DNA of 63,366 nucleotides, filler included, from Atractiella rhizophila (Eukaryota): assembly GCA_021432655.1 (NCBI GenBank). It is 2 parts of 2 records of this genome, joined end to end, with 100 filler letters (N's around TTAATTAATTAA, not from the genome) between each part and the next. Parts side by side here need not be neighbours in the genome. Positions count along the whole stretch, not along the records: positions 1 to 31,649 come from MU271692.1; 1 more part is not named here. One strand, written 5' to 3'. Position numbers and translations under genes: made by a program. This document shows positions 1 to 63,366 of the stretch, in pieces (the stretch's first letter is position 1; the number at the start of each line of letters is the position of its first letter). Under the pieces are notes generated by a model. It made no database searches. It was not told the origin of the DNA and saw only the letters and a list, made by a program, of their open reading frames with translations.

Positions 1-250
1 GAAGGCTTCTGTTGATTCTGATGGTCGTTTGCTTTGGGCACAAAATTTCGATAAAGCGTGAGTCACATCGCAGATCTGACGTCGTTAATTAAGTTCGCAG
101 CGATTGCTCTGCCTATCTGTCCCGATTAGGTTCCGGCCGACAAATGCGCCCAAACATTAGGTCAACAGCTCAACACAAACACCAACACAACAGCTTCCCA
201 GGGAGTTCTCAACAAAATTAGATAGAGTGTGGGTGTAGAATATCGCTGCC

Positions 251-972
251 ATGAAAGGTATGTCTGTCTATCTTCTTCGCTTAGTGCCACGCTGACTCGA
301 TCACGAAGCGATCCTCCAGCGTGTCCTGTCATCCTCCCTCCTGATTCCTCCTTCTCCTACTCCCTACTCTTCAGCTGGCCCCGGCCTCGTCGTACTAGCC
401 GGAATCTCTCCAACAGACACAGCAGAAGATGCGGAGAAGCTCGCCTCCAAGATTCTCGCGCTGCGCCTATGGGATTCAGCAGAAGGACAACGGTGGAAGA
501 AGAGCGTGACGGATATCCAGGGGGACGTGATGCTCGTCAGTCAATTTACATTATTTGCAAAAACACACAGAGGATCCAAGGTACGCTGTTCTCGATTTTA
601 TGGATCTTGAAGCTATGAGAGGTTGAAGAATTCGCGTGATGGATGAAATGGAAGGAGTAGCCCGACTTCCATGGTGCCCTTGGCCCCGATAAGGCGAAGC
701 CGCTCTTCGATCTGCTAGTCAGCAAGGTGCGAGAGAAATACGTGTCGGTGCGTCCATTTGCCGCTTTCGATCGCTTACGGTTCATCATTTGATTTTGTTG
801 CGGCGCGGGACAGGAGCGCGTGAAAGAAGGCGTGTTCGGAGCGATGATGCAGGTCGCTTTGGTCAATGACGGCCCTGTGACTGTAGAGGTAGATACGGAG
901 ATCGGGAGGAAGGGGAATCGGAAGGAGGGAGAAGTCGATGGTGAAAAGGTGATAGAGAAAGATGATCAATGA
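251..972 (+). CDS. DTD1: D-aminoacyl-tRNA deacylase (spliced, 4 exons)
   Basis: Spliced reading MK..ILQRV..GLVVLAGIS..DAEKLASKILALRLW..VSQFTL..PDFH..GVFGAMMQVALVNDGPVT contains the SQFTL and NDGPVT motifs. GT-AG introns; stop TGA 970-972. Confidence 0.93.
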
Positions 973-1581
973 AACCTTTTCTGCGGAAAAGAGAGACTCG
1001 ATCGGGGTTCCTTACTTCAACTCTCCATCCTCCAGAAGTCGACAGCGAAGGCTCAGTCCTCTCCATCAATTCTCCATTCCAACCCATTCGTTTCAGATAC
1101 TTCTCATCCGTCTTTACCAAATGAGAAACTTGAGTTATGGCTTAACGCCAGAAGAAGAAACACCAATGCATCGCAAAAAGAGGTAGTGTTGGCGTCAGTG
1201 GGCCAGTAGACTTGGAATCGGGTTCTCCAAGAATGAGAAAGGGCACGACTCGCGCTCACAAAATTGTCGCACTCAACGTTTTAAAAGGCGGAGTTGCAAT
1301 CATTTATACAGCTATTAGTACAGATGGAGTAATGTAATGTATATCGAAAGAGAGAGCCAGAAAGTGTGAGTGAAATCTTTTGTCAGTCGAATAGAAGCGT
1401 TCTGAATGTCATTGCTTCTTGTGAGTCATGGTTGGGCGAAATGAGAGACAGATCCGCGTTGTTCGCTCTGTTCATGAATTGAATCCGTTTACGGATAATT
1501 CCTCTATCCAGACTTCCTTGCAATATCAGCTTGCGAGGGCGACCACCTCATCCATCGACACTACTTTCAGAGTAGATAAGG

Positions 1582-4235
1582 ATGGAGAGCATCTTCAACC
1601 TCTACGGGAAGCGAGCTTATGCCAATATAGAGGACGGCGAGGTTCGGGAAAGCAGTGAGGGGGAAAGGGATCAGAAACGGAGTTGGGGGACGCAACATGT
1701 ACAGGGACAAGGAGGAGGGAGTGGCAGTGGCAGTGGCAGTGGGAATGGGCATAGGAGAAGGAGTAGGCGGGGAAATGGCAGCGGTGGCAATGGGAGAGGT
1801 GTGTGATTCCTTCTGGAAGGCAGAGTTGTTACCCAAGTGGTCGTTGTGTTTGACCTTTTCCCTCTGATTGTACAGTACTTTTCTCACCCTCTTCAGGGGT
1901 GAGAATGTTTCATTCTGTTTTCTAACTCTTTTGCATCTAAGAAATTCTCTCTATGTTCCTCAGAATCCGTGCAGGCTTGTTTTATTTTACATTCCTGATA
2001 TTATTCTTAGCATATGCCGTGGCTACGTGACTCTGCAAAGGATCAATGAACCTGAAAGTGCCTTGACTTGCTTCCACAATGAGGCTGTGTGCCCGTCGCG
2101 ATCTGAGCTCATTTGTCTTTTCATTTCTGATGAGCTTCTATGCACAGTGGCTGAAGCGGAGGTGGATGACCATCTTAGCATAGAACATTGACTCTCCTCA
2201 TCGCTGTAGAACGCTTCAACATGGTACTCACGGTGCGCTCTAGGGAATCAACCTTCTCCATTTGAGGGCCCAAACGCGAGATTGCTGGGTCCTCATGTTA
2301 GCGATACGGAGTCCAAAAGAGGTCTCCAAGAGCAACTAAACACATACAGCAGAATGTATGCCGACGAAAAGAGGCTTCGTGAGCAATCGGAAGCCGAGTG
2401 CCAGAGGTTGCGAGGGGAGATGAGCGAGCTCGCAACGCGAGTGGACAATATGAAAGCTCAGCTGAAAGGTATGGTTTGGCACCTTTGTGCGTGGTTCGGT
2501 AAGCTCAATCCAGTGTGGTTGGGGCGATAGAACAAGATCCGACACAGTATCAACATACCATCGATCGGATGGGACAGGAGCTGCATCAGACGAGGAGCGA
2601 ATTAGATACGATCCGAACCAATTATTCGAACCTCCAAAACTCCTACTTCGAGATCGATCGGATGCACATCGATTCCCGGACCCAAGTCCACCGTTTGCTC
2701 GTAGCGCAAGAGAATGTTGACGCTCTCAAGGACCAATGGCAGCGCAAGGAGGATCTGTTGCGCCGGGAGATCCGAGAGGTCCGTGGCGAGTCCGCAGACT
2801 TGAGGAGGGACCTCGCAAGAGAACGTTCGGTCCCTGTGCGAGCGTTGGATGACGTGAAAAGGTTGAGAGAGGATTTGGAGAGGGAGAAGAGATTGAGACG
2901 TCTGGCAGATGAGAAGATTGCGGAGCTGACGTTGAATGCGACGAAGAGGACGACGAATATTGGAAGTCAAACTGCAATTTCGTTGCAGGTAGCCGCTAAG
3001 GAGCGGGAACTTGGTGTGTTGCCGTTTATCTTTGCCTCAAACAGCAGATGATAATGGGAGGCATAGAGACGAAGTTTACGAAGGAGAAGGAAGATCTAAT
3101 CTCTCAACATCAGCAGGAAATCCGCGAATTCGAGCGGACCAAGGTCGATTTGGAGAGAGCAGCTGCAGATGCTCGCAAGGCCGTTGATGACCATGCAGCG
3201 GACGCGACAATGTGGGAAAACAAATATACAAAGCTCCTTGACAAGAGTCGGAAGCTCAAGGAGAAACATGACGCGACCGTTCAACTGGCGAAGGAGTATA
3301 AGGAGCTAGTCGATAGCACAGTCCCTCCTACGAAAGGTGGCAAGGGGAAGAAGAAGGCAGATGGTACGGGATCGAAGAGTCTTCCTTCGGCTAAGAGGAT
3401 CCAGAAGGAATCTGCGCCGCGACCCGCCGTCATCGATGCTCCAGCCTCTGCTGTCGCTGTCACGCCAAACACGACCACAGGTTTGCCCGTGCAGCAACCA
3501 GGGATGTATCCTATACCACAGCCCTCGACTTCGATGCAAGCCTCTTCCTCCACTGCGCAGCCGGCGCTCCAAGCCAATTCTCAACCCCATCGTCCGCCTG
3601 CTCCTGTACCTCCTCATCAAACAGCAGCTGTCCCACCTGCCCCTGGATCCACTAGCCAATCCCCTGCTGTTCCACCGGCACGTCCCCTTAAGACGGCACC
3701 TCCGTCCCAAACAACAAGAGCGGCGAATCCTGCAGCACCTTCTGCTCCACCATCCATGCACGAGAACCCGCTCAGCATCTTCAAAAGAAAGTCCAATCCT
3801 ATGCACTCTCCGGTATCTTCACAAGCTGCCTTAACCCCTGCTTCTCGAAAGCCCGCTGCCGCTCCCCCAACCGCAGCGAAGGTACTACGGCCGCCTCCTC
3901 CCATTTCAAGAGGACTCTCTTTTGCCCGATCCGCCGCACCGATGGAGCCGGACCCGGAGGAAATGAGGAGACGCAAACTCTTCTTGGATGAAGAGGATGA
4001 GAAACCAATCGTTGAGGAAGAGAGTCCGCGTAGGAGGAAGCCAACGCCAATCGATTTGGACCCGGACGACGGTGAGGCGAGACCTGATGCGGCCATGGTG
4101 TCTAGCGCAGTGAAACTGAAGTTTGAGCAGGATGATGGCATGGAGGTGGATGAGTTACAAAGGGATGATGCGGACGTCGATGACGAAGAGCAAATGTGGA
4201 ATCAAATGAAAGCAGAGATTATGGGTTCAAGGTGA
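1582..4235 (+). CDS. Hypothetical coiled-coil protein with Pro/Ala-rich C-terminal region (multi-exon)
   Basis: Successive + ORFs 1582, 2282, 2515 and 3048-4235 are linked by plausible GT-AG introns. Heptad-rich E/K/R segments. Exon 1 and the ~410-nt first intron are inferred. Confidence 0.6.
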
Positions 4236-4592
4236 TATAGTTCCAGTTCCTCGTTTCTTACCCCCAAGCAACATCTACCTTTCGACATGTGTGTTGTAGC
4301 CAGTACGCTACGATTGCAGCATTTATGTTTTAAACCATGTAGTACTAGCGAGCATCCCTCTGTTTTGAGACTGCACTGTCAAGGATGAGATCGATGAGAC
4401 TTGAATACTACATTGTAAGATGCTAGTGAGATGCAGAAACGACAGAGACTCATACCGCAAGCTGTCAGAACTACACACTCGACTTCTCGACAGCCAACAA
4501 AACAAAAATAAGGAACAAGAACGACGAAAAAGACCGCTTTTTCCGAAACCAGAGTCCCCAAGACTAGACAGTTCACTGCTCACCAAAACAGT

Positions 4593-6069
4593 TTACTTTC
4601 CTTCTCCCTCTCCGCTTCTGCTTCCTGATCGCAATCTTAAGCCATCAACACCACTTCTAATCCTCTCGTCTTCTTCTTCTTCCTCCCTTCCTAAAACTTC
4701 ATCTAGTGTCCTTCTCTTTCCTGCTGCCAGCAGCCTATCTATTTCCTCGGATGTAGCTCCTCCGAGAGAAAGCGACTCGCCCATCACGAGTAGTGTCGGA
4801 GATGAGGATGTTGAAGAGGGGGATGGCGTGAGGGAGAATTCGATTCCGGGGAGGAAGACTTCGAATTTCTGGAGGAAGGGAAGGTCGTCCTTGAATAATT
4901 GGAAGGCGCGGAGGACAGCACTGCCAGTCGAGATTCTGTAGAGAAGAAGAAACTTTGTGAGCAGTCCAGCCGTCTAAAGTAAGGACGAGTGTCGATGAGG
5001 GTGCATAAAAGTTACCATCTCAGGAATGAGAGGAAGTGTTGAAGAATCTTGTATCATTTATCCAATCGAATATCAACAGGATTCTGCCGATGAATCAAGG
5101 ACAACTCGGTTTGGTTCATATGTCATCAACTTGGTTGATGCACGGTTGTCACTTACTGCCCCGAAAGTTTGTAAGGCACGCTGAAGCATGAAGGGCCCGG
5201 TCACTTCCTCATTAAAGGATGGAGCATGAAGCTCCGAGAAGGAGACAAATGTGAAATATGAATACAGATGGAACGAGCTTCTTTTCCTTCTTCCCCTCGG
5301 TCAATCTGTTGAAGCTAATCTTAAAACTCTCAGAAACAGGATATTAATTACCCTTCCAAACTCTGCTTCCCTTCCAACATCGTGACAACCACATCTAAGG
5401 AAGAAACGAATCGCTGCGCTGTAGCGAGCTGGAAGAAAAATTGTAGAGATTCTGGTGGAATAGAAGCTTTGTTGTCGTTGCCCATCCAATGCAGACATTT
5501 GTGCGTTTACTTCCGATATGTCACATCGGCACGGGCCAGTAGCATTTCCTTGTCTCCATGTGAGGCTTCAACCTACAAGTGAGGGTGTGAATGCTACAGA
5601 GGAATAAAAAGCAGGATGTCGCACCATCTCATCAAACCGTCACATATTTCTTTAAGCAAGAAACGGTGATACGGAAGAGTAAGAAGTAAATCAGCCTCCA
5701 TGTGCCTGTGCTGTCTAAATGCACGAAGAGCTTTACAATAATCTTTGTGAGCTTTACAGTACAGCTCTTAAATCGGGTGGAAATCAAGGACTTCCATTCT
5801 CCCTCAGACAACAGACCAGAATACCAAACTCACTTCCGCGCCTTGACCTCTCCCAACAATTCCGTCGTCTCGAAATAAACATCGCTTTCCACGCCATACA
5901 CTTCCCTGACCTCCTCCAGCAAATGCATAGCGTCCAATATTGGTGATCCATTCGTATGCGAACCCTCAGTCATAGCCTTGTGGAAGGAGGACCTCGCGCT
6001 GGGCGAACGGATTGCTGGATCGAGAATTGGTGTCGGCGCGCTGTTGGGGGGAAGAGAAGTGGTGGCCAT
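4593..6069 (-). CDS. Small multi-exon protein with Sin3 PAH-like segments
   Basis: Exon 1 ends DAMHLLEEVREVYGVESDVYFETTELLGEVKARK|gtgagt (like PAH helices 1-2). The last exon begins ISTGSAVLRAFQLFKDDLPFLQKFEVFLPG (like PAH helices 3-4). Internal exons are unresolved. Confidence 0.45.
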
Positions 6070-6345
6070 GTTGTTTCTGGCAAAAGCGTCTGTTGAGACG
6101 AGAGTGTTAACGTGATGAAGGGCTGTTTGTCGAGGTTTCAACTGTTTACCTGCACTCTGGCGGGCGGAAGGGGAGCCGAGGGAGATTCCCTCCGACAACA
6201 AATACACACAAGACAAGAATAAGTATTATTATGTACTGGATCAACGAGCTCTCCCTCTGTAAGTCGATCCTTACAGTTTAGCTATTGTGGTATTTGTTTC
6301 CAGTGGTGCCCCTATCACCGTGCTCCTTTAGTGAAAGTTTAATTA

Positions 6346-7273
6346 TCATGGTCGTACAAATTTCGGCGCTTCTTCCCCCCCAGTCATAATCTTTACTACC
6401 CAGCCGACTTCCACATACGCACGAGCGTGCTTGTCGTATTCTCGAGGCATCTCATTCAATAACCCATAAATTATTCCGCCTGCCCACCAAGGAGACACAC
6501 CTAGTGGGTCCTTTGGACGAGAACCTGCCCACCGAGTTGATTCAAAATGACCCGCTCCAAACCGCCACATCAGCTTGTTTTGGTCCGGAACGGGGTTTGT
6601 CTCTCCAAAGAAGCGATATTTTTCTGAGGATTCTTCGGCTAACAAAGTGTGTAAGGCATCTACCTCTTGAGTGGTAAAAAATTCTGGAAAGGCAGCCGCC
6701 AGAACAACCTGCCGAACTCTTCGAGATCCCAGGATGGGCAATCCGTCACGTCGCTGCCAAACGATGCCTATTGAACAATTGAGCATCAAATAGTTGCAGG
6801 GGTCGGCTCACTTTTCGTCTCTTTCCGCCCAGAAATGGCATCTGCTTTTTTCCCAGTTCATTGCTCCGGTTGGCGAAATCAGTAGAGGAACATGCGATTG
6901 GTACCCTTACGCATCGTAATCGAGAGCTTCTACTTCTGTAAGCTTGATCCCTAGGGAACGATTTTAAGCCACATTTGGATTTAGCTGTCTGCATCGTATG
7001 GATTCTGGCTATGGTTCAGATGGCGTTTCCACGTTGCATCCCTTCCTAAAATATACCCTTCAATGCAGAATGTAGAAGGATAAGAGAGAGGACCTCTAGA
7101 TCCCTTTGTGTAACGAGGAGCTTGTCACTTGTGCACTATTTACAGAACCTCTTTTGGCACCTTTCGCCATTCCATTCAAACACTCGAGATCCTTTGTGTA
7201 ATAAGGATTTTGTTCTTTGTTGCTGTCTTGACCAAGGCCATTTATAATTTTCAAACATTCCTCTGTTGCTCAT
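6346..7273 (-). CDS. Hypothetical protein
   Basis: 147-aa terminal ORF with protein-like composition plus upstream ORF segments. No family recognised. Confidence 0.4.
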
Positions 7274-8286
7274 TGTGAATCGAGTGCTTATGGCCGAAGT
7301 GCAGGCAAGTTGGAACATTTTACAATATCTCAGATGAACGAAATAATTTGAAGGTATCGTTGAAGCTTAAGCTAGAGAGAATGTTTTTCTAGCTTATTTT
7401 AAGCTTGTTTCTCTCAGTGCAGGGTGAATCGATTTATAGCAAGCTCGCATCGTGGAGTGTCCATCGTAAACTGTGGAACGATAGCATGTCAACAGCGCAG
7501 TAACGTCGTGGGGACAGCTGGACTACACAACCCACTTTCCCTTCGTCTGCATTAGTGTATCATTTTGCCAGCTTTTGACAAATTAACAAATGCGCGGCAC
7601 CACACCCTTTCGCTCAGCGCTGTGGTGACTGACGGGGATTTGAGTGTCAGAATTTCAACTCGAGAAAAGTTTGAGGCTAAGTGCTCTGAAAAAATGGGCA
7701 TCGAAAATTGAACATGATAGTCTTGAAACGTGAATGGCTTCAAATAAACAGCCCGGGCCACCATTTTATCCTTTACAAAGCACTAAATAAAGGACGGCTG
7801 GGGTAGAGAAGTGGTCAGGGAACATTGTGTAAAATGTGTAATGAGAAGAGAGGTAAGTTGTATTTAGACCAGATCTTGTGAAGCAATGTCTATGAAGGGA
7901 CGGATGATAAGTAATGAACCGGAACACCACTGTAAGTACGTTCTCATTTCTTGACAGCAAATGATGTTGCAGTGAGGTCTTTAAACTCAATCTTGCGAAA
8001 TGTAATCTTCGACTGGGAGCACGGCTGCTGTGAATAGTATAGAATAACAACTTGAAATACCAACTTTGTGTACCTTAAGTAACAAGAACCTCTTCCTCCC
8101 GTGCATCGTGTGTGCGCGTCTCATCCCAGCTCTCCTCCATGTTGGAAGGTCAAGGACGGTTCACTCTTCCTCGTATTTCTTGTTTGATGTGGTGGTATTG
8201 GATGAGTCATGCAGACTCTCGAACTTTTTTCCATGATTCGTGTCTACGCCAACTATATAACTGGTCGCGCACCACGATTACAAGCT

Positions 8287-8477
8287 CAAAGAATGGCGTC
8301 TACGCTTGCAAGTTACCCACACATACGATCTGGGTTGGAGAGAAAGCTGGTGCAGAAGGGGGAGATTGTGTGAGCTTCCTGACAAAGAATGGCGTCTACG
8401 CTTGCAAGTTACCCACACATACGATCTGGGTTGGAGAGAAAGCTGGTGCAGAAGGGGGAGATTGTGTGAGCTTCCTG
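8287..8477 (+). repeat. Exact 95-bp tandem duplication covering MetRS exon 1 and its donor site
   Basis: 8287-8381 equals 8383-8477, separated by a single A at 8382. Confidence 0.95.
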
Positions 8478-10760
8478 TGCTCGTTGGATTGCGTTTTCGT
8501 TGGTGCTGACGGTACCATAGATTACCTGAACCTGGGAAGAAGAACACGCTCATCACTTCCGCTATACCCTATGTAAACAATGTCCCTCATCTGGGCAACA
8601 TCATTGGCTCCGTTTTGAGCGTGAGTGTGGCAATACAATGCGTTCAAAGAAAGCTAACTGATGGCGACAGGCTGACATCTATGCCCGTTTTTCTCGTACC
8701 CTTAATAGACCTACCCTCTACATTTGTGGAACAGACGAATACGGAACTGCAACAGAAGTCAGAGCGATACAAGATAATGTCACACCTTTAGAGTTGTGCA
8801 ACAAATATCATGCACTCCATCGACAAATCTACGAATGGTTCGAACTATCTTTTGACCATTTCGGACGGACAACGACGGAGGAGCACACTATGTTTGTCTT
8901 CTTTTCTCTCTCTCTGTTGCTCCTTAAACGGACGGGGTTGATGTTCGCCTTTGGACAGGGTGAATCAGAACGCTATCAAAAAGCTTTACGAAAACAACTA
9001 CCTCTATCCCCTCAAACAAGAACAACTGTACTGTCCCAGCTGCTCTCGCTTTCTAGCTGATCGATACGTCACGGGTACCTGTCCGAATACTGCCTGTAAC
9101 TACGAAGATGCGCGAGGCGATCAATGCGACAAGTGCGGACGGACACATTCTCCCCTTGAGCTGATCAAGCCAAAATGTACCATCTGCGGCTCTCAGCCTG
9201 AGACTCGAGAAACTGAGAACCTTTACTTGAAGTTGGGAGAGCTTAGCGGAAGGGTAGCAGACCACGCGAGGGAGATGGCTGGTGTGAAGTTGGAGGATGA
9301 GGGTGGAGTGGAGGGGGAAGAGGAGAAAGAAGTGGAAGGAGAGGAGAAGGAGGCTGTGGTTGGAGAGGAGGGAAAAGGAGTTTGGAGCATTCAAGCGAAG
9401 AGGATCACGAAGAGTTGGCTCAAGATGGGCTTGCTCGATATGTGCGTGACGAGGGATCTAAAGTGGGGAGTGCCCGTGCCTATGGAACAATGGAAAGACA
9501 AGGTGGCGTATGTCTGGTTTGGTGCGTTGATTGGTCGCTCTCCTTCCTCGTAGTTACATGCTGAATAAAAATGGTCATCAGATGCTCCATTTGGATATCC
9601 AAGCATTACGGCAAGCTATACGAAGGAGTGGGAAAAGTGGTGGAGGAATCCAGACGAGGTTCGCCTCGTGCAGTTCATGGGCAAAGATAACGGTTTGTGC
9701 CGAGGGGTACACGCTTGTGTTTGGTATCTAACTTTGTCGGCACAGTTCGATTTCACACTGTTCTGTGGCCTGCTGCCCTCTTCGGGACGGGAGAGAAATG
9801 GACTATGCTCGACTCCATCTCCGTAACGGATTACTTAAACTAGTTCGTCTTTTCTCATTCAAAAATGCCGCAATATTTATTTCTTCGTGTGAATACAGTG
9901 AGGGAACCAAATTCTCAAAGTCTCGAAATGTTGGCGTTTTCGGAGATGCCGTCGCGAAGACTGGCCTACCATCATCCGTCTGGCGTTACACTCTCATTTC
10001 TAACCGCCCCGAGTCCGGTGACTCCCAATTCTCGTGGTCAGACATGGTCCTCAAGTCGAACGGAGAGCTGTTGAACAACATAGGCAATCTTGTAAATCGA
10101 GTGATGAAGTTCGCCAACTCCAAATTCGACTCCGTCATAGGTCCTACCGAGGATGATCTGGAGAAGGGAGTAGAGGCGTTGACAAACGAGATGGACAAGG
10201 AGCTTGTGAGGGATGTGGAGAAGTTGCTTGGAGAATATCAGCGATATATGGAGGCATTCAAATTTCGGCAAGGTCTCAAGATGTTCCTTGAGATCTCCGG
10301 ACGCGCAAATCAATATCTGCAGGACAACAAGTTGGACAACAATCTCTTTGCCAATCAGCCAAAACGGTGTTCTCAAGTCCTTCTCCTCGTTTTCAACGTC
10401 ATCTACCATCTCTCAGCTGTTCTCAATCCCTTCATGCCTTCGACTGAAGCTTCCATCCTTCGTCAGCTCAATGCTCCTCCTCGTATCCTTTCTGACAAAT
10501 TTACAATCGACATTTTGCCTGGACACAAACTCAATAAGGCCGAATATCTATTCAAGAAGATAGAGGAGAAGAATATAGAGATCTGGAGGAGCCAGTTTGG
10601 TGGTGGTTCGCAAACGAACCCAGAAGAGGAGGAAAAGAAGAGAAAGAAGGAGGAAAGGAAGCGGAAGAAGGAGGAGAAAAAGGCACTGGCTCCAAAAGAG
10701 GATCAAGTGACTCTGGTCCAGAAGAATGTTAAAGAGAATGAGGTGGAAGTCGTTGCTTGA
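8389..10760 (+). CDS. MES1: Cytosolic methionyl-tRNA synthetase
   Basis: [20 protein letters not shown] (HIGH-type motif), CGTDEYGT, zinc knuckle [41 protein letters not shown]. Confidence 0.97.
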
Positions 10761-11007
10761 TTCCGTTGTGTATTAGCAAGAATTCAATCAGTTTTGTAAT
10801 TCGTCGTTTACCCTTCTCAGATGCACTTTTTAACTCTCCCACCAATGCGAACACTCTAGTGTCTAGGCTCTACGGAGTGTCGCAATCAATGGGCTACGAA
10901 TATTTATTTGATTTTCGAACCTTAGCACGATCCGATCTGCTGCGTCTATACATCAAATCAGATCCAGGTTTGCAACTCTGACATTTATACGCTCTGTTGA
11001 ATAGGGG

Positions 11008-11456
11008 ATGGGGGCATTATGTGGTAAAGAAAGTCATTTCAAAGGTCCGTTCTCCCCATTTGTCTTTAAGTCTTGCGGAGATTCATTGTTTCACAGGAGA
11101 AGGGCAGACGCTCGGCGGTCCACCATCTTCGTCTTCTAAACCTCAGTCTTATGGTGCCACAAGCAACGTGCTCGGTTCTTCTTCTTCCAAGCCACCTGGC
11201 GCCTCTTCAGCTGGGGCACATGCAGATGAGAGAGCAGCTCGAGCAGCTGCAGCTGAAGCTCGGGTGAAAGCAGCTCAGAGCAAGGGCATTCAGGGCACTG
11301 GTGGACAGTTGGCTAAGAAAACAGATAGCCAAGCGCGGGATGGAGGAAGGAAGGAGGAAGCATTGAGGGTTGGCGCAGAAGGGCGGCAGGAAGACCTACG
11401 GGTACGTACTCTCGTCACGAAAGAATGGTCATTGAGGAGTCGCATAGTGGGATTAA
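11008..11456 (+). CDS. SVIP-like small acylated p97/Cdc48-interacting protein
   Basis: Spliced MGALCGKESHFK|GEGQTLGG...ERAARAAAAEARVKAAQSKGI...LR|WD*. N-terminal MGxxC acylation motif and VIM-like RxxxxxAAxxR. Confidence 0.7.
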
Positions 11457-11688
11457 TTCAAATGGCCTCCGTCACCATTGAATTTCATTGTCTTGGGCCC
11501 TTGCTTGAGTCGATATCAGAGTTATCTATCTTGTTGCCGTAATTACATTGTATTTCTATTCTGTTCAAGCGACATGCGTCCCAGGATAGCCACGCCTGCG
11601 CCAACCTTCATGCAGAGCCATTGTATCCTGAAGCATAGGAGAAGCAGAGTGTTGCAATGTCTCGGATCGTGGATTCCTCCCACGCCTT

Positions 11689-13873
11689 TTATGAGATCCA
11701 TTCCACTGAACATATTTCCTCGAATTCTTTCTCCTGTTCCACTCTCACCAAAGGCACCGTAGCCCAATAACTAAGCGCTGCCTGTCGCTGCATTCCCTTC
11801 TCCCTCCTCTCTTCCTCCTGCACTCCATCCCAAGAGAGATCCATAAGAGTTTGAGGAGGTAGAATTGCCTCAAATAAGAGGGAGAGAAGTGCCGTCTGCT
11901 CGCCGTAACCTGTTTGGAGGGTGGAGACTGTGTCGACTGTCATGGAGCGATGAGCTGGAGAATGCTAGAGGTGAGATGAGGGAGAGGCGAAACCAACCGA
12001 AACGTGAGAGAGGCCAAGTCAGCCATGCAGGCTTTGAGAAAGTCCATTCTATGCCTCTCGCCTTCGAGGCATCCATGAGTAGTCGTTCCAAGGCATCCAC
12101 TGTCTGCTCCATTTGTTCAATCATCGATCGCTGACCGCCATCCAGAGTTAGCTATTTAGCGAGGAAGGCGCGAAGCTGGTTAAGGGAATATTGACCAGTT
12201 GTGCCATCGTGTTTTGTAAGGCAGAGAGCAGGCTGGAGAGCTCTTGAGATTTTTGCAGGATGTAGTCTGTCCGCAGGTTCTCCCTCATAGAAGCGGAAGA
12301 GGTGGTGAGCGAGTCGAGGGAAGCGAGCGCCGAACTGGAACAAACAAATCGTCAAAAGCTTCCTTCCAGGTAAGGCCGAAATGCGAGTGCCTTTTTTTAA
12401 CCTCTTCAGTTTCATGAGAGAGAAGGTCACAATTCGTCCCTTCAATCAGGGAACAGTTAAATGGTTTGCAGTTTTAAAATAAATGGGTTTTCGAAAACAA
12501 ACTGTATTTTTTGTCTCCCTCTTCAGGAAACCAATCTCGGACTCCTTTCTTAGGACATTTATCTTCCTTGCGGAAAAAGATTACGAAATTGAGGTCTGGA
12601 AATAAGTCGCAATTCAGTTGGAACGGAAACTGACTGAACGGTACTGAATCGCCTGTCCCGTGGCTGTGGAGGCATGTCCCGGTGAAGTGAACAAGTTAAA
12701 GAGTTAAAAGAGAGGTTAACAATGGCTCCCGCTATCTAAGCCTCCTGCCATCACGGTAAAAGAAAATTCAACACCGTAAATCATAGCTTACACCTTCGGC
12801 AGTTCTCACTGACCAGCATACGTCGTCTTGCCCATAAAGACCGCGTAGCAAATAAAAATCGCAGATGACACTCCTCCACAGAATCTCCCGTCACATCCTC
12901 ATACTACACGGCCTGGGGAACGTAGCACAAGGCCTCTACGCTATCCTCTACCCCTCCTCCTGGGCACTCAAGGCCGGACCTGGTTTCGCGACTGCGAGCT
13001 CCCAGGCGGTCCAAAGCATTGGTTAGTCAACACGCATCCTTTGTTGGTCCTGCACAGCTACTCATTAAATCCTTTCTGCGTTTCGATGTTCAATAATACG
13101 ACATTTCGATTCTCAACGATCGAAGCACTGGGATGCCTTGGTGTGGGAATTTATAGTTTCTTTGGCGCTTTGACCGGGGATAGAAGGTTCTTTATTATCA
13201 CTTGTGGACTCAGAACTGTTTTTGCGATTGTGGTCGCCTTGAATTGGGGAAAAGAAAATACAGGAGTAGTGGCTTATGAGAGCGTGGTGGCTGTTATCGC
13301 TGCCAGCGCCGCTTTGTTATGACGCTGGATCATGTAGTGACTTTTATGTAGAGTTCAGCGATGTGGACGATCTATGCGAGCGCTAGGAAAGTAATGTCCA
13401 GATATTGTTTCACACAATCAATTCTGTGTCATCATTCTCAGAGAGGAGATAACATCAAGTGAGGAGAGTGCGAGTGGCACTTCAAGGAAAAAATTTTTGG
13501 TACGACGGTAGAGAACAGCAAACGCTAGCGATTTCAAAGAAGCAAACGCTAGCTGAATGCACAAGGCGAATAAATCTCACCTCGTCTCATCCGCTATCTC
13601 CACGATCTTCCTCGCATTTCCCAATCCCTCTACTCCAAGGACGAGGGCAATCCATCCCTTCCTAATCTTCCTATGATCTGCCAATAAATTTTTCAGCTTC
13701 TTGTGATATGGCGTCTCTGCCACCGTTCCAATTGACTGCGATGGTCCTAGTTTCGAGGGAGTCTTTGAAGTGGTCCCGGTCGGAGATTCCGGTGGTGCTG
13801 AGCTGCCTCGTTTGGTAGGCGTGGTTGGAGGGGTGTTGAGGGAGTAGCGCGGTTTGGCAGAAGGTCGTGGCAT
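11689..13873 (-). CDS. Hypothetical protein; intron 1 (12335-13580) hosts a nested gene
   Basis: Exon 1 ends ..EIADET-AG|gtgaga at 13580 and joins ttccag|T-TCG at 12334 in phase. This gives ..ETSSALASLD..MAQL|RSMIEQMEQ..WLTWPLSRF|VDTV..VEWIS*. Confidence 0.8.
12865..13322 (+). CDS. Small ~4-TM membrane protein nested antisense in an intron
   Basis: MTLLHRISRHILILHGLGNVAQGLYAILYP..AVQSI|ALGCLGVGIYSFFG..AASAALL*. One intron (13022-13125), in phase. Four hydrophobic segments. Confidence 0.8.
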
Positions 13874-14307
13874 GATGAGAAGACTCGATTCTGGGCACAG
13901 GGTAGAGTAGATTGGCTGAAATATGCGGGATCAAGCTTCCAGATTTAGCGATGTAGCAATCCGACTGATGGTTCCTTTCGATGCCCACAGTCAACCACTA
14001 CTTGAGACCGTCTGGACAAGGTCACGTGTCTAGGCGCGACCTTTGTAATAGAGAGGCTCAAACAAAAGGAAAGGAATTGAGCCCTATTCTTGTTATCATC
14101 ACATTACTCATATCCTTTGCAGTCTCGCAGACCAGAGAGGCCTATTCCCTTCTTACTTCACAAACTCCCCGTTAATTGCTTCCGCTAGCTTGCCGCTCCT
14201 GCCGCTCAGTAAGGTTCCCTTTTCGCGCAAATTCGTCGACCATCTCTTAGCATCTCCAAAGCCCCAGCGCTCCAGAGCAGTACAAGGAGCTCGTAGAAAC
14301 TGACACA

Positions 14308-16331
14308 ATGTCACGTTCGACATTCCGCGACTCGCGTTTTATCTCCTTTCTTCCCTTCATGCAGCAGAAGAAGTCTTCGCTTTTGGTAGACGAAGAACGC
14401 GAGGACGAAGTTAACGAGCGCACTGCGTTGTTGGAGGACCAAAAGAAGAAGAATGGGAATGGGAAGAGCACCCCGTTGCCTAAAGGGCAGTTGTTCGTTC
14501 TTTGCGCTATGCGCTTTACGGAGGTATATACCTTTCTCTCCCTTCCCCTCCTCCACTGCCCAAGCTGATTTGGCGTTTTGTGGATGACGGCGGGGTGAAT
14601 AGCCAATCGTTTTCACTTGCATCTTCCCATTCGTCAACCTCATGATTGAGGATCTCGGAATCACCGATGATCCGAAGAAGGTGGGATATTACGCTGGGTT
14701 CATAGTATGTGTTTCAACCTGCATTCTCTGTCTTGCTTTCTGTTGCCGCCGGAGAAGTCCCACCTGTTCAACCTTTTCGTTTCTAAGCTATGCAAACCTG
14801 ACGCTCACGAAACATGACAGGAATCAGTCTTCGCCCTCACCCAATTCCTGACCATCCTTCACTGGGGCCGACTATCCGACATCATAGGCCGGAAGCCCAT
14901 CATGTTAACTGGTCTGGCTGGTGTCACGCTCTCCTCGTTATGTTTCGGACTCTCGACGACCTTCCCTGCCCTTGTCGCAAGTAGAGCGCTAGCTGGAGCC
15001 TTGAATGGAAACATTGCAGTTTTGAAGAGCATCATTGGAGAAATCACCGATAGATCGAATGTCGCTAGGGCTTTCAGCTTTTTGCCTCTTTGTTGGGCTT
15101 TGGGAGTCGTCATCGGGTTCGTTACTGCCTCCTCCCCTTCTCCCATTTGTAGTTGATTGCTCATAATTCGAATGCAGTCCTCTATTAGGTGGTTTTCTCA
15201 GCCGGCCAGCCACTAGGTATCCGAATATATTTGGCCGGTTCGAGTTCCTGCATCATTATCCCTACTTTCTACCAACGGCAGCGGCGGCGGTCTTTCCTGC
15301 TATCTCTTTCGTTCTCGGATTCCTCTTTCTCAAAGAGGTTCGTATACCCTCCCAATCTCTCCTTCCCGAGGCATTTCTTCGCATTCATTGATCATGGCTT
15401 CACTGCGCAGACCCTCCCATCCAAAGTGGCTCGATCAAAAGCTGTCGCGGAAGGAGAACCGGTGAAGAAAGTAGAGAGAGCACCGTTGAAGGATTTATGG
15501 AGCAAGAAGATAGTCGCGCTCCTCATCAATTATGGACTCCTCGCTCTCGAGACTATATCACTCGATGCACTCATCACCCTCTTTTGTTATACCCGAGTCG
15601 AGCTTGGAGGATTAGGCATGGATGAGTCTAGCATAGGGTCCGTCGTCATCCTTCACTGTTTAGTTGAGTAGTTTGCTGAGTGATGGGAATAGGAAAGCGC
15701 TCAGCTACGCTGGATTCCTCAGTATCCTTGTTCAACTCTTCATCTTCCCTCCGCTGCAGAAGAGGATCGGTACGGTGGCCCTTTACAGGAGCATGATGGC
15801 TCTTTATCCCATCGTATTTGCCCTCTTCCCTCTATCTAACGTTTTCGCACGAAAGGGAGATATGAAGTCTGCACAAGGAGTATTGTGGACTATACTTACC
15901 ATTAAGGTTATCGCCAACATGGTCTATGGTTTGTTTCCCTCCACCCTTCAGTGTCTCATAGCTCTCGTTGCTAACTGAAACTATCCGGATCGACTATAGC
16001 CTGTAACATGATTCTCGTCAACGCTGCCGCTCCATCTCCATCTCTTTTAGGGACAATGAATGGTATAGCCCAATCGGTGGCGAGCGGCATGCGAGCCTTG
16101 GGACCGGCAGCGTCAACCTCACTTTTTGCACTGAGCGTACAAAAGAATGTGATGGACGGAAAGCTCGTCTGGGTCGTCTTTTCTACCATCGCCGCTGGCG
16201 CGTTCGGGACCAGCTGGTTACTGCATGATGAGAGGACGGATGACGAAAAGAAGGATGAGGAGAGGGAGGAGAACGAGAGGAGGAGGGCAGCTATGGAGGG
16301 GTTGGAGGAGGAGGAGGACGTAATTGCTTGA
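14308..16331 (+). CDS. Major facilitator superfamily transporter (YCR023C/ZIFL-like)
   Basis: TPLPKGQL, KVGYYAGFI, WGRLSDIIGRKP (MFS motif A), LNGNIAV, LGTMNGIAQ. Many TM segments. Confidence 0.9.
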
Positions 16332-16453
16332 GAAGTTTGAAAAAAAAGCCTCACATGAGGATGTACATTATCTAGTTTTTGGAGTGTAGCAGTACATATA
16401 GAATGTAGAGTTGACGTAATGATACAACGACTATACCAACATAAACAACGTTG

Positions 16454-18000
16454 TTACAGAATGTCCTGACAGAAAGTACCCCACTTCAACACCATTGACC
16501 GGACCCAAAGTTCATAGTCGCCCTTCGTGGCTTTGAATAACTCCTTATGTTCCCTTTTACAATCTTTACACTCTCCCCTGACCTGCTCAGCCCTTCCCGC
16601 CATCTCAATGAGACAAAGACGCTCCCAACGCTTGTGATTCCTGCCACCTTCGGACGATACCTGCTGAGCGCCAGCGATCCGTGTCCCATGCACACCGCCA
16701 GACAAAGGGTAGAAGTCGCGAAGAACGAGCTGGCGAGATGGACATTGTGCTCGCCATTGAGAGAGGCGTGCAACGGGATGGAGGGAACGTCCGAGCTTTA
16801 TATACGTCGTGCTTGAAGCCGAGGAAGAGGAGGAGGCGGGGAGGAGCTCGTAGACATAGATGTGCCCTGCAATATCCCTATGTTCAAGAAGAAAAGTTAG
16901 ATCACGATAAAAATACTGCGACTACAGACTTTGGATTCCGGTCTTTCCCCACTTCAAGCCGGAGCATCAATCGAGTTTCCTCAGGCAGAGATTCATCTAT
17001 CCAGTCCTTAAACTCGATCCATTTTCCATTCACAAATGTGCCTTTCTCCCCAAGAACCTTAATTGTCATCAGTCTCGAGTTTAAAGTAAAGGGGGATGGG
17101 ACAAACCTGTTTCGAATGCTGAAAACAGAACCGTCGAACTCCGTACTCTTCTGCATCGTCTGCAATACTTAACTCTGACAAGCGCAAAACCTCATCCAGA
17201 GCGTCCAGATCCGTCTGTGTAATACCTGACGATGTATTCTGTACCATCCTTGTGCACCGCTTCCCTGTCGATGTCGTTCCAGAGCACTGAACACCATCCT
17301 TCCCTGCACTCAATGACGATGGGGTGGGAGAAGGAGAAGGATCCCGCTTCTTCCGCTTGGGCGTGATTGCAGTGTCAGAGACTGAATGTGCGTGATTGGA
17401 GGTGTTGATGACAGGATGAAGGTGTGTAGCAGTTGAAGACGATGTGGGAGGGACAGGAGCTGGAGGTGAGGAGTAAGTGCGTTGATGATATGGCTTTCGT
17501 GGAGGTGGCGGTAGGGAAGCCCCGACGGAAGACGATAAAGGAGGATGCGAAGGATGCGAAGGCTGCTGAGGGGTGACCACAGGACGTGGAGGTCGAATCC
17601 CAGCAATCCCATCGGACGGAAAGCTCGCAGGAATAGACGCTGTAGGGATCCAGGGTTCTGGCATTCTCAGCCTGTCGTCCCGCTCAGGCTCAACTTCCAC
17701 ATTGAACACTGGTGGGGTCGGGAGCACAGCGACTCCAGGAGCGTGCCACGGTTTAGCGTAGAGGAGTGGTGGCTTGCCGCCATTCCCAACTGTGGAGATG
17801 CTTCGAGGTTTTGGAGGCGACGGAGGCGGCGGTCGTCCCGTCAATGGAAGCTCTGTGGCACTCACTGAAGCTTGCACACCTCCACCTGTGCGGCGGATTC
17901 CCAGTGCCGGATCTGGTAAAGGTCGTGGTCCCCAACCTATCCCTCCATCGTCAGAATCTGGGATACACAAGTTGCAGAGGTAGCGAAAAGATTGTCCCAT
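16454..18000 (-). CDS. T5orf172/DUF1766 (GIY-YIG-like) domain protein
   Basis: QCSGTTSTGKRCTR..RFCFQH Cys/His motif; GHIYVYEL..YIKLGRS..RLSQWRAQC; RWERLCLIE..CKDCKREHKELF. Confidence 0.75.
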
Positions 18001-18839
18001 GTCCGAGGGAAAGAGAAGGGAGAAGAGACCGGAAACCTGCCATAGGGTGTCACACAGGAGAAGGACGGCAATGCATACAAATAACGGGATTTGTACATGA
18101 TAGCTTAGGTAACAGACCAATGAGGAATATCATTTTGATAGACTACTTTTAAACCCCCATGCTTTGACCGGAATTGGTTCTGAATCAACGACGAGAAATC
18201 AAAAGCAGAATACAGACTTGACGCAACTGGCAGCAATCAAGCACGAATCGATGGGATGGGGGTAACAACAACATGCGCCAAATCATGACTTGGTGTGTGT
18301 TCCTTTAAGCGTTCCAATATGCCGTCTGGACCTTTAGTACATCTAGATCAAGACATCACGCAATATGGAAGACGGTAGGTACAGAAATTCCCTCTGTAAT
18401 CAATGCTGCATCAAATGTTCAAGTGCTAAATTGCATGGTTCTCCCTTCAATGCAACATATGACTCAATTTCAGTAAAGGGGAGATTGACTCAAGCATGTA
18501 ACAGAGGCTCCCACAGTGGAGTTGCACAAAAAGTGTGCTAGAGGTATCCTATACGGCGCTCCTCACTAATCAAAAGATCCGACGTTCACCAAACAAGGAT
18601 GTATCTAGCATAAAGTCACACCGTAGTCTATGGTAGCTTCGTGGAGCAGAGCGAGAGGCAATGTTTCTCACACTCGTCTCCAACATGGAACACATTGGTT
18701 TAGGAAATCTTCACCATAAGCCTTCCTCTATGATGGAAGTATACATTTAGGATTACATTGGACATCGTATGGCGACAAACTTCCCTCAATAAAGAAAGGT
18801 TTGGCATGCGAAAGCAAAACAGCTCCTCCATGCCGGATA

Positions 18840-19280
18840 TCTAAGAGGGAAAGGAAGGGCAAAAGAACCAAAAACAAGGCAACCAATTCCAAAAAAAAGC
18901 CGCAAACCCCCCGAAAAACAAAAACCCCCAAAAAACCCCCCCAAAAAAAAAAACCGCCAACAAAGCAGAAAACAACAAGAACCAAAAAAAAAACATCCAA
19001 CAATCAAAAAAACCACCACAAGACAGCAAGAAGTACAAAGAAATAAAAGAAAAAAAAAAAGAAAACGATAAGCAAACTTGAGAAACATTGTGTACTTACC
19101 CCTAGAGCTCCTATCACTCATCATTCCAATGCCTTTATCATCCAAGCTCCCGCTCCTGACCTTTGGTGGGCGGGGAAATCGACTTTCGTGATCGGGTGGG
19201 AGAGGCGGAGAGGGTAAAAGGTCTTTGAGGGGGCTTGAGTCGCGACGGGGTTGTGGAGCAAGGAAGGAGAGCAATCCCAT
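18840..19280 (-). CDS. 5' part of a hypothetical multi-exon gene
   Basis: MGLLSFLAPQPRRDSSPLK..DRSSR followed by a gtaagt donor. Downstream exons are unresolved. Confidence 0.35.
18860..19065. other. A/C-rich low-complexity tract, probably low-quality consensus
   Basis: Almost no T, irregular homopolymers with no periodicity. It follows a poly-T run inside a minus-strand intron. Confidence 0.6.
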
Positions 19281-19642
19281 TGGAGCCGAACTAGATTACT
19301 GGCACTCGATATCAAGGATGTGACACGATGTCGTCGTTCTGACTTGATTCATGCCTGCTGTGAGGTTGACGTTCGTAAATACAGGCAAAGCTTAGCACCA
19401 CGTGATTTTATAACACAGAGACAGTGCGTGATCTTTATTCTTTGAAATACCTAGTGTAGACAATTTAATGTTATTAGTCCAGATTCTGCTAGATTCTTTA
19501 GTACAATAACATAAAAGAAGGGACCAATGCGAAAGACAAACCTGCTGCATGATCGAAACAGTGCCAAACTCAGGGTATACCTAATCAATGTTACAAAACG
19601 TTTTCCACACCCTATGGCCCTCTCAGTACTGCTCCCACAAAA

Positions 19643-20962
19643 CTAGTAAGAAAGAACGGACCAAACATCTCCTCTCCTTTCAAAACCCAGCCACATCCTT
19701 TCATCAATCTGCACTTCTACCAGCTCCAAGCCATGTTGAGTCTTCTTATCATCTTCCTTTCCGTCCGTATCATCAATAATTGTGAGTTTTTCATCCACCT
19801 TCTCTCCATCCAGTAACCGCTTCACCTCTTCTTCCTCATCCTCAACCACCATTTTCCCCAACAGCCATACAACCTCTTCAGGATCCAAACTGCCCTTCTC
19901 AAACCTCAGACTTCTCAAGCTCTTGTGCGCATCGTGTATGAAGCTTCCACGAGAACACGCTCGTGTACCGCCGATCGTGATATGTTCGAGTTTGGGGAGG
20001 AAAGGGACAATATCATCTATGACGCCTGGGGTTGGACCATTTTGAGCCTGAATCGGCAGTGGAGGAGGTGGCGCCTTCTTACTCTTCTTTCCGTTCGATT
20101 TCCCCTTTGATTTCGATCCTGCAGTCTTTGTAGCCAGTGACGTTACTTTCGGCTTGGAAGATGAAGGAAAGACACGGAGGGTGAGCCGCCGAATGGCGTT
20201 TCGGAAGTCCCAGAGGTTCCAAAGGTGGCGATTCGGCAGCCTCCAATCCAATATGAGCGTTTCCAGAGTGGCTTGTGATTTGCCTAGAAGCCAAATAAAC
20301 TGAAAAATATTGAGGGCTTTTGAATCACGGGAGAGGAAACGCTTCAGTTTGTACTGTGGCACTTCCATTCCTGTGAGGGCGGAACGGTTCGAGTTGATGT
20401 TCGAAAGTTCCAGGGTCTCGAGATGCGGAAGTGAGGAGACGAGACGGCCGACAGCGTAGAGGTTGAACCCCACACCTTCAGCTCCGAGAATTTTGAGCGT
20501 TCTAAGTAGATGCAGGTGCTGCCCAATGGCGAGAAGAGAGGAACGCTGAAATCCGGAGAAGCAGAGACGATCGAATTCGAGGGAGGAAATGTTGTCGACC
20601 CGACAAATGACGCTCTCCACCTCACTCTCTCCTATCATTTCCTTCCTCGGTGGTACCTCTCTATCTAGGTTAAGTCCACAAAATCGAAGAACCTTTCGTC
20701 CCCAACGGGCATTGACCCCGTCGTATGCGTATGGAAAGACAGCGAGTTGGCTCCGCGAATGAAGGGAAAGTTGAAGGGAGACGACGTGAGTTGCGGCACG
20801 CCTCCAGAGCTGAGAGACGAGGAGAAGGGGTACAAATATCGAGGAAGGAACGAGCGTTAGAGAAGGGATCGTACGTGTTCGCTTGTCTTGATGTGGGAGG
20901 AGAAGGAGTTGTTGGAAAATGAGGACAAGGAGCTCGTGTGACAGCTGAGGAGAAGGAGACAT
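19643..20962 (-). CDS. F-box-like / LRR-like protein
   Basis: 439-aa ORF with N-terminal LSHELLVLIFQQL and repeated LxxLxL motifs (LRTLKI, LETLEL, LETLIL, LRSLRF). Confidence 0.65.
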   Translation of the reverse strand: MSPSPQLSHELLVLIFQQLLLLPHQDKRTRTIPSLTLVPSSIFVPLLLVSQLWRRAATHVVSLQLSLHSRSQLAVFPYAYDGVNARWGRKVLRFCGLNLDREVPPRKEMIGESEVESVICRVDNISSLEFDRLCFSGFQRSSLLAIGQHLHLLRTLKILGAEGVGFNLYAVGRLVSSLPHLETLELSNINSNRSALTGMEVPQYKLKRFLSRDSKALNIFQFIWLLGKSQATLETLILDWRLPNRHLWNLWDFRNAIRRLTLRVFPSSSKPKVTSLATKTAGSKSKGKSNGKKSKKAPPPPLPIQAQNGPTPGVIDDIVPFLPKLEHITIGGTRACSRGSFIHDAHKSLRSLRFEKGSLDPEEVVWLLGKMVVEDEEEEVKRLLDGEKVDEKLTIIDDTDGKEDDKKTQHGLELVEVQIDERMWLGFERRGDVWSVLSY

Positions 20963-21512
20963 GCTTCGTTTCCGACAGATTAAGACGTTGCCTCTTTCCG
21001 TCGAGGCTTTGGGTCGTTATAGAGAACGAAAGACGCGTCGTAGATGATCCTACCTTCGCTCTCCGCCACGACACTGCTACAACTGTCAGCTGCAACCTGC
21101 AACACGAAAAAGATAGAATTTTATACACGAAGGAAAGAAAATTGTCCTTATCCAATCTCTTTCGTCCCGCCTCCTAATCTTGCTTGAAGCAAAGCTGGAA
21201 GGAAAGTAACTTGAAGAATGGGAACAAGGTTCGGCTGGCGGAAGCGAATGCATGTTACACAAAGTCGTTTCTTATAATTAGCTATATCCAAAGGTTAACT
21301 GTACCCCATACTTTAATGATCGCAGATATGGCTAGCGTGGTAAACGTGGTAAGAAAATTGACCTTTATCGCCTGTCACAGAACGTAATTTCCATTGCTTG
21401 ATGTTTTATGCTATTGTAACAAAATCATGCCTTGCCCCATCCACTCAACCAATCTACCATCCCAATGCCCATACAACCCTCACCTCACATCAGCGACGCT
21501 CTCCAAACCTAA

Positions 21513-23468
21513 CTAAGCTTCGACGATTCCCTCTCCCTCCCTCTTCTTCAACACGAGTTCATGACCCATCGCTCTCCTCCACACATCCTTCACATCATCG
21601 CACACAGTCTCAAAGTGCGATGTCGCATCGTACGACTTCGTGACAAAGACGTTATCGTAGTTCCCGCTGCTTGCTGGGTTGTACAACGGCGCGATGGTCA
21701 CGAACTTCTCGCTGATGGGTCCTAGAAGCTTGAGACCTGCCTCGATCTCTAGTTCCGGTGTGGAGGTCTCGACAATGGTGGATACGATGGCGATGATCAT
21801 ATCTTTAGGGCAAACGTTATGCGTGTATGAGATGGCGGCAACGTAGATATCTGTGATGCATGATCGCCGTCAGCAGGGGTATTGCGAATGCGGGATTGTA
21901 GCGTGAGGACTCACCGTTTTTCCTGTTGACCTGGTTTTGGGGGATGATGAGCTGAACAGAATCGGAGTCGTCGGTATTGGGAATAGGATGCTTCAGGAAA
22001 CAGATGGCCCTGATAACTTTTCCAGTTTCCATAACCTTATCCTCTCCCGTCTTGCCTCCCTTATCACCAATAAAGTAAGAGGGGTCACCAATGACCTTCT
22101 CCGCCTTCACAGTTTCCTCACCGCTCCTCACACCCACAAACTTTCCATCCGCACCATAAACGATCTCATCAATCTTCTTATCGAGCATATAGGTTCCTCC
22201 ATAGATAGCCGAAAGTCTTGCGAAGCCTTGTGGCAGCTCACCGAGACCATAGAGGGGGTAGATGTACGGCGACTTCCCGTAACGCGCGACGGAAGAGGTG
22301 TAGAGCATGATGCGCTCGTACGTTTCGCGAACGGGACGCGTCATGTATGAATCTTCGAGGTGTAGCGCCATAGCGTGTCCGATGAAGTCCTGAGTTCCAG
22401 GCTCAAGTCCAAATTGTGTGTAGACATCCTTCATCGGCGTCTCGTCAATTTTGATGCCCTGGTGGGTAGCCGGATCCTCATCTCTACAGGAGGTAACGTC
22501 AACATCAGCCCATCATCCGCAATATATCGCCAAGGAAGGATGAGGGAAGGAACTGACTTGAAATTTTGCACCCACTCCAAAAACTTCTTCATTCTCCTCT
22601 TCTCAAACAGACCCATCAAAGGAGACTTGACGGCTTCCATCTCGGAAGCAGGGACCTTGGAGATCTTGCCATCGCGGAAGACGTAAGATCCAGCGATCTG
22701 CTTGAATTCCAGGTAGCGGGTCACGTCTGTGTGGACGAGCATCTTGGTCAATTCTCCATTCGACATCATAAATTTCGGAATCAGGTCCACTGAGTAGTCG
22801 CGATCGCGTCCTAGCTCGGCTGGAGGAGCTGCTCCGTCGCGGAACTTGCGGAAGAGCTGAATGAAGAAAGAGTCAGTGCTGACCATTGATAAAGTAATCA
22901 CGTTGAGGAGTTGCCGTCCATGGATCAGAGAGACTCAGTAGGCCGTTGTGGATAATGATTATACCATCATCCAATCCCATCCGCACAAGTGTGGAAAGTA
23001 AGGAGGGATTCAGTTGGGGTATCTCTTCACCGTAGTCGTAACTTGATCAATACCAGAGCTACTTGCATGGAGGTATTGCTGTCAAGCAAATATCACTGCT
23101 AATCGGAGCTCCATAAATCCACTTGATATCACCTCCTTGAAGCAATGGCCTCGAAAAAACGAAGCAAGACATGGGTTGATCCGATGAATATTTCCCCAAG
23201 ACTCCATACTGACTCCGTTGCCTTGATATGGCGATCGAATGAACATACCTGGCTAAGATTCAAACTGGCTGACTCTCCACCATAATAGTCGTTCCTGTCC
23301 ATGTGCAGGACCTTCTTCCCCTCAACTGAAAGCAGCCCGGAGAGGATACATTCCGTGAGTCCCGTTCCGAGGACGATGTAATCATCTGTTTCCATCCATC
23401 AAAGGACACATCTCTTCAGCTTCGCTCTAGGGGCAAGAAGTAGAACCAAGCGTACAGGTCTCATCCAT
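21513..23468 (-). CDS. GDI1: Rab GDP-dissociation inhibitor
   Basis: [95 protein letters not shown]. Confidence 0.97.
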
Positions 23469-23638
23469 AGTGATTTATGAGGGAGCAAAGCGAGAGATGA
23501 GAACAGATGCAGTTCGATGCACTCGATCGTGGTTGTCCAAAGGCAGGCGAAGGTTCCGAACATGTTGTTGCGACCATTCCGGATCCGGGACAAACGACAA
23601 AGTAGCAAACTCCCCCTTCCCAACTTACTACTTTCCCA

Positions 23639-25056
23639 ATGTCACTTTCCCTTCCCCTTCCCCTCGCTCGCCCATCCCTCTTTCTCCTCCAAGCGCGCCA
23701 CCTCTCCTTCGCCCGTACCCGCGGGTCAATACGTCGTGCAACTCGTCTAAACAGGGAGAAACGGGCACTGGGCTCGTTCGAGCGGCACTTGGCGAATCAG
23801 AGGAGAGTGGAAGCGGGAGACCTCACACTTACACCGCGGTTGCCGGTTACGCAGGCTATTGGCAATTGCTGGGTGAGTCTTTTCCAAAAGTGAACATTGG
23901 GAGTCTTGTATTTCGGCGGCAAGCGAAAGGAGAGCTTCTGTCCTAATTATTTACTTTCTTTTATTGTTTGAAAACCGTCGTGTGACTGTTCGGCGCATGT
24001 TGTCCCATTTACTTTTAAGAGTTGGTTAAGGTGAAGTTGGGCTTAGCTTGGAAGTGCCGGACGAATATGAAGGACAGTCTGTACCGAAGTTGGGAATGTC
24101 GAAATTTCACTTTTGCTTAAAGGATCCAGTGCTGATACTCGCTAAGCGGAGCCTTAATGGCTCCCTTCGCGAGAGTACACGCTTTACACACCTCCATGTT
24201 CTTGTGCGCATACCTTGACCATATTAGACATAGCTTGCTTTCCCCTATTCATTCTAAACCCTGTCTCCAGTGCTCACTTTGCATCGTTACAGGAGGACAA
24301 TGAGAAAGTACGGCGGCGTTCCACCTTATACCTCTCGATGCGGGTGCGTACCGCCAAACAGATAAACATGAATGCGGTGCGAGGACGAATATTCTTGCCT
24401 AATCCGCCTTATGTGCCTAAGGGGAAGAAAGGGTGTATGCCATTTCCTCTAGCTTACCGTACTTTATCTGAACGTTCTGTGGGGATAGCGGAGGTGATCG
24501 CAGTTTTTGCTGAGGGCAAGAAGGCGGAGGAAGCGCGTGCACTCGGGATTGAGCATGTTGGTGGTTCAGATATGCTGCAAGAGGTTCGTCCATATGCATA
24601 CTCCGAACGTCGGCCCTGTCGGGATTAATTTGCATGGTTTAGATCCTACAAGGTCTCATAAATCCTTCAAAAATCATTGCCACACCCTCTTTCGAGCGCA
24701 TCTTCCGCGGTGCGCAAGTGGGCAAAATCCTAGGACCGAAAGGTCTCATCCCTTCCAAGCGTCGAGGGACCGTAACCGAAGACCTCGCGAAAGCTGTCGC
24801 TGAAGCACGATCCGGCATCGACTTTCAAGCTGATCCTCATGGACTCATACGCATGACGTTGAATGGGGATCGATTGAATCCCGTGAAGAGAGAACAGAAT
24901 GTTCGGCATGTCTTGAAGTTTGTGGCGGATATCGCTTTGGGCGGAAACGGAGAGGGTAGCTCGGTGGAGAGGAATACGAAAGGTGCAGGTGCGGTGGTGA
25001 GAAGCGCTCATTTGAAGGGGTGGAAGGGGAAAGGGGTGTTTGTCACTGATCCGTAG
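23639..25056 (+). CDS. MRPL1: Mitochondrial ribosomal protein L1 (uL1m)
   Basis: Arg/Ser/Leu-rich presequence-like exon 1 (23639-23872), then a phase-0 intron 23873-24292, then VRGRIFLP, IAVFAEG, VGG, GKILGPKGLIPSKRRGTV. Confidence 0.85.
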
Positions 25057-25361
25057 TACTACTCCTAATATATAAGCATTCCAACCTTTAGTGTGCGGTG
25101 TGAGATGGTTAATGTGAGGACGACTGGAGGTCACAGCTCCAAAGCCCATCTTCGTTTACGTTAACTTATAGAATGGATTCAACTTGTGCAGAAAGAATTT
25201 CAAAAGGTCACTCGAAGATGATACAAAATGTGAAAGATTATCTCTCCGCACCCATCATCGAGACAACCCCTTTTATTTCTTCACTGCCAGTGATCATGAT
25301 AATGGGCACAGAAACCACAGAAAATTTGTCTTCGCTCCCTGCCTTTCGTTTCGATCGTAAA

Positions 25362-25863
25362 TCAAACCAACAACCTCTCGATCTTCTCCTTGATCTTCTC
25401 AATCTGGGCCTTCAGTTCCCTCGTTTCATTTGTCGTGATGCTAGCTGCGATGACAGGACGGGAGACGCCACAAGCACGTCCAAGAGAGGTTTTCGATGGG
25501 AGAAAGACATAAGGGACGTTCTAAGGCTTCATTCAGTACAAGAGATGCGTGAGAAGGAAGGGACGAACCTTGTCCTCACACAAAAGGGGAAGGTGAAGTA
25601 AAATCTCAATCGGTTCCGTATCAGCAGTCAAGATGGTAAATTCACAAATTCCTCGATTCAGTGTCTTTGTGACTTCGTTCGCTCCTCGCTTCAGCTGCTT
25701 GTAATTCGAAGCCTACGCAGGAGAAAACTAATCAACAATCGAACAGGAAAGGGAAGGAACAGGGACACACCTGCTGCACCAAATCCAGAATTTGGTTCGT
25801 CAGTGCTGCGTCAGCTAGTGGGTATGCTTTAGGGTTCACTTCTGGGTCCTTTTCTTTCGACAT
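25362..25863 (-). CDS. SNU13: Snu13/15.5K (L7Ae family) U4 and box C/D snoRNP protein
   Basis: [80 protein letters not shown]. Confidence 0.95.
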
Positions 25864-26467
25864 CGTGGCTAGAATAGGAGGGCAAGGAAAAGAAAGAACC
25901 TTGACTTGGTCACAGATTTTTGTTTTGTTTGTTCGGTACAACTTCCGGCCTTCCCTGCAAAGATAGGAAGACTGAAACACTGAAACAACACTTCGCGTCA
26001 ACATTCAACATTGGATCAAGAGTACCTCTAAAGCTGTTGGAAGAGTAAGACAGGGCTGGGTCAGGCTAACACACGAACCACGGTCATTCAGTGAGTTAGG
26101 GCATATTTACCATTCTGGGTATGGAGACAGATGTAATGTCCTTGACATTGGCGAATACCATGGAGGGGCTCAACTATTACGTCGTGGTCTCAGCACCTGT
26201 CGACAGTTTAGCTCACAGCCAGCAAAGCCCATTTGCCAAGGCCTCAGAGAGTCTCCTCTGCATTTCGCCATGTTATAGTGCAGGACATCTCGTGTGAAGG
26301 AGCAGTATTATCGCTGACACTTCCTTTGGCTCGAATTTATTACATACAATGGCAACACTGGATGGTTTTTCAAAAACGCTCCACTTTGTCGCACTCCCGC
26401 TTCGCGCGTTTCTTAGCTTCGTTCCTTCAGCAACCAATGCAAAGCGGAGTGCTAATCTGATTTATAG

Positions 26468-28559
26468 ATGGCTGCACCTCATTACATTCGCCAGCGCACC
26501 CCTTCCACCTCAACACTTCGTGGCGCGCCATCCCTCACATTACGCACTGCAGCCTCCAATGCTTCTCTTTCAGGCCGTGCGCATCCCTCACCCGCCATCA
26601 CACCTGCATCGAGGGGGCGTCATTCGTTGTATGGAGTGGAGGATCGCGTTGTTTTAGATTTGGGAAGGAGGGCATGGAAAGTGGGGTTTGGGGGAGAAGC
26701 AAGACCTAGAGGAGTGGTCCTAGTTGAAGAAAGCGAAGAGGGTAAAGAGGAGACGGAGGAAGAGGAGGAAGAGAAGATGAAAGAGAGACTGAGAAAGGTA
26801 TTTTTCGAGTGCGTTTCTTCTTTCTCGCAGGCAGGAGGAGAGGTAAGAGGATGAAGTGTTGACTGACATCTACCTCTGGCGTTACTAGACTACTCATGAT
26901 TGACCCTAAGGCTAGGAAAGTCATCGTTATTGAGCCACCATTAATGCCCATGAAGATGAAGGAGAGGATTGCGAGGCTACTCTTTGAGAATCTACAGGTT
27001 TGTTTCCTCTTTCGCGAGCAGGAGAAGCTCAATTCTAAACACGCAGGTTCCATCAGTCTCTTTTGCGCCCACTCACCTGCTTTCTCTCATCACCACTGGG
27101 TCAATAACGGGCCTGGTCGTCGACTGTGGTCATTGTGAGACGACGGTAGTGCCAGTAAGTTTATATTACATCATGGCACAATCTTAAGAAGTTTATCCAG
27201 ATCTTCTCCTCGCGTCCACTCTATCCTATCCTCGTAACGACAGTTGTATCCGGTCGCCGCCTAACTCAACGCCTACGTGCCTTGTTACTACACTTCGGAA
27301 AGTTCTTCCCCAACCCAACGAACCTGAACCAGATCGCCATGTCTTCCTTCAAGCTCAAAGCCACAGACCTGGTTGGTGTGCCGAAAGAGGTGTTAACGAA
27401 AGAAGTGTGCGAGGACATCAAATCCCGTGCGCTTTTCGTCGGGGAGCCTTTCAATGTTCCGTCATCCAGAGAGAGTGACCTCGCTTCTGCTAACCAGGAG
27501 AAGCAGAAGACAGAGAGACTTTTGCCAACGGAGAAACTGGAGGAGGACGATGAGGAATTCCTGGCTGCGCTCAAGGAGAGATATATCGCTAACTCTTCGG
27601 CTGCCTCTCTATCAATCCCGATACATTATCCTCAGACGGCTCTCGGATCCACTAACGTGCTAAGAGGAACAATTGTAGTTCCGGGATGGATTAGGGAGAG
27701 AGCAACGGAACTTCTATTTGAGAGAGGAGATGAGGATGAGAAAAGCATCACGGAAGCGATACTGGAGTGTCTATTGAAAGCCAGTCCTCCATTCTGCAGC
27801 GTTATTCGCTCTTGACGGATGTAATAGGTACCAACTGACCTCCGCATCCCTCTCGCCAATTCTATCCTTGTTGCTGGTGGAACGGCCATGCTCCCAGGCT
27901 TCATCCCTCGACTACGACTAGAGCTAATTTCAGCCCTCGATTCAGCTTCTGTATCTTCTTCTTCCGCAGGAGAAGAACAGACACTCGATCCCTTCGAACG
28001 GCCGTCAACTCCATCATCTACCTCCTCCACCTCATTTCGGCGGAAGCGGAAGCGGGAAGCGCTGGAGGTGTACCGCAAACGATCAAAGTTCACACCGCTT
28101 TCATCCCTCGCGGGAAAGAACATTATTGCCGTTGTCAACGATCCATCCCCTCCTCCTTTGGCGGTAGACGAAGCACCTACTCCAATGCCCACCTCCCCCA
28201 TGCACTCTAGGCATGGTTCCCTTGCCACCCCCAGACATCACTCTCAGCCGTTGCCACCGAAAGACACAAAATCCTATACTCTGCCTTTGCCAAAGGTGCC
28301 CTATGCTGCAAATGCGGGGAAAGCACCGCATTTCACCCCCAGTTTATTACCTTGGATCGGGGGCAGTCTTGCGGGCATACTAAAGACGGGAGGAGAGGAG
28401 ATCTTGAGGGAGCGGTGGGATATGGGTGTGCCTGTCGAAGGTGAAGAGGAAGACGAGGTGCAAGAAGACCAGGTTCTCCCGAGCGACAAGCCGAAAGAGC
28501 GGAGGAAACTCGATCTCCCCGACTGGACGAGGAAAGATCCGACGTCAGGGTCCGCTTGA
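26468..28559 (+). CDS. Actin-related protein, ARP10/ACTR10-like
   Basis: VVLDLGRRAWKVGFGGE, VIVIEPPL, LFENLQ|VPS, GLVVDCGHCET, ILVAGGTAMLPG, WIGGSL. Confidence 0.8.
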
Positions 28560-29629
28560 TTGCTACTGTTTTGCATACCTGAACTCTAAGGATGTAATGA
28601 ACGACGAGCTGCATTTCCATTCAAAGGCTCCTCGTCATGGACAAAGACTTCCGAAATGCGCTGGTTGAACTTTCTAACCTTTTGTCCAAAGTGGTACGTC
28701 AGCAGACCCCTTGTTGCCCTGTTACCCTTTGTCTTTGCCCTTCCCATATATAAGCGATCGAAGCACCGCCTTTGCCACCTCTGCCTATTTATCGCAAGAT
28801 GAACCAGTGTGCGAAACAGTTGCGACAAGTAGGATCAAGAGAATTCCGCCGCTATCAGATGGACGATAAGACATCCAAGTGTGAATTAAGCGATCTAGGG
28901 CTAGCTGAACTCTACCGCTTTATTCTACACGATTTCCCTAGACAACAGCTGGAGCAAGAACACATGGAAGGCAAGCGTTCAAAAGGTGTGAAGGAGAAAA
29001 CTCGTCCCTCTCCGATCACCCTAGACCATCCTTCCGAGCGATCAGCTAAACCTCTCCAAAAAGGACATCTTCAATTCTCAGCCAATCCTCTTCTTCAAGT
29101 TATTCGAACCCGTACCTCAGTCCATGTTGGACCTACAGCACTTCTTCATCCTACTCGAATTCCTCTTACACCTTCTCCACTTCGCCCTCCCCTGCTTTAC
29201 CCAATCTGTCCAACCTTACAGAAGAGGAAGAGGCGTCATACTGGCGACACCCTCCACACATGGAAACTTCCACAAACACGCCGAATAAACTTCAGAAAAC
29301 GCGTCCCAAAGCTAGCAGGAGGAGGCTTGTGTCAATGAAGGGTGAGACGAGGTAGTTCTCACTCAGGGAGGTTCGTCGCTGGCAAGTACCTCAAGCATTG
29401 TCTCTGGCTTAGCACATTGATGTAGCATCCAGGCTCGGAACTAGCAAGGCACGAGCTGAACACGCCTCTGTAAGGGGTACGGTTACACCGTCCACAGTGA
29501 ACCAAAGGGGAGCCTTGCTTAGATGAGAGGAGAGCTCGTCTCTGAGGTTCTGAAATGTCCGGATTATGACCGCTGAGCTAGTCCTTCCGGCTTAACTGTT
29601 TTCCTCTTCGTACATAACTGTGGAAGACA

Positions 29630-30849
29630 TTACGCTTTATTTACATAGCCCCATTCTTCTTGAAACTCGAGTGCCCGTTTAGCCGCTAGCTCTCTTGCTG
29701 TCCTCCTCCGATGGGACTGACCAATAGCGATTGGCTTGCCTCCAATCTCGACTACTTCTATCCAAGGCGAATCCCCGTTTCCAACGTTTTCTGTTCGGTA
29801 GAGCAGACTGATTCCGAGTTTCTTGCAAATGTTGTGAAGATCATTCTGGAACCTTTCCTCCTCACGCTTGGGCTTTGCCTGATAAACTTCTAGCGCGCGT
29901 TTCGCTGCCATTTCCCTCGCCAGACTTCGTCGTGAGCTCTCACCAATCGCAATTTCTTCTCCGTCGATTTCCACCGCTTCGCGCCATAGATGGTGTGGGT
30001 GTTCCACTTGCTCGACCGTGCGATAGCGAAGGTTAAAATCCTGAACTTGCGACAGATTGTGCAGTTGGATCTGGTACTTAAACTCGGCAGAGGGTCGTGA
30101 TGCCATCTGAGGCTGAGGCTGCGACAACTTCTCGACCTTTGGCTGTCGAGCTAGTGTCTCTGCGACTATTTCTTTGTTGGCATCCAGGAATTCATCGTAG
30201 ACTCTTCTGAGCCACTCAGATGTGAATTGAAAACCTTTCTCGAGCATGAGAGCTCCAACGACGGCTTCGAAGACGTCTCCGATGACGCGCTCGCTCAATT
30301 TCATATCAGGGTGGTGTTGAATCTGATTTGAAAAGCCGAGAGAAACGCTGAGTTGGTAGATGGCGGAAGCCTCGACTGATTTGGACCGTAGCAACTGCGA
30401 GTATCCATATTGAAAAGGTAACATCTACAGCTGGGAAGACTCACTGCACGTTCCGTTAAGCTCATTTCTGGATATTTTTCATGGATAAGTAAAGTCACAA
30501 CTGTGCACAAAACAGCATCTCCGATATGCTCCAAAAGCTCATAATTGTTAGACGGGTCGATGGAGCCATGAGTGAAAGCCTGTCTACGGAGTTCTGGAGA
30601 AAGCGAGTGAATAACTTGCCCCAGAGAGCTATCGATCCTAGCTTTTGTCGAGGAATATCGCTGAAGTGGAGGACGGGTGAAACCAAAATAAAGAGGAGGT
30701 GTGCGCCTGATATTGAAGGAAACAGCTGAAAATCTGTCTGTTCTGATGGACGACAACGAAATATAAGAAGATGAATGGTATGCATAATTGAGACGCGTTT
30801 TTGTGAAGAGAGAAAACGGTGCCGATATTGACCTTCGAAGTTGCATCAT
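29630..30849 (-). CDS. Ribonuclease III with one catalytic domain and two C-terminal dsRBDs
   Basis: QAFTHGS, YELLEHIGDAVL (RNase III signature), GDVFEAVVGA; two dsRBD repeats each ending AAKRALE; one intron near 30394-30444. Confidence 0.88.
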
Positions 30850-31649
30850 CGACGGCTGTTCATACCTAGCGTCAAGATCAAGAGTCCAATTCGGTCAAGC
30901 GTTGCAATTTTAGGCTGAAAGAACCCAAGGAGCGTTTCAGTAGGAGGCCGTGAGACGTTCAAGCCCAGAAGGCTAGTATGAACCATTCGAAGGTATCACT
31001 CTTTATCGTAGAGCACACGGCTGGCACTTCCGTGCGACACTCTCCACATAGTCAAGCTCATCGAGCAAATCAATCAGAGGCGATCTCGTCAAGCGTCTGA
31101 TAGATAAGACTTATTGTGTTTTGGGCCAACGCCATACAGCCTTAATTATGATGGATGCATAGAGCAGTCTAGAGTTCTTGTTTTGTCAGGATCTTTCTCA
31201 ATTCGTCACTCCCGAATGGTGACGCTGCAGACATCATTCAAGATACTGCATAAATTTCTATAGCTTTATATGTTGCGCCAAGCTTATTGCGCAGAAAATA
31301 ATGGTTATCAGATGGCTCCAACCAACATCCCTGCCGCTATCAACGAGTTACAAGAATACGCACTTGGTTATCTCGTGCCTTCTCACTAGATCTCACTTTG
31401 AATCTGGCTCCTGCTATCACAGTCGTCACGTCACTGATTGTGGTGAATGAGTCGGTGGTCTCATCACGGCAACATTAAGCTCACAGGGTAATTGTTCCAT
31501 GACGTCACCTTTGCGGCGATTGCACTTTCAGGCTTTTCCTTCGCTCTTTGGTACCTTTAGACTTCTTTAGACTCGGCTCTTTACACAAACGAGTCCAGCG
31601 TCTTCTATCCCAGTGCCCAAAGTACCCAACGTAGGACCTCTTGGACCTC

Positions 31650-31749
31650 NNNNNNNNNNNNNNNNNNNNNNNNNNNNNNNNNNNNNNNNNNNNTTAATTA
31701 ATTAANNNNNNNNNNNNNNNNNNNNNNNNNNNNNNNNNNNNNNNNNNNN
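31650..31749. other. Artificial contig spacer (44 N + TTAATTAATTAA + 44 N)
   Basis: Symmetric N runs around a 12-mer that has stop codons in all six frames. Confidence 0.95.
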
Positions 31750-31785
31750 TGGATAGCTGGATAGCCGTTCTGACTACCCACACAG

Positions 31786-32574
31786 ACGGAAGCGAAGGAG
31801 TCTCCCATAACGAGAATTTTTGGTGGCAAAATACGAAGTGTTGTTCGCTGTCCCGGACAGAAGGATTCGGTTACACTTGAACCGTACCTAACGCTGCAGT
31901 TGGACATCCAGGTATGACTTTCTCTATCTCCTTGCCCCTCTGTGGCTGACGGTGTATGCAGCCCGAAAGTGTCTTCACTATCTCAGATGCTCTCACGAAC
32001 TTCCATGAACCGGAAATCATCACTGGCCTTACTAATGCTAAAGGAGCTAAAGTGGATGGAACTAAGCAAGTGTTTATCGAGACCCTACCGCATGTTCTGG
32101 TCCTCCACCTCAAGAGGTTCTTGTATGACAAGGAAGGTGGGGCGATGAAGAGCGGGAAGATTGTCGGTTACGACACAGAACTCGAGATTCCCAAGTGTAA
32201 GTTCGAACTTTCATGTCGCATCTTCCTGAAGACGCCGGGTAACAGCTGTCCTTTCGCCCGCAAAAAAGGGGAAGACTGCAGCGAGGTATCAGCTATTCGG
32301 CGGTGCGCTCTTTCTCTTCCTTTGTCCTGCTGCTGACCTCCGTGAAGTGATCTACCACCATGGACGCTCAACAGCTGGAGGTCATTATACTGCAGCTGTC
32401 CGCCAACCAGCTTCGCCTCACCAATGGATCAATATCGATGACACTCTCATTCGTCCGATGGACGTCAAAGAAGTGGCGATCAAGGTCGACCATAACTCGG
32501 CACACGCTCATGAAGATAGATGGGGATCTACGGAAAAGAATGCCTATCTACTTTTCTATCTGAGAGTTGCTTGA
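31786..32574 (+). CDS. UBP3: Ubiquitin-specific protease, Ubp3/USP10-like (3' part; 5' end lost at the spacer)
   Basis: ESPITRIFGG, LQLDI, LPHVLVLHLKRF, His box VIYHHGRSTAGGHYT, WINIDD, AYLLFY. Confidence 0.85.
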
Positions 32575-32942
32575 ACCTGCCTTGCTGCCGTTTCTTAACC
32601 TGCCTTGTGAATATATTGTTTGTACGCTTGTTTTTCATTAGGTTACCCGCATTTCAGTACAGTTTTCTGGCGTCCCTGCGTCCTTTGTATGGAATGTCGC
32701 GATTACAATACCGCTTCTCTCGCTATTTGAGCCTGCTCCGACGTAATCATCCTAATGAAGCGGTCGCGGTCCCTGCTTCGATACGACTTTCTCGCTGATA
32801 TCTCACCCGGCTTCGCCGCCGTCATAGCTCCGGAATAAGAGGTGTACAATCCACAGTTCTTCCAGCGTAAGAATAAAACCTCTTCCTCAACTCTTTCCTT
32901 CAACTCAAGCAGTACCCTGAGCAGTGATACCTGAAGGATACA

Positions 32943-33791
32943 ATGACCAAGACCGGAACAATCCGCTTCTACGACGTCAAGAGTGCTTTGGAACCCTTGC
33001 GAGGCTGGTCGCCCAACGCTTGGCGAGCAAGGTATTTTCAACCACTCAATGGCAAACCACCCATCTGACTAGTGGGATTAGACTATTCCTCAACTATTTC
33101 GAAGTAAAGAGCTCAGTACAATATGAGACTATTTTCATCTCTTACCCGTCCATCAAGGGCGAGGTAACGCGATTATACGCAGAAGGCAATGCAGGAGAGC
33201 CTAACGCTTTCACTCTTCCACTCATCGAAGACCCCAAAACCTCTCCTCCGACCATCATCATGGATTCTGGCCTGATCGCAAAATATCTTTGCTCTGCTTA
33301 TTCTTCCTCCCCAATTGGCGGAATGGAGAAATTCGATGAATATTTCGATTGGACGTCAAGAAACGTTCAGCAGTTCCTAAGGGGTTATCTCTTCCTCGAT
33401 GTCTGGAAGAATCTAGATGAGGAAGGAAAGATCTATTTTCGCGAGTCGAGAGAGAGAATATTCGGCTGCAAGCTCGAAAACATGATGGATCGGTTCGGAG
33501 GGGAAGAAGCAACCCTGGACCTTTTGAGAAAGGGATGGAAGCCTCTCCAAGATCGTATGAAAGGAAGACCGGAAGATGACGAAGGTGAGCCTCGAAAGTT
33601 TCCCCTCTAACGCTGAATAACTACTTATGAATGCAGCAACTGCACTGGACTTCTGTGACGGCGCCATGCTGAAGTGGACTAAAAATATAAATCAAGAGAA
33701 ATACGAGCGACTCCTCGACCTTTGGGGACCCGAAGACGACAGCGTTCGAAAGTTGGCGAAGATCATTGCGCCATACGGAAGATGTACTTGA
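32943..33791 (+). CDS. Glutathione S-transferase-like protein (fungal WSPN-type)
   Basis: IRFYDV..WSPNAWRAR|LFLNY, FTLPLIED, DSGLIAKYL, YFRESRERIFG. Confidence 0.8.
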
Positions 33792-34159
33792 TGACCTAAG
33801 AGGCAGACAATGTAAGAACATGTCAATAGGTGTTATGAACAATCTAGTTTCATCATTGCCAGGTAAATCCTCGCCCTCCCAGAGACATATCGTCCACCCA
33901 CCACGGGGTTCACGGTAAATCGCGAAGGACCGTTCCCATTCCCAATATGCAGACCTAACCTCGGCAGGAAAGTTTGTCTTCTATGCTCCACCTCTTCTCA
34001 TCAGAGCGGACAGATTCTCGCAACGACGAGCGCCACTTCCCTCATCGAAGAAGTGACCAGAGCCATCTTTATATGAGGCAATCCCTCCTGTGCTGATGGG
34101 ACAATTTTGGAAATAAAAACTCTGGCAATTTCAGAACGCTGATTCCATCAAAGATAACG

Positions 34160-35363
34160 ATGTCACACTTCACCCTAAACACAGGCTACAAGATTCCTAG
34201 TGTCGGAATGGGGTGCTGGCAAGGTTTCAAACCTTGGAAGCATACACATAAGTAAAGAGCTGGGATAGGTGATTACGGGGCAAAGAACTACATTCTGGAA
34301 GAAGCGCTTCTCCAGGCAATTGAAGTTGGTTATCGACATTTTAATACTACTCTTGGATTCCAGAATGAGCAAATCGTTGGATAAGCTTTAAGAGAGAGTG
34401 GGATTCCACGCTCAGAATTCTTCATCACCTGCAAACTTGAATCCTTTCTTATGATCAAGAGTGACCGAATTGACGTAGGAACCTAGCAAAAGCAATACAC
34501 ACCACACGGTAGGAGGAGAGAGCCTGACAGATAGATTTCAAACGTCACTGAACAATTTGGGTTTCGACATCGATCTTTATCTCCTCCATTGGCTTCAAAG
34601 CTTTGTTACTGGTGTTCACGATGCAGATCCAGAGCCTCACTTAGTTGAAGCGTGGAAAGAGATTGAAACGCTTCTTGTTACCGGTTCGTCAATCTCGGTT
34701 GTAGGCAATGCTGAAAGGTTTGATAGGGAAAGTGGAATCGATTGGGGTCTCTAACTTCAGTCCGAAAACTCTTGACATACTTCTGAAGGAAGTTACTGTG
34801 GTCCCATCAGTAAACCAAGTGGAGCTGCACCCCTTTCTTCCCGATAATGCTCTGCTCGAGTATTGCAACTCAAAAGGCATTCACCTCTCGGCCTATTGTC
34901 CTATCGTTGGGTGCCTTCAACTGTCCCGTAGGAATCCTCGCGAGAAAATTGAGAATAGGAAAAGTTCTCACAGCTTTGGAGCAGCCCAACGCTGATTTAA
35001 CGATAAAAACTATAGCTGATTGCGTTGGATGCACACCGGCGCAAGTTACACTCAGTTGCGGAGTGATAAGAGGAACAAGTGTCCTTCCTCGCACTGTCAC
35101 TCCTTCGAGGATGAAAGAAAACATAACTGTGAGTTTCTGCAACTCCCTGGTCTCAGCGCCGTACTTATCTGATTTAAAGTCTACAGCTCGTCAATTTAAC
35201 ACCTGAAGATGGGGAAGCTATTGATGGGATTCATAAGAACGATGACACCAAAAAACAAGGACATAACGGGAGGATGAGCTACACGCCATGGAGTGGAACT
35301 ACCGCGTTCGGTTGGACATTGGACCAATTAGGCTGGGATGTCGGATGTGCGAAGAAGTTCTGA
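34160..35363 (+). pseudogene. Aldo-keto reductase pseudogene
   Basis: AKR motifs (LNTGYKIP, DLYLLHW, SIGVSNF, VNQVELHP) are present. However there is an in-frame TAA at 34382-34384 (IVG*AL), and the catalytic Asp and Tyr positions read N and F (YRHFNTTLGF). Confidence 0.8.
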
Positions 35364-35480
35364 AACGTCCACATGATACTGGTATTCGCTATGTAGAAGC
35401 ATCTGTAAACAATGGAGGAAAGACTTCCGTGACAAACACTTGCACATCTGGCACATAATAAGAATGTACTAATTGCCTCT

Positions 35481-37170
35481 CTACCCCTTCAGTTTCTTCT
35501 CCAACATCTCCTTCCTTCCTCTTCTTGCCTTCATAAGCCTTTCCGCCCTCGACCTATCCATCGTTTCCACCCCATACTCTTTCTCGTCCTCTTCTTTTCC
35601 ACCTGTCTTCAACAGCAACTCGTTGATCCAGTGATCTAACTCTTTCAACTTCTGTATCTCCCCTTCGATATAAATACGCTCGTTGAGGAGTGAGATGGAT
35701 TGGGAGACAACAGTGCGGATGTGCTGAAAGCGGGCAGGACCGAGGAGGGTGCCTGAGAAAGGAAGATGGAAGATCAGGAAGGTAGAAGTAGGAGAAAACA
35801 TGAAGCAAGAACAAGAGATGGTCGAAGTAGAGGAGCAAAAGCCATTGGCTTGCAGAAAGCCTGGTGACACTTTCCGTCGGACCAACTGTGGGACATCAAA
35901 CAAAACAAGTGAAGCATATTGTGTAGACAGTTGGGCGTAAATTAATGCACTACATAGACTAGAAAATCGGTGACCAGATTTTCATAGTCTATAACACAAC
36001 AAGGGATAAGCAAGTAGGCACGATTTAAGTGTGCTCTCTTCCGAAAAGCTCGGTGAAGTGAAGGTGCTTTGATCACGTAGGAAGTAACAATAACAATCTC
36101 CTCAGAGGGGCTGACACAATGAACAAGATTGCCCAGAAGCAATGGAAAACCACCGCAATCTCTGCTTTAATAGAGCGGTGGCCGTCACCTTAAAAACAAG
36201 GGGAGGATGGGAAATTCCGTCACAAGGGTTTTATGGTCCCCTATGAGCGACATCCACCAAAACAATGCAGGCGGGAAGAAATCTTTTCACAAAAGCACAC
36301 CCACTCACCTCCGAACCATCTAACCACAACACAGGTCGCATCGACCCCTCCCAACCTTTCCATCTCCTTCCTTATCGTTTCTCCTCCATACTTCTCATTG
36401 TCATCGTCCTCTCCTTCTTTCACCGTCCAAGTGTCGTCTCCCTCCCCCTCTGCACCGGTCTTCCCCTTTCGCGGGACGAGGACGCGGTAAGCATACATAT
36501 AATGAGATGCCTCGCCTTCTCTTGACGAAGCATGGAGACGACGGAGATTAGAGATGAGGGACTTTGGCGCGCTGGGTGAGGTCGTGGAGATGGCATAGGA
36601 GATGAATATAGAGCCGCGGTCCGTCAGCGGAGGGGATTCGACGTACGACGACTCGGAGGAGGATGGGAGAGCAAGGTATGAATGAAGCGAGGTCTGAGAA
36701 GGCTTCGACTTTGGTTTCGCAAAACATGTGTCAGCGGTGGGGTTCGTGATGTTAGAGTTGGAGTTGGGATATGCAATGCTGGCCGTCACGGTACTCGAGC
36801 TGGAAGAGCCTTCCTCTGCGAGCTTCTGCGATTGAAATCCGGGGGCAACAGCATTTCTTGAGGATGAAGGCACAGCCTGACTAGTCGCCTCGAGTTTCTT
36901 TTTCTTGCTGGCGGGCTCCTCGCCATCATGGGAAACATGCCTCTTCTTAGGCAAAACAACCCTTGCCTCTCCCTTCCCACCTTCAACAACCACCTTTTTT
37001 CCTTTATCACGTCCTTTCGACCGCGATATGTTCATGGCAAGAGAGCTATCGGAGGCTGCAGCCCCAGAGAAGGTCACAGGTCCGCCTCCGTACCGTTTTG
37101 AGAGCCGTTTTTGTACGCGAGCGCGTTGCTTCCGCTCGAGAGAAGAAGTGGACGAGTCGGAATCCGACAT
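35481..37170 (-). CDS. IMPACT/Yih1-like UPF0029 domain protein
   Basis: DRGSIFISYA, ASHYMYAYR, GEDDDNEKYGG, VVVRWFG|GTLLGPARFQHI. The 556-nt intron 35753-36308 is in phase. Confidence 0.85.
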
Positions 37171-37943
37171 TACCTCTGGATGATATTACTGTCTGCCGGA
37201 AAGAGCTTCGGAACCAGCCCTATGAACCAGTTAAACGAGTAAACCACAACCTTAATTTCCACGACGGTGCATAATTTCGTGTAAGACGCGCACAAGTAAT
37301 GCATGCCTTTCTTATACGAGGGGCGCAATCTAGCAGCAACACGTTGTGATCCCAATAGAAGTTGCACACGTTAGTTGTCAAAACATCAGAGCTATAACTC
37401 CAAACAGTAAGTTCTACCAGAATAGAAAGTAGGAATATTCCTCCTAGCCAACCCTCACTGTCACCAAGTTCGGAAGGACTCACACAGACGCAGTCAATGT
37501 CAGCCCAAACTTCTATGCCAAAATGCTAACTTTCCCAAATATAGAGCAATCCAAGGCAACTTGCGGTATGGTGTAGATGCGAAGTGTAACGGGCTATTTC
37601 GTCATTCTTGAAGCTGGAAAGTCTACAATATGAGTCATCAACAACGACCCAAAAGGACGAAGGGAGAGCTCATGGTAGGATTGTGTTGCAGGTTGCAGAA
37701 GGCTTAAAGGAAAAGGACTCATTGCATACTTGAACTCAGGCAAGCCATTTCTTACTGAATGTTCGTTGTGGTCTCTGCCTGGCGTGGGGATAATATTGAT
37801 GGTCCTGTTTATTGCACGAGCGACCTCTTGCTATAGAAAGAACAAACTGCATATTTCAACACACATTCAACATCACGATTGGATGATCAATTGATCCTCT
37901 AAGAGTCTCATTCGCAGCCTGCTTCCTAATACTACTCTCTCTG

Positions 37944-39336
37944 TCATTTCTTCGCAAACCCTACGTCCCACTGAAGCGAAGTATGGTTAGCCTGCAGGCT
38001 CTTCTATCCTGAATATGGTAAAATAAGAATGACTTACCCCCATCTCCTCCAAAGTCCAGCCAAAGACCGTCTTTCCATTCCAGACCACATGGTTCATTCT
38101 CCCTGTCAAACACTCTCTCACATTCTGCACATTCATATGGATCGAGTCGATAGCTTTCATATCTTGATCCGTCAAATCCACCAACTACGATTGTTGTCAA
38201 GATGACTTGCAACACAAAAGAAGGAATGAAATATGACCCACAGTTAGATTCTCCTTCATTCGTGAGGGAGTGACGGATTTGGGAACCACGCTTGTCCGCC
38301 TCTTTACTCCCCAGGTCAATGCCACCTGCCCAGGTGTACAATCCAACCTCTCAGCAATGTTCTTAATCGTCAAATCTGCATTCAGTTGCCGGAGAGCTGT
38401 AATCACATTTCCTATCTTCCATCAATCAATTCTCGCACGTCCTGCTGGCATGGCACCGAGACAATAATATGGAGGGACTGGAGGGGAGCATACCGATTGG
38501 ACAGTATGCAGTAACAAGGATACCCTTTGATTTGCAGTATTCCAACATGGGGTAGTCGGGGTGGAAAGGCTGCAGTTCCACTTGGTTGACAGCGGGCACA
38601 ATGGTTATCTCCTTTAAGAGAATGTCGAGATTCTCAGGACTGAAGTTCGACACCCCAATGGATCGCACTTTACCTGACCAATTTCTCATCAGCGCTCACT
38701 TCAATTATCAAGACTTAAAAATATTTACCTGTGCCTAGTAGTTTTTCCATTTCCTTATGACTCTCTATGACGTTCTTCCCTCCCTTGTAAGGCTGGCAAG
38801 CGAAATATCCTCCTTCTTTGATATGCGTTTGGGGCCAATGAAGCAGATAGAAATCGATATAGGACATGTCAAGGTTGTTGAGCGATTCCTGAAAGACTTC
38901 TTCGATACGATATGCGTCCGTAGTCCACAATTTAGCTGCCCATCCATTTCCATTTCTAGTTTTAGACCCGAAGGGAGAAAGAGAGAGGATGGCGAACTAG
39001 TGATAAAAAACTCGGAGCGGGGAACGCGACTCTCTCTTATCGCTTGCCCAACAATTACTTCGTTTCCATACCTTTCCTTATACGGTAGAGAAATATCGGA
39101 AAAGGAACAGTTGTAGCAGACACACCCCCATGCAGTGTCGAAATGATGGTATCCTATCTCAATAGACTTAAGCAACGCATCTTTCAAGATGCCATTATCT
39201 TTTCCCGTTGCTCCTTTGACGTACTCATTAGGCGGGGCTCTGTATGGATGAGTGTTGACAGACCTTGCCAACAGCCCATTCCAACCCATGGAATCTAGTG
39301 TCCAGTGTTCAAAATGAAATATGTAGGCGGCGACAT
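37944..39336 (-). pseudogene. Aldo-keto reductase with a nonsense codon at codon 14
   Basis: MSPPTYFILNTGH*IPWVGMG (TAG at 39295-39297). The rest looks intact, including the D/Y/K/H tetrad (FDTAWG|YGNE, TKLW, LLHWP). Confidence 0.75.
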
Positions 39337-40297
39337 GCTTCTGCTTCCCTTCAGTTGCAATACTTTTCTAAGGTGGTAGACACTTCCTCTCTCTCACTCT
39401 ACTCCACGCACACACCAGGGGGAATTATGTATTCTTCCAGATTGATATAGGCATCAACCAGTACATGCTTCTCGCTAGCAGGGAACGGGCGATCAAAGGA
39501 GAGCAGCAACTTCTTGCTTGCGTCCTGCGGTCGTTGCACCAAGCACTAAGTAATCAGAGAGAGGCGAGGGGTCAAGGGAGGCAGTCTGAGAGACCAAGAT
39601 CTGCGAGCGTCTATTCCTGAGTTGCCCAATCTGCCCCGGTAGGTCATTCCGCCGCCTCGTCACCTCAGCAAGTCAGCCAATGCATCCGCCATCCTCTTTC
39701 CAGCTCACTGCTTTTCTTGATTCCAACCGAGTGCCTCAAGCGCGTCGATGGAAGTCCTAGCCTAGGCAATGCGGCCGTGCAAATCTGGAGCATCCTTCAG
39801 TCCATGAGTTGACAGGTGAACGCTGGTGGCGTGGTAGCCGAATAAGGATTCCGTCTGCTTGAGGAGCGCTTCTTGTTGTCCGCGGGGGTGTTCAGGAGCA
39901 GATTTAGGGGATATTTCCACAGGATAGGCTTGATGCCGAGTCAAGATGGTTCAAGTTGTCGTAGAATGTAAGAGAACGATAGCAGATCCCTTTACCCGCT
40001 CTAGCTGTCGTTCTCCATCGCCATGTTGCTGTTCCCTGTTTGACAACCGCGGTCGTTGGGCATGGCTGGTGCAGGCTGTATAAATACCTGAGTGCAACTA
40101 TGTTTCGTGAAAGTTTCACAATTATTGATTCACATTCTCAACAATACTCAGTGTCACTCACTTACATTTTCGTGCACCTCAACGACCACGAACCTATCAA
40201 AATATCAGAACATCAGCATTAGAACCATCCGCCCCTTCCAGGGAAGAAAAACGAATTCCGAAGTGTTCCAACAACGAGAAACTCATCTCCCCCATGA

Positions 40298-42100
40298 TTG
40301 GTGCATAACTACTGTCCTCTAGTGTCAATTGTGGCTTTGTCTTTTCACCTGATGGATCAGGCGTTCATCAATAGCTGCCAGGCTGTCAACAAAGCGACGG
40401 ATTCCTATTCCTCAGGCTCGGACACCAACACGCTCTCCCCCGTTATCACCCGCCTCACCGATAACTACCCTAATGCTTTTAGTGACTTTTACGGCAGCGG
40501 GACCCCTTGCATATACAAAACTGGCCCTTTGTGGCACAAACGCACTGGGCCGGAGGCTCAAGGAATCGTGCGAGAACCCCGCCCCATTTACCGTCATTCG
40601 ATTCAGCCTATTTGGGGATCTGTCCTAACGCGTATCGTGACTGCACTCGACTCCCTTTCGGTACCCTTGACCTCCATCAATCCCCTCGCCTACGCTGACG
40701 CCGGAGAGGCTGAACCCTTTTGCCCTTTTATCATTTCCATTGGTGTGAAACCCAATTTGTTCGAATACGACGACGCAGTTACCGCCGGAGCTGCCGTCCA
40801 GAGCATCCTCGAGGATGTTGGTCATCCCACTATCGAGGTCGCGTTCGTAGAATCCGTTGTTCATCGTTCTAGCGCTGGTTGCAAGCTCCTCTCGTTCAAT
40901 CCCCTGTTGGACAAACTCCCCGAGCTACGCATGCCATTTACCGACGCTCTTGGGCTGGCAATTGCACCCGCTAAATATCCCCATTATGAAGGGACAGGCG
41001 CGCTGTTCTACCGCCTCAGTAGTAGAGACGACCGTGTCGCCCTCCTTACTTGTGCCCACGTTGCCCGACCCCAGAAGGCTTACAAAAATACAGGCATGAC
41101 GTGGAAACCAGGCTCAGGACAGCCACGCGAAGATGTAATTGCGCTTGGTACGGGGGCATACGGCAATGCCGTCACGGCTATCATGGGGGTTATTGGCGAA
41201 CAGTTCGAAAACATCGAAATTTGGAATGACGCACTCAAGCGATTGGGAGATCCGGTCGAAGGAGAACTCACAACGATATCCGAGAAGCGTGAGGAGTACA
41301 GGGACTTCATCAGAAAGGCTGAGGTGACCGCCGAACGGGCGAACGCTCTTCACGATGAAGTGACTAAACACCGTAGCGTCCCTCACCAAAGAGTCATTGG
41401 CCATGTCCTTCACTCGGAAAAGATCGAGGTCTCAGTCCCCCCACACGGCTATACAAAGGATTGGGCTCTTGTGGAGATATATCGCGATAAGATTGACTGG
41501 AAATCTTTCAAGGGAAATAAGATATACATAGGTACATCCTCTCCTTCTCAGCCCTAATTGTATCTGACAATTATTTATCCTTCGTCCACAGGCGGGAACG
41601 TAACCCCCGTTCATTTTAAGAATACCTTGTATCCTCAGACTACTGATCGAGCGAACTACAAGTACCCTGAAGATGGCCTCCTCCAAGCTCTTGGTGTCGT
41701 CCCGGAAGCCGAATTCCACAATCCCCAGGACCTTGACGTTCACGACATGAAATCCTTGCTTTGTGTGAAGAATGGACGATCGACACGCACCACATTCGGC
41801 CGTGTCAACGGTCTCCAATCAATTGCTCGCCACTACAACGAGTATGGCATCCACCAGGATTCCTTAGAAGTTGCTGTCTTAGGCTACAACGTGAGCAGCT
41901 TCAAGCAAAGCAAGTTCTCCGATGCTGGCGATTCCGGGTCTATCGTCCTTGGTAGAGATGGTCGTATCATCGGGATTCTGACAGGCGGAGCGGGACCCTC
42001 CGACGAAACCGATCTTAGTTACATTACTCCTTACTTTTGGCTCGAGTTGCAGATCAAGGAGAAGTTCCCCGGCTGCTTCTTGTACGATATCGTCGACTAG
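40298..42100 (+). CDS. Uncharacterised trypsin-like (PA clan) serine protease; start uncertain
   Basis: His LLTCAHV, Asp DWALV and Ser FSDAGDSGS in canonical order; KNGRSTRTTFG; one intron near 41532-41591. Confidence 0.75.
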
Positions 42101-42651
42101 GCCATTTGGTATTTTTTCGTTCCATTAGATGACGATTAACTAACGCCAGTCAATCATATAGACCCTGGAGCCTCTCACCAAATCAACGAAGAAATCACGA
42201 TTTACTTCACATCTTCTCAAGTGTTGTTAGGCTAAGGTTGCAGTTTGTTGATTCCTTGATCAGTCAAAATGCATATATGAAACAAATTTAACATTGTACA
42301 AACCTGTTGATGAATCTTTACTGGAGATTGATTGGTAGAGTGCAGCAACGTATTGAGGGAGTCCTTTGTCGAGGAATGGTCGGAATTGGATCCGCGTTCA
42401 TCAAGGCGCTAGGCACACGGAAGAGATGAGACGAGATGCTCTGGAGCGGATGTCAGCAGCCGCTAGCAACATCGAGTCCGCGGTCGATGTGGACGAGAGG
42501 CACCTCCCTCACGTTTATGCTTCGTTTCTCGCATCCACACTTAGTGATGCGACCGAAGGCGATAATATCACTTTAAGTCGTGAAGTGGTCAGAACGCAGA
42601 ACTCATAAAAAGACGGAATAAAACTTGATTTAGTACATTCTGAGGAAGAGT

Positions 42652-44043
42652 TTACATCTTGCCTTTCTGCTGTCTCTCAAGATCATGAAATCCTGTCTCC
42701 CACTACAAACTCATCAGCTCATCAAACTATAATTGAACAATAGGATCGTACTCCAAGCTCTTCGAGCGTCCACGAAAACACCGTCTTCCCGTTCCAAGGC
42801 CCAGTTGACGTCCTCGATTTCATCTGTGGATCATCAGCAATGTGTTCTATCCTTTCCGCCTGGTCCTCCGTTAGCTCCACCAACTGTATCACGAACTTCA
42901 GTCATCCCTCGAGGCAAAAAAAAACTAAGGAACCGTGAAATTCTCCCTCATCCTCTTTGGATCGCTACTCTTCGGTGTAACGCTTGTTCCTCTCTTAACG
43001 GCCCAGCTAAGGGCGACTTGAGCCGTTGTTGTGCCATTCCCTATCTCTTCCGCGATAGCTTGGAGTGTTCTGTTGCCACGCACAGAGGGAGATGTGAACC
43101 CTAGTGGGGAGTAAGCGGTAACGTGGATGCCATGGGAGTTGCAAAAATCCAGCGTAGAGCGGTCCGGGTGGAATGGATGCATTTCTATTTGGTTCACCTT
43201 TATACTTCGTGGGTCAGCGAGAGATGAAAAGTAGGGGAGGAAACATACCGCTGGCACCACCTTCGCAGTCTCAAGGAGTTTTTTAAGATTTTTGACACTG
43301 AAATTGCTGACCCCGATGGATCGAACTTTCCCTATGTAGTCCGCCGTGAGGACAAGGATGATCTGAATGAAACTGCCTTACCAGTGCCCAGAAGCTCCTC
43401 CATCAACCCCCAACATTCATTGAAACTCACTTCCTTTTCTTTCTCCACCTTCTTGAAAGGATTTTTTGCATCCGTGTGCTGAGGAAACTACCTCGTCAAA
43501 GCAGCAATAGCCAAACCAGGATCAATAATGAAGCTTCTCCGTCAGGAGGGGATAACTCACATGTATCAAATACAGGTCGACGTAGTCCATATCTAGCTCC
43601 TTGAGAGATTTCTCCAATGCCGTTTTTGGGTCATGGTGCTCAGAGTTCCAGAGCTTGGTCGTAATAAAAAGCTCTTCTCTAGGGACGCCAGAAGAGCGAA
43701 CCGCTTCACCGACTTCTTTCTCGTTAGCGTACGCAGCCGCGGTGTCGAAGTGCCTGTAGGCCCACCCAACTCACAATTAGTTCATGTTCAGGTCAAGAAA
43801 AGTAAATGTAATTTGGGCCAAATCAGGATGTGCGGGAAGACAAACCGATACCCTGCCTTCAGAGCCTCCTCCAATCCCTTTTTTAAGCGCACATTCTCCA
43901 CACCCGGACCGCCCATCCAACACCTACACATAGACGATAATCAGAAAAGAGGAAACGGTGTAGGAAAGAGATATCCACCCCATGCCAATCGAGGGAATGG
44001 TGTAGCCGGAGTTCAGCTTGAAAGCCTTTGGAAGAGAAGCCAT
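42652..44043 (-). CDS. Aldo-keto reductase (intact)
   Basis: [62 protein letters not shown]. Confidence 0.93.
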
Positions 44044-45887
44044 TTGATTTTATGTTCGTAGACGATTCGTGAGTGAAGATATGAATGAGGAGTGGTTTTA
44101 TATCTCACATCGGATACCTGGGCTAGTGACAGTTGGATGTGAACATGGTAGGGCCGGCGCGCGGCCAGAGGTCATCTTGTGGAGCGCGGGACGCTGCTGA
44201 TCAATCAATTCAGGCTTCCTCTCATTCAGTTAACACCTGAGGCGAAAGAACGTAAGGAAGTCCGAAATGAAGGAGAATGGAAGCGGGGTGAATACATTTG
44301 ACCGCTGCGTCGAGAAGGAACGTGGAAGTGTAAGATAACCTACAACAGCATTGATGTTTGAGGCGAAGAGCGCGGGAAGCTCAGAAGCTTTCTTAACCTC
44401 CTGTCAAATATTGCTGTTGGTATCGTGTGCTGCATCACGCCACCTGTCTGAGGAAAACAGCGTGGGTTGGGATGTTTTGAAACCATTTCTCCCACCCATC
44501 ATCGTGAACAGCGCATCCAATAACGGCGACTTGGACGCAGAATGAATCAAAAGCTTATCCCACGATAACCACCTTCGCAGTCTCAAGGAGTTTTTTAAGA
44601 TTTTTGACACTGAAATTGCTGACCCCGATGGATCGAACTTTCCCTATGTAGTCCGCCGTGAGGACAAGGATGATCTGAATGAAACTGCCTTACCAGTGCC
44701 CAGAAGCTCCTCCATCAACCCCCAACATTCATTGAAACTCACTTCCTTTTCTTTCTCCACCTTCTTGAAAGGATTTTTTGCATCCGTGTGCTGAGGAAAC
44801 TACCTCGTCAAAGCAGCAATAGCCAAACCAGGATCAATAATGAAGCTTCTCCGTCAGGAGGGGATAACTCACATGTATCAAATACAGGTCGACGTAGTCC
44901 ATATCTAGCTCCTTGAGAGATTTCTCCAATGCCGTTTTTGGGTCATGGTGCTCAGAGTTCCAGAGCTTGGTCGTAATAAAAAGCTCTTCTCTAGGGACGC
45001 CAGAAGAGCGAACCGCTTCACCGACTTCTTTCTCGTTAGCGTACGCAGCCGCGGTGTCGAAGTGCCTGTAGCCCACCCAACTCACAATTAGTTCATGTTC
45101 AGGTCAAGAAAAGTAAATGTAATTTGGGCCAAATCAGGATGTGCGGGAAGACAAACCGATACCCTGCCTTCAGAGCCTCCTCCAATCCCTTTTTTAAGCG
45201 CGCATTCTCCACACCAGGACCGCCCATCCAACACCTACACATAGACGATAATCAGAAAAGAGGAAACGGTGTAGGAAAGAGATATCCACCCCATGCCAAT
45301 CGAGGGAATGGTGTAGCCGGAGTTCAGCTTGAAAGCCTTTGGAAGAGAAGCCATTTGATTTTATGTTCGTAGACGATTCGTGAGTGAAGACATGAATGAG
45401 GAGTGGTTTTATATCCCACATCGGATATCTGGGCCAGTGACAGTTGGATGTGAACATGGTAGGGCCGGCGCGCGGCCAGAGGTCATCTTGTGGAGCGCGG
45501 GACGCTGCTGATCAATCAATTCAGGCTTCCCTGGGCTTCCTCTCATTCAGTTAACACCTGAGGCGAAAGAACGTAAGGAAGTCCGAAATGAGGGAGAATG
45601 GAAGCGGGGTGAATACATTTGACTGCTGCGTCGAGTAGGAACGTGGAAGTATAAGATAACCTACAACAGCATTGATGTTTGAGGCGAAGAGCACGGGAAG
45701 CTCAGAAGCTTTCTTAACCTCCTGTCAAATATTGCTGTTGGTATCGTATGCTGCATCACGCCACCTGTCTGAGGAAAACAGCGTGGGTTGGGATGTTTTG
45801 AAACCATTTCTCCCACCCATCATCGTGAACAGCGCATCCAATAACGGGGACTTGGACGCAGAAAGAATCAAAAGCTTATCCCACGAT
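43256..45887. repeat. ~1.31-kb near-identical tandem duplication (5' part of the AKR plus upstream DNA)
   Basis: 43256-44566 matches 44568-45887 with scattered SNPs and indels; single A at 44567. Confidence 0.95.
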
Positions 45888-46298
45888 TTTGTTTCAAAGC
45901 CAGGCAGCGATTGTGGGAGAAGTCCGCTCGGCATCTTGCCCCATGGTTCGCGCTTCGCGCTTCCCCTTCTGTAGTCAACGCGTTATAGGAGCGCGGGTAG
46001 AGTGAGCAATAGCCTGCCGCGGAGCTGACCAAATATCTTTTCTCTTCTCGCACTATCCTGTCACATTTCTGAGTTTTTAACAAAATAAACACTGATAAGT
46101 GACCAAATAAACGGTTTGATTCAAGGCACGTGAGCGAGCGCACTGTGGATGAAAAGAAGTGTCGATTGCTCTCTTCTTCAGTACAGCTAGGATCAGCTTG
46201 GGTACTCTAAAGGTCCTGCAGGAACGCGAGACGCAATCAAAATGTGAACGACTCCAAATAACTTGCGATGTGATTGTAATTCGAACAAGTTCTCAGTT

Positions 46299-49058
46299 TC
46301 ACTCTGAATCTTGGGGTATAAGTTTCCCAGGGTTCTAGTACAAGTCGAGCACGGCATCAACGGTTTCGCACCACGATTGCAGGGAAACCCACATACCATT
46401 ATATTTTTTGGATCTAGTAGCCTCTTGATCTTCCTCATCAAGTTGATGGTCTCACTCCCTAGTTCCGCTTCCAAATAATCGCGTTTCCCGATCCCTACAC
46501 CGTGTTCTCCTACAATCACCAACCATTAACGTTGGTCAAAAAAAACAATAATTCGGTGTTCAGCGCACCAGTACAAGTGCCTTCTAATCTCTGCGCTCGC
46601 TTCACCATTCGATCGACCACTCCTTCAGCCTTTCGGAACTCCTCCTCATTCCGAAATGCAAGCAAGGCATGGAAGTTCCCTTCAATGCAGCGTTCAACCA
46701 AGAGACTCCTTCAAAGATGAGGGGCGTACCGTCTCCAGCATGTCCTACGATCGGACCTACCAGCCCAGATGCAGTAATGTCTTCCTTAGTCTCTTTTGCC
46801 AGCGTTGGCAGTTTAGAAATAGGGACGCCTGCTGGCCAGTAAGTGTTCACGATTTGCACTAAACGGAATGAGACGCACAGACATCTGTGGTCCAGATTCT
46901 GCATCCAGGAACAAAATCAATGGCAGAATATAATGCGACTTTCCGTGCCGCCCAAATATCTTCTTTCTCTTTTTCCGAGCGAGCAAAAGTGAATTTTGAG
47001 CCGCCATGCGTCGACACGATTTTACCTGGTACCGTCAATATGTGGAAGGGGTTGAAACAACAGGACATACTGGTTTGCGCTACATCGTTCTTGATCTGTT
47101 GATCCGTCCCTGCGAATTTTATGAACAACCTGTGACATGCAGTCAGCACACAGAGCCAAATGTCATGGTGATCCAATAGGAGGAAAGTATGTGAAGTAGC
47201 GTACGAAGGTCTTTCGTCCCACGTCCTCCCGGTTCCACCACTCTTGTTGACCGCTTGCATCATGACATCATCCAAGAGCTCCAAACATTGAACTCCAACT
47301 CCATGTTGTATCAAATCCGTGACCGTAGCCGCTGCTTCTTCAAAAGTGTTGAAAGAGCAGACACCGACAGACGTGGGTAGGAGGGGAGCAAGCTTAAGGG
47401 TTGCTTTACACCAGATAATCGATTAGGACAAGGGGAGAGGACTGAGGGGACGTTTACCTTCGGTTATTATCCCCAGTGTCCCCTCAGCGCCTATGAAAAG
47501 TCTACCCAAATCAGGACCAGCTGACGACTTCCTAAATCGCCAATCTAGAACGTCAACTTCTCCAGCCTAAACAACCGAGGAGGGAAACGTACTTCGCCCG
47601 TTGTCGTGTCTTTACAATCTGTCCATCAGCGGTGACGACCGTGAGGTTGAGAACGTTCTCGCTTTCCCCCTCGGTCAGTTCTAGCTTTGAGGTAGACATA
47701 GAGGAGGCGAACCGCATCGTTCCATATCTAAGTTTTACTTTATTCAGCCCAGTCGATATGGGAAAGGGAAAGGAAAGAGAAAAGTTGCGGAAACGGACCT
47801 AACCGCATTTGTCCCACTGCAGCCTTTCCGCACAGCATCAATATGCATGGAGCATGTCTGGAGAGGGAGAGCTGTACCTGTGGAAATCATGCCACCTTCC
47901 ACAAAACACCGTTAGTTCACCATCTACACAACTTCATGGAGAAGAGCTGACATACCGATTAACGCTCCTGGTCCAGGATCCACTGGGAAAAGAAGCTTGT
48001 ATGCCTTGAGATGCTCGTTTAAGTCCTGACAGGCATCACCAGTCGTCAGCCGACCTAGCTGTATGGGAGATAGAGGGCAAGCAACTATGTACCTCGTAGC
48101 CTACCCCCGGCTGCACTACCACATCTAGATCTCCCTCTATTTCAAAATCCGACGAGCAGATCAGTATCACATGTGTTCCTGAGCTGGAGCTGTAACGGAC
48201 CATGAACCTCCAAAATCCGGTCCATATACTCCGAAAAACTGAGTGTCCAGCTCCTTCCTCTCTTCCATTCCCCTTGTTTCTGCGCGAAAGGAGATTCATG
48301 GTGCCCTTTTCCGTGCCCCGCTTTCTCATGGGATGGCGAAGTAGGGGAGGAGGAAGGTGCATTGAAGTGTCCTTCAAGAGAGGTACCGCCTGAGTACGGA
48401 ACGAGGGGGATCGAGTATTTGTTGGCCAGCTGAACGATGGAGAGGACGTCGGATGTTGAACTGGTTTATTCGGATGAGAGAGATTAAGGGAGGGGAGGGA
48501 TGGAGTGACGAACCGTGGGTAAATAACTGCTCCTGGGGTTTCGAGAACAGGATGGTCTATCCAAAGAATAATCAGTCAGAGTGAGAGAGACAGAGAAAGA
48601 AGACTCACAGCTCCACGAACTTCCCGCTTTGGACTCTAAGATCTCCTTATCCTCACTCAAGCATTCAGGCGGCAACAAGTCCCTTAATTCCACCATTGCG
48701 TCCTCCCACTGCTCCTCCGTCACCTTAACCTCACTTCCACCAAAAGTCTTCAACTTTTTTGCTTCTTCCTCCCTGGCTCGTTTGGCGCCATCGTAAGTGC
48801 CGTACATGTACAACTGCTCACATCGGATGTCACTTTCCATTTGGCATTCCAATCGTGTGAGGGAAGACGCACAGCTCCGCCTACAAATCCAGTGAGCGAA
48901 ATGAGTGTTCCAGTCGACCATTTCTGGGCTTCTTTCCTCGAACTGCTTGGTACAGGTCGAGAGAGTGGGTGCTGCCTTTTTGGGCCAGTTGTCTGGAAGC
49001 GAACCCCTCCCATTCGCCGTGGCGACTGACGAAGGAGGGTGACACGCGACATGTTCAT
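46299..49058 (-). CDS. DLD1: Mitochondrial D-lactate dehydrogenase (cytochrome), FAD-linked oxidase family
   Basis: Presequence-like N-terminus, [64 protein letters not shown]. Confidence 0.9.
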
Positions 49059-49390
49059 TATTCGAAGTAGGCGGTTAGCTACAACGCGACGGTGGGCTGG
49101 TCAACAAAGGCTAGCAGGCTTTTTTGTGTTGGATTTAGAGTTGTTTAGAGGGGACGGAAGGTGAGGCTGTTCGTCAGCAAGTTTGCGCGATCACCTGTGC
49201 CGATTCCCACAAGAGGCATTCTGCCGTGCTGCGTGTTGCGCTTGTGCCATGCCAGAGGGCATAGTGGGATGATATGAGGAACATTCAATTTTTGTAATCA
49301 TTACATGGCGAGACTTTTGCTCAGAGAACAGGACAACATTGGCACCCGACAGGCACTCTCTCCTTCAGCCATCCATTCTGTGATTTGTGT

Positions 49391-51435
49391 TTAGACAGGC
49401 ACGCAAATTATGGAGCTAACGCTGATGCCCAGCAGGTCTCCTCTCAATCTGCACAATCACAGTCATCGAGGTAGGAAGTCAAGTTCAGGTCGAAGTAAAG
49501 AAAGGGAATGAACGCACGCTTCAATCTTAAATCCGCTCTGTTCGATCAACGCAGTCCAAGCGCTTATTGTCCTCTCTTCTCCATTATTCAAATTCATCAT
49601 TCCCAAGTCGAGGGTCTGAGAATCCCAGAATCATTCACCACTTGGGCTGACAGGATGACAATGACAAAAGTGACGAACGTAAGGGAAAGCTAATCCTCCT
49701 CCAAAGTTCGACAATAGCGGAGGAGGGGCACTCGGCGGCTGGTAGATTGAGGAAGGAGGGAGCGTCGCATCAGGGGCAGAGTATTTAAGGATCCGGTCGA
49801 GGATTACGAGTTTGGATTTGGTGGAACTGGACGTCATTGCCTCCTTGACTTTCTTGAGGATCTTGACTACATCCTGAGCTGGCCAATCGTGTCTGCCACA
49901 GTCTCAGGAAATACAGTTCAATGAGCGATGGGAGAACGCACAGAACGTGTCGGAAGAAGTAGACAGCAGCGTCCTTTGGTACCACTTCCTCCAAGAAACT
50001 CTTCCCGATGATAGTCACATCACCATTCTTCAAAGCCTCGGCATCGTTAGACTCCCAGAACTTCTCAGCCGCACCGACGATACCAGGTAAGTCTTGAACA
50101 ACAAACTTGAGTCCTGCATTCTTGTTTCTGATGGTGAGACACTGCTGTCCCACGTTCCCTCCAAGGTCTACGATTGTTGAACCCGCCTGTCATACGCTCA
50201 GCGACTTTGAGAAGCTGGAATGAAAGAGGAGAGGTGATGGAAGTCAGGTCTCACGGGTATGGCATCCCAGTCATAAGCCTTCACGTCAAGTAAATGTTCG
50301 TCAATATCGATTCTGTTTGGAAGAGGAGAGAACGAAATGGAAACGAACATCAAGCACCTCGTCTCCCCTCCCAAACCTTTCTGTGCCCACCATCCCAGCA
50401 GTAAATCTGGCTAGTCTAGCTTTATTTTCCGGCGAATGAAACCACTCCCACATCCCACCGTCGAAGTTGAACGCTACCTTCATGCAATCCTCGACCCTTG
50501 AAACTTGACCGAGAGTGGGTGAACGCAGGAGCTCGGGAAGATAGGCAGAGAGCTGGTATACGTCCGCTGTGCTGCATCCCACAGGATCGTTCAGCTGAGG
50601 AGAAGACGGGAGGGGAATGGTTGCAGGAGCACGTACGTGTGTGCGAGAAGTGCGGCTACGCCGTCAGAGTCGGTGTACCAATCCGCCTCTCTGGAGCCAT
50701 GTTCAAATCTCTCCATGCTTTCTGAGGAGCTAACGACTCACTCTTGAGATTTTAGGACTTTAAAATCCTTTCTAGTTGAAAGCGCCACTGACAACCTGTT
50801 GTTGGCGAAAGTATCCGGCTTGACCTCCGTAAAGAAGTGATGGGTAGTGAGCAGCCTGAGGATCCTGCCTATTCACACATCATAAGGGCGGAGGGGGGAG
50901 TTCAAGTTCGTGAAGATCTAGAGTAGTGAGTGAGTCATCTACGGTAACGTCTGCGAATACGTTTCTTTCCTCACGGAAAAGGTCTAGACTTGCTACGACA
51001 GTGTGGAAAGCATGCGGTAGGTGAAGGTTAGTCGTTCGATCAACTACGACTACTGGTAGCTGACAACTTTTTTTCCGTGGAGTACATCGATACTGGGGAC
51101 TTAACTACCCTCGCTTCTGCCAATAGTAACCACGAACATGCGTCAACTCACGAGACCAGCTGGGGGGACGTTACCGACGATAAGCACTTTGTAAGAGACA
51201 CTCCGACGGATAGAGGGGAGACTAGTCGTAACTATTCCCGTAGTTAACTTTATCGACGTGATGGGTTGTCGGCACTCTTAGCGGTAGCTTCGAGTGCAGG
51301 GACTCGAGAACAGTTGGCAACCTGGCCTCCCGTACGTGTAACTACTCTATCCCTTCGTCTGTCCCATGCTCGGCTCTTTCGAGTCACGCAGATAAAGATA
51401 TATAGAGTGGGGTTTAGTGTCGCTGTTAGTCGGAT
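49391..51435 (-). CDS. SAM-dependent O-methyltransferase (methyltransf_2 type); 5' exons lie in mirrored sequence, start codon in the gap
   Basis: RILRLLTTHHFFTEVKPDTFANNRLS, IVDLGGNVG, VVQDLP, VYFFRHVL|HDWP, NGEERT. The N-terminal exons are readable only as the un-reversed complement of 50885-51385. Confidence 0.9.
50883..51435. other. Mirrored (reversed, non-complemented) segment 1
   Basis: The complement read left to right gives three in-phase OMT exons with gtacgc, gtgagg and gtgcgt donors. Confidence 0.92.
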
Positions 51436-51620
51436 NNNNNNNNNNNNNNNNNNNNNNNNNNNNNNNNNNNNNNNNNNNNNNNNNNNNNNNNNNNNNNNNN
51501 NNNNNNNNNNNNNNNNNNNNNNNNNNNNNNNNNNNNNNNNNNNNNNNNNNNNNNNNNNNNNNNNNNNNNNNNNNNNNNNNNNNNNNNNNNNNNNNNNNNN
51601 NNNNNNNNNNNNNNNNNNNN
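51436..51620. other. Assembly gap (N run)
   Basis: 185 N. Confidence 0.99.
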
Positions 51621-53008
51621 TTTCCGTAGTCGATTCGGAATAAATTTCGGCGTACTTCTGCAGTTCCTTCCATTCTTTTGGAGGTTTTCTCTGGATTAGA
51701 GAGCGTTTAAAGTGAGCGTTAAAGTTTTGGACTAGGCATCTTGTTCGTTATTACGTTGTTTATTTACTTTTTAACTCTATAGTATTATTTTGTGTAGCCA
51801 ATGCTAACTATCTCTATCATTAACTACGCGGTCATGTATTTTACTTTCACAAAACCCAAGCTTACAAAGCGTTTGCCTAAAATTCAGTCTGTCTTTACTC
51901 GGAGGGTATTCCGATCAGTTATAAAGTTATAATACTTTCGACATCTGACAACTCAACAGAACTGCTAATATCAACGACGATACGTTGTCGACTTATGGTC
52001 TGTCCTAGTAACTCCGTCAGTTATAAAGTGTTATCGTAATTGTTGCCACTGGGGACGCTGTGGATCTTTATCATCCGTTGCAGGTATTTACCGCTAGTGC
52101 TTAGAGTTTCTTCTAGCTTTTACTGTTAGCACGAGCACGTTTTTGTAGTCTTTCTTCCTGCTTCACCGTATGGCTGTGCCTACCGTCCGTGAGCCGTGAA
52201 AGAGAGAGGAAAAGACAGGAAGAGGGGAGAGAAGAAGGGGGTTGCAAGGTAAGTACACGTTTCCATACAGGCAGGCATCTGGAACCACGAGAACCTAGCC
52301 CTAACTCAGACCTCGGTCAACCCGTAGAAGGTGGACTCCCTTCTTCAGCTCTACTAGTCGAAGTCGAAGACCTCGCAGGTACGAGCGACAAGATCACTGG
52401 GACCATATCGACATCCTCTCTCGACCCTACGCTCAAGGTCACGCCACCCTAACTCTCCATTCCGAGCCCTAACTTCTCCTCCGTTTTTTTCCAGCAAACA
52501 AAAACCTCCTTCGTTTAAAAAGTTTACATAATCCCAATCCCGAAACTGCAAACCGGAGTTGTTTGGACTGCGACCCTCTGCTTAAAAGTAGAAGATCGGC
52601 TTATTCTACCACCTGACAAGGACCGCGGTGCAACCCTACTCGACTTTCTATCTTACACCTTGATATACCTTAGAAATCGTCAAGCGTCACCTGGTGTTCA
52701 CTCGACTCAGGTTTACTGGAAAAGGTGCTTTCATCAGTCCCTGTGTATCGCATGAGACGAAAAATGCGCACTTCGCCGAACACCTATAACACATGTGACA
52801 AGCTTAGAAAACAAGAGTGTAGTACCGCCTCGACGAACGCGGTCGATATTGGTTCAACCGTTACTTTGCTCGCCAAGTAATGTCGATCTTGTAGATCTTT
52901 CCAGGTAAAAAGTAAAATGTACCACATCTGTGACATGTTCACTCGGAACTGAACTTAAACCACTTAGGAATACTCGTAAGGACGACACGTTCCAAAGTAA
53001 AGAAAGAT
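51621..53008. other. Mirrored (reversed, non-complemented) segment 2
   Basis: Read backwards, 52381 to 52173 is an ATG-initiated 69-codon exon ending ACHPC-CG|gtatgc. It splices in phase to cacag|A at 53023. Confidence 0.9.
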
Positions 53009-53949
53009 CAAGTTATTCACAGACAACGAAGGATCCGCTGCTCCGGCACACGTCCAGTCTGCGAACGCTGCCTCCAACGAAACATCGAGGCCGAATGCAA
53101 CTACGACGTTCGGCCCCGTATGCGAGGAAAAGGAATCAAGACACTTCTAGCCGAGCTGGAGCGGATACCGGACGAGAGTGGACAAGCACCGGTGAAGCTA
53201 CCTAAAGAATGGGAGGAACGGTGCATCAACCAATTGAGAGAGAGGAAAAGGTTGAAAATTGAGGGTGGGAATCCGGTCATCGTTAATGGAGAGATCGTAT
53301 GGTTCGATGAGGAGGGAGATGCTGAACAGATGTCGATGAAGTTGAGAGAGAATGGGGCCGTCATACTCCCTCAAGAGTTTTTCACTGGTGGAGACATGCC
53401 TGTGGCCAACGGGAGCTCGAAACGGCCCAACGCGGCGTGTGGACCATGCAAGTTCGTATCCATTCGCACAAGTCTGGAATATGCATGTTAATGGAGATGA
53501 ATAGGGAACGAAAAGTACGGTGCATCGTGGAGGACAAAATCACAGGGATGTGCAGCAGCTGCTTGAAACGCGGACTGGTCTGTCACCCATCCAATGTCGT
53601 CGTTCCCATCCAAGTTTCACTCCCACCTCCGCTGCTCCCCTCCCATCTCCAACCGACAATGTCAGCGCTACGCGACCTCGTCCCCGACCTCCCCATCGAC
53701 CCGACGATCGCGAACCAGACTCAATCATTCTACACCAACGCCAGGAGCGAACTCCAACCAAGGATACCGACATCTAACCATCAACATCACCCGCAATTGC
53801 CCATCGCGCATGCGCATGGAATACCACATTTACATCAGGGACAGCTTGTACTCGAGGCCCCTCCGTTGGCAGTTGGGAGAGAGACATTTGGACGACCTGA
53901 TACCTCTGCGGAGGCGGGTGATGTCGTTGCTCCCCGTCGGCATCGTTAA
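52173..53949 (+). CDS. Transcription factor with two Zn(II)2Cys6 clusters (exon 1 in mirrored sequence)
   Basis: Cluster 1: ACHPCR|QRRIRCSGTRPVCERCLQRNIEAEC. Cluster 2: ACGPCK|ERKVRCIVEDKITGMCSSCLKRGLVC. Confidence 0.85.
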
Positions 53950-54381
53950 TACTGGAGCATGACTTTTATTTTAGAGTACTTTAGTCGTTAGGTTGTCCTT
54001 TTATCGTTTTCTCACACTACCAAGGTCGCAGTGATTATGTAGCTGTCTCAAGCTGTCTCTTTGTATCCTGTCGATCTGTTGAACAGTTCTCCAACCTGCC
54101 TCATTTCCTTCATACATACATACATCTCCATCGTACTTCAGCACTTGATTGTGTCTCTCAGCTTCGTCTGCTTCTACTCAAATGTGTAACGTAGCCAGGA
54201 GTATATAAGCAAAAACGTATCCACCTCATCTTCATCCACAGTGATCTACACCAAACAGCCGATCGGACTTGGAGGTGTAGCATTCCCAACAACTTCCACG
54301 ACTACAACTCCTTTGGCATCTCTCCCTTCCTCCCAGGCGATCCAGCTGCTAGAAGGACTAGACGGCCAACACTCACCAAAG

Positions 54382-55220
54382 ATGACCCAAAACCTGAGTC
54401 TGTACAGCACGACGGCCGTCCTAATACTGGACAACGAGGGTCAGCGATTGCTCGCCAAATACTATACACACCCAACCGTGGAGTCTTCCGCCGCCCCTTC
54501 TGCTGGTGGCGTTGCGGGTGCCGGCGCATCGAGCAGCGCAAATGGGGCCGGAAAGGGAGGACCGTTTGCGACGGTGAAGGAGCAGAGAGCGTTCGAGACT
54601 AGCATTTGGGAGAAAACGAAGAAAGTACCCAGTGCGCGTTCCTTTTCTCTTTTGTATTTCTGAGGCTGATGGGCTGTTTGTTCTGTTTCTCTTCTACTTT
54701 TTGCTCTTGCTTTGCACTCTTGCATTTCTATTTTGCACTTTGCGTTTGCTTTCTGTTGGTTGGATGCAAAGACGGGGAGATCCTCCTACACGCCTCCCAT
54801 CTCATCCTCTACAAACCATCCGTCGACCTCACCCTTTACATTGTCGGACCGGAGAGCGAGAACGAGCTGATGCTGAGTTCGCTGCTCAACTCGTTATACG
54901 AGAGTTTGAGCACCGTCCTGAGGCACCAATTCGAAAAGAGGAGCGTATTGGAGAACCTCGACTTGGTAGTTTTGACGGTGGATGAGACGGTGGACGATGG
55001 GTGGGTCTCTTCCTATCTTACATTCTGACGACGTCTTGACATATTTGGACACATGTGCAGAATCATCCTCGAACTCGACTCGCCAGCCATCCTCTCCCGC
55101 GTCTCAAGACCTCGAACGGACGCTGGAGTGCAGATTGCGGACATTACGATCAATGAAGAGACGCTGAGACAGGCGTTTGGGACGATCAGGGATCGGGTGA
55201 GGCGATTGGCTGATTCTTAG
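54382..55220 (+). CDS. RET3: Coatomer subunit zeta
   Basis: NLSLYSTTAVLILDNEGQRLLAKYY, KEQRAFE, ENELML, LENLDLVVLTVDETVDDG|IILE. Confidence 0.93.
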
Positions 55221-55687
55221 ACGAAAAAGACTTTTTTGGTCATGGTGGACCGGTCAAAGTTTGGTGGAGGTGCAAGTTCACTTTCTGATCGAGTGGATAG
55301 TCGTTGTCTAGATGGTTCCTTGTATGTGAAGCAATCTTTGATGCGGTGTTCAGACGTATTGACTCGCCTTCAAAGTCAAAGTTGGTCTGTGTCTGCTGCT
55401 CGTTCTTCTCCGAACAATCTGTCCTACTTCGTTTGAGCGGAAACATTATCCTTTCTGCAGAGGAAATCGTCGAGTGCATACCCAGCAATGATTTCTAATA
55501 TCACTGAGCCTGCTTGAGCCGAAGCACGTCGCTAAGCAAATACAAAATAAAGAAGCGAGACGAAGGCACCTTCCCGGTTAGCCGCTTTAACGCCGTGAGT
55601 GGGCAACGACTTGCTCCGTCATAAAACGACCATCAAACCAGCAGAACATTCCCCTCCACACTTCCTCCTCCCTGCCAGCATCCAGAG

Positions 55688-57489
55688 ATGGCCCCGCCAC
55701 ACTCTCGAGACGCCATCCTCTCCTCGCTCAACCGCTTCCTCACCTCCCCCCGCTTCTCCTCCCTCCGCCGCCCCTACACCGCCCAACAGCTCCTCTCAAA
55801 AGTAGGCTCCAACCCCGCCCACCTCTACTCCCGCCCATCCCCCGGCGCGAAGCTGCATGCGCTCCTCCTGCACGCGCTCCGAACGGGAGAGCCGATACGG
55901 ACCATGGGAGCTATAGACCCCGTCCAGATATCACAGTACGTGCGGGCTGGGATTAAAGTGGGATATGTCTCTGGATGGGCCACAAGCGCCACTGGAGTGT
56001 ATCCCGTGGGAGTCAATCCGGGTCCTGATGTGGCGGATTATCCGTATACGAGTGTGCCGGCGGTGGTGGAGAGGTTACAGAGGGCTTTGAGGGCGATGGA
56101 TCGACGTGAGTGGTTTGAGGTCGTGAATGGGGAGAAGAAGGAAGAGGAGTGGGTGGATTACAATGTCCCGCTGTTTGCAGACATGGACTCGGGTCATGGT
56201 GGATTGGCTTCTATCATGAAATTGGCTACCCTGTTTGCGGATGCGGGAGTGGCGGGTGTGCACATTGAAGATCAGTTACATGGAGTTAAGAAGTGTGGAC
56301 ACCAGGGAGGGAAGGTGGTCGTGCCCGTGGAAGAGATGATTGAGCGTCTGGTTGGCGCGAGGATGGCATGGGATATCATGGGTGCGGAAACGGTGTGCGT
56401 GGCACGCACGGATTGTTGTGATGCCTCTTTGATCAGCGAGGATGGAGGAGCATCAGATGCCGAGTTCATCGAGGGTGTCATAGTCGACGAAGGTGAGAGC
56501 ACGCTACGAGAGGAAGTGGACCGAGCAATGAGGGGGCGAGGGGTGAGTAAAGGAGTGGAAGAGAAGTGGTTGGAAGGAAAGAAGCTGATAACAATAGACG
56601 AAGGTCCGTCTTTCTCTCCCCTCTCTCCTAATGTCTTTAACATGGAATACAAGCTGCCGAATCTATCCTCCCCAGCGACAAATATGCCTCGTACCAATCC
56701 ACCATCTCCCAAACCCCATCCACCATCCGCCAACGCCACCTCCTCGCCTCCTCCCTCCTCGGTCGTCCCTTCCCCTGGTCGCACACGCATCCACGCACGC
56801 GCGAAGGGTTCTACCGGTACCGTGGAGGGCTCTCCGCACTCAAGAAGCGAATCATCGCCTTCGGACCGTACGTCGACGGGGTCTGGGCGGAGACGGCGAA
56901 ACCGTCGGTGGCAGAGGCGAGGGAGTATGCGAGGGCGTTTAGGAGCGTGAAGGGGAATGAGGAGAAGTTTTTGACGTACAATTTGAGCCCGAGCTTCAAT
57001 TGGTCCGCTCATGGTTTCTCGGATGGAGAGATGGAGAGCTTTATTCCGGAGATTGGGAAGGAGGGGTTTGCGTTGCAGTTGGTTAGTTTGGCTGGGCTGC
57101 ATTTGGATGCTTTGGGAGCTAGTACGTCTTCATTATTCCTTTCCGTTTCTTTCTGTTTGAGAACAATCTTGTTCGAGAATGTCGCTCATTTCTTGGTTGG
57201 CAGATGTCCTGGCTAAAGCCTACTTGAAAGAAGGAATGAAGGCGTACACGGAACTCATACAGAGAAAGGAGAAGGACGAAGGCGTAGACGTACTCAAACA
57301 TCAGAAGTGGAGCGGAGCCAAATTGATGGACGAGACCCTCATGGGTAAGTTTTCTCCCCTCCCTTCTTTCATTCTTCTTTCGAGGTGGACAAGAACTGAT
57401 CATATGGTTTCTGTCTCGACATAGATATCCAAGGAAGCTCGGAGAGGAGCTCGATGGGTGCAGCGAGCACAGAGAGCCAGTTCGACTGA
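55688..57489 (+). CDS. Isocitrate lyase family, probably 2-methylisocitrate lyase
   Basis: HIEDQLHGVKKCGH, ARTD, RTREGFY, YNLSPSFNW, HQKWSGA. SGWA and QLVSLAGLH match the MCL-type residues rather than ICL SGWQ/FITLAG. Confidence 0.88.
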
Positions 57490-57971
57490 GCTCCGAGTCT
57501 TGACTCTCTGCTTCAAAAACAAAAACTCTAGCTTCCAATCAAAGCGGAGTTGTACATTATCATTATTTGTGTCTTTCGAAGGACGTACAAATTTAAATGC
57601 CTATTGCTCGAGATTTTGTTCAAGATATCGGTTGGGAAGTAAGGCTATGCGCTCCTGCCGCGGTATTGAGGACTAGATCAGAGTTTTGTTACAGTCCGAG
57701 GCGTATTTCTATCACTGATATTATACAAATGAGTAAGGATATATGATGTCCAACTGATAAAATGGGGAGACGACACCAAACTCCACAACAGAGCAAGTTC
57801 GAAGACAGCTAGAACCACGCGATCAAAAGCAATATATGTTCAGTACAACTAGCAACTTTGTAGTCGAATTTGGTGAAGAAAGCAAATCTGATCAACCACT
57901 TGAACGAAGCATGGATTGAGGCAGCTCGATGTACCAAAATGGTGAGATAGGATCTAAGCGGTCGCCCCTTC

Positions 57972-60900
57972 TACGAGATCGCCGGTTCATCTTTCCAAAT
58001 GATGATCTCGCCATACTTGACCCTGTTCATGAACAATAATGTTTAATATCCCACACTATCAAGCAGAGTCAATAGAAAACGCACCTAAACTCGCAGTTTT
58101 TCAACTTGGCTACATCCCTCACCTTCCTCACTTGCAAGTCCGACCAATCCAAGCTCAGACCTCCAGCTGGATTTCCTACTCTCGAAGCGCCGCCAAGCAA
58201 CAATCTTAGCTTCTTACACATCCCCCTCCCTCTTCCAGGTATAAACTCCAGCACATCCTCCTCGCTCGCATTCCCGTTCGCCTCTTCTGAATTCCAACTG
58301 CTCGGTTTACGCATTTTCACCGTATCCCATCCCGCTATAGCATTCGTCACCTTCTCAGGTGTCCAGATTCCCATCCCTCCACTACCACCGATACATCCCT
58401 TGATCACCAAAGTCTCGAGGCCTTCCGGATTCGCCCACCTAATCTTTGCATCCTTGAGACAATCAACGCTCATCAGGTCTCCCTCGAAGTATAGGTGTTT
58501 GAGTTCGGGACTATGAGCGAGTATCTCGTCCAGAGGATAGGAAGCTGCTGGATCCGCAGAAACAGACGGTTTGTTGTTAGTGGTGATCGTGCCCCACCAT
58601 CCAGGGCCGAGAACGAGCTCTTGGAGCTTGTGACGCTGGAGGTAGCAGGGAGGATTGAAGGGATCGTAAGGGGTCGACGGTTTCGTCGTCCTTCCATCCG
58701 TACGAGTCAGGATGGCATCGCGAAGACCGATGCGAGAAACAAGGGAAGAGCGCCAGAGGACGAAGCGGCGCAAAGGTAATCTGAATCGTTTTCCCTGAGC
58801 ATAATGAAGAAACGGATGGAGATGAAGAGACTCACGGAGCGATGAGACCTCTCAGATCGTCATCCCCAATGGCGACATCGACGAGAACGACCTCCCTAAG
58901 CCATTTACCTATATCTTCCGTCTTGATCTCGCTCCACCTATTCACCCCATTATTCAAAGCCGGTGTATTCACCAAACTCGGCGCATATTCGCTCAAAAGT
59001 CCTCTCCAAGCCAGGTATTCAATGTTTGTCCACTCCTTCAGTAGACCCATGAGACTCCGAACCGGCCAAAGCGCGGGAGAGGCAGAGGGAGAAGGCGAAT
59101 AAATCACGTAGAGCTCATCCGCTGCACTTGGGATGGACACTTCTCTCGGAGGATAGTTTGGTGGATCATTGTGACCTCTACTTCGATCAGGAGGGAAGAG
59201 GTCCTTCGAGAAATGTAGCAGGGTGTCCCAGGTGCCCCAGACGCGATTGAGTTCGTTCATGTAGACGGAGGCGTTCGATGGGAGATTGATGGAGAAGCTG
59301 AGCAGGGAAGAGACGGAAAGGAGGATGGGAGAGAAGAAGAGGAGAGTCTGGTGTAAGTACCAAGGCAGCCATACGTTGTTTCCACTGTTTCTTCCTGCTC
59401 GTTGCTCCTCTCTCTTCTCGCACATCCCATCCAGATCGATCTCGAGGCGTTTCACCAGAGTCCTCAACTTTGGGTTCGCATGGAAAGCGACGTGAAGCTT
59501 GTGCGCATTCGCACGAGTGGGGAGGTAGGGGCAGTGATATAACTCAGCTTGAGCAGGAAGGAGAAGCGAGCGAGATCCGACGAGACATAAAGAGAGAAGG
59601 GTGCGAAGTGTCTGAGGGTGTGGCTGAGACGGCATTTGACTCGAAGGACCGTGATCTGGAGGAGGAGGGAGGAAAGAGAGGATATGGCTGATGACTGAAG
59701 TGGGGAGGGATTCCAGCGAAATCTTTGCTTTGGCTTTTGAGTACTCTTCTTCTTGTTTCCTCATCAACATGCGTTCCGCACCCAGTGGAGAACCGGCTGG
59801 ACCGAAGGGCTGGGGATGGAGCGAATCGTGCGGTTCGGTCTTGATCGCTTCGACGCGCCGCCGCTTCAGTGGAGGAGGAGAAGAACTATTCCTCATTGGT
59901 TGGTACGGGGAGTAAGCTTGCCTATACGAGATCGCCGGTTCATCTTTCCAAATGATGATCTCGCCATACTTGACCCTGTTCATGAACAATAATGTTTAAT
60001 ATCCCACACTATCAAGCAGAGTCAATAGAAAACGCACCTAAACTCGCAGTTTTTCAACTTGGCTACATCCCTCACCTTCCTCACTTGCAAGTCCGACCAA
60101 TCCAAGCTCAGACCTCCAGCTGGATTTCCTACTCTCGAAGCGCCGCCAAGCAACAATCTTAGCTTCTTACACATCCCCCTCCCTCTTCCAGGTATAAACT
60201 CCAGCACATCCTCCTCGCTCGCATTCCCGTTCGCCTCTTCTGAATTCCAACTGCTCGGTTTACGCATTTTCACCGTATCCCATCCCGCTATAGCATTCGT
60301 CACCTTCTCAGGTGTCCAGATTCCCATCCCTCCACTACCACCGATACATCCCTTGATCACCAAAGTCTCGAGGCCTTCTGGATTCGCCCACCTAATCTTC
60401 GCATCCTTGAGACAATCAACGCTCATCAGGTCTCCCTCAAAGTATAGGTGCTTCAGTTCGGGACTATGAGCGAGTATCTCGTCTAGAGGATAGGAAGCTG
60501 CTGGATCCGCAGAAACAGACGGTTTATTGTTAGTGGTGATCGTGCCCCACCATCCGGGGCCTAGAACGAGCTCTTGGAGTTTGTGACGCTGGAGGTAGCA
60601 GGGAGGATTGAAGGGATCGTAAGGAGTCGACGGTTTCGTCGTCCTTCCATCCGTACGAGTCAGAATGGCATCGCGAAGACCAATGCGAGAGACAAGGGAA
60701 GAGCGCCAGAGGACGAAGCGGCGCAAAGGTAATCTGAATCGTTTTCCCTGAGCATAATGAAGAAACTGGATGGAGATGAAGAGACTCACGGAGCGATGAG
60801 ACCTCTCAGGTCGTCGTCCCCAATGGCGACATCGACGAGAACGACCTCCCTAAGCCATTTACCTATATCTTCCGTCTTCATCTCGCTCCACCTATTCACC

Positions 60901-61877
60901 CCATTATTCAAAGCCGGTGTATTCACCAAACTCGGCGCATATTCGCTCAAAAGCCCCCTCCAAGCCAGGTACTCGATGTTCGTCCACTCCTTCAGTAGAC
61001 CCATGAGACTCCGAACCGGCCAAAGCGCGGGAGAGGCGGAGGGAGAAGGCGAATAAATCACGTAGAGCTCATCCGCTGCACTTGGGATGGACACTTCTCT
61101 CGGAGGATAGTTTGGTGGATCATTGTGGCCTCTACTTCGATCAGGAGGGAAGAGGTCCTTCGAGAAATGTAGCAAGGTGTCCCAGGTGCCCCAGACGCGA
61201 TTGAGTTCGTTCATGTAGACGGAAGCATTCGATGGGAGATTGATGGAGAAGCTGAGCAGGGAAGAGACGGAAAGGAGGATGGGAGAGAAGAAGAGGAGAG
61301 TCTGGTGTAAGTACCAAGGCAGCCATACGTTGTTTCCACTGTTTCTTCCTGCTCGTTGCTCCTCTCTCTTCTCGCACATCCCATCCAGATCGATCTCGAG
61401 GCGTTTCACCAGAGTCCTCAACTTTGGGTTCGCATGGAAAGCGACGTGAAGCTTGTGCGCATTCGCACGAGTGGGGAGGTAGGGGCAGTGATATAACTCA
61501 GCTTGAGCAGGAAGGAGAAGCGAGCGAGATCCGACGAGACATAAAGAGAGAAGGGTGCGAAGTGTCTGAGGGTGTGGCTGAGACGGCATTTGACTCGAAG
61601 GACCGTGATCTGGAGGAGGAGGGAGGAAAGAGAGGATATGGCTGATGACTGAAGTGGGGAGGGATTCCAGCGAAATCTTTGCTTTGGCTTTTGAGTACTC
61701 TTCTTCTTGTTTCCTCATCAACATGCGTTCCGCACCCAGTGGAGAACCGGCTGGACCGAAGGGCTGGGGATGGAGCGAATCGTGCGGTTCGGTCTTGATC
61801 GCTTCGACGCGCCGACGCTTCAGTGGAGGAGGAGAAGAACTATTCCTCATTGGTTGGTACGGGGAGTAAGCTTGCCT
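57972..61877. repeat. ~1.95-kb near-identical tandem duplication (3' part of the F-box-like gene)
   Basis: 57972-59923 matches 59925-61877 with mostly synonymous SNPs; single A at 59924. Confidence 0.95.
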
Positions 61878-62468
61878 CGAGCTCGACGCGACGGCATCGT
61901 TCGTCGAGTGCGTTGTCGTCGGGTGATAAAAACCGGTCGCTGACCGCAAGTGCACATTCGCGTTGGAGGTGGATGTGGATCCGGACGCGGATGCGGAAGG
62001 AGTAGGAGAGCGGGGATAGGATGGACGAGAGAGTGAGGTGCGCTGCATTGAGAGAGAGATGGAAGTCGGTGTATCTGCGCGCGTAGTGGTGGTATACGGA
62101 GAAGTGAAGGAGAATTGGGATGTCGAGGGTAAATCTTCTTGCTTGACGCTGCGTCCAATTCCGCTGTCTACCTCCTCTTCCTCTCCATCCTCCTCCTGCC
62201 CACTTCCACTCATGCTGCCCGAACGCACCTTTGACTCTAACCGTCCGTCCGTAGAACTAGCTAGTTTTACACGCTTCCTGCTGCTCGTCCTCACCTTTCC
62301 ACTGCCACGTCCACTTCCCGTGCTCTCTTGCATCCATTGTGATAACCTCGACCGTGTCATCGGCCCATTGGAGCTCCCAAGAAGGGAGTGAGTGGAAGCC
62401 GAACGGGTAATCACCTGGGAAAGTTCAAGGCTGAGAGAGTAGAAAGATGGAGATATGTCACTAACCAT
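60022..62468 (-). CDS. F-box-like hypothetical protein with Ser-rich N-terminus (2 exons); a 5'-truncated copy lies at 58069-59923
   Basis: 560-aa ORF with LESLPTSVISHILSFL (F-box-like), ending LIAP|gtgagt, plus a ~240-aa second exon. Confidence 0.7.
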
Positions 62469-63177
62469 GATATAAAGCCAGCCGCTGGATCCTCTTTCTA
62501 TTCTTCTCTGGGTACAGAATTGGCCGAAGCAGGCGTCAAATGGTCAGGGTGGCTGGCTGAATCTCGCCCTTTGTCATTGTCATTCCTTGTCATTCCGGAA
62601 CCAAAAAGTTTAAGCATAGGGTTAGGGTTGGACATCCAAAAGAGCGGCTACTGGGAGGGGGAAGTGAAGCAGGAAGTGAAGGATGTAGTCAGCGGGATGG
62701 GTGGTAGAGCCATCAATCTATAGGTGCGTGAGCTGCGGCTTTTCCATTTCTACAGAGTCGCAGATCTCTCATTCCCTAGTCTGTCAGCTTGTTTCACTGT
62801 GTATGGAATAATTAAACTCTTACATGCCATCAAGACAAGAAGGAAGTATTTCCAGACAACTGTTTTGTTCGTGCTCTGCTCTCCTGCTCGCTGTTCTGCT
62901 TTTGGATACTCCTCAGGTGACCTCTTGAAGGCATCAACATAAAATGAATGGATTTCGTAAATCAATTTTCGTCCACAGGAATATGACAGATGGGTCTACG
63001 AAATCCAAGATCCAGGTGAATTCGTGAAGAGCAGTGTCATTTCGATTGTAACAAGTCTTGAAATCTGCTATATTTCGGCCTTGAATTAATTTACAAGTGG
63101 AATGCCACCAAGTATGTATTTAGGGACTTGCTTCGAATGAGTCAACGCTGATTATAAAGTAATATAAAGTCTCTTAA

Positions 63178-63300
63178 TCAGCCGCCAACGATGGCTCCTG
63201 TAACATCACTGACTACGCCCTGGATAACATCATCTCTGTTCCTCCTTCGCATCCACAGTCCGAAAGCAAGTATAATGCTTGCCAACTCTTCAGTTGTTAG
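63178..63300 (-). CDS. Possible last exon of a gene extending beyond the window
   Basis: gtgcag|LTTEELASIILAFGLWMRRRNRDDVIQGVVSDVTGAIVGG*. Confidence 0.35.
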   Translation of the reverse strand, partial: LTTEELASIILAFGLWMRRRNRDDVIQGVVSDVTGAIVGG

Positions 63301-63366
63301 CTGCACATTGTCGCTGAGATCGAGCTGATAGCGTCTATGCTTCTTTCTAACCCTGCCTATCTCTTG

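Follow-up and report, generated by a model that had tools for sequence, protein, structure and literature searches.

Protein-coding genes that lie in an intron of another gene, on the opposite strand, are known from animals. Two papers describe such host and nested pairs in mammals (PMC11694760) and C. elegans (PMC12274878), and two others concern interference in opposite-strand pairs (PMC3192792; PMC13309782). The only fungal precedents found in the literature searched were a statement that genes nested in this way are rare (PMC4363200) and examples in Candida albicans, among them an intron-hosted snoRNA (PMC2926782).

The locus described here, from the nuclear genome of the root fungus Atractiella rhizophila, is very probably a true opposite-strand nested gene pair. 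It lies in a stretch of 63,366 nucleotides, filler included, that is called the window below. As in the animal pairs, an intron on the opposite strand encloses a whole protein-coding gene together with its promoter (here presumed), and both genes are spliced. Unlike the animal pairs, it is fungal, its other introns are 61-104 nt long, and the host intron is no longer than the nested gene plus its flanks. The nested layout is real but of an already known type, and it has no bearing on long-standing open questions. Its modest interest is that of a well-supported case, from a compact fungal genome, of a protein-coding gene lying antisense in a spliceosomal intron, a kind of pair regarded as rare there (PMC4363200).

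The host gene is transcribed leftward, and its first intron of 1,246 nt is removed as one piece. Its parts, with the public sequencing run (X3) and the deposited protein (P0001) that support them, are as follows.

13581 to 13873, minus strand: coding part of host exon 1, with the ATG at 13873; 97 codons plus 2 bases, equal to residues 1-97 of P0001
12335 to 13580, minus strand: host intron 1; 1,246 nt, GT..AG; skipped in an X3 contig (12334 joined to 13581)
12196 to 12334, minus strand: host exon 2; X3 record 11 spans 12196-12334 and is joined on both sides; P0001
12131 to 12195, minus strand: host intron 2; 65 nt, GT..AG; X3 joint 12130>12196
11998 to 12130, minus strand: host exon 3; P0001; X3 contigs over 12013-12125
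11937 to 11997, minus strand: host intron 3; 61 nt, GT..AG; X3 joint 11936>11998
11689 to 11936, minus strand: coding part of host exon 4, including the stop codon; P0001; X3 contigs over 11683-11883

Joined on the minus strand (13873-13581, 12334-12196, 12130-11998 and 11936-11689), the four exons give an open frame of 270 codons. Exon 1 has a phase-2 end, and the missing third base is supplied from the acceptor side. The joined translation agrees, in a comparison by eye, with P0001, the 270-aa host gene product deposited as 'hypothetical protein BT69DRAFT_1324780 [Atractiella rhizophila]', and the exon-1 translation is 100% identical to P0001 over 99% of its length. A preliminary description, made from the sequence alone, had proposed that the host is continuous only if the donor at 13580 is joined to the acceptor at 12335, with matching phases. 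This proposal is borne out by the 270-codon frame, the X3 junction and P0001.

The sequencing evidence consists of assembled contigs, which do not give strand, transcript ends or expression levels. All three host introns are skipped in X3, and each is GT..AG on the minus strand. The joint between 12334 and 13581 skips 1,246 bases, with ends that read CT..AC on the plus strand and GT..AG on the minus strand. It rests on one X3 contig, which has 59 letters on its shorter side and a depth of 21.7, compared to 13.4-61.1 for the other X3 contigs listed. Record 11 (233 letters, with one difference over 12196-12334) has both the 65-nt and the 1,246-nt joints, and the 12130>12196 joint likewise has a depth of 21.7. 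No X3 contig was placed within 12401-13492, yet one contig joins across that stretch; therefore, the X3 contigs come from spliced RNA (the kind of run is recorded as '?'). The preliminary description had made its layout depend on a junction between 13581 and 12334, and since the X3 contig does join these positions, the layout stands.

The first host intron had also been called outsized, and this is correct among the introns of the locus: it is 12-20 times larger than the other two host introns (61 and 65 nt) and the single nested intron (104 nt). The AG of this long intron follows a YTRAY-like branch motif, TTGAC, at a distance of about 18 nt. Rfam and ARAGORN found no RNA family and no tRNA in 11400-14100, and the length of the intron is therefore not due to a snoRNA or tRNA carried within it.

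Among the 12 exon-1 substitutions listed in X3 contigs, nine are synonymous third-position changes and three change a residue, and there is also one in-frame deletion of 3 bases. By this pattern, host exon 1 is under coding constraint and is kept as coding sequence in the frame given above. The host is a fast-evolving helical and coiled-coil protein without a recognised family. Word-seeded protein searches with host exon 1 (against longer proteins) and with the whole host returned only P0001 itself, and the best match among PDB sequences had an E of 0.18, which is noise. Pfam gave 13 weak matches of coiled-coil type to the host protein. CENP-Q (PF13094) was rejected, with 19.2 bits and an E of 0.0014, below the gathering cut-off of 28.5 bits. 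A Pfam scan of six separate exon pieces gave chance-level matches only. The predicted host fold is poor (pLDDT 52.3), and its helix at residues 81-106 crosses the exon joint at residues 97/98. A divergent gene lies about 400 nt from host exon 1: a plus-strand open frame begins at 14251, and later frames (14818-15975) match MFS families.

The host intron holds one rightward gene unit and nothing else recognisable, namely about 410 nt of upstream sequence, a two-exon gene and about 250 nt of downstream sequence. The parts of this unit are listed here; X1 and X2 are two further public runs.

12335 to 12748, plus strand: presumed promoter and upstream region of the nested gene, 42.8% G+C, within the host intron's 3' part
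12749 to 13329, plus strand: minimum extent of the nested transcript, from records 4 and 5 of X2 and from record 2 of X1, in which 12749-13020 is joined to 13125-13329
12865 to 13021, plus strand: coding part of nested exon 1; 52 codons plus 1 base, counted from the ATG that comes first in the transcript contig
13022 to 13125, plus strand: nested intron; 104 nt, GT..AG, phase 1; skipped in X1 and in X2, by one contig in each
13126 to 13322, plus strand: coding part of nested exon 2, with the stop at 13320-13322; 18 phmmer matches

The nested gene contigs begin at 12749 in X1 and 12754 in X2. The host intron (12335-13580) wholly encloses both the coding sequence, at 12865-13322, and the contigs, at 12749-13329. 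As the contigs carry no strand, the plus strand was deduced from the open frame and from the GT..AG intron ends. The product has 117 aa and four hydrophobic stretches. With its ATG, its stop and its spliced 104-nt intron, the gene matches the complete two-exon, plus-strand gene for a four-TM protein of about 117 aa that had been proposed at 12865-13322. An AT-rich region upstream of it had been proposed as well; its G+C is indeed lower than that of the window (42.8% compared to 48.8%), but this is only a mild AT-richness. The two intronic flanks of the nested gene are 414 nt (G+C 0.428) and 251 nt (G+C 0.422) long.

X1 and X2 come from a relative ('organism A') that is 95-99% identical to the window, and the RNA label of both runs is presumed, none of the three runs being recorded as RNA. 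The listed differences of their contigs from the window in the nested gene are five synonymous third-position changes and four conservative replacements (T>A, I>V, N>S, T>A), none of which breaks the frame. Spliced nested RNA was found in these two runs only; X3, which has contigs identical to the window, has none on the nested gene. X1 and X2 have no contigs on host exons 1, 3 or 4, and such blanks say nothing on expression. In X1, one contig continues without splicing across the host acceptor (12204-12380, then 12431-12484). That run thus contains host transcripts that are unspliced or alternative, or else DNA carry-over.

Nested exon 2 matched 18 proteins by phmmer at E <= 0.001. Six long proteins (291-1,640 aa) among these were left out of the alignments, and two of the six, P0006 and P0019, are unrelated repeat proteins. 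Against the C-terminal halves of three full-length homologues (P0002, P0003 and P0008), exon 2 is 40-54% identical. In pairwise BLASTP, exon 1 matched residues 1-52 of P0008 (48% identity, 1e-17), residues 1-52 of P0002 (50%, 6e-16) and residues 14-62 of P0003 (47%, 1e-14). Both nested exons, therefore, separately match the same proteins of about 118-137 aa, in order. P0008 is XP_064655493.1 from the ascomycete Saxophila tyrrhenica, which UniRef names 'DUF4345 domain-containing protein'. It resembles the nested protein in both exons (48% in exon 1, 40% in exon 2), in length (118 compared to 117 aa, with agreeing starts) and in its four long helices, and differs in coming from the phylum Ascomycota instead of Pucciniomycotina. 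The Atlas cluster nearest to P0008 has 98 members, all from Eukaryota and mostly from Ascomycota.

P0002 has an insert of 19 residues where the nested gene of the window has its intron, and the nine short phmmer matches (57-79 aa) have starting points at -11 to +9 residues relative to the beginning of exon 2. These two observations are as expected if the position of the nested intron is common to other species, and they suggest that it may be. The model of P0008, built with 13 aligned sequences, has a pLDDT of 91.7 and four long helices. By these comparisons, the nested gene is an old one of a small-protein family conserved in fungi, and its product is a membrane protein with four helices.

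A word-seeded search with exon 2 of 5.8 billion protein clusters, restricted to 54-174 aa, gave nine candidates, none of them at E <= 0.001, and the nested protein itself was not among the clusters matched. Since it was absent from the clusters searched, the nested gene seems not to be part of the deposited annotation. The probable cause is that pipelines for gene calling retain a single model at each locus. A conserved gene thus seems to have been left out of the deposited proteins, probably since it lies inside another gene model, and other fungal introns of outlier length may hide similar genes. No locus was recovered in two metagenome scans, one with P0002 and one with exon 2 of the nested gene.

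The preliminary description had favoured a recent insertion or acquisition, in which a foreign or mobile cassette entered a formerly short intron, possibly by horizontal transfer, and left an 8-bp target-site duplication. The length of the intron relative to the three others of the locus, the absence of the nested protein from the deposited proteins searched and the 8-mer TGCGAGTG, found once near each intron end, all speak for such an event. The two copies of the 8-mer are where they had been reported.

12382 to 12389, plus strand: copy 1 of TGCGAGTG; a chance repeat, not a target-site duplication
13469 to 13476, plus strand: copy 2 of TGCGAGTG; a chance repeat

The 8-mer is at chance level, with two copies in the window compared to 1.89 expected and at least two in 63 of 100 shuffles. 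The host intron has 16 repeated 8-mer pairs compared to 12.1 +/- 4.5 in shuffles, and in 22% of 500 shuffles some 8-mer was common to both 150-nt intron ends. Neither copy is at a boundary, as they sit 47 and 104 nt in from the intron ends. A search of the host intron for long terminal repeats, direct or inverted, found none above 24 nt at 75%. The longest inverted pair in the intron region (24 nt at 75%) is internal, and the sole inverted pair near both intron ends (I6) has 10-nt arms, one of them within host exon 1. No further copy of the host intron was found within the 63-kb window. In G+C and third-position G+C, the nested coding sequence (0.523 and 0.542) equals that of the host (0.522 and 0.554). 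The nested gene has its own GT..AG intron, which is spliced in the relative and apparently shares its position with homologues. Its family occurs in other fungi, including the ascomycete protein and the eukaryote-only Atlas cluster, and the gene is also present in the relative that is 95-99% identical to the window. Given the chance-level 8-mer, the lack of terminal repeats, the host-like composition and the apparently conserved intron position, the recent-insertion reading fails, and we give it hardly any credence. We infer that the nested gene is a fungal one, long resident and vertically inherited, with no recent insertion or horizontal transfer.

It could also be argued that two separate genes flank the four-helix gene, namely a 98-codon gene at 13873-13577 and a gene made of exons 2-4, and that the junction between them is an occasional read-through splice, mistaken by the annotators for the main form. 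An unspliced exon 1 does meet a stop three bases past the donor, no host homologue was found with both halves in one protein, and the X1 contig is unspliced through the acceptor. Against this, the depth of the junction contig lies within the range of the listed X3 contigs, and the deposited model P0001 uses the junction. Exons 2-4 have no conserved start: the sole ATG in frame close to where exon 2 begins, Met114, is Val in an X3 contig, which counts against a separate gene. The predicted helix that crosses the joint, in a low-confidence model, points in the same direction. Two flanking genes are, therefore, quite improbable. A possible, though not probable, history is that the nested gene is older than the nest. 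The four-helix gene would have stood between two transcription units or beside a shorter host. Later, close to the divergent gene for an MFS transporter, the host would have acquired a distal first exon with a promoter, and it would thereby have come to span the older gene. The wide occurrence of the nested family in fungi, compared to a host without a detectable relative, fits this order of events, as do an intron made up of the nested gene plus flanks of intergenic size and lower G+C, and the short distance from host exon 1 to the divergent gene. The coding constraint on exon 1 argues that it is not a very young exon, and the missing host homologues may reflect only a fast-evolving coiled-coil protein and word-seeded searches. 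A further version, in which a young, lineage-restricted coiled-coil host engulfed the ancient four-helix gene by gaining its distal first exon, and in which each partner's transcription has since hindered the other in the manner of an either/or switch, is unlikely. The hints for such a switch are that X3, with spliced host RNA, has no contig on the nested gene, and that X1 and X2, with spliced nested RNA, have the host only as the unspliced contig that reads through the acceptor. These hints fit a switch without proving it.

In the favoured reading of a true opposite-strand nested pair, host transcription would run antisense through the promoter and body of the nested gene, which makes mutual interference likely. 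Host and nested gene would thus probably hinder each other's expression. At about 2.2 kb, the locus could be a simple system for studying splicing across a 1.2-kb intron with an opposing promoter in an organism with short introns.

The nested protein is predicted, from the model of P0008, to have a fold like that of the DUF4345 and DUF6790 proteins, which are mostly bacterial four-helix membrane proteins without known function. Superposed on bacterial clusters named for DUF4345 or PF14248, the Atlas model of P0008 gave a TM of 0.77-0.81 by query, which is a likeness at the level of fold only. Membership in DUF4345 (PF14248) was rejected, as none of seven homologues (P0008 included) nor the halves of the nested protein matched it at E <= 1. 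For Pfam DUF6790 (PF20589), P0003 scored 27.3 bits compared to a gathering cut-off of 27.1; P0002, P0008, four short homologues and the nested protein halves had no match at E <= 1. The two exon translations, scanned separately, matched no Pfam family at E <= 1, and NCBIfam gave no match for five homologues. An Atlas search with the exon-2 half had a best score of 0.88, to a bacterial cluster without a family, and this is a lead only. Foldseek with the P0008 model found no match in the PDB at E <= 0.001. The best structural matches of the model are tetraspanin bundles: CD9 (6k4j, Z 11.8), CD53 (6wvg, Z 11.6) and Tspan15 (8esv, Z 10.8), although for helical bundles a Z of less than about 13 may reflect just a common arrangement. 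These alignments cover 110-112 residues with an rmsd of 3.6-4.0 and a sequence identity of 12-15%. Unlike the tetraspanins, which have 220-440 aa, the fungal P0008 has 118 aa and no room for a large extracellular domain.

The preliminary description held that, in this Atractiella rhizophila sequence, the minus-strand host gene (13873-11689) makes a continuous protein only through a 1,246-nt first intron, and that a two-exon gene lies antisense within that intron. The translation of 13873-13580, over 99% of its length, was 100% identical to the N-terminus of P0001, the deposited 270-aa 'hypothetical protein BT69DRAFT_1324780 [Atractiella rhizophila]'. Joining 13873-13581, 12334-12196, 12130-11998 and 11936-11689 gave an open frame of 270 codons, which agreed with P0001 by eye. 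Therefore, the proposed host model is the deposited one, long first intron included. The remaining host introns are 65 and 61 nt.

Features of the nested pair
12335-13580, minus strand: host intron 1, 1,246 nt, splice sites GTGAGA...CCAG, branch-like TTGAC about 18 nt before the AG
12865-13322, plus strand: nested two-exon gene

Splicing was checked across 11400-14100 with assembled contigs from three public sequencing runs (X1, X2 and X3), none of which is on record as RNA. Contigs from X3 ('organism B', kind unknown) fell only on host exons and on sequence upstream of the host ATG. They carried the joints 11936>11998, 12130>12196 and 12334>13581, with CT..AC borders on the plus strand, equivalent to GT..AG on the minus strand. 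Record 11, of 233 letters, aligns to 12196-12334 with 1 difference in 139 and has the 65-nt joint on one side and the 1,246-nt joint on the other. Since three introns are missing at exact GT..AG borders, we infer that these contigs must derive from spliced RNA, although the kind of run is not on record. The 13581/12334 junction, which had been named as the decisive check, is thus present and supports the original reading. In X3, several host segments in 11683-14087 were present in two versions: one matched the window exactly and the other was about 95-97% alike, as with records 7 and 8 over 11765-11883. This suggests that the sample contains two haplotypes or strains.

Variants in the run contigs, with 40 of the 51 variant places classified by codon effect
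Host exon 1: 9 synonymous (third position), 3 residue-changing, one in-frame 3-base deletion
Host exons 2-4: 5 synonymous, 6 residue-changing, including Met114 > Val
Nested gene: 5 synonymous (third position), 4 residue-changing (T>A, I>V, N>S, T>A); 2 of the 9 changes in one codon
Upstream of the host ATG, 13961-14053, non-coding: 8 substitutions; 7 small insertions listed at 13990-14010

Exon 1 is thus translated in the proposed frame. The sole ATG that might serve as the start of a distinct downstream gene is not maintained (Met114 > Val). Many small insertions were seen in X3 at 13990-14010, upstream of the host ATG.

One X1 contig ran unspliced from host exon 2 through the acceptor 12334/12335 into the intron (12204-12380), lacked 12381-12430 and resumed to 12484. 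The 50 nt skipped have GT..AT ends on the minus strand and are not a standard intron. This contig may reflect a strain length difference (indel) within an unspliced, intron-retaining host transcript, a host transcript that begins at an alternative site within the intron, or carried-over DNA.

The nested gene was covered by X1 (12749-13329) and X2 (12754-13303), both from 'organism A', RNA by the tool's guess and 95-99% like the window. One contig in each run joined 13021 to 13126 with GT..AG borders, and therefore the 104-nt intron is truly spliced in a close relative. The 117-aa product contains four hydrophobic segments, approximately at residues 8-28 (a weak one), 45-66, 72-90 and 96-117. 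The two exon translations were used as separate homology queries. Searched against 1.84 billion representatives, the exon-2 half (65 aa) matched 18 proteins with E <= 0.001; six long repeat-type proteins were put aside, two of which were inspected and found to be unrelated. Three of the 18 were full-length, namely P0002 (137 aa), P0003 (123 aa) and P0008 (118 aa; XP_064655493.1 of the ascomycete Saxophila tyrrhenica), and their C-terminal halves aligned at 40-54% identity. Independently, the exon-1 half matched these three over their N-terminal halves: P0008 at 48% (1e-17), P0002 at 50% (6e-16) and P0003 at 47% (1e-14). Because each half matched the same proteins, the alignments indicate that the two exons, together with the start codon and the length, fit one conserved protein.

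P0002 has a 19-residue insert exactly at the place of the nested-gene intron, and nine short matches (57-79 aa) have their first residue at -11 to +9 relative to where exon 2 begins. Since gene callers yield such products where an intron lies at that place, the intron position is probably common to other species. The cluster nearest P0008 in the Atlas, a protein-cluster and model resource, consists of 98 members, every one from Eukaryota and most from Ascomycota. Weak second BLASTP matches paired nested residues 16-28 (helix 1 start) with homologue residues 53-75 (helix 3 start) in the pattern Gly-Leu-Gly...Gly..Tyr, which hints that the four-helix protein may have arisen from a duplicated two-helix unit.

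The P0008 model (13 aligned sequences) was confident, with a pLDDT of 91.7, and had four long helices. Foldseek found nothing at E <= 0.001 among solved structures. An exhaustive aligner ranked tetraspanin membrane bundles at the top, with Z values of 11.8, 11.6 and 10.8; by its own warning, such values can arise from a common arrangement of helices. P0003 barely reached Pfam DUF6790 (27.3 bits, cut-off 27.1), and Pfam gave nothing meaningful for P0002, P0008, four short relatives or the window's two halves. UniRef names P0008 a DUF4345 protein, and its Atlas model is similar (TM 0.77-0.81) to bacterial clusters that carry the DUF4345 name. We class the nested protein as a small four-helix membrane protein of fungi whose fold is DUF4345/DUF6790-like, rather than as a tested member of either family. 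From size and fold alone, our guess is that it is more likely a structural or accessory membrane subunit than an enzyme.

The host product is a coiled-coil protein that is either restricted to its lineage or evolving fast. Its model (overall pLDDT 52.3) showed about 50 initial residues without structure at low confidence, followed by long helices, with moderate confidence for residues 55-169. CENP-Q was the top Pfam row (19.2 bits, cut-off 28.5) among a dozen coiled-coil-type rows. The protein had no relative among PDB sequences, and word-seeded protein searches returned no homologue besides itself.

Opposite-strand nested pairs are well described in animals (PMC11694760, PMC12274878, PMC3192792 and PMC13309782), and such genes in fungi are called rare (PMC4363200). 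A narrow literature search found no study of basidiomycete protein-coding nested pairs. This locus is a real, cleanly supported nested pair, an arrangement of known kind. It also appears to include an annotation gap, as a query with the exon-2 half did not recover the nested protein from the 5.8 billion protein clusters searched.

A recent insertion, as had been suggested, found no support. The 8-mer TGCGAGTG, put forward as a target-site duplication, occurs at chance level (2 in the window vs 1.89 expected). The intron contains 16 repeated 8-mers, vs 12.1 +/- 4.5 after shuffling, and an 8-mer common to both 150-nt intron ends turned up in 22% of 500 shuffles. The intron has no terminal repeats and no second copy within the window, and the nested gene does not differ from the host in G+C, whether overall or at third positions. 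No RNA gene was found in a search of the locus. The intron consists of the guest plus flanks of 414 nt and 251 nt of lower G+C. Either the guest may have entered an intron long ago or, with rather low probability, the host may have grown around the guest through gain of a distal first exon. We lean slightly towards an old arrangement, whatever its mechanism. A perfect 13-nt direct repeat, AGCAAACGCTAGC, lies in the intron about 30-60 nt from the donor (two copies 24 nt apart, 13517-13553) and is overlapped by the short palindrome CGCTAGCG.

The surroundings are ordinary: the plus strand carries a methionyl-tRNA synthetase at about 8942-10757 and, from about 14818, an MFS transporter. Roughly 400 nt of spacer (13874-14250) separate the host ATG (13873, minus) from a plus-strand open frame starting at 14251, which has no Pfam match of its own and may belong to the same gene as the frames at 14818-15975 (MFS families). 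The X3 contigs extend past the host ATG on its upstream side, reaching at least 14087; therefore, either the host has a long 5' leader or the two transcripts overlap. About 0.5 kb past the last MFS-matching frame (end 15975), a minus-strand open frame (16457-16921) carries a T5orf172 / MUG113 (meiotically up-regulated gene 113) domain (E 6.4e-08).

Follow-up and report, generated by a model that had tools for sequence, protein, structure and literature searches.

Letter-reversed sequence on both flanks of a scaffold gap in an Atractiella rhizophila genome record

Why should the first exons of a fungal gene be readable only when the DNA is complemented and its letter order is left as it stands? 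The question was raised by positions 50883–51435 of the window analysed here (the whole stretch of 63,366 nt from Atractiella rhizophila, assembly GCA_021432655.1), next to a run of N, where the original prediction had placed the N-terminus of an O-methyltransferase in the un-reversed complement. Our analysis showed that 50893–51435 and 51621–53012, which flank the 185-N gap, are almost certainly a sequence-handling artefact, in which the true plus strand was written in reverse letter order without being complemented; the letters are, equivalently, the minus strand complemented with its order kept. The reversal of both blocks is a property of the record and not a real biological feature, and the DNA of the organism is regular. 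Twenty public runs contain part of the normal flank 47900–50882, and four runs were compared with the window over 49000–55000, namely X1 and X2 (DNA contigs from one sample), X3 (RNA contigs, with splice joints) and X7 (from a root metatranscriptome).

The two genes beside the gap

The normally oriented exon at window positions 49941–50186 on the minus strand was used as the query, and it led to a protein of 476 aa (P0001), which is named in its source as an S-adenosyl-L-methionine-dependent methyltransferase of Atractiella rhizophila and has 99% identity over the query exon. In tblastn, residues 129–476 of P0001 were found on the normal minus strand from 50872 down to 49394, and residues 7–138 had matches only after the letters of the window were reversed, at 50894–51019, 51076–51234 and 51255–51410 (E 1.8e-39 and 3.9e-23). 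This agreed with the original prediction that no normal frame explains the stretch, and complement-only translation of 50883–51435 reproduced the three peptides that it had quoted. The spliced model was made of the three hidden exons and eight normal exons set by RNA joints; in the region of exons 4–11, seven CT..AC joints were present in X3 and four of these were also present in X7. This model agreed with P0001 at 468 of 470 aligned positions, with two substitutions, and only the first six residues were missing. The hidden exons had zero differences from residues 7–138 of P0001 over 132 residues and their phase ran on into the normal exon, and with the overhang of X3 (Table 1) this bore out the predicted in-phase junction to the exon at 50868.

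Pfam analysis of P0001 showed PF00891 (O-methyltransferase) at residues 236–391 with 72.3 bits (cut-off 22.3) and PF08100 (dimerisation) at residues 78–159 with 28.1 bits (cut-off 25.6), so that a large part of the dimerisation domain is encoded by the hidden exons. The scan was done on P0001, from which the mended window product differs at 2 residues, so it is through P0001 that the mended gene matches both families of the fungal class I SAM-dependent O-methyltransferases (PF00891 + PF08100). Compared with these enzymes the gene itself is ordinary, and it lies head to head with a gene for a Zn2Cys6 transcription factor.

The first coding exon of this factor is readable only in reverse order. 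Read from 52381 down to 52173, it ends with ACHPCR, which holds the first two zinc-cluster cysteines, and is followed by a gtatgc donor, and exon 2 continues from 53023 with QRRIRCSGTRPVCERC. PF00172 was found on exon 2 (E 6.9e-06, 26.5 bits, cut-off 21) over profile positions 8–37 of 39, and the part of the cluster that is absent from exon 2 is exactly what the hidden exon 1 supplies. The six-cysteine cluster is thus made up of the profile match on exon 2 and the first two cysteines from exon 1, joined by RNA contig X3 (the last exon base of this splice also fits 53022). A homologue search with exon 2 among longer proteins found none. Altogether, the six normal frames miss exons 1–3 of the minus-strand O-methyltransferase gene and exon 1 of the plus-strand Zn2Cys6 factor gene, by which the first protein loses 132 residues and the second about 70.

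In the window, the O-methyltransferase and Zn2Cys6 factor genes (49391–53949) diverge from a shared upstream region. A divergent layout of enzyme and regulator is common in fungal secondary-metabolite clusters. The biology of the locus offers nothing new, as both the O-methyltransferase and the zinc-cluster regulator next to it are ordinary.

Table 1 Features at the gap and positions at which read contigs leave or join the window
Feature	Position in the window	Strand or reading	Basis or detail
Left reversed block, 543 nt	50893–51435	.	DNA contigs X1/X2, polarity score
Scaffold gap, 185 N	51436–51620	.	N run between both reversed blocks
Right reversed block, 1392 nt	51621–53012	.	DNA contigs X1/X2, polarity score
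O-methyltransferase exon 1, partial (first six codons beyond the block, in the gap)	50894–51010	Complement-only, left to right	P0001 from residue 7
Intron 1, gt..ag, 65 nt	51011–51075	Complement-only	
Exon 2	51076–51198	Complement-only	P0001 match
Intron 2, gt..ag, 56 nt	51199–51254	Complement-only	
Exon 3, much of the dimerisation domain	51255–51384	Complement-only	P0001 match, RNA contig X3
Intron 3, 5' part	51385–51435	Complement-only	Total intron 75 nt, gt..ag
Intron 3, 3' part	50869–50892	−, normal orientation	Splice confirmed by RNA contig X3
Exons 4–11 through the stop codon	49391–50868	−	tblastn, residues 129–476, and RNA joints
Zn2Cys6 factor exon 1, coding part	52173–52381	Reverse-only, right to left	Open frame, RNA contig X3
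Zn2Cys6 factor exon 2, normal orientation	53023–53451	+	PF00172, RNA joint 53451/53505
X1, X2 (DNA)	Window followed to 50892		Overhang is the reversal of 51406–51435, 30/30 letters
X1, X2 (DNA)	Window followed from 53013		Overhang is the reversal of 51621–51650, 30/30 letters
X3 (RNA)	Leaves the window at 50868		Overhang is the reversal of 51355–51384, 30/30; exon 3 to exon 4 splice of the O-methyltransferase
X3 (RNA)	Before 53022		Overhang is reverse-only 52203 to 52174, 30/30; exon 1 to exon 2 splice of the Zn2Cys6 factor

Edges and order of the reversed blocks in read contigs

The overhangs of the DNA contigs, of which 30 letters each were printed, set the edges of both blocks and gave the true neighbours: 51435 adjoins 50892, and 51621 adjoins 53013. 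The view of the original prediction, that the stretch is the true plus strand written backwards, was confirmed by the overhang behind 50892, and its left breakpoint at 50882/50883 had to be moved ten bases rightward, because the DNA contigs place it at 50892/50893. The shifted breakpoint explains why the leading residues SRL of the predicted protein do not match P0001, which has N-R-P-P-Q there; these residues were spurious and came from normally oriented letters. Reads spanning 50882/50883 as written had been named as evidence against a reversal, and the contigs do span this point but part from the window ten bases further on, at 50892/50893, so that in spirit the refutation fails. As to its extent, reversal of the left flank held, but it is not the only one, since the right flank is also reversed. 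For the interior of the 1392-nt block, the basis is the polarity scores together with exon 1 of the transcription factor. No contig of the four runs aligned to 50893–53012 as written, and such a hole alone is no evidence.

Each block was turned round in place, separately, and the mended order runs from 1–50892 to 51435 down to 50893, across the gap to 53012 down to 51621, and then from 53013 onward. In this order the first intron of the transcription factor has 562 nt (51621–52172 plus 53013–53022), a length that the combination of RNA joint and DNA overhang requires and that is unusual here, as the nine other RNA-supported introns in 49000–55000 have 49–140 nt. A division of the right flank into several sub-blocks, which would shorten this intron, was ruled out by the DNA contigs, in which 51621 and 53013 are adjacent.

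The real sequence at the N run should contain the start codon of the O-methyltransferase and part of the shared upstream region. Beyond 50892 the X1/X2 contigs extend for another 902 letters and so exceed the 543-nt block by 359, which means that real gap sequence exists in public reads, and these 359 extra letters presumably include the missing start codon.

X1, X2, X3 and X7 show many single-letter differences from the window and are not proven source reads of the record. P0001 carries the allele of the runs (for example, C>T at 49973, which gives its N344), and X1/X2 have two alleles at some sites (for example, 202/327 depth at 49811) and elsewhere the non-window allele only. The single-letter differences and the presence of the runs' allele in P0001 indicate that the runs represent another haplotype or isolate, and relative to X1/X2 the window seems to come from a second haplotype or a close isolate. 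The next downstream gene has a 140-nt GT..AG intron within 54631–54777 in X3, whereas X7 skips 145 nt there and has 5 other letters between the two sides, a discrepancy that reflects either alternative splicing or a strain difference.

Polarity of word composition

The word composition of real DNA is not symmetric under letter reversal. We therefore scored polarity, using neither reads nor homology, as log-odds of 4- to 6-letter words versus their reversals, with training on both strands of the window, and in the first scan the strongly negative windows were all confined to the interval from about 50900 to 53000, where they occurred on either side of the gap. The scan was then repeated with training outside 50893–53012 and with N-free windows of 500 and 300 nt. 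Inside this zone all 19 N-free 500-nt windows were negative, with a mean of −33 to −43, as were 27 of 27 N-free 300-nt windows, and the zone means mirrored the background means in sign: the 1193 background windows of 500 nt had a mean of +28 to +42, with 1–2% below zero and none below −10.2. The score of the left block was −79.9 versus +30.7 for the adjoining 543 nt on the left, and that of the right block was −106.5 versus +75.1 for 53013–53555. The negative scores on both sides of the gap indicate that the right flank is reversed too.

A blind maximal-segment scan ranked 50881–53003 at the top with a score of 191.7, and the next segment reached 19.3. Polarity scanning thus pinpointed the fault to within 12 bases without reads or homologues, which makes it a cheap screen for other assemblies. 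Comparison of the longest open frames between normal and reversed frames gave no discrimination. Weak dips were also seen at 26701–26923, 37184–37435 and 47316–47743, with scores of 17–19 that are within noise, and short reversed patches of less than about 300 nt may lie at these positions.

Origin of the reversal

The two blocks adjoin the N run and were reversed separately, and from this we infer that the most likely origin is a gap-closing or extension step in which the contig ends were lengthened into the gap and the new letters were entered in backward order. The same string would result if the step had taken the complement of a stored minus strand and left its order unchanged. The original prediction of a gap-extension or scaffolding bug fits the observed blocks in both respects, and the cause itself is still read from their arrangement. 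Ordinary gap-flank misassemblies (inversions, misoriented contigs and faulty gap filling) share with this locus the position at both gap edges, the sharp breakpoints contradicted by read contigs and the broken gene models. A misoriented contig, however, is reverse-complemented and readable in the six normal frames, whereas here the letters are only reversed, a form that is impossible for a DNA molecule relative to its neighbours. Phrase searches of the available literature turned up no account of such letter-reversed patches in assemblies, and nothing on the assembly was found in the available part of the one paper that names Atractiella rhizophila.

Chance can be dismissed as a source of the complement-only open frames. 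Whichever of the twelve readings is taken, chance alone does produce open frames of 40–240 codons, but here 132 of 132 residues equal P0001, the introns end in gt..ag and the phase is kept into the normal exon. Reversal of the whole of 50893–53012 as one string, gap included, would account for the single continuous negative segment that the polarity scan shows across the gap, yet it predicts 53012 beside 50892 and 50893 beside 53013, the opposite of what the DNA overhangs show, and it would put the O-methyltransferase exons inside the transcription factor intron; we regard it as next to impossible. An error made after assembly, by format conversion, by manual patching of the record or in the preparation of this window, deserves somewhat more weight and is still improbable. 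The window has visibly been processed, as an artificial spacer at 31650–31749 joins separate scaffolds, but a generic conversion is unlikely to hit precisely both sides of a single gap and leave the other 61 kb intact, and the sequence flanking the spacer has positive scores (+8 to +38).

The remaining alternative is that the letters are truly in the DNA of the organism, for instance through 'swinger' replication, the systematic exchange of A with T and C with G. We know of no established replication mechanism that copies a strand with the same polarity. Similar stretches in public records have been interpreted as biology: in the available part of PMC4942731, A<->T + C<->G is given as the only rule under which swinger DNA has been reported, with a 16S rRNA gene inside an insect mitogenome as an example, and the cases taken from GenBank records by Seligmann are interpreted as an unusual polymerase state. 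Going by that partial description of the published cases, they share with our locus a sharp-edged stretch in a regular record that makes sense only after complementing without reversing. In that literature swinger DNA is a polymerase state, whereas here the pattern belongs to the record: an exchanged stretch would have to be present in the organism's own molecules, and X1, X2 and X3 carry the regular order, with normal splicing in the RNA contigs. Both blocks moreover stop exactly at the N run, and a swinger origin of these blocks can hardly be entertained.

If the backward-writing extension step were systematic, every gap extension would be written backwards, and patches would be expected at many gap flanks in this assembly and in others from the same pipeline, possibly also at closed gaps without N, and some published 'swinger DNA' might belong to the same class of artefact; we offer this only as a tentative extension. 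Because the letters are only reversed, BLAST and other aligners, the usual read mapping and six-frame gene finders detect nothing in such stretches, which silently shorten gene models and inflate the counts of 'missing' domains. The practical value of the finding lies in repair of the record and in the screening of other assemblies, and it advises caution against taking complement-only stretches in public records for exotic biology.

Apart from the gap, the only N runs in the window are those of the spacer (31650–31693 and 31706–31749), and the polarity on its flanks is normal. Phrase searches of the literature for the spacer motif gave nothing relevant. The spacer consists of 44 N, TTAATTAATTAA and another 44 N and has stops in all six frames, and the window seems to combine two scaffolds, 1–31649 and 31750 onward, that are separate from each other.
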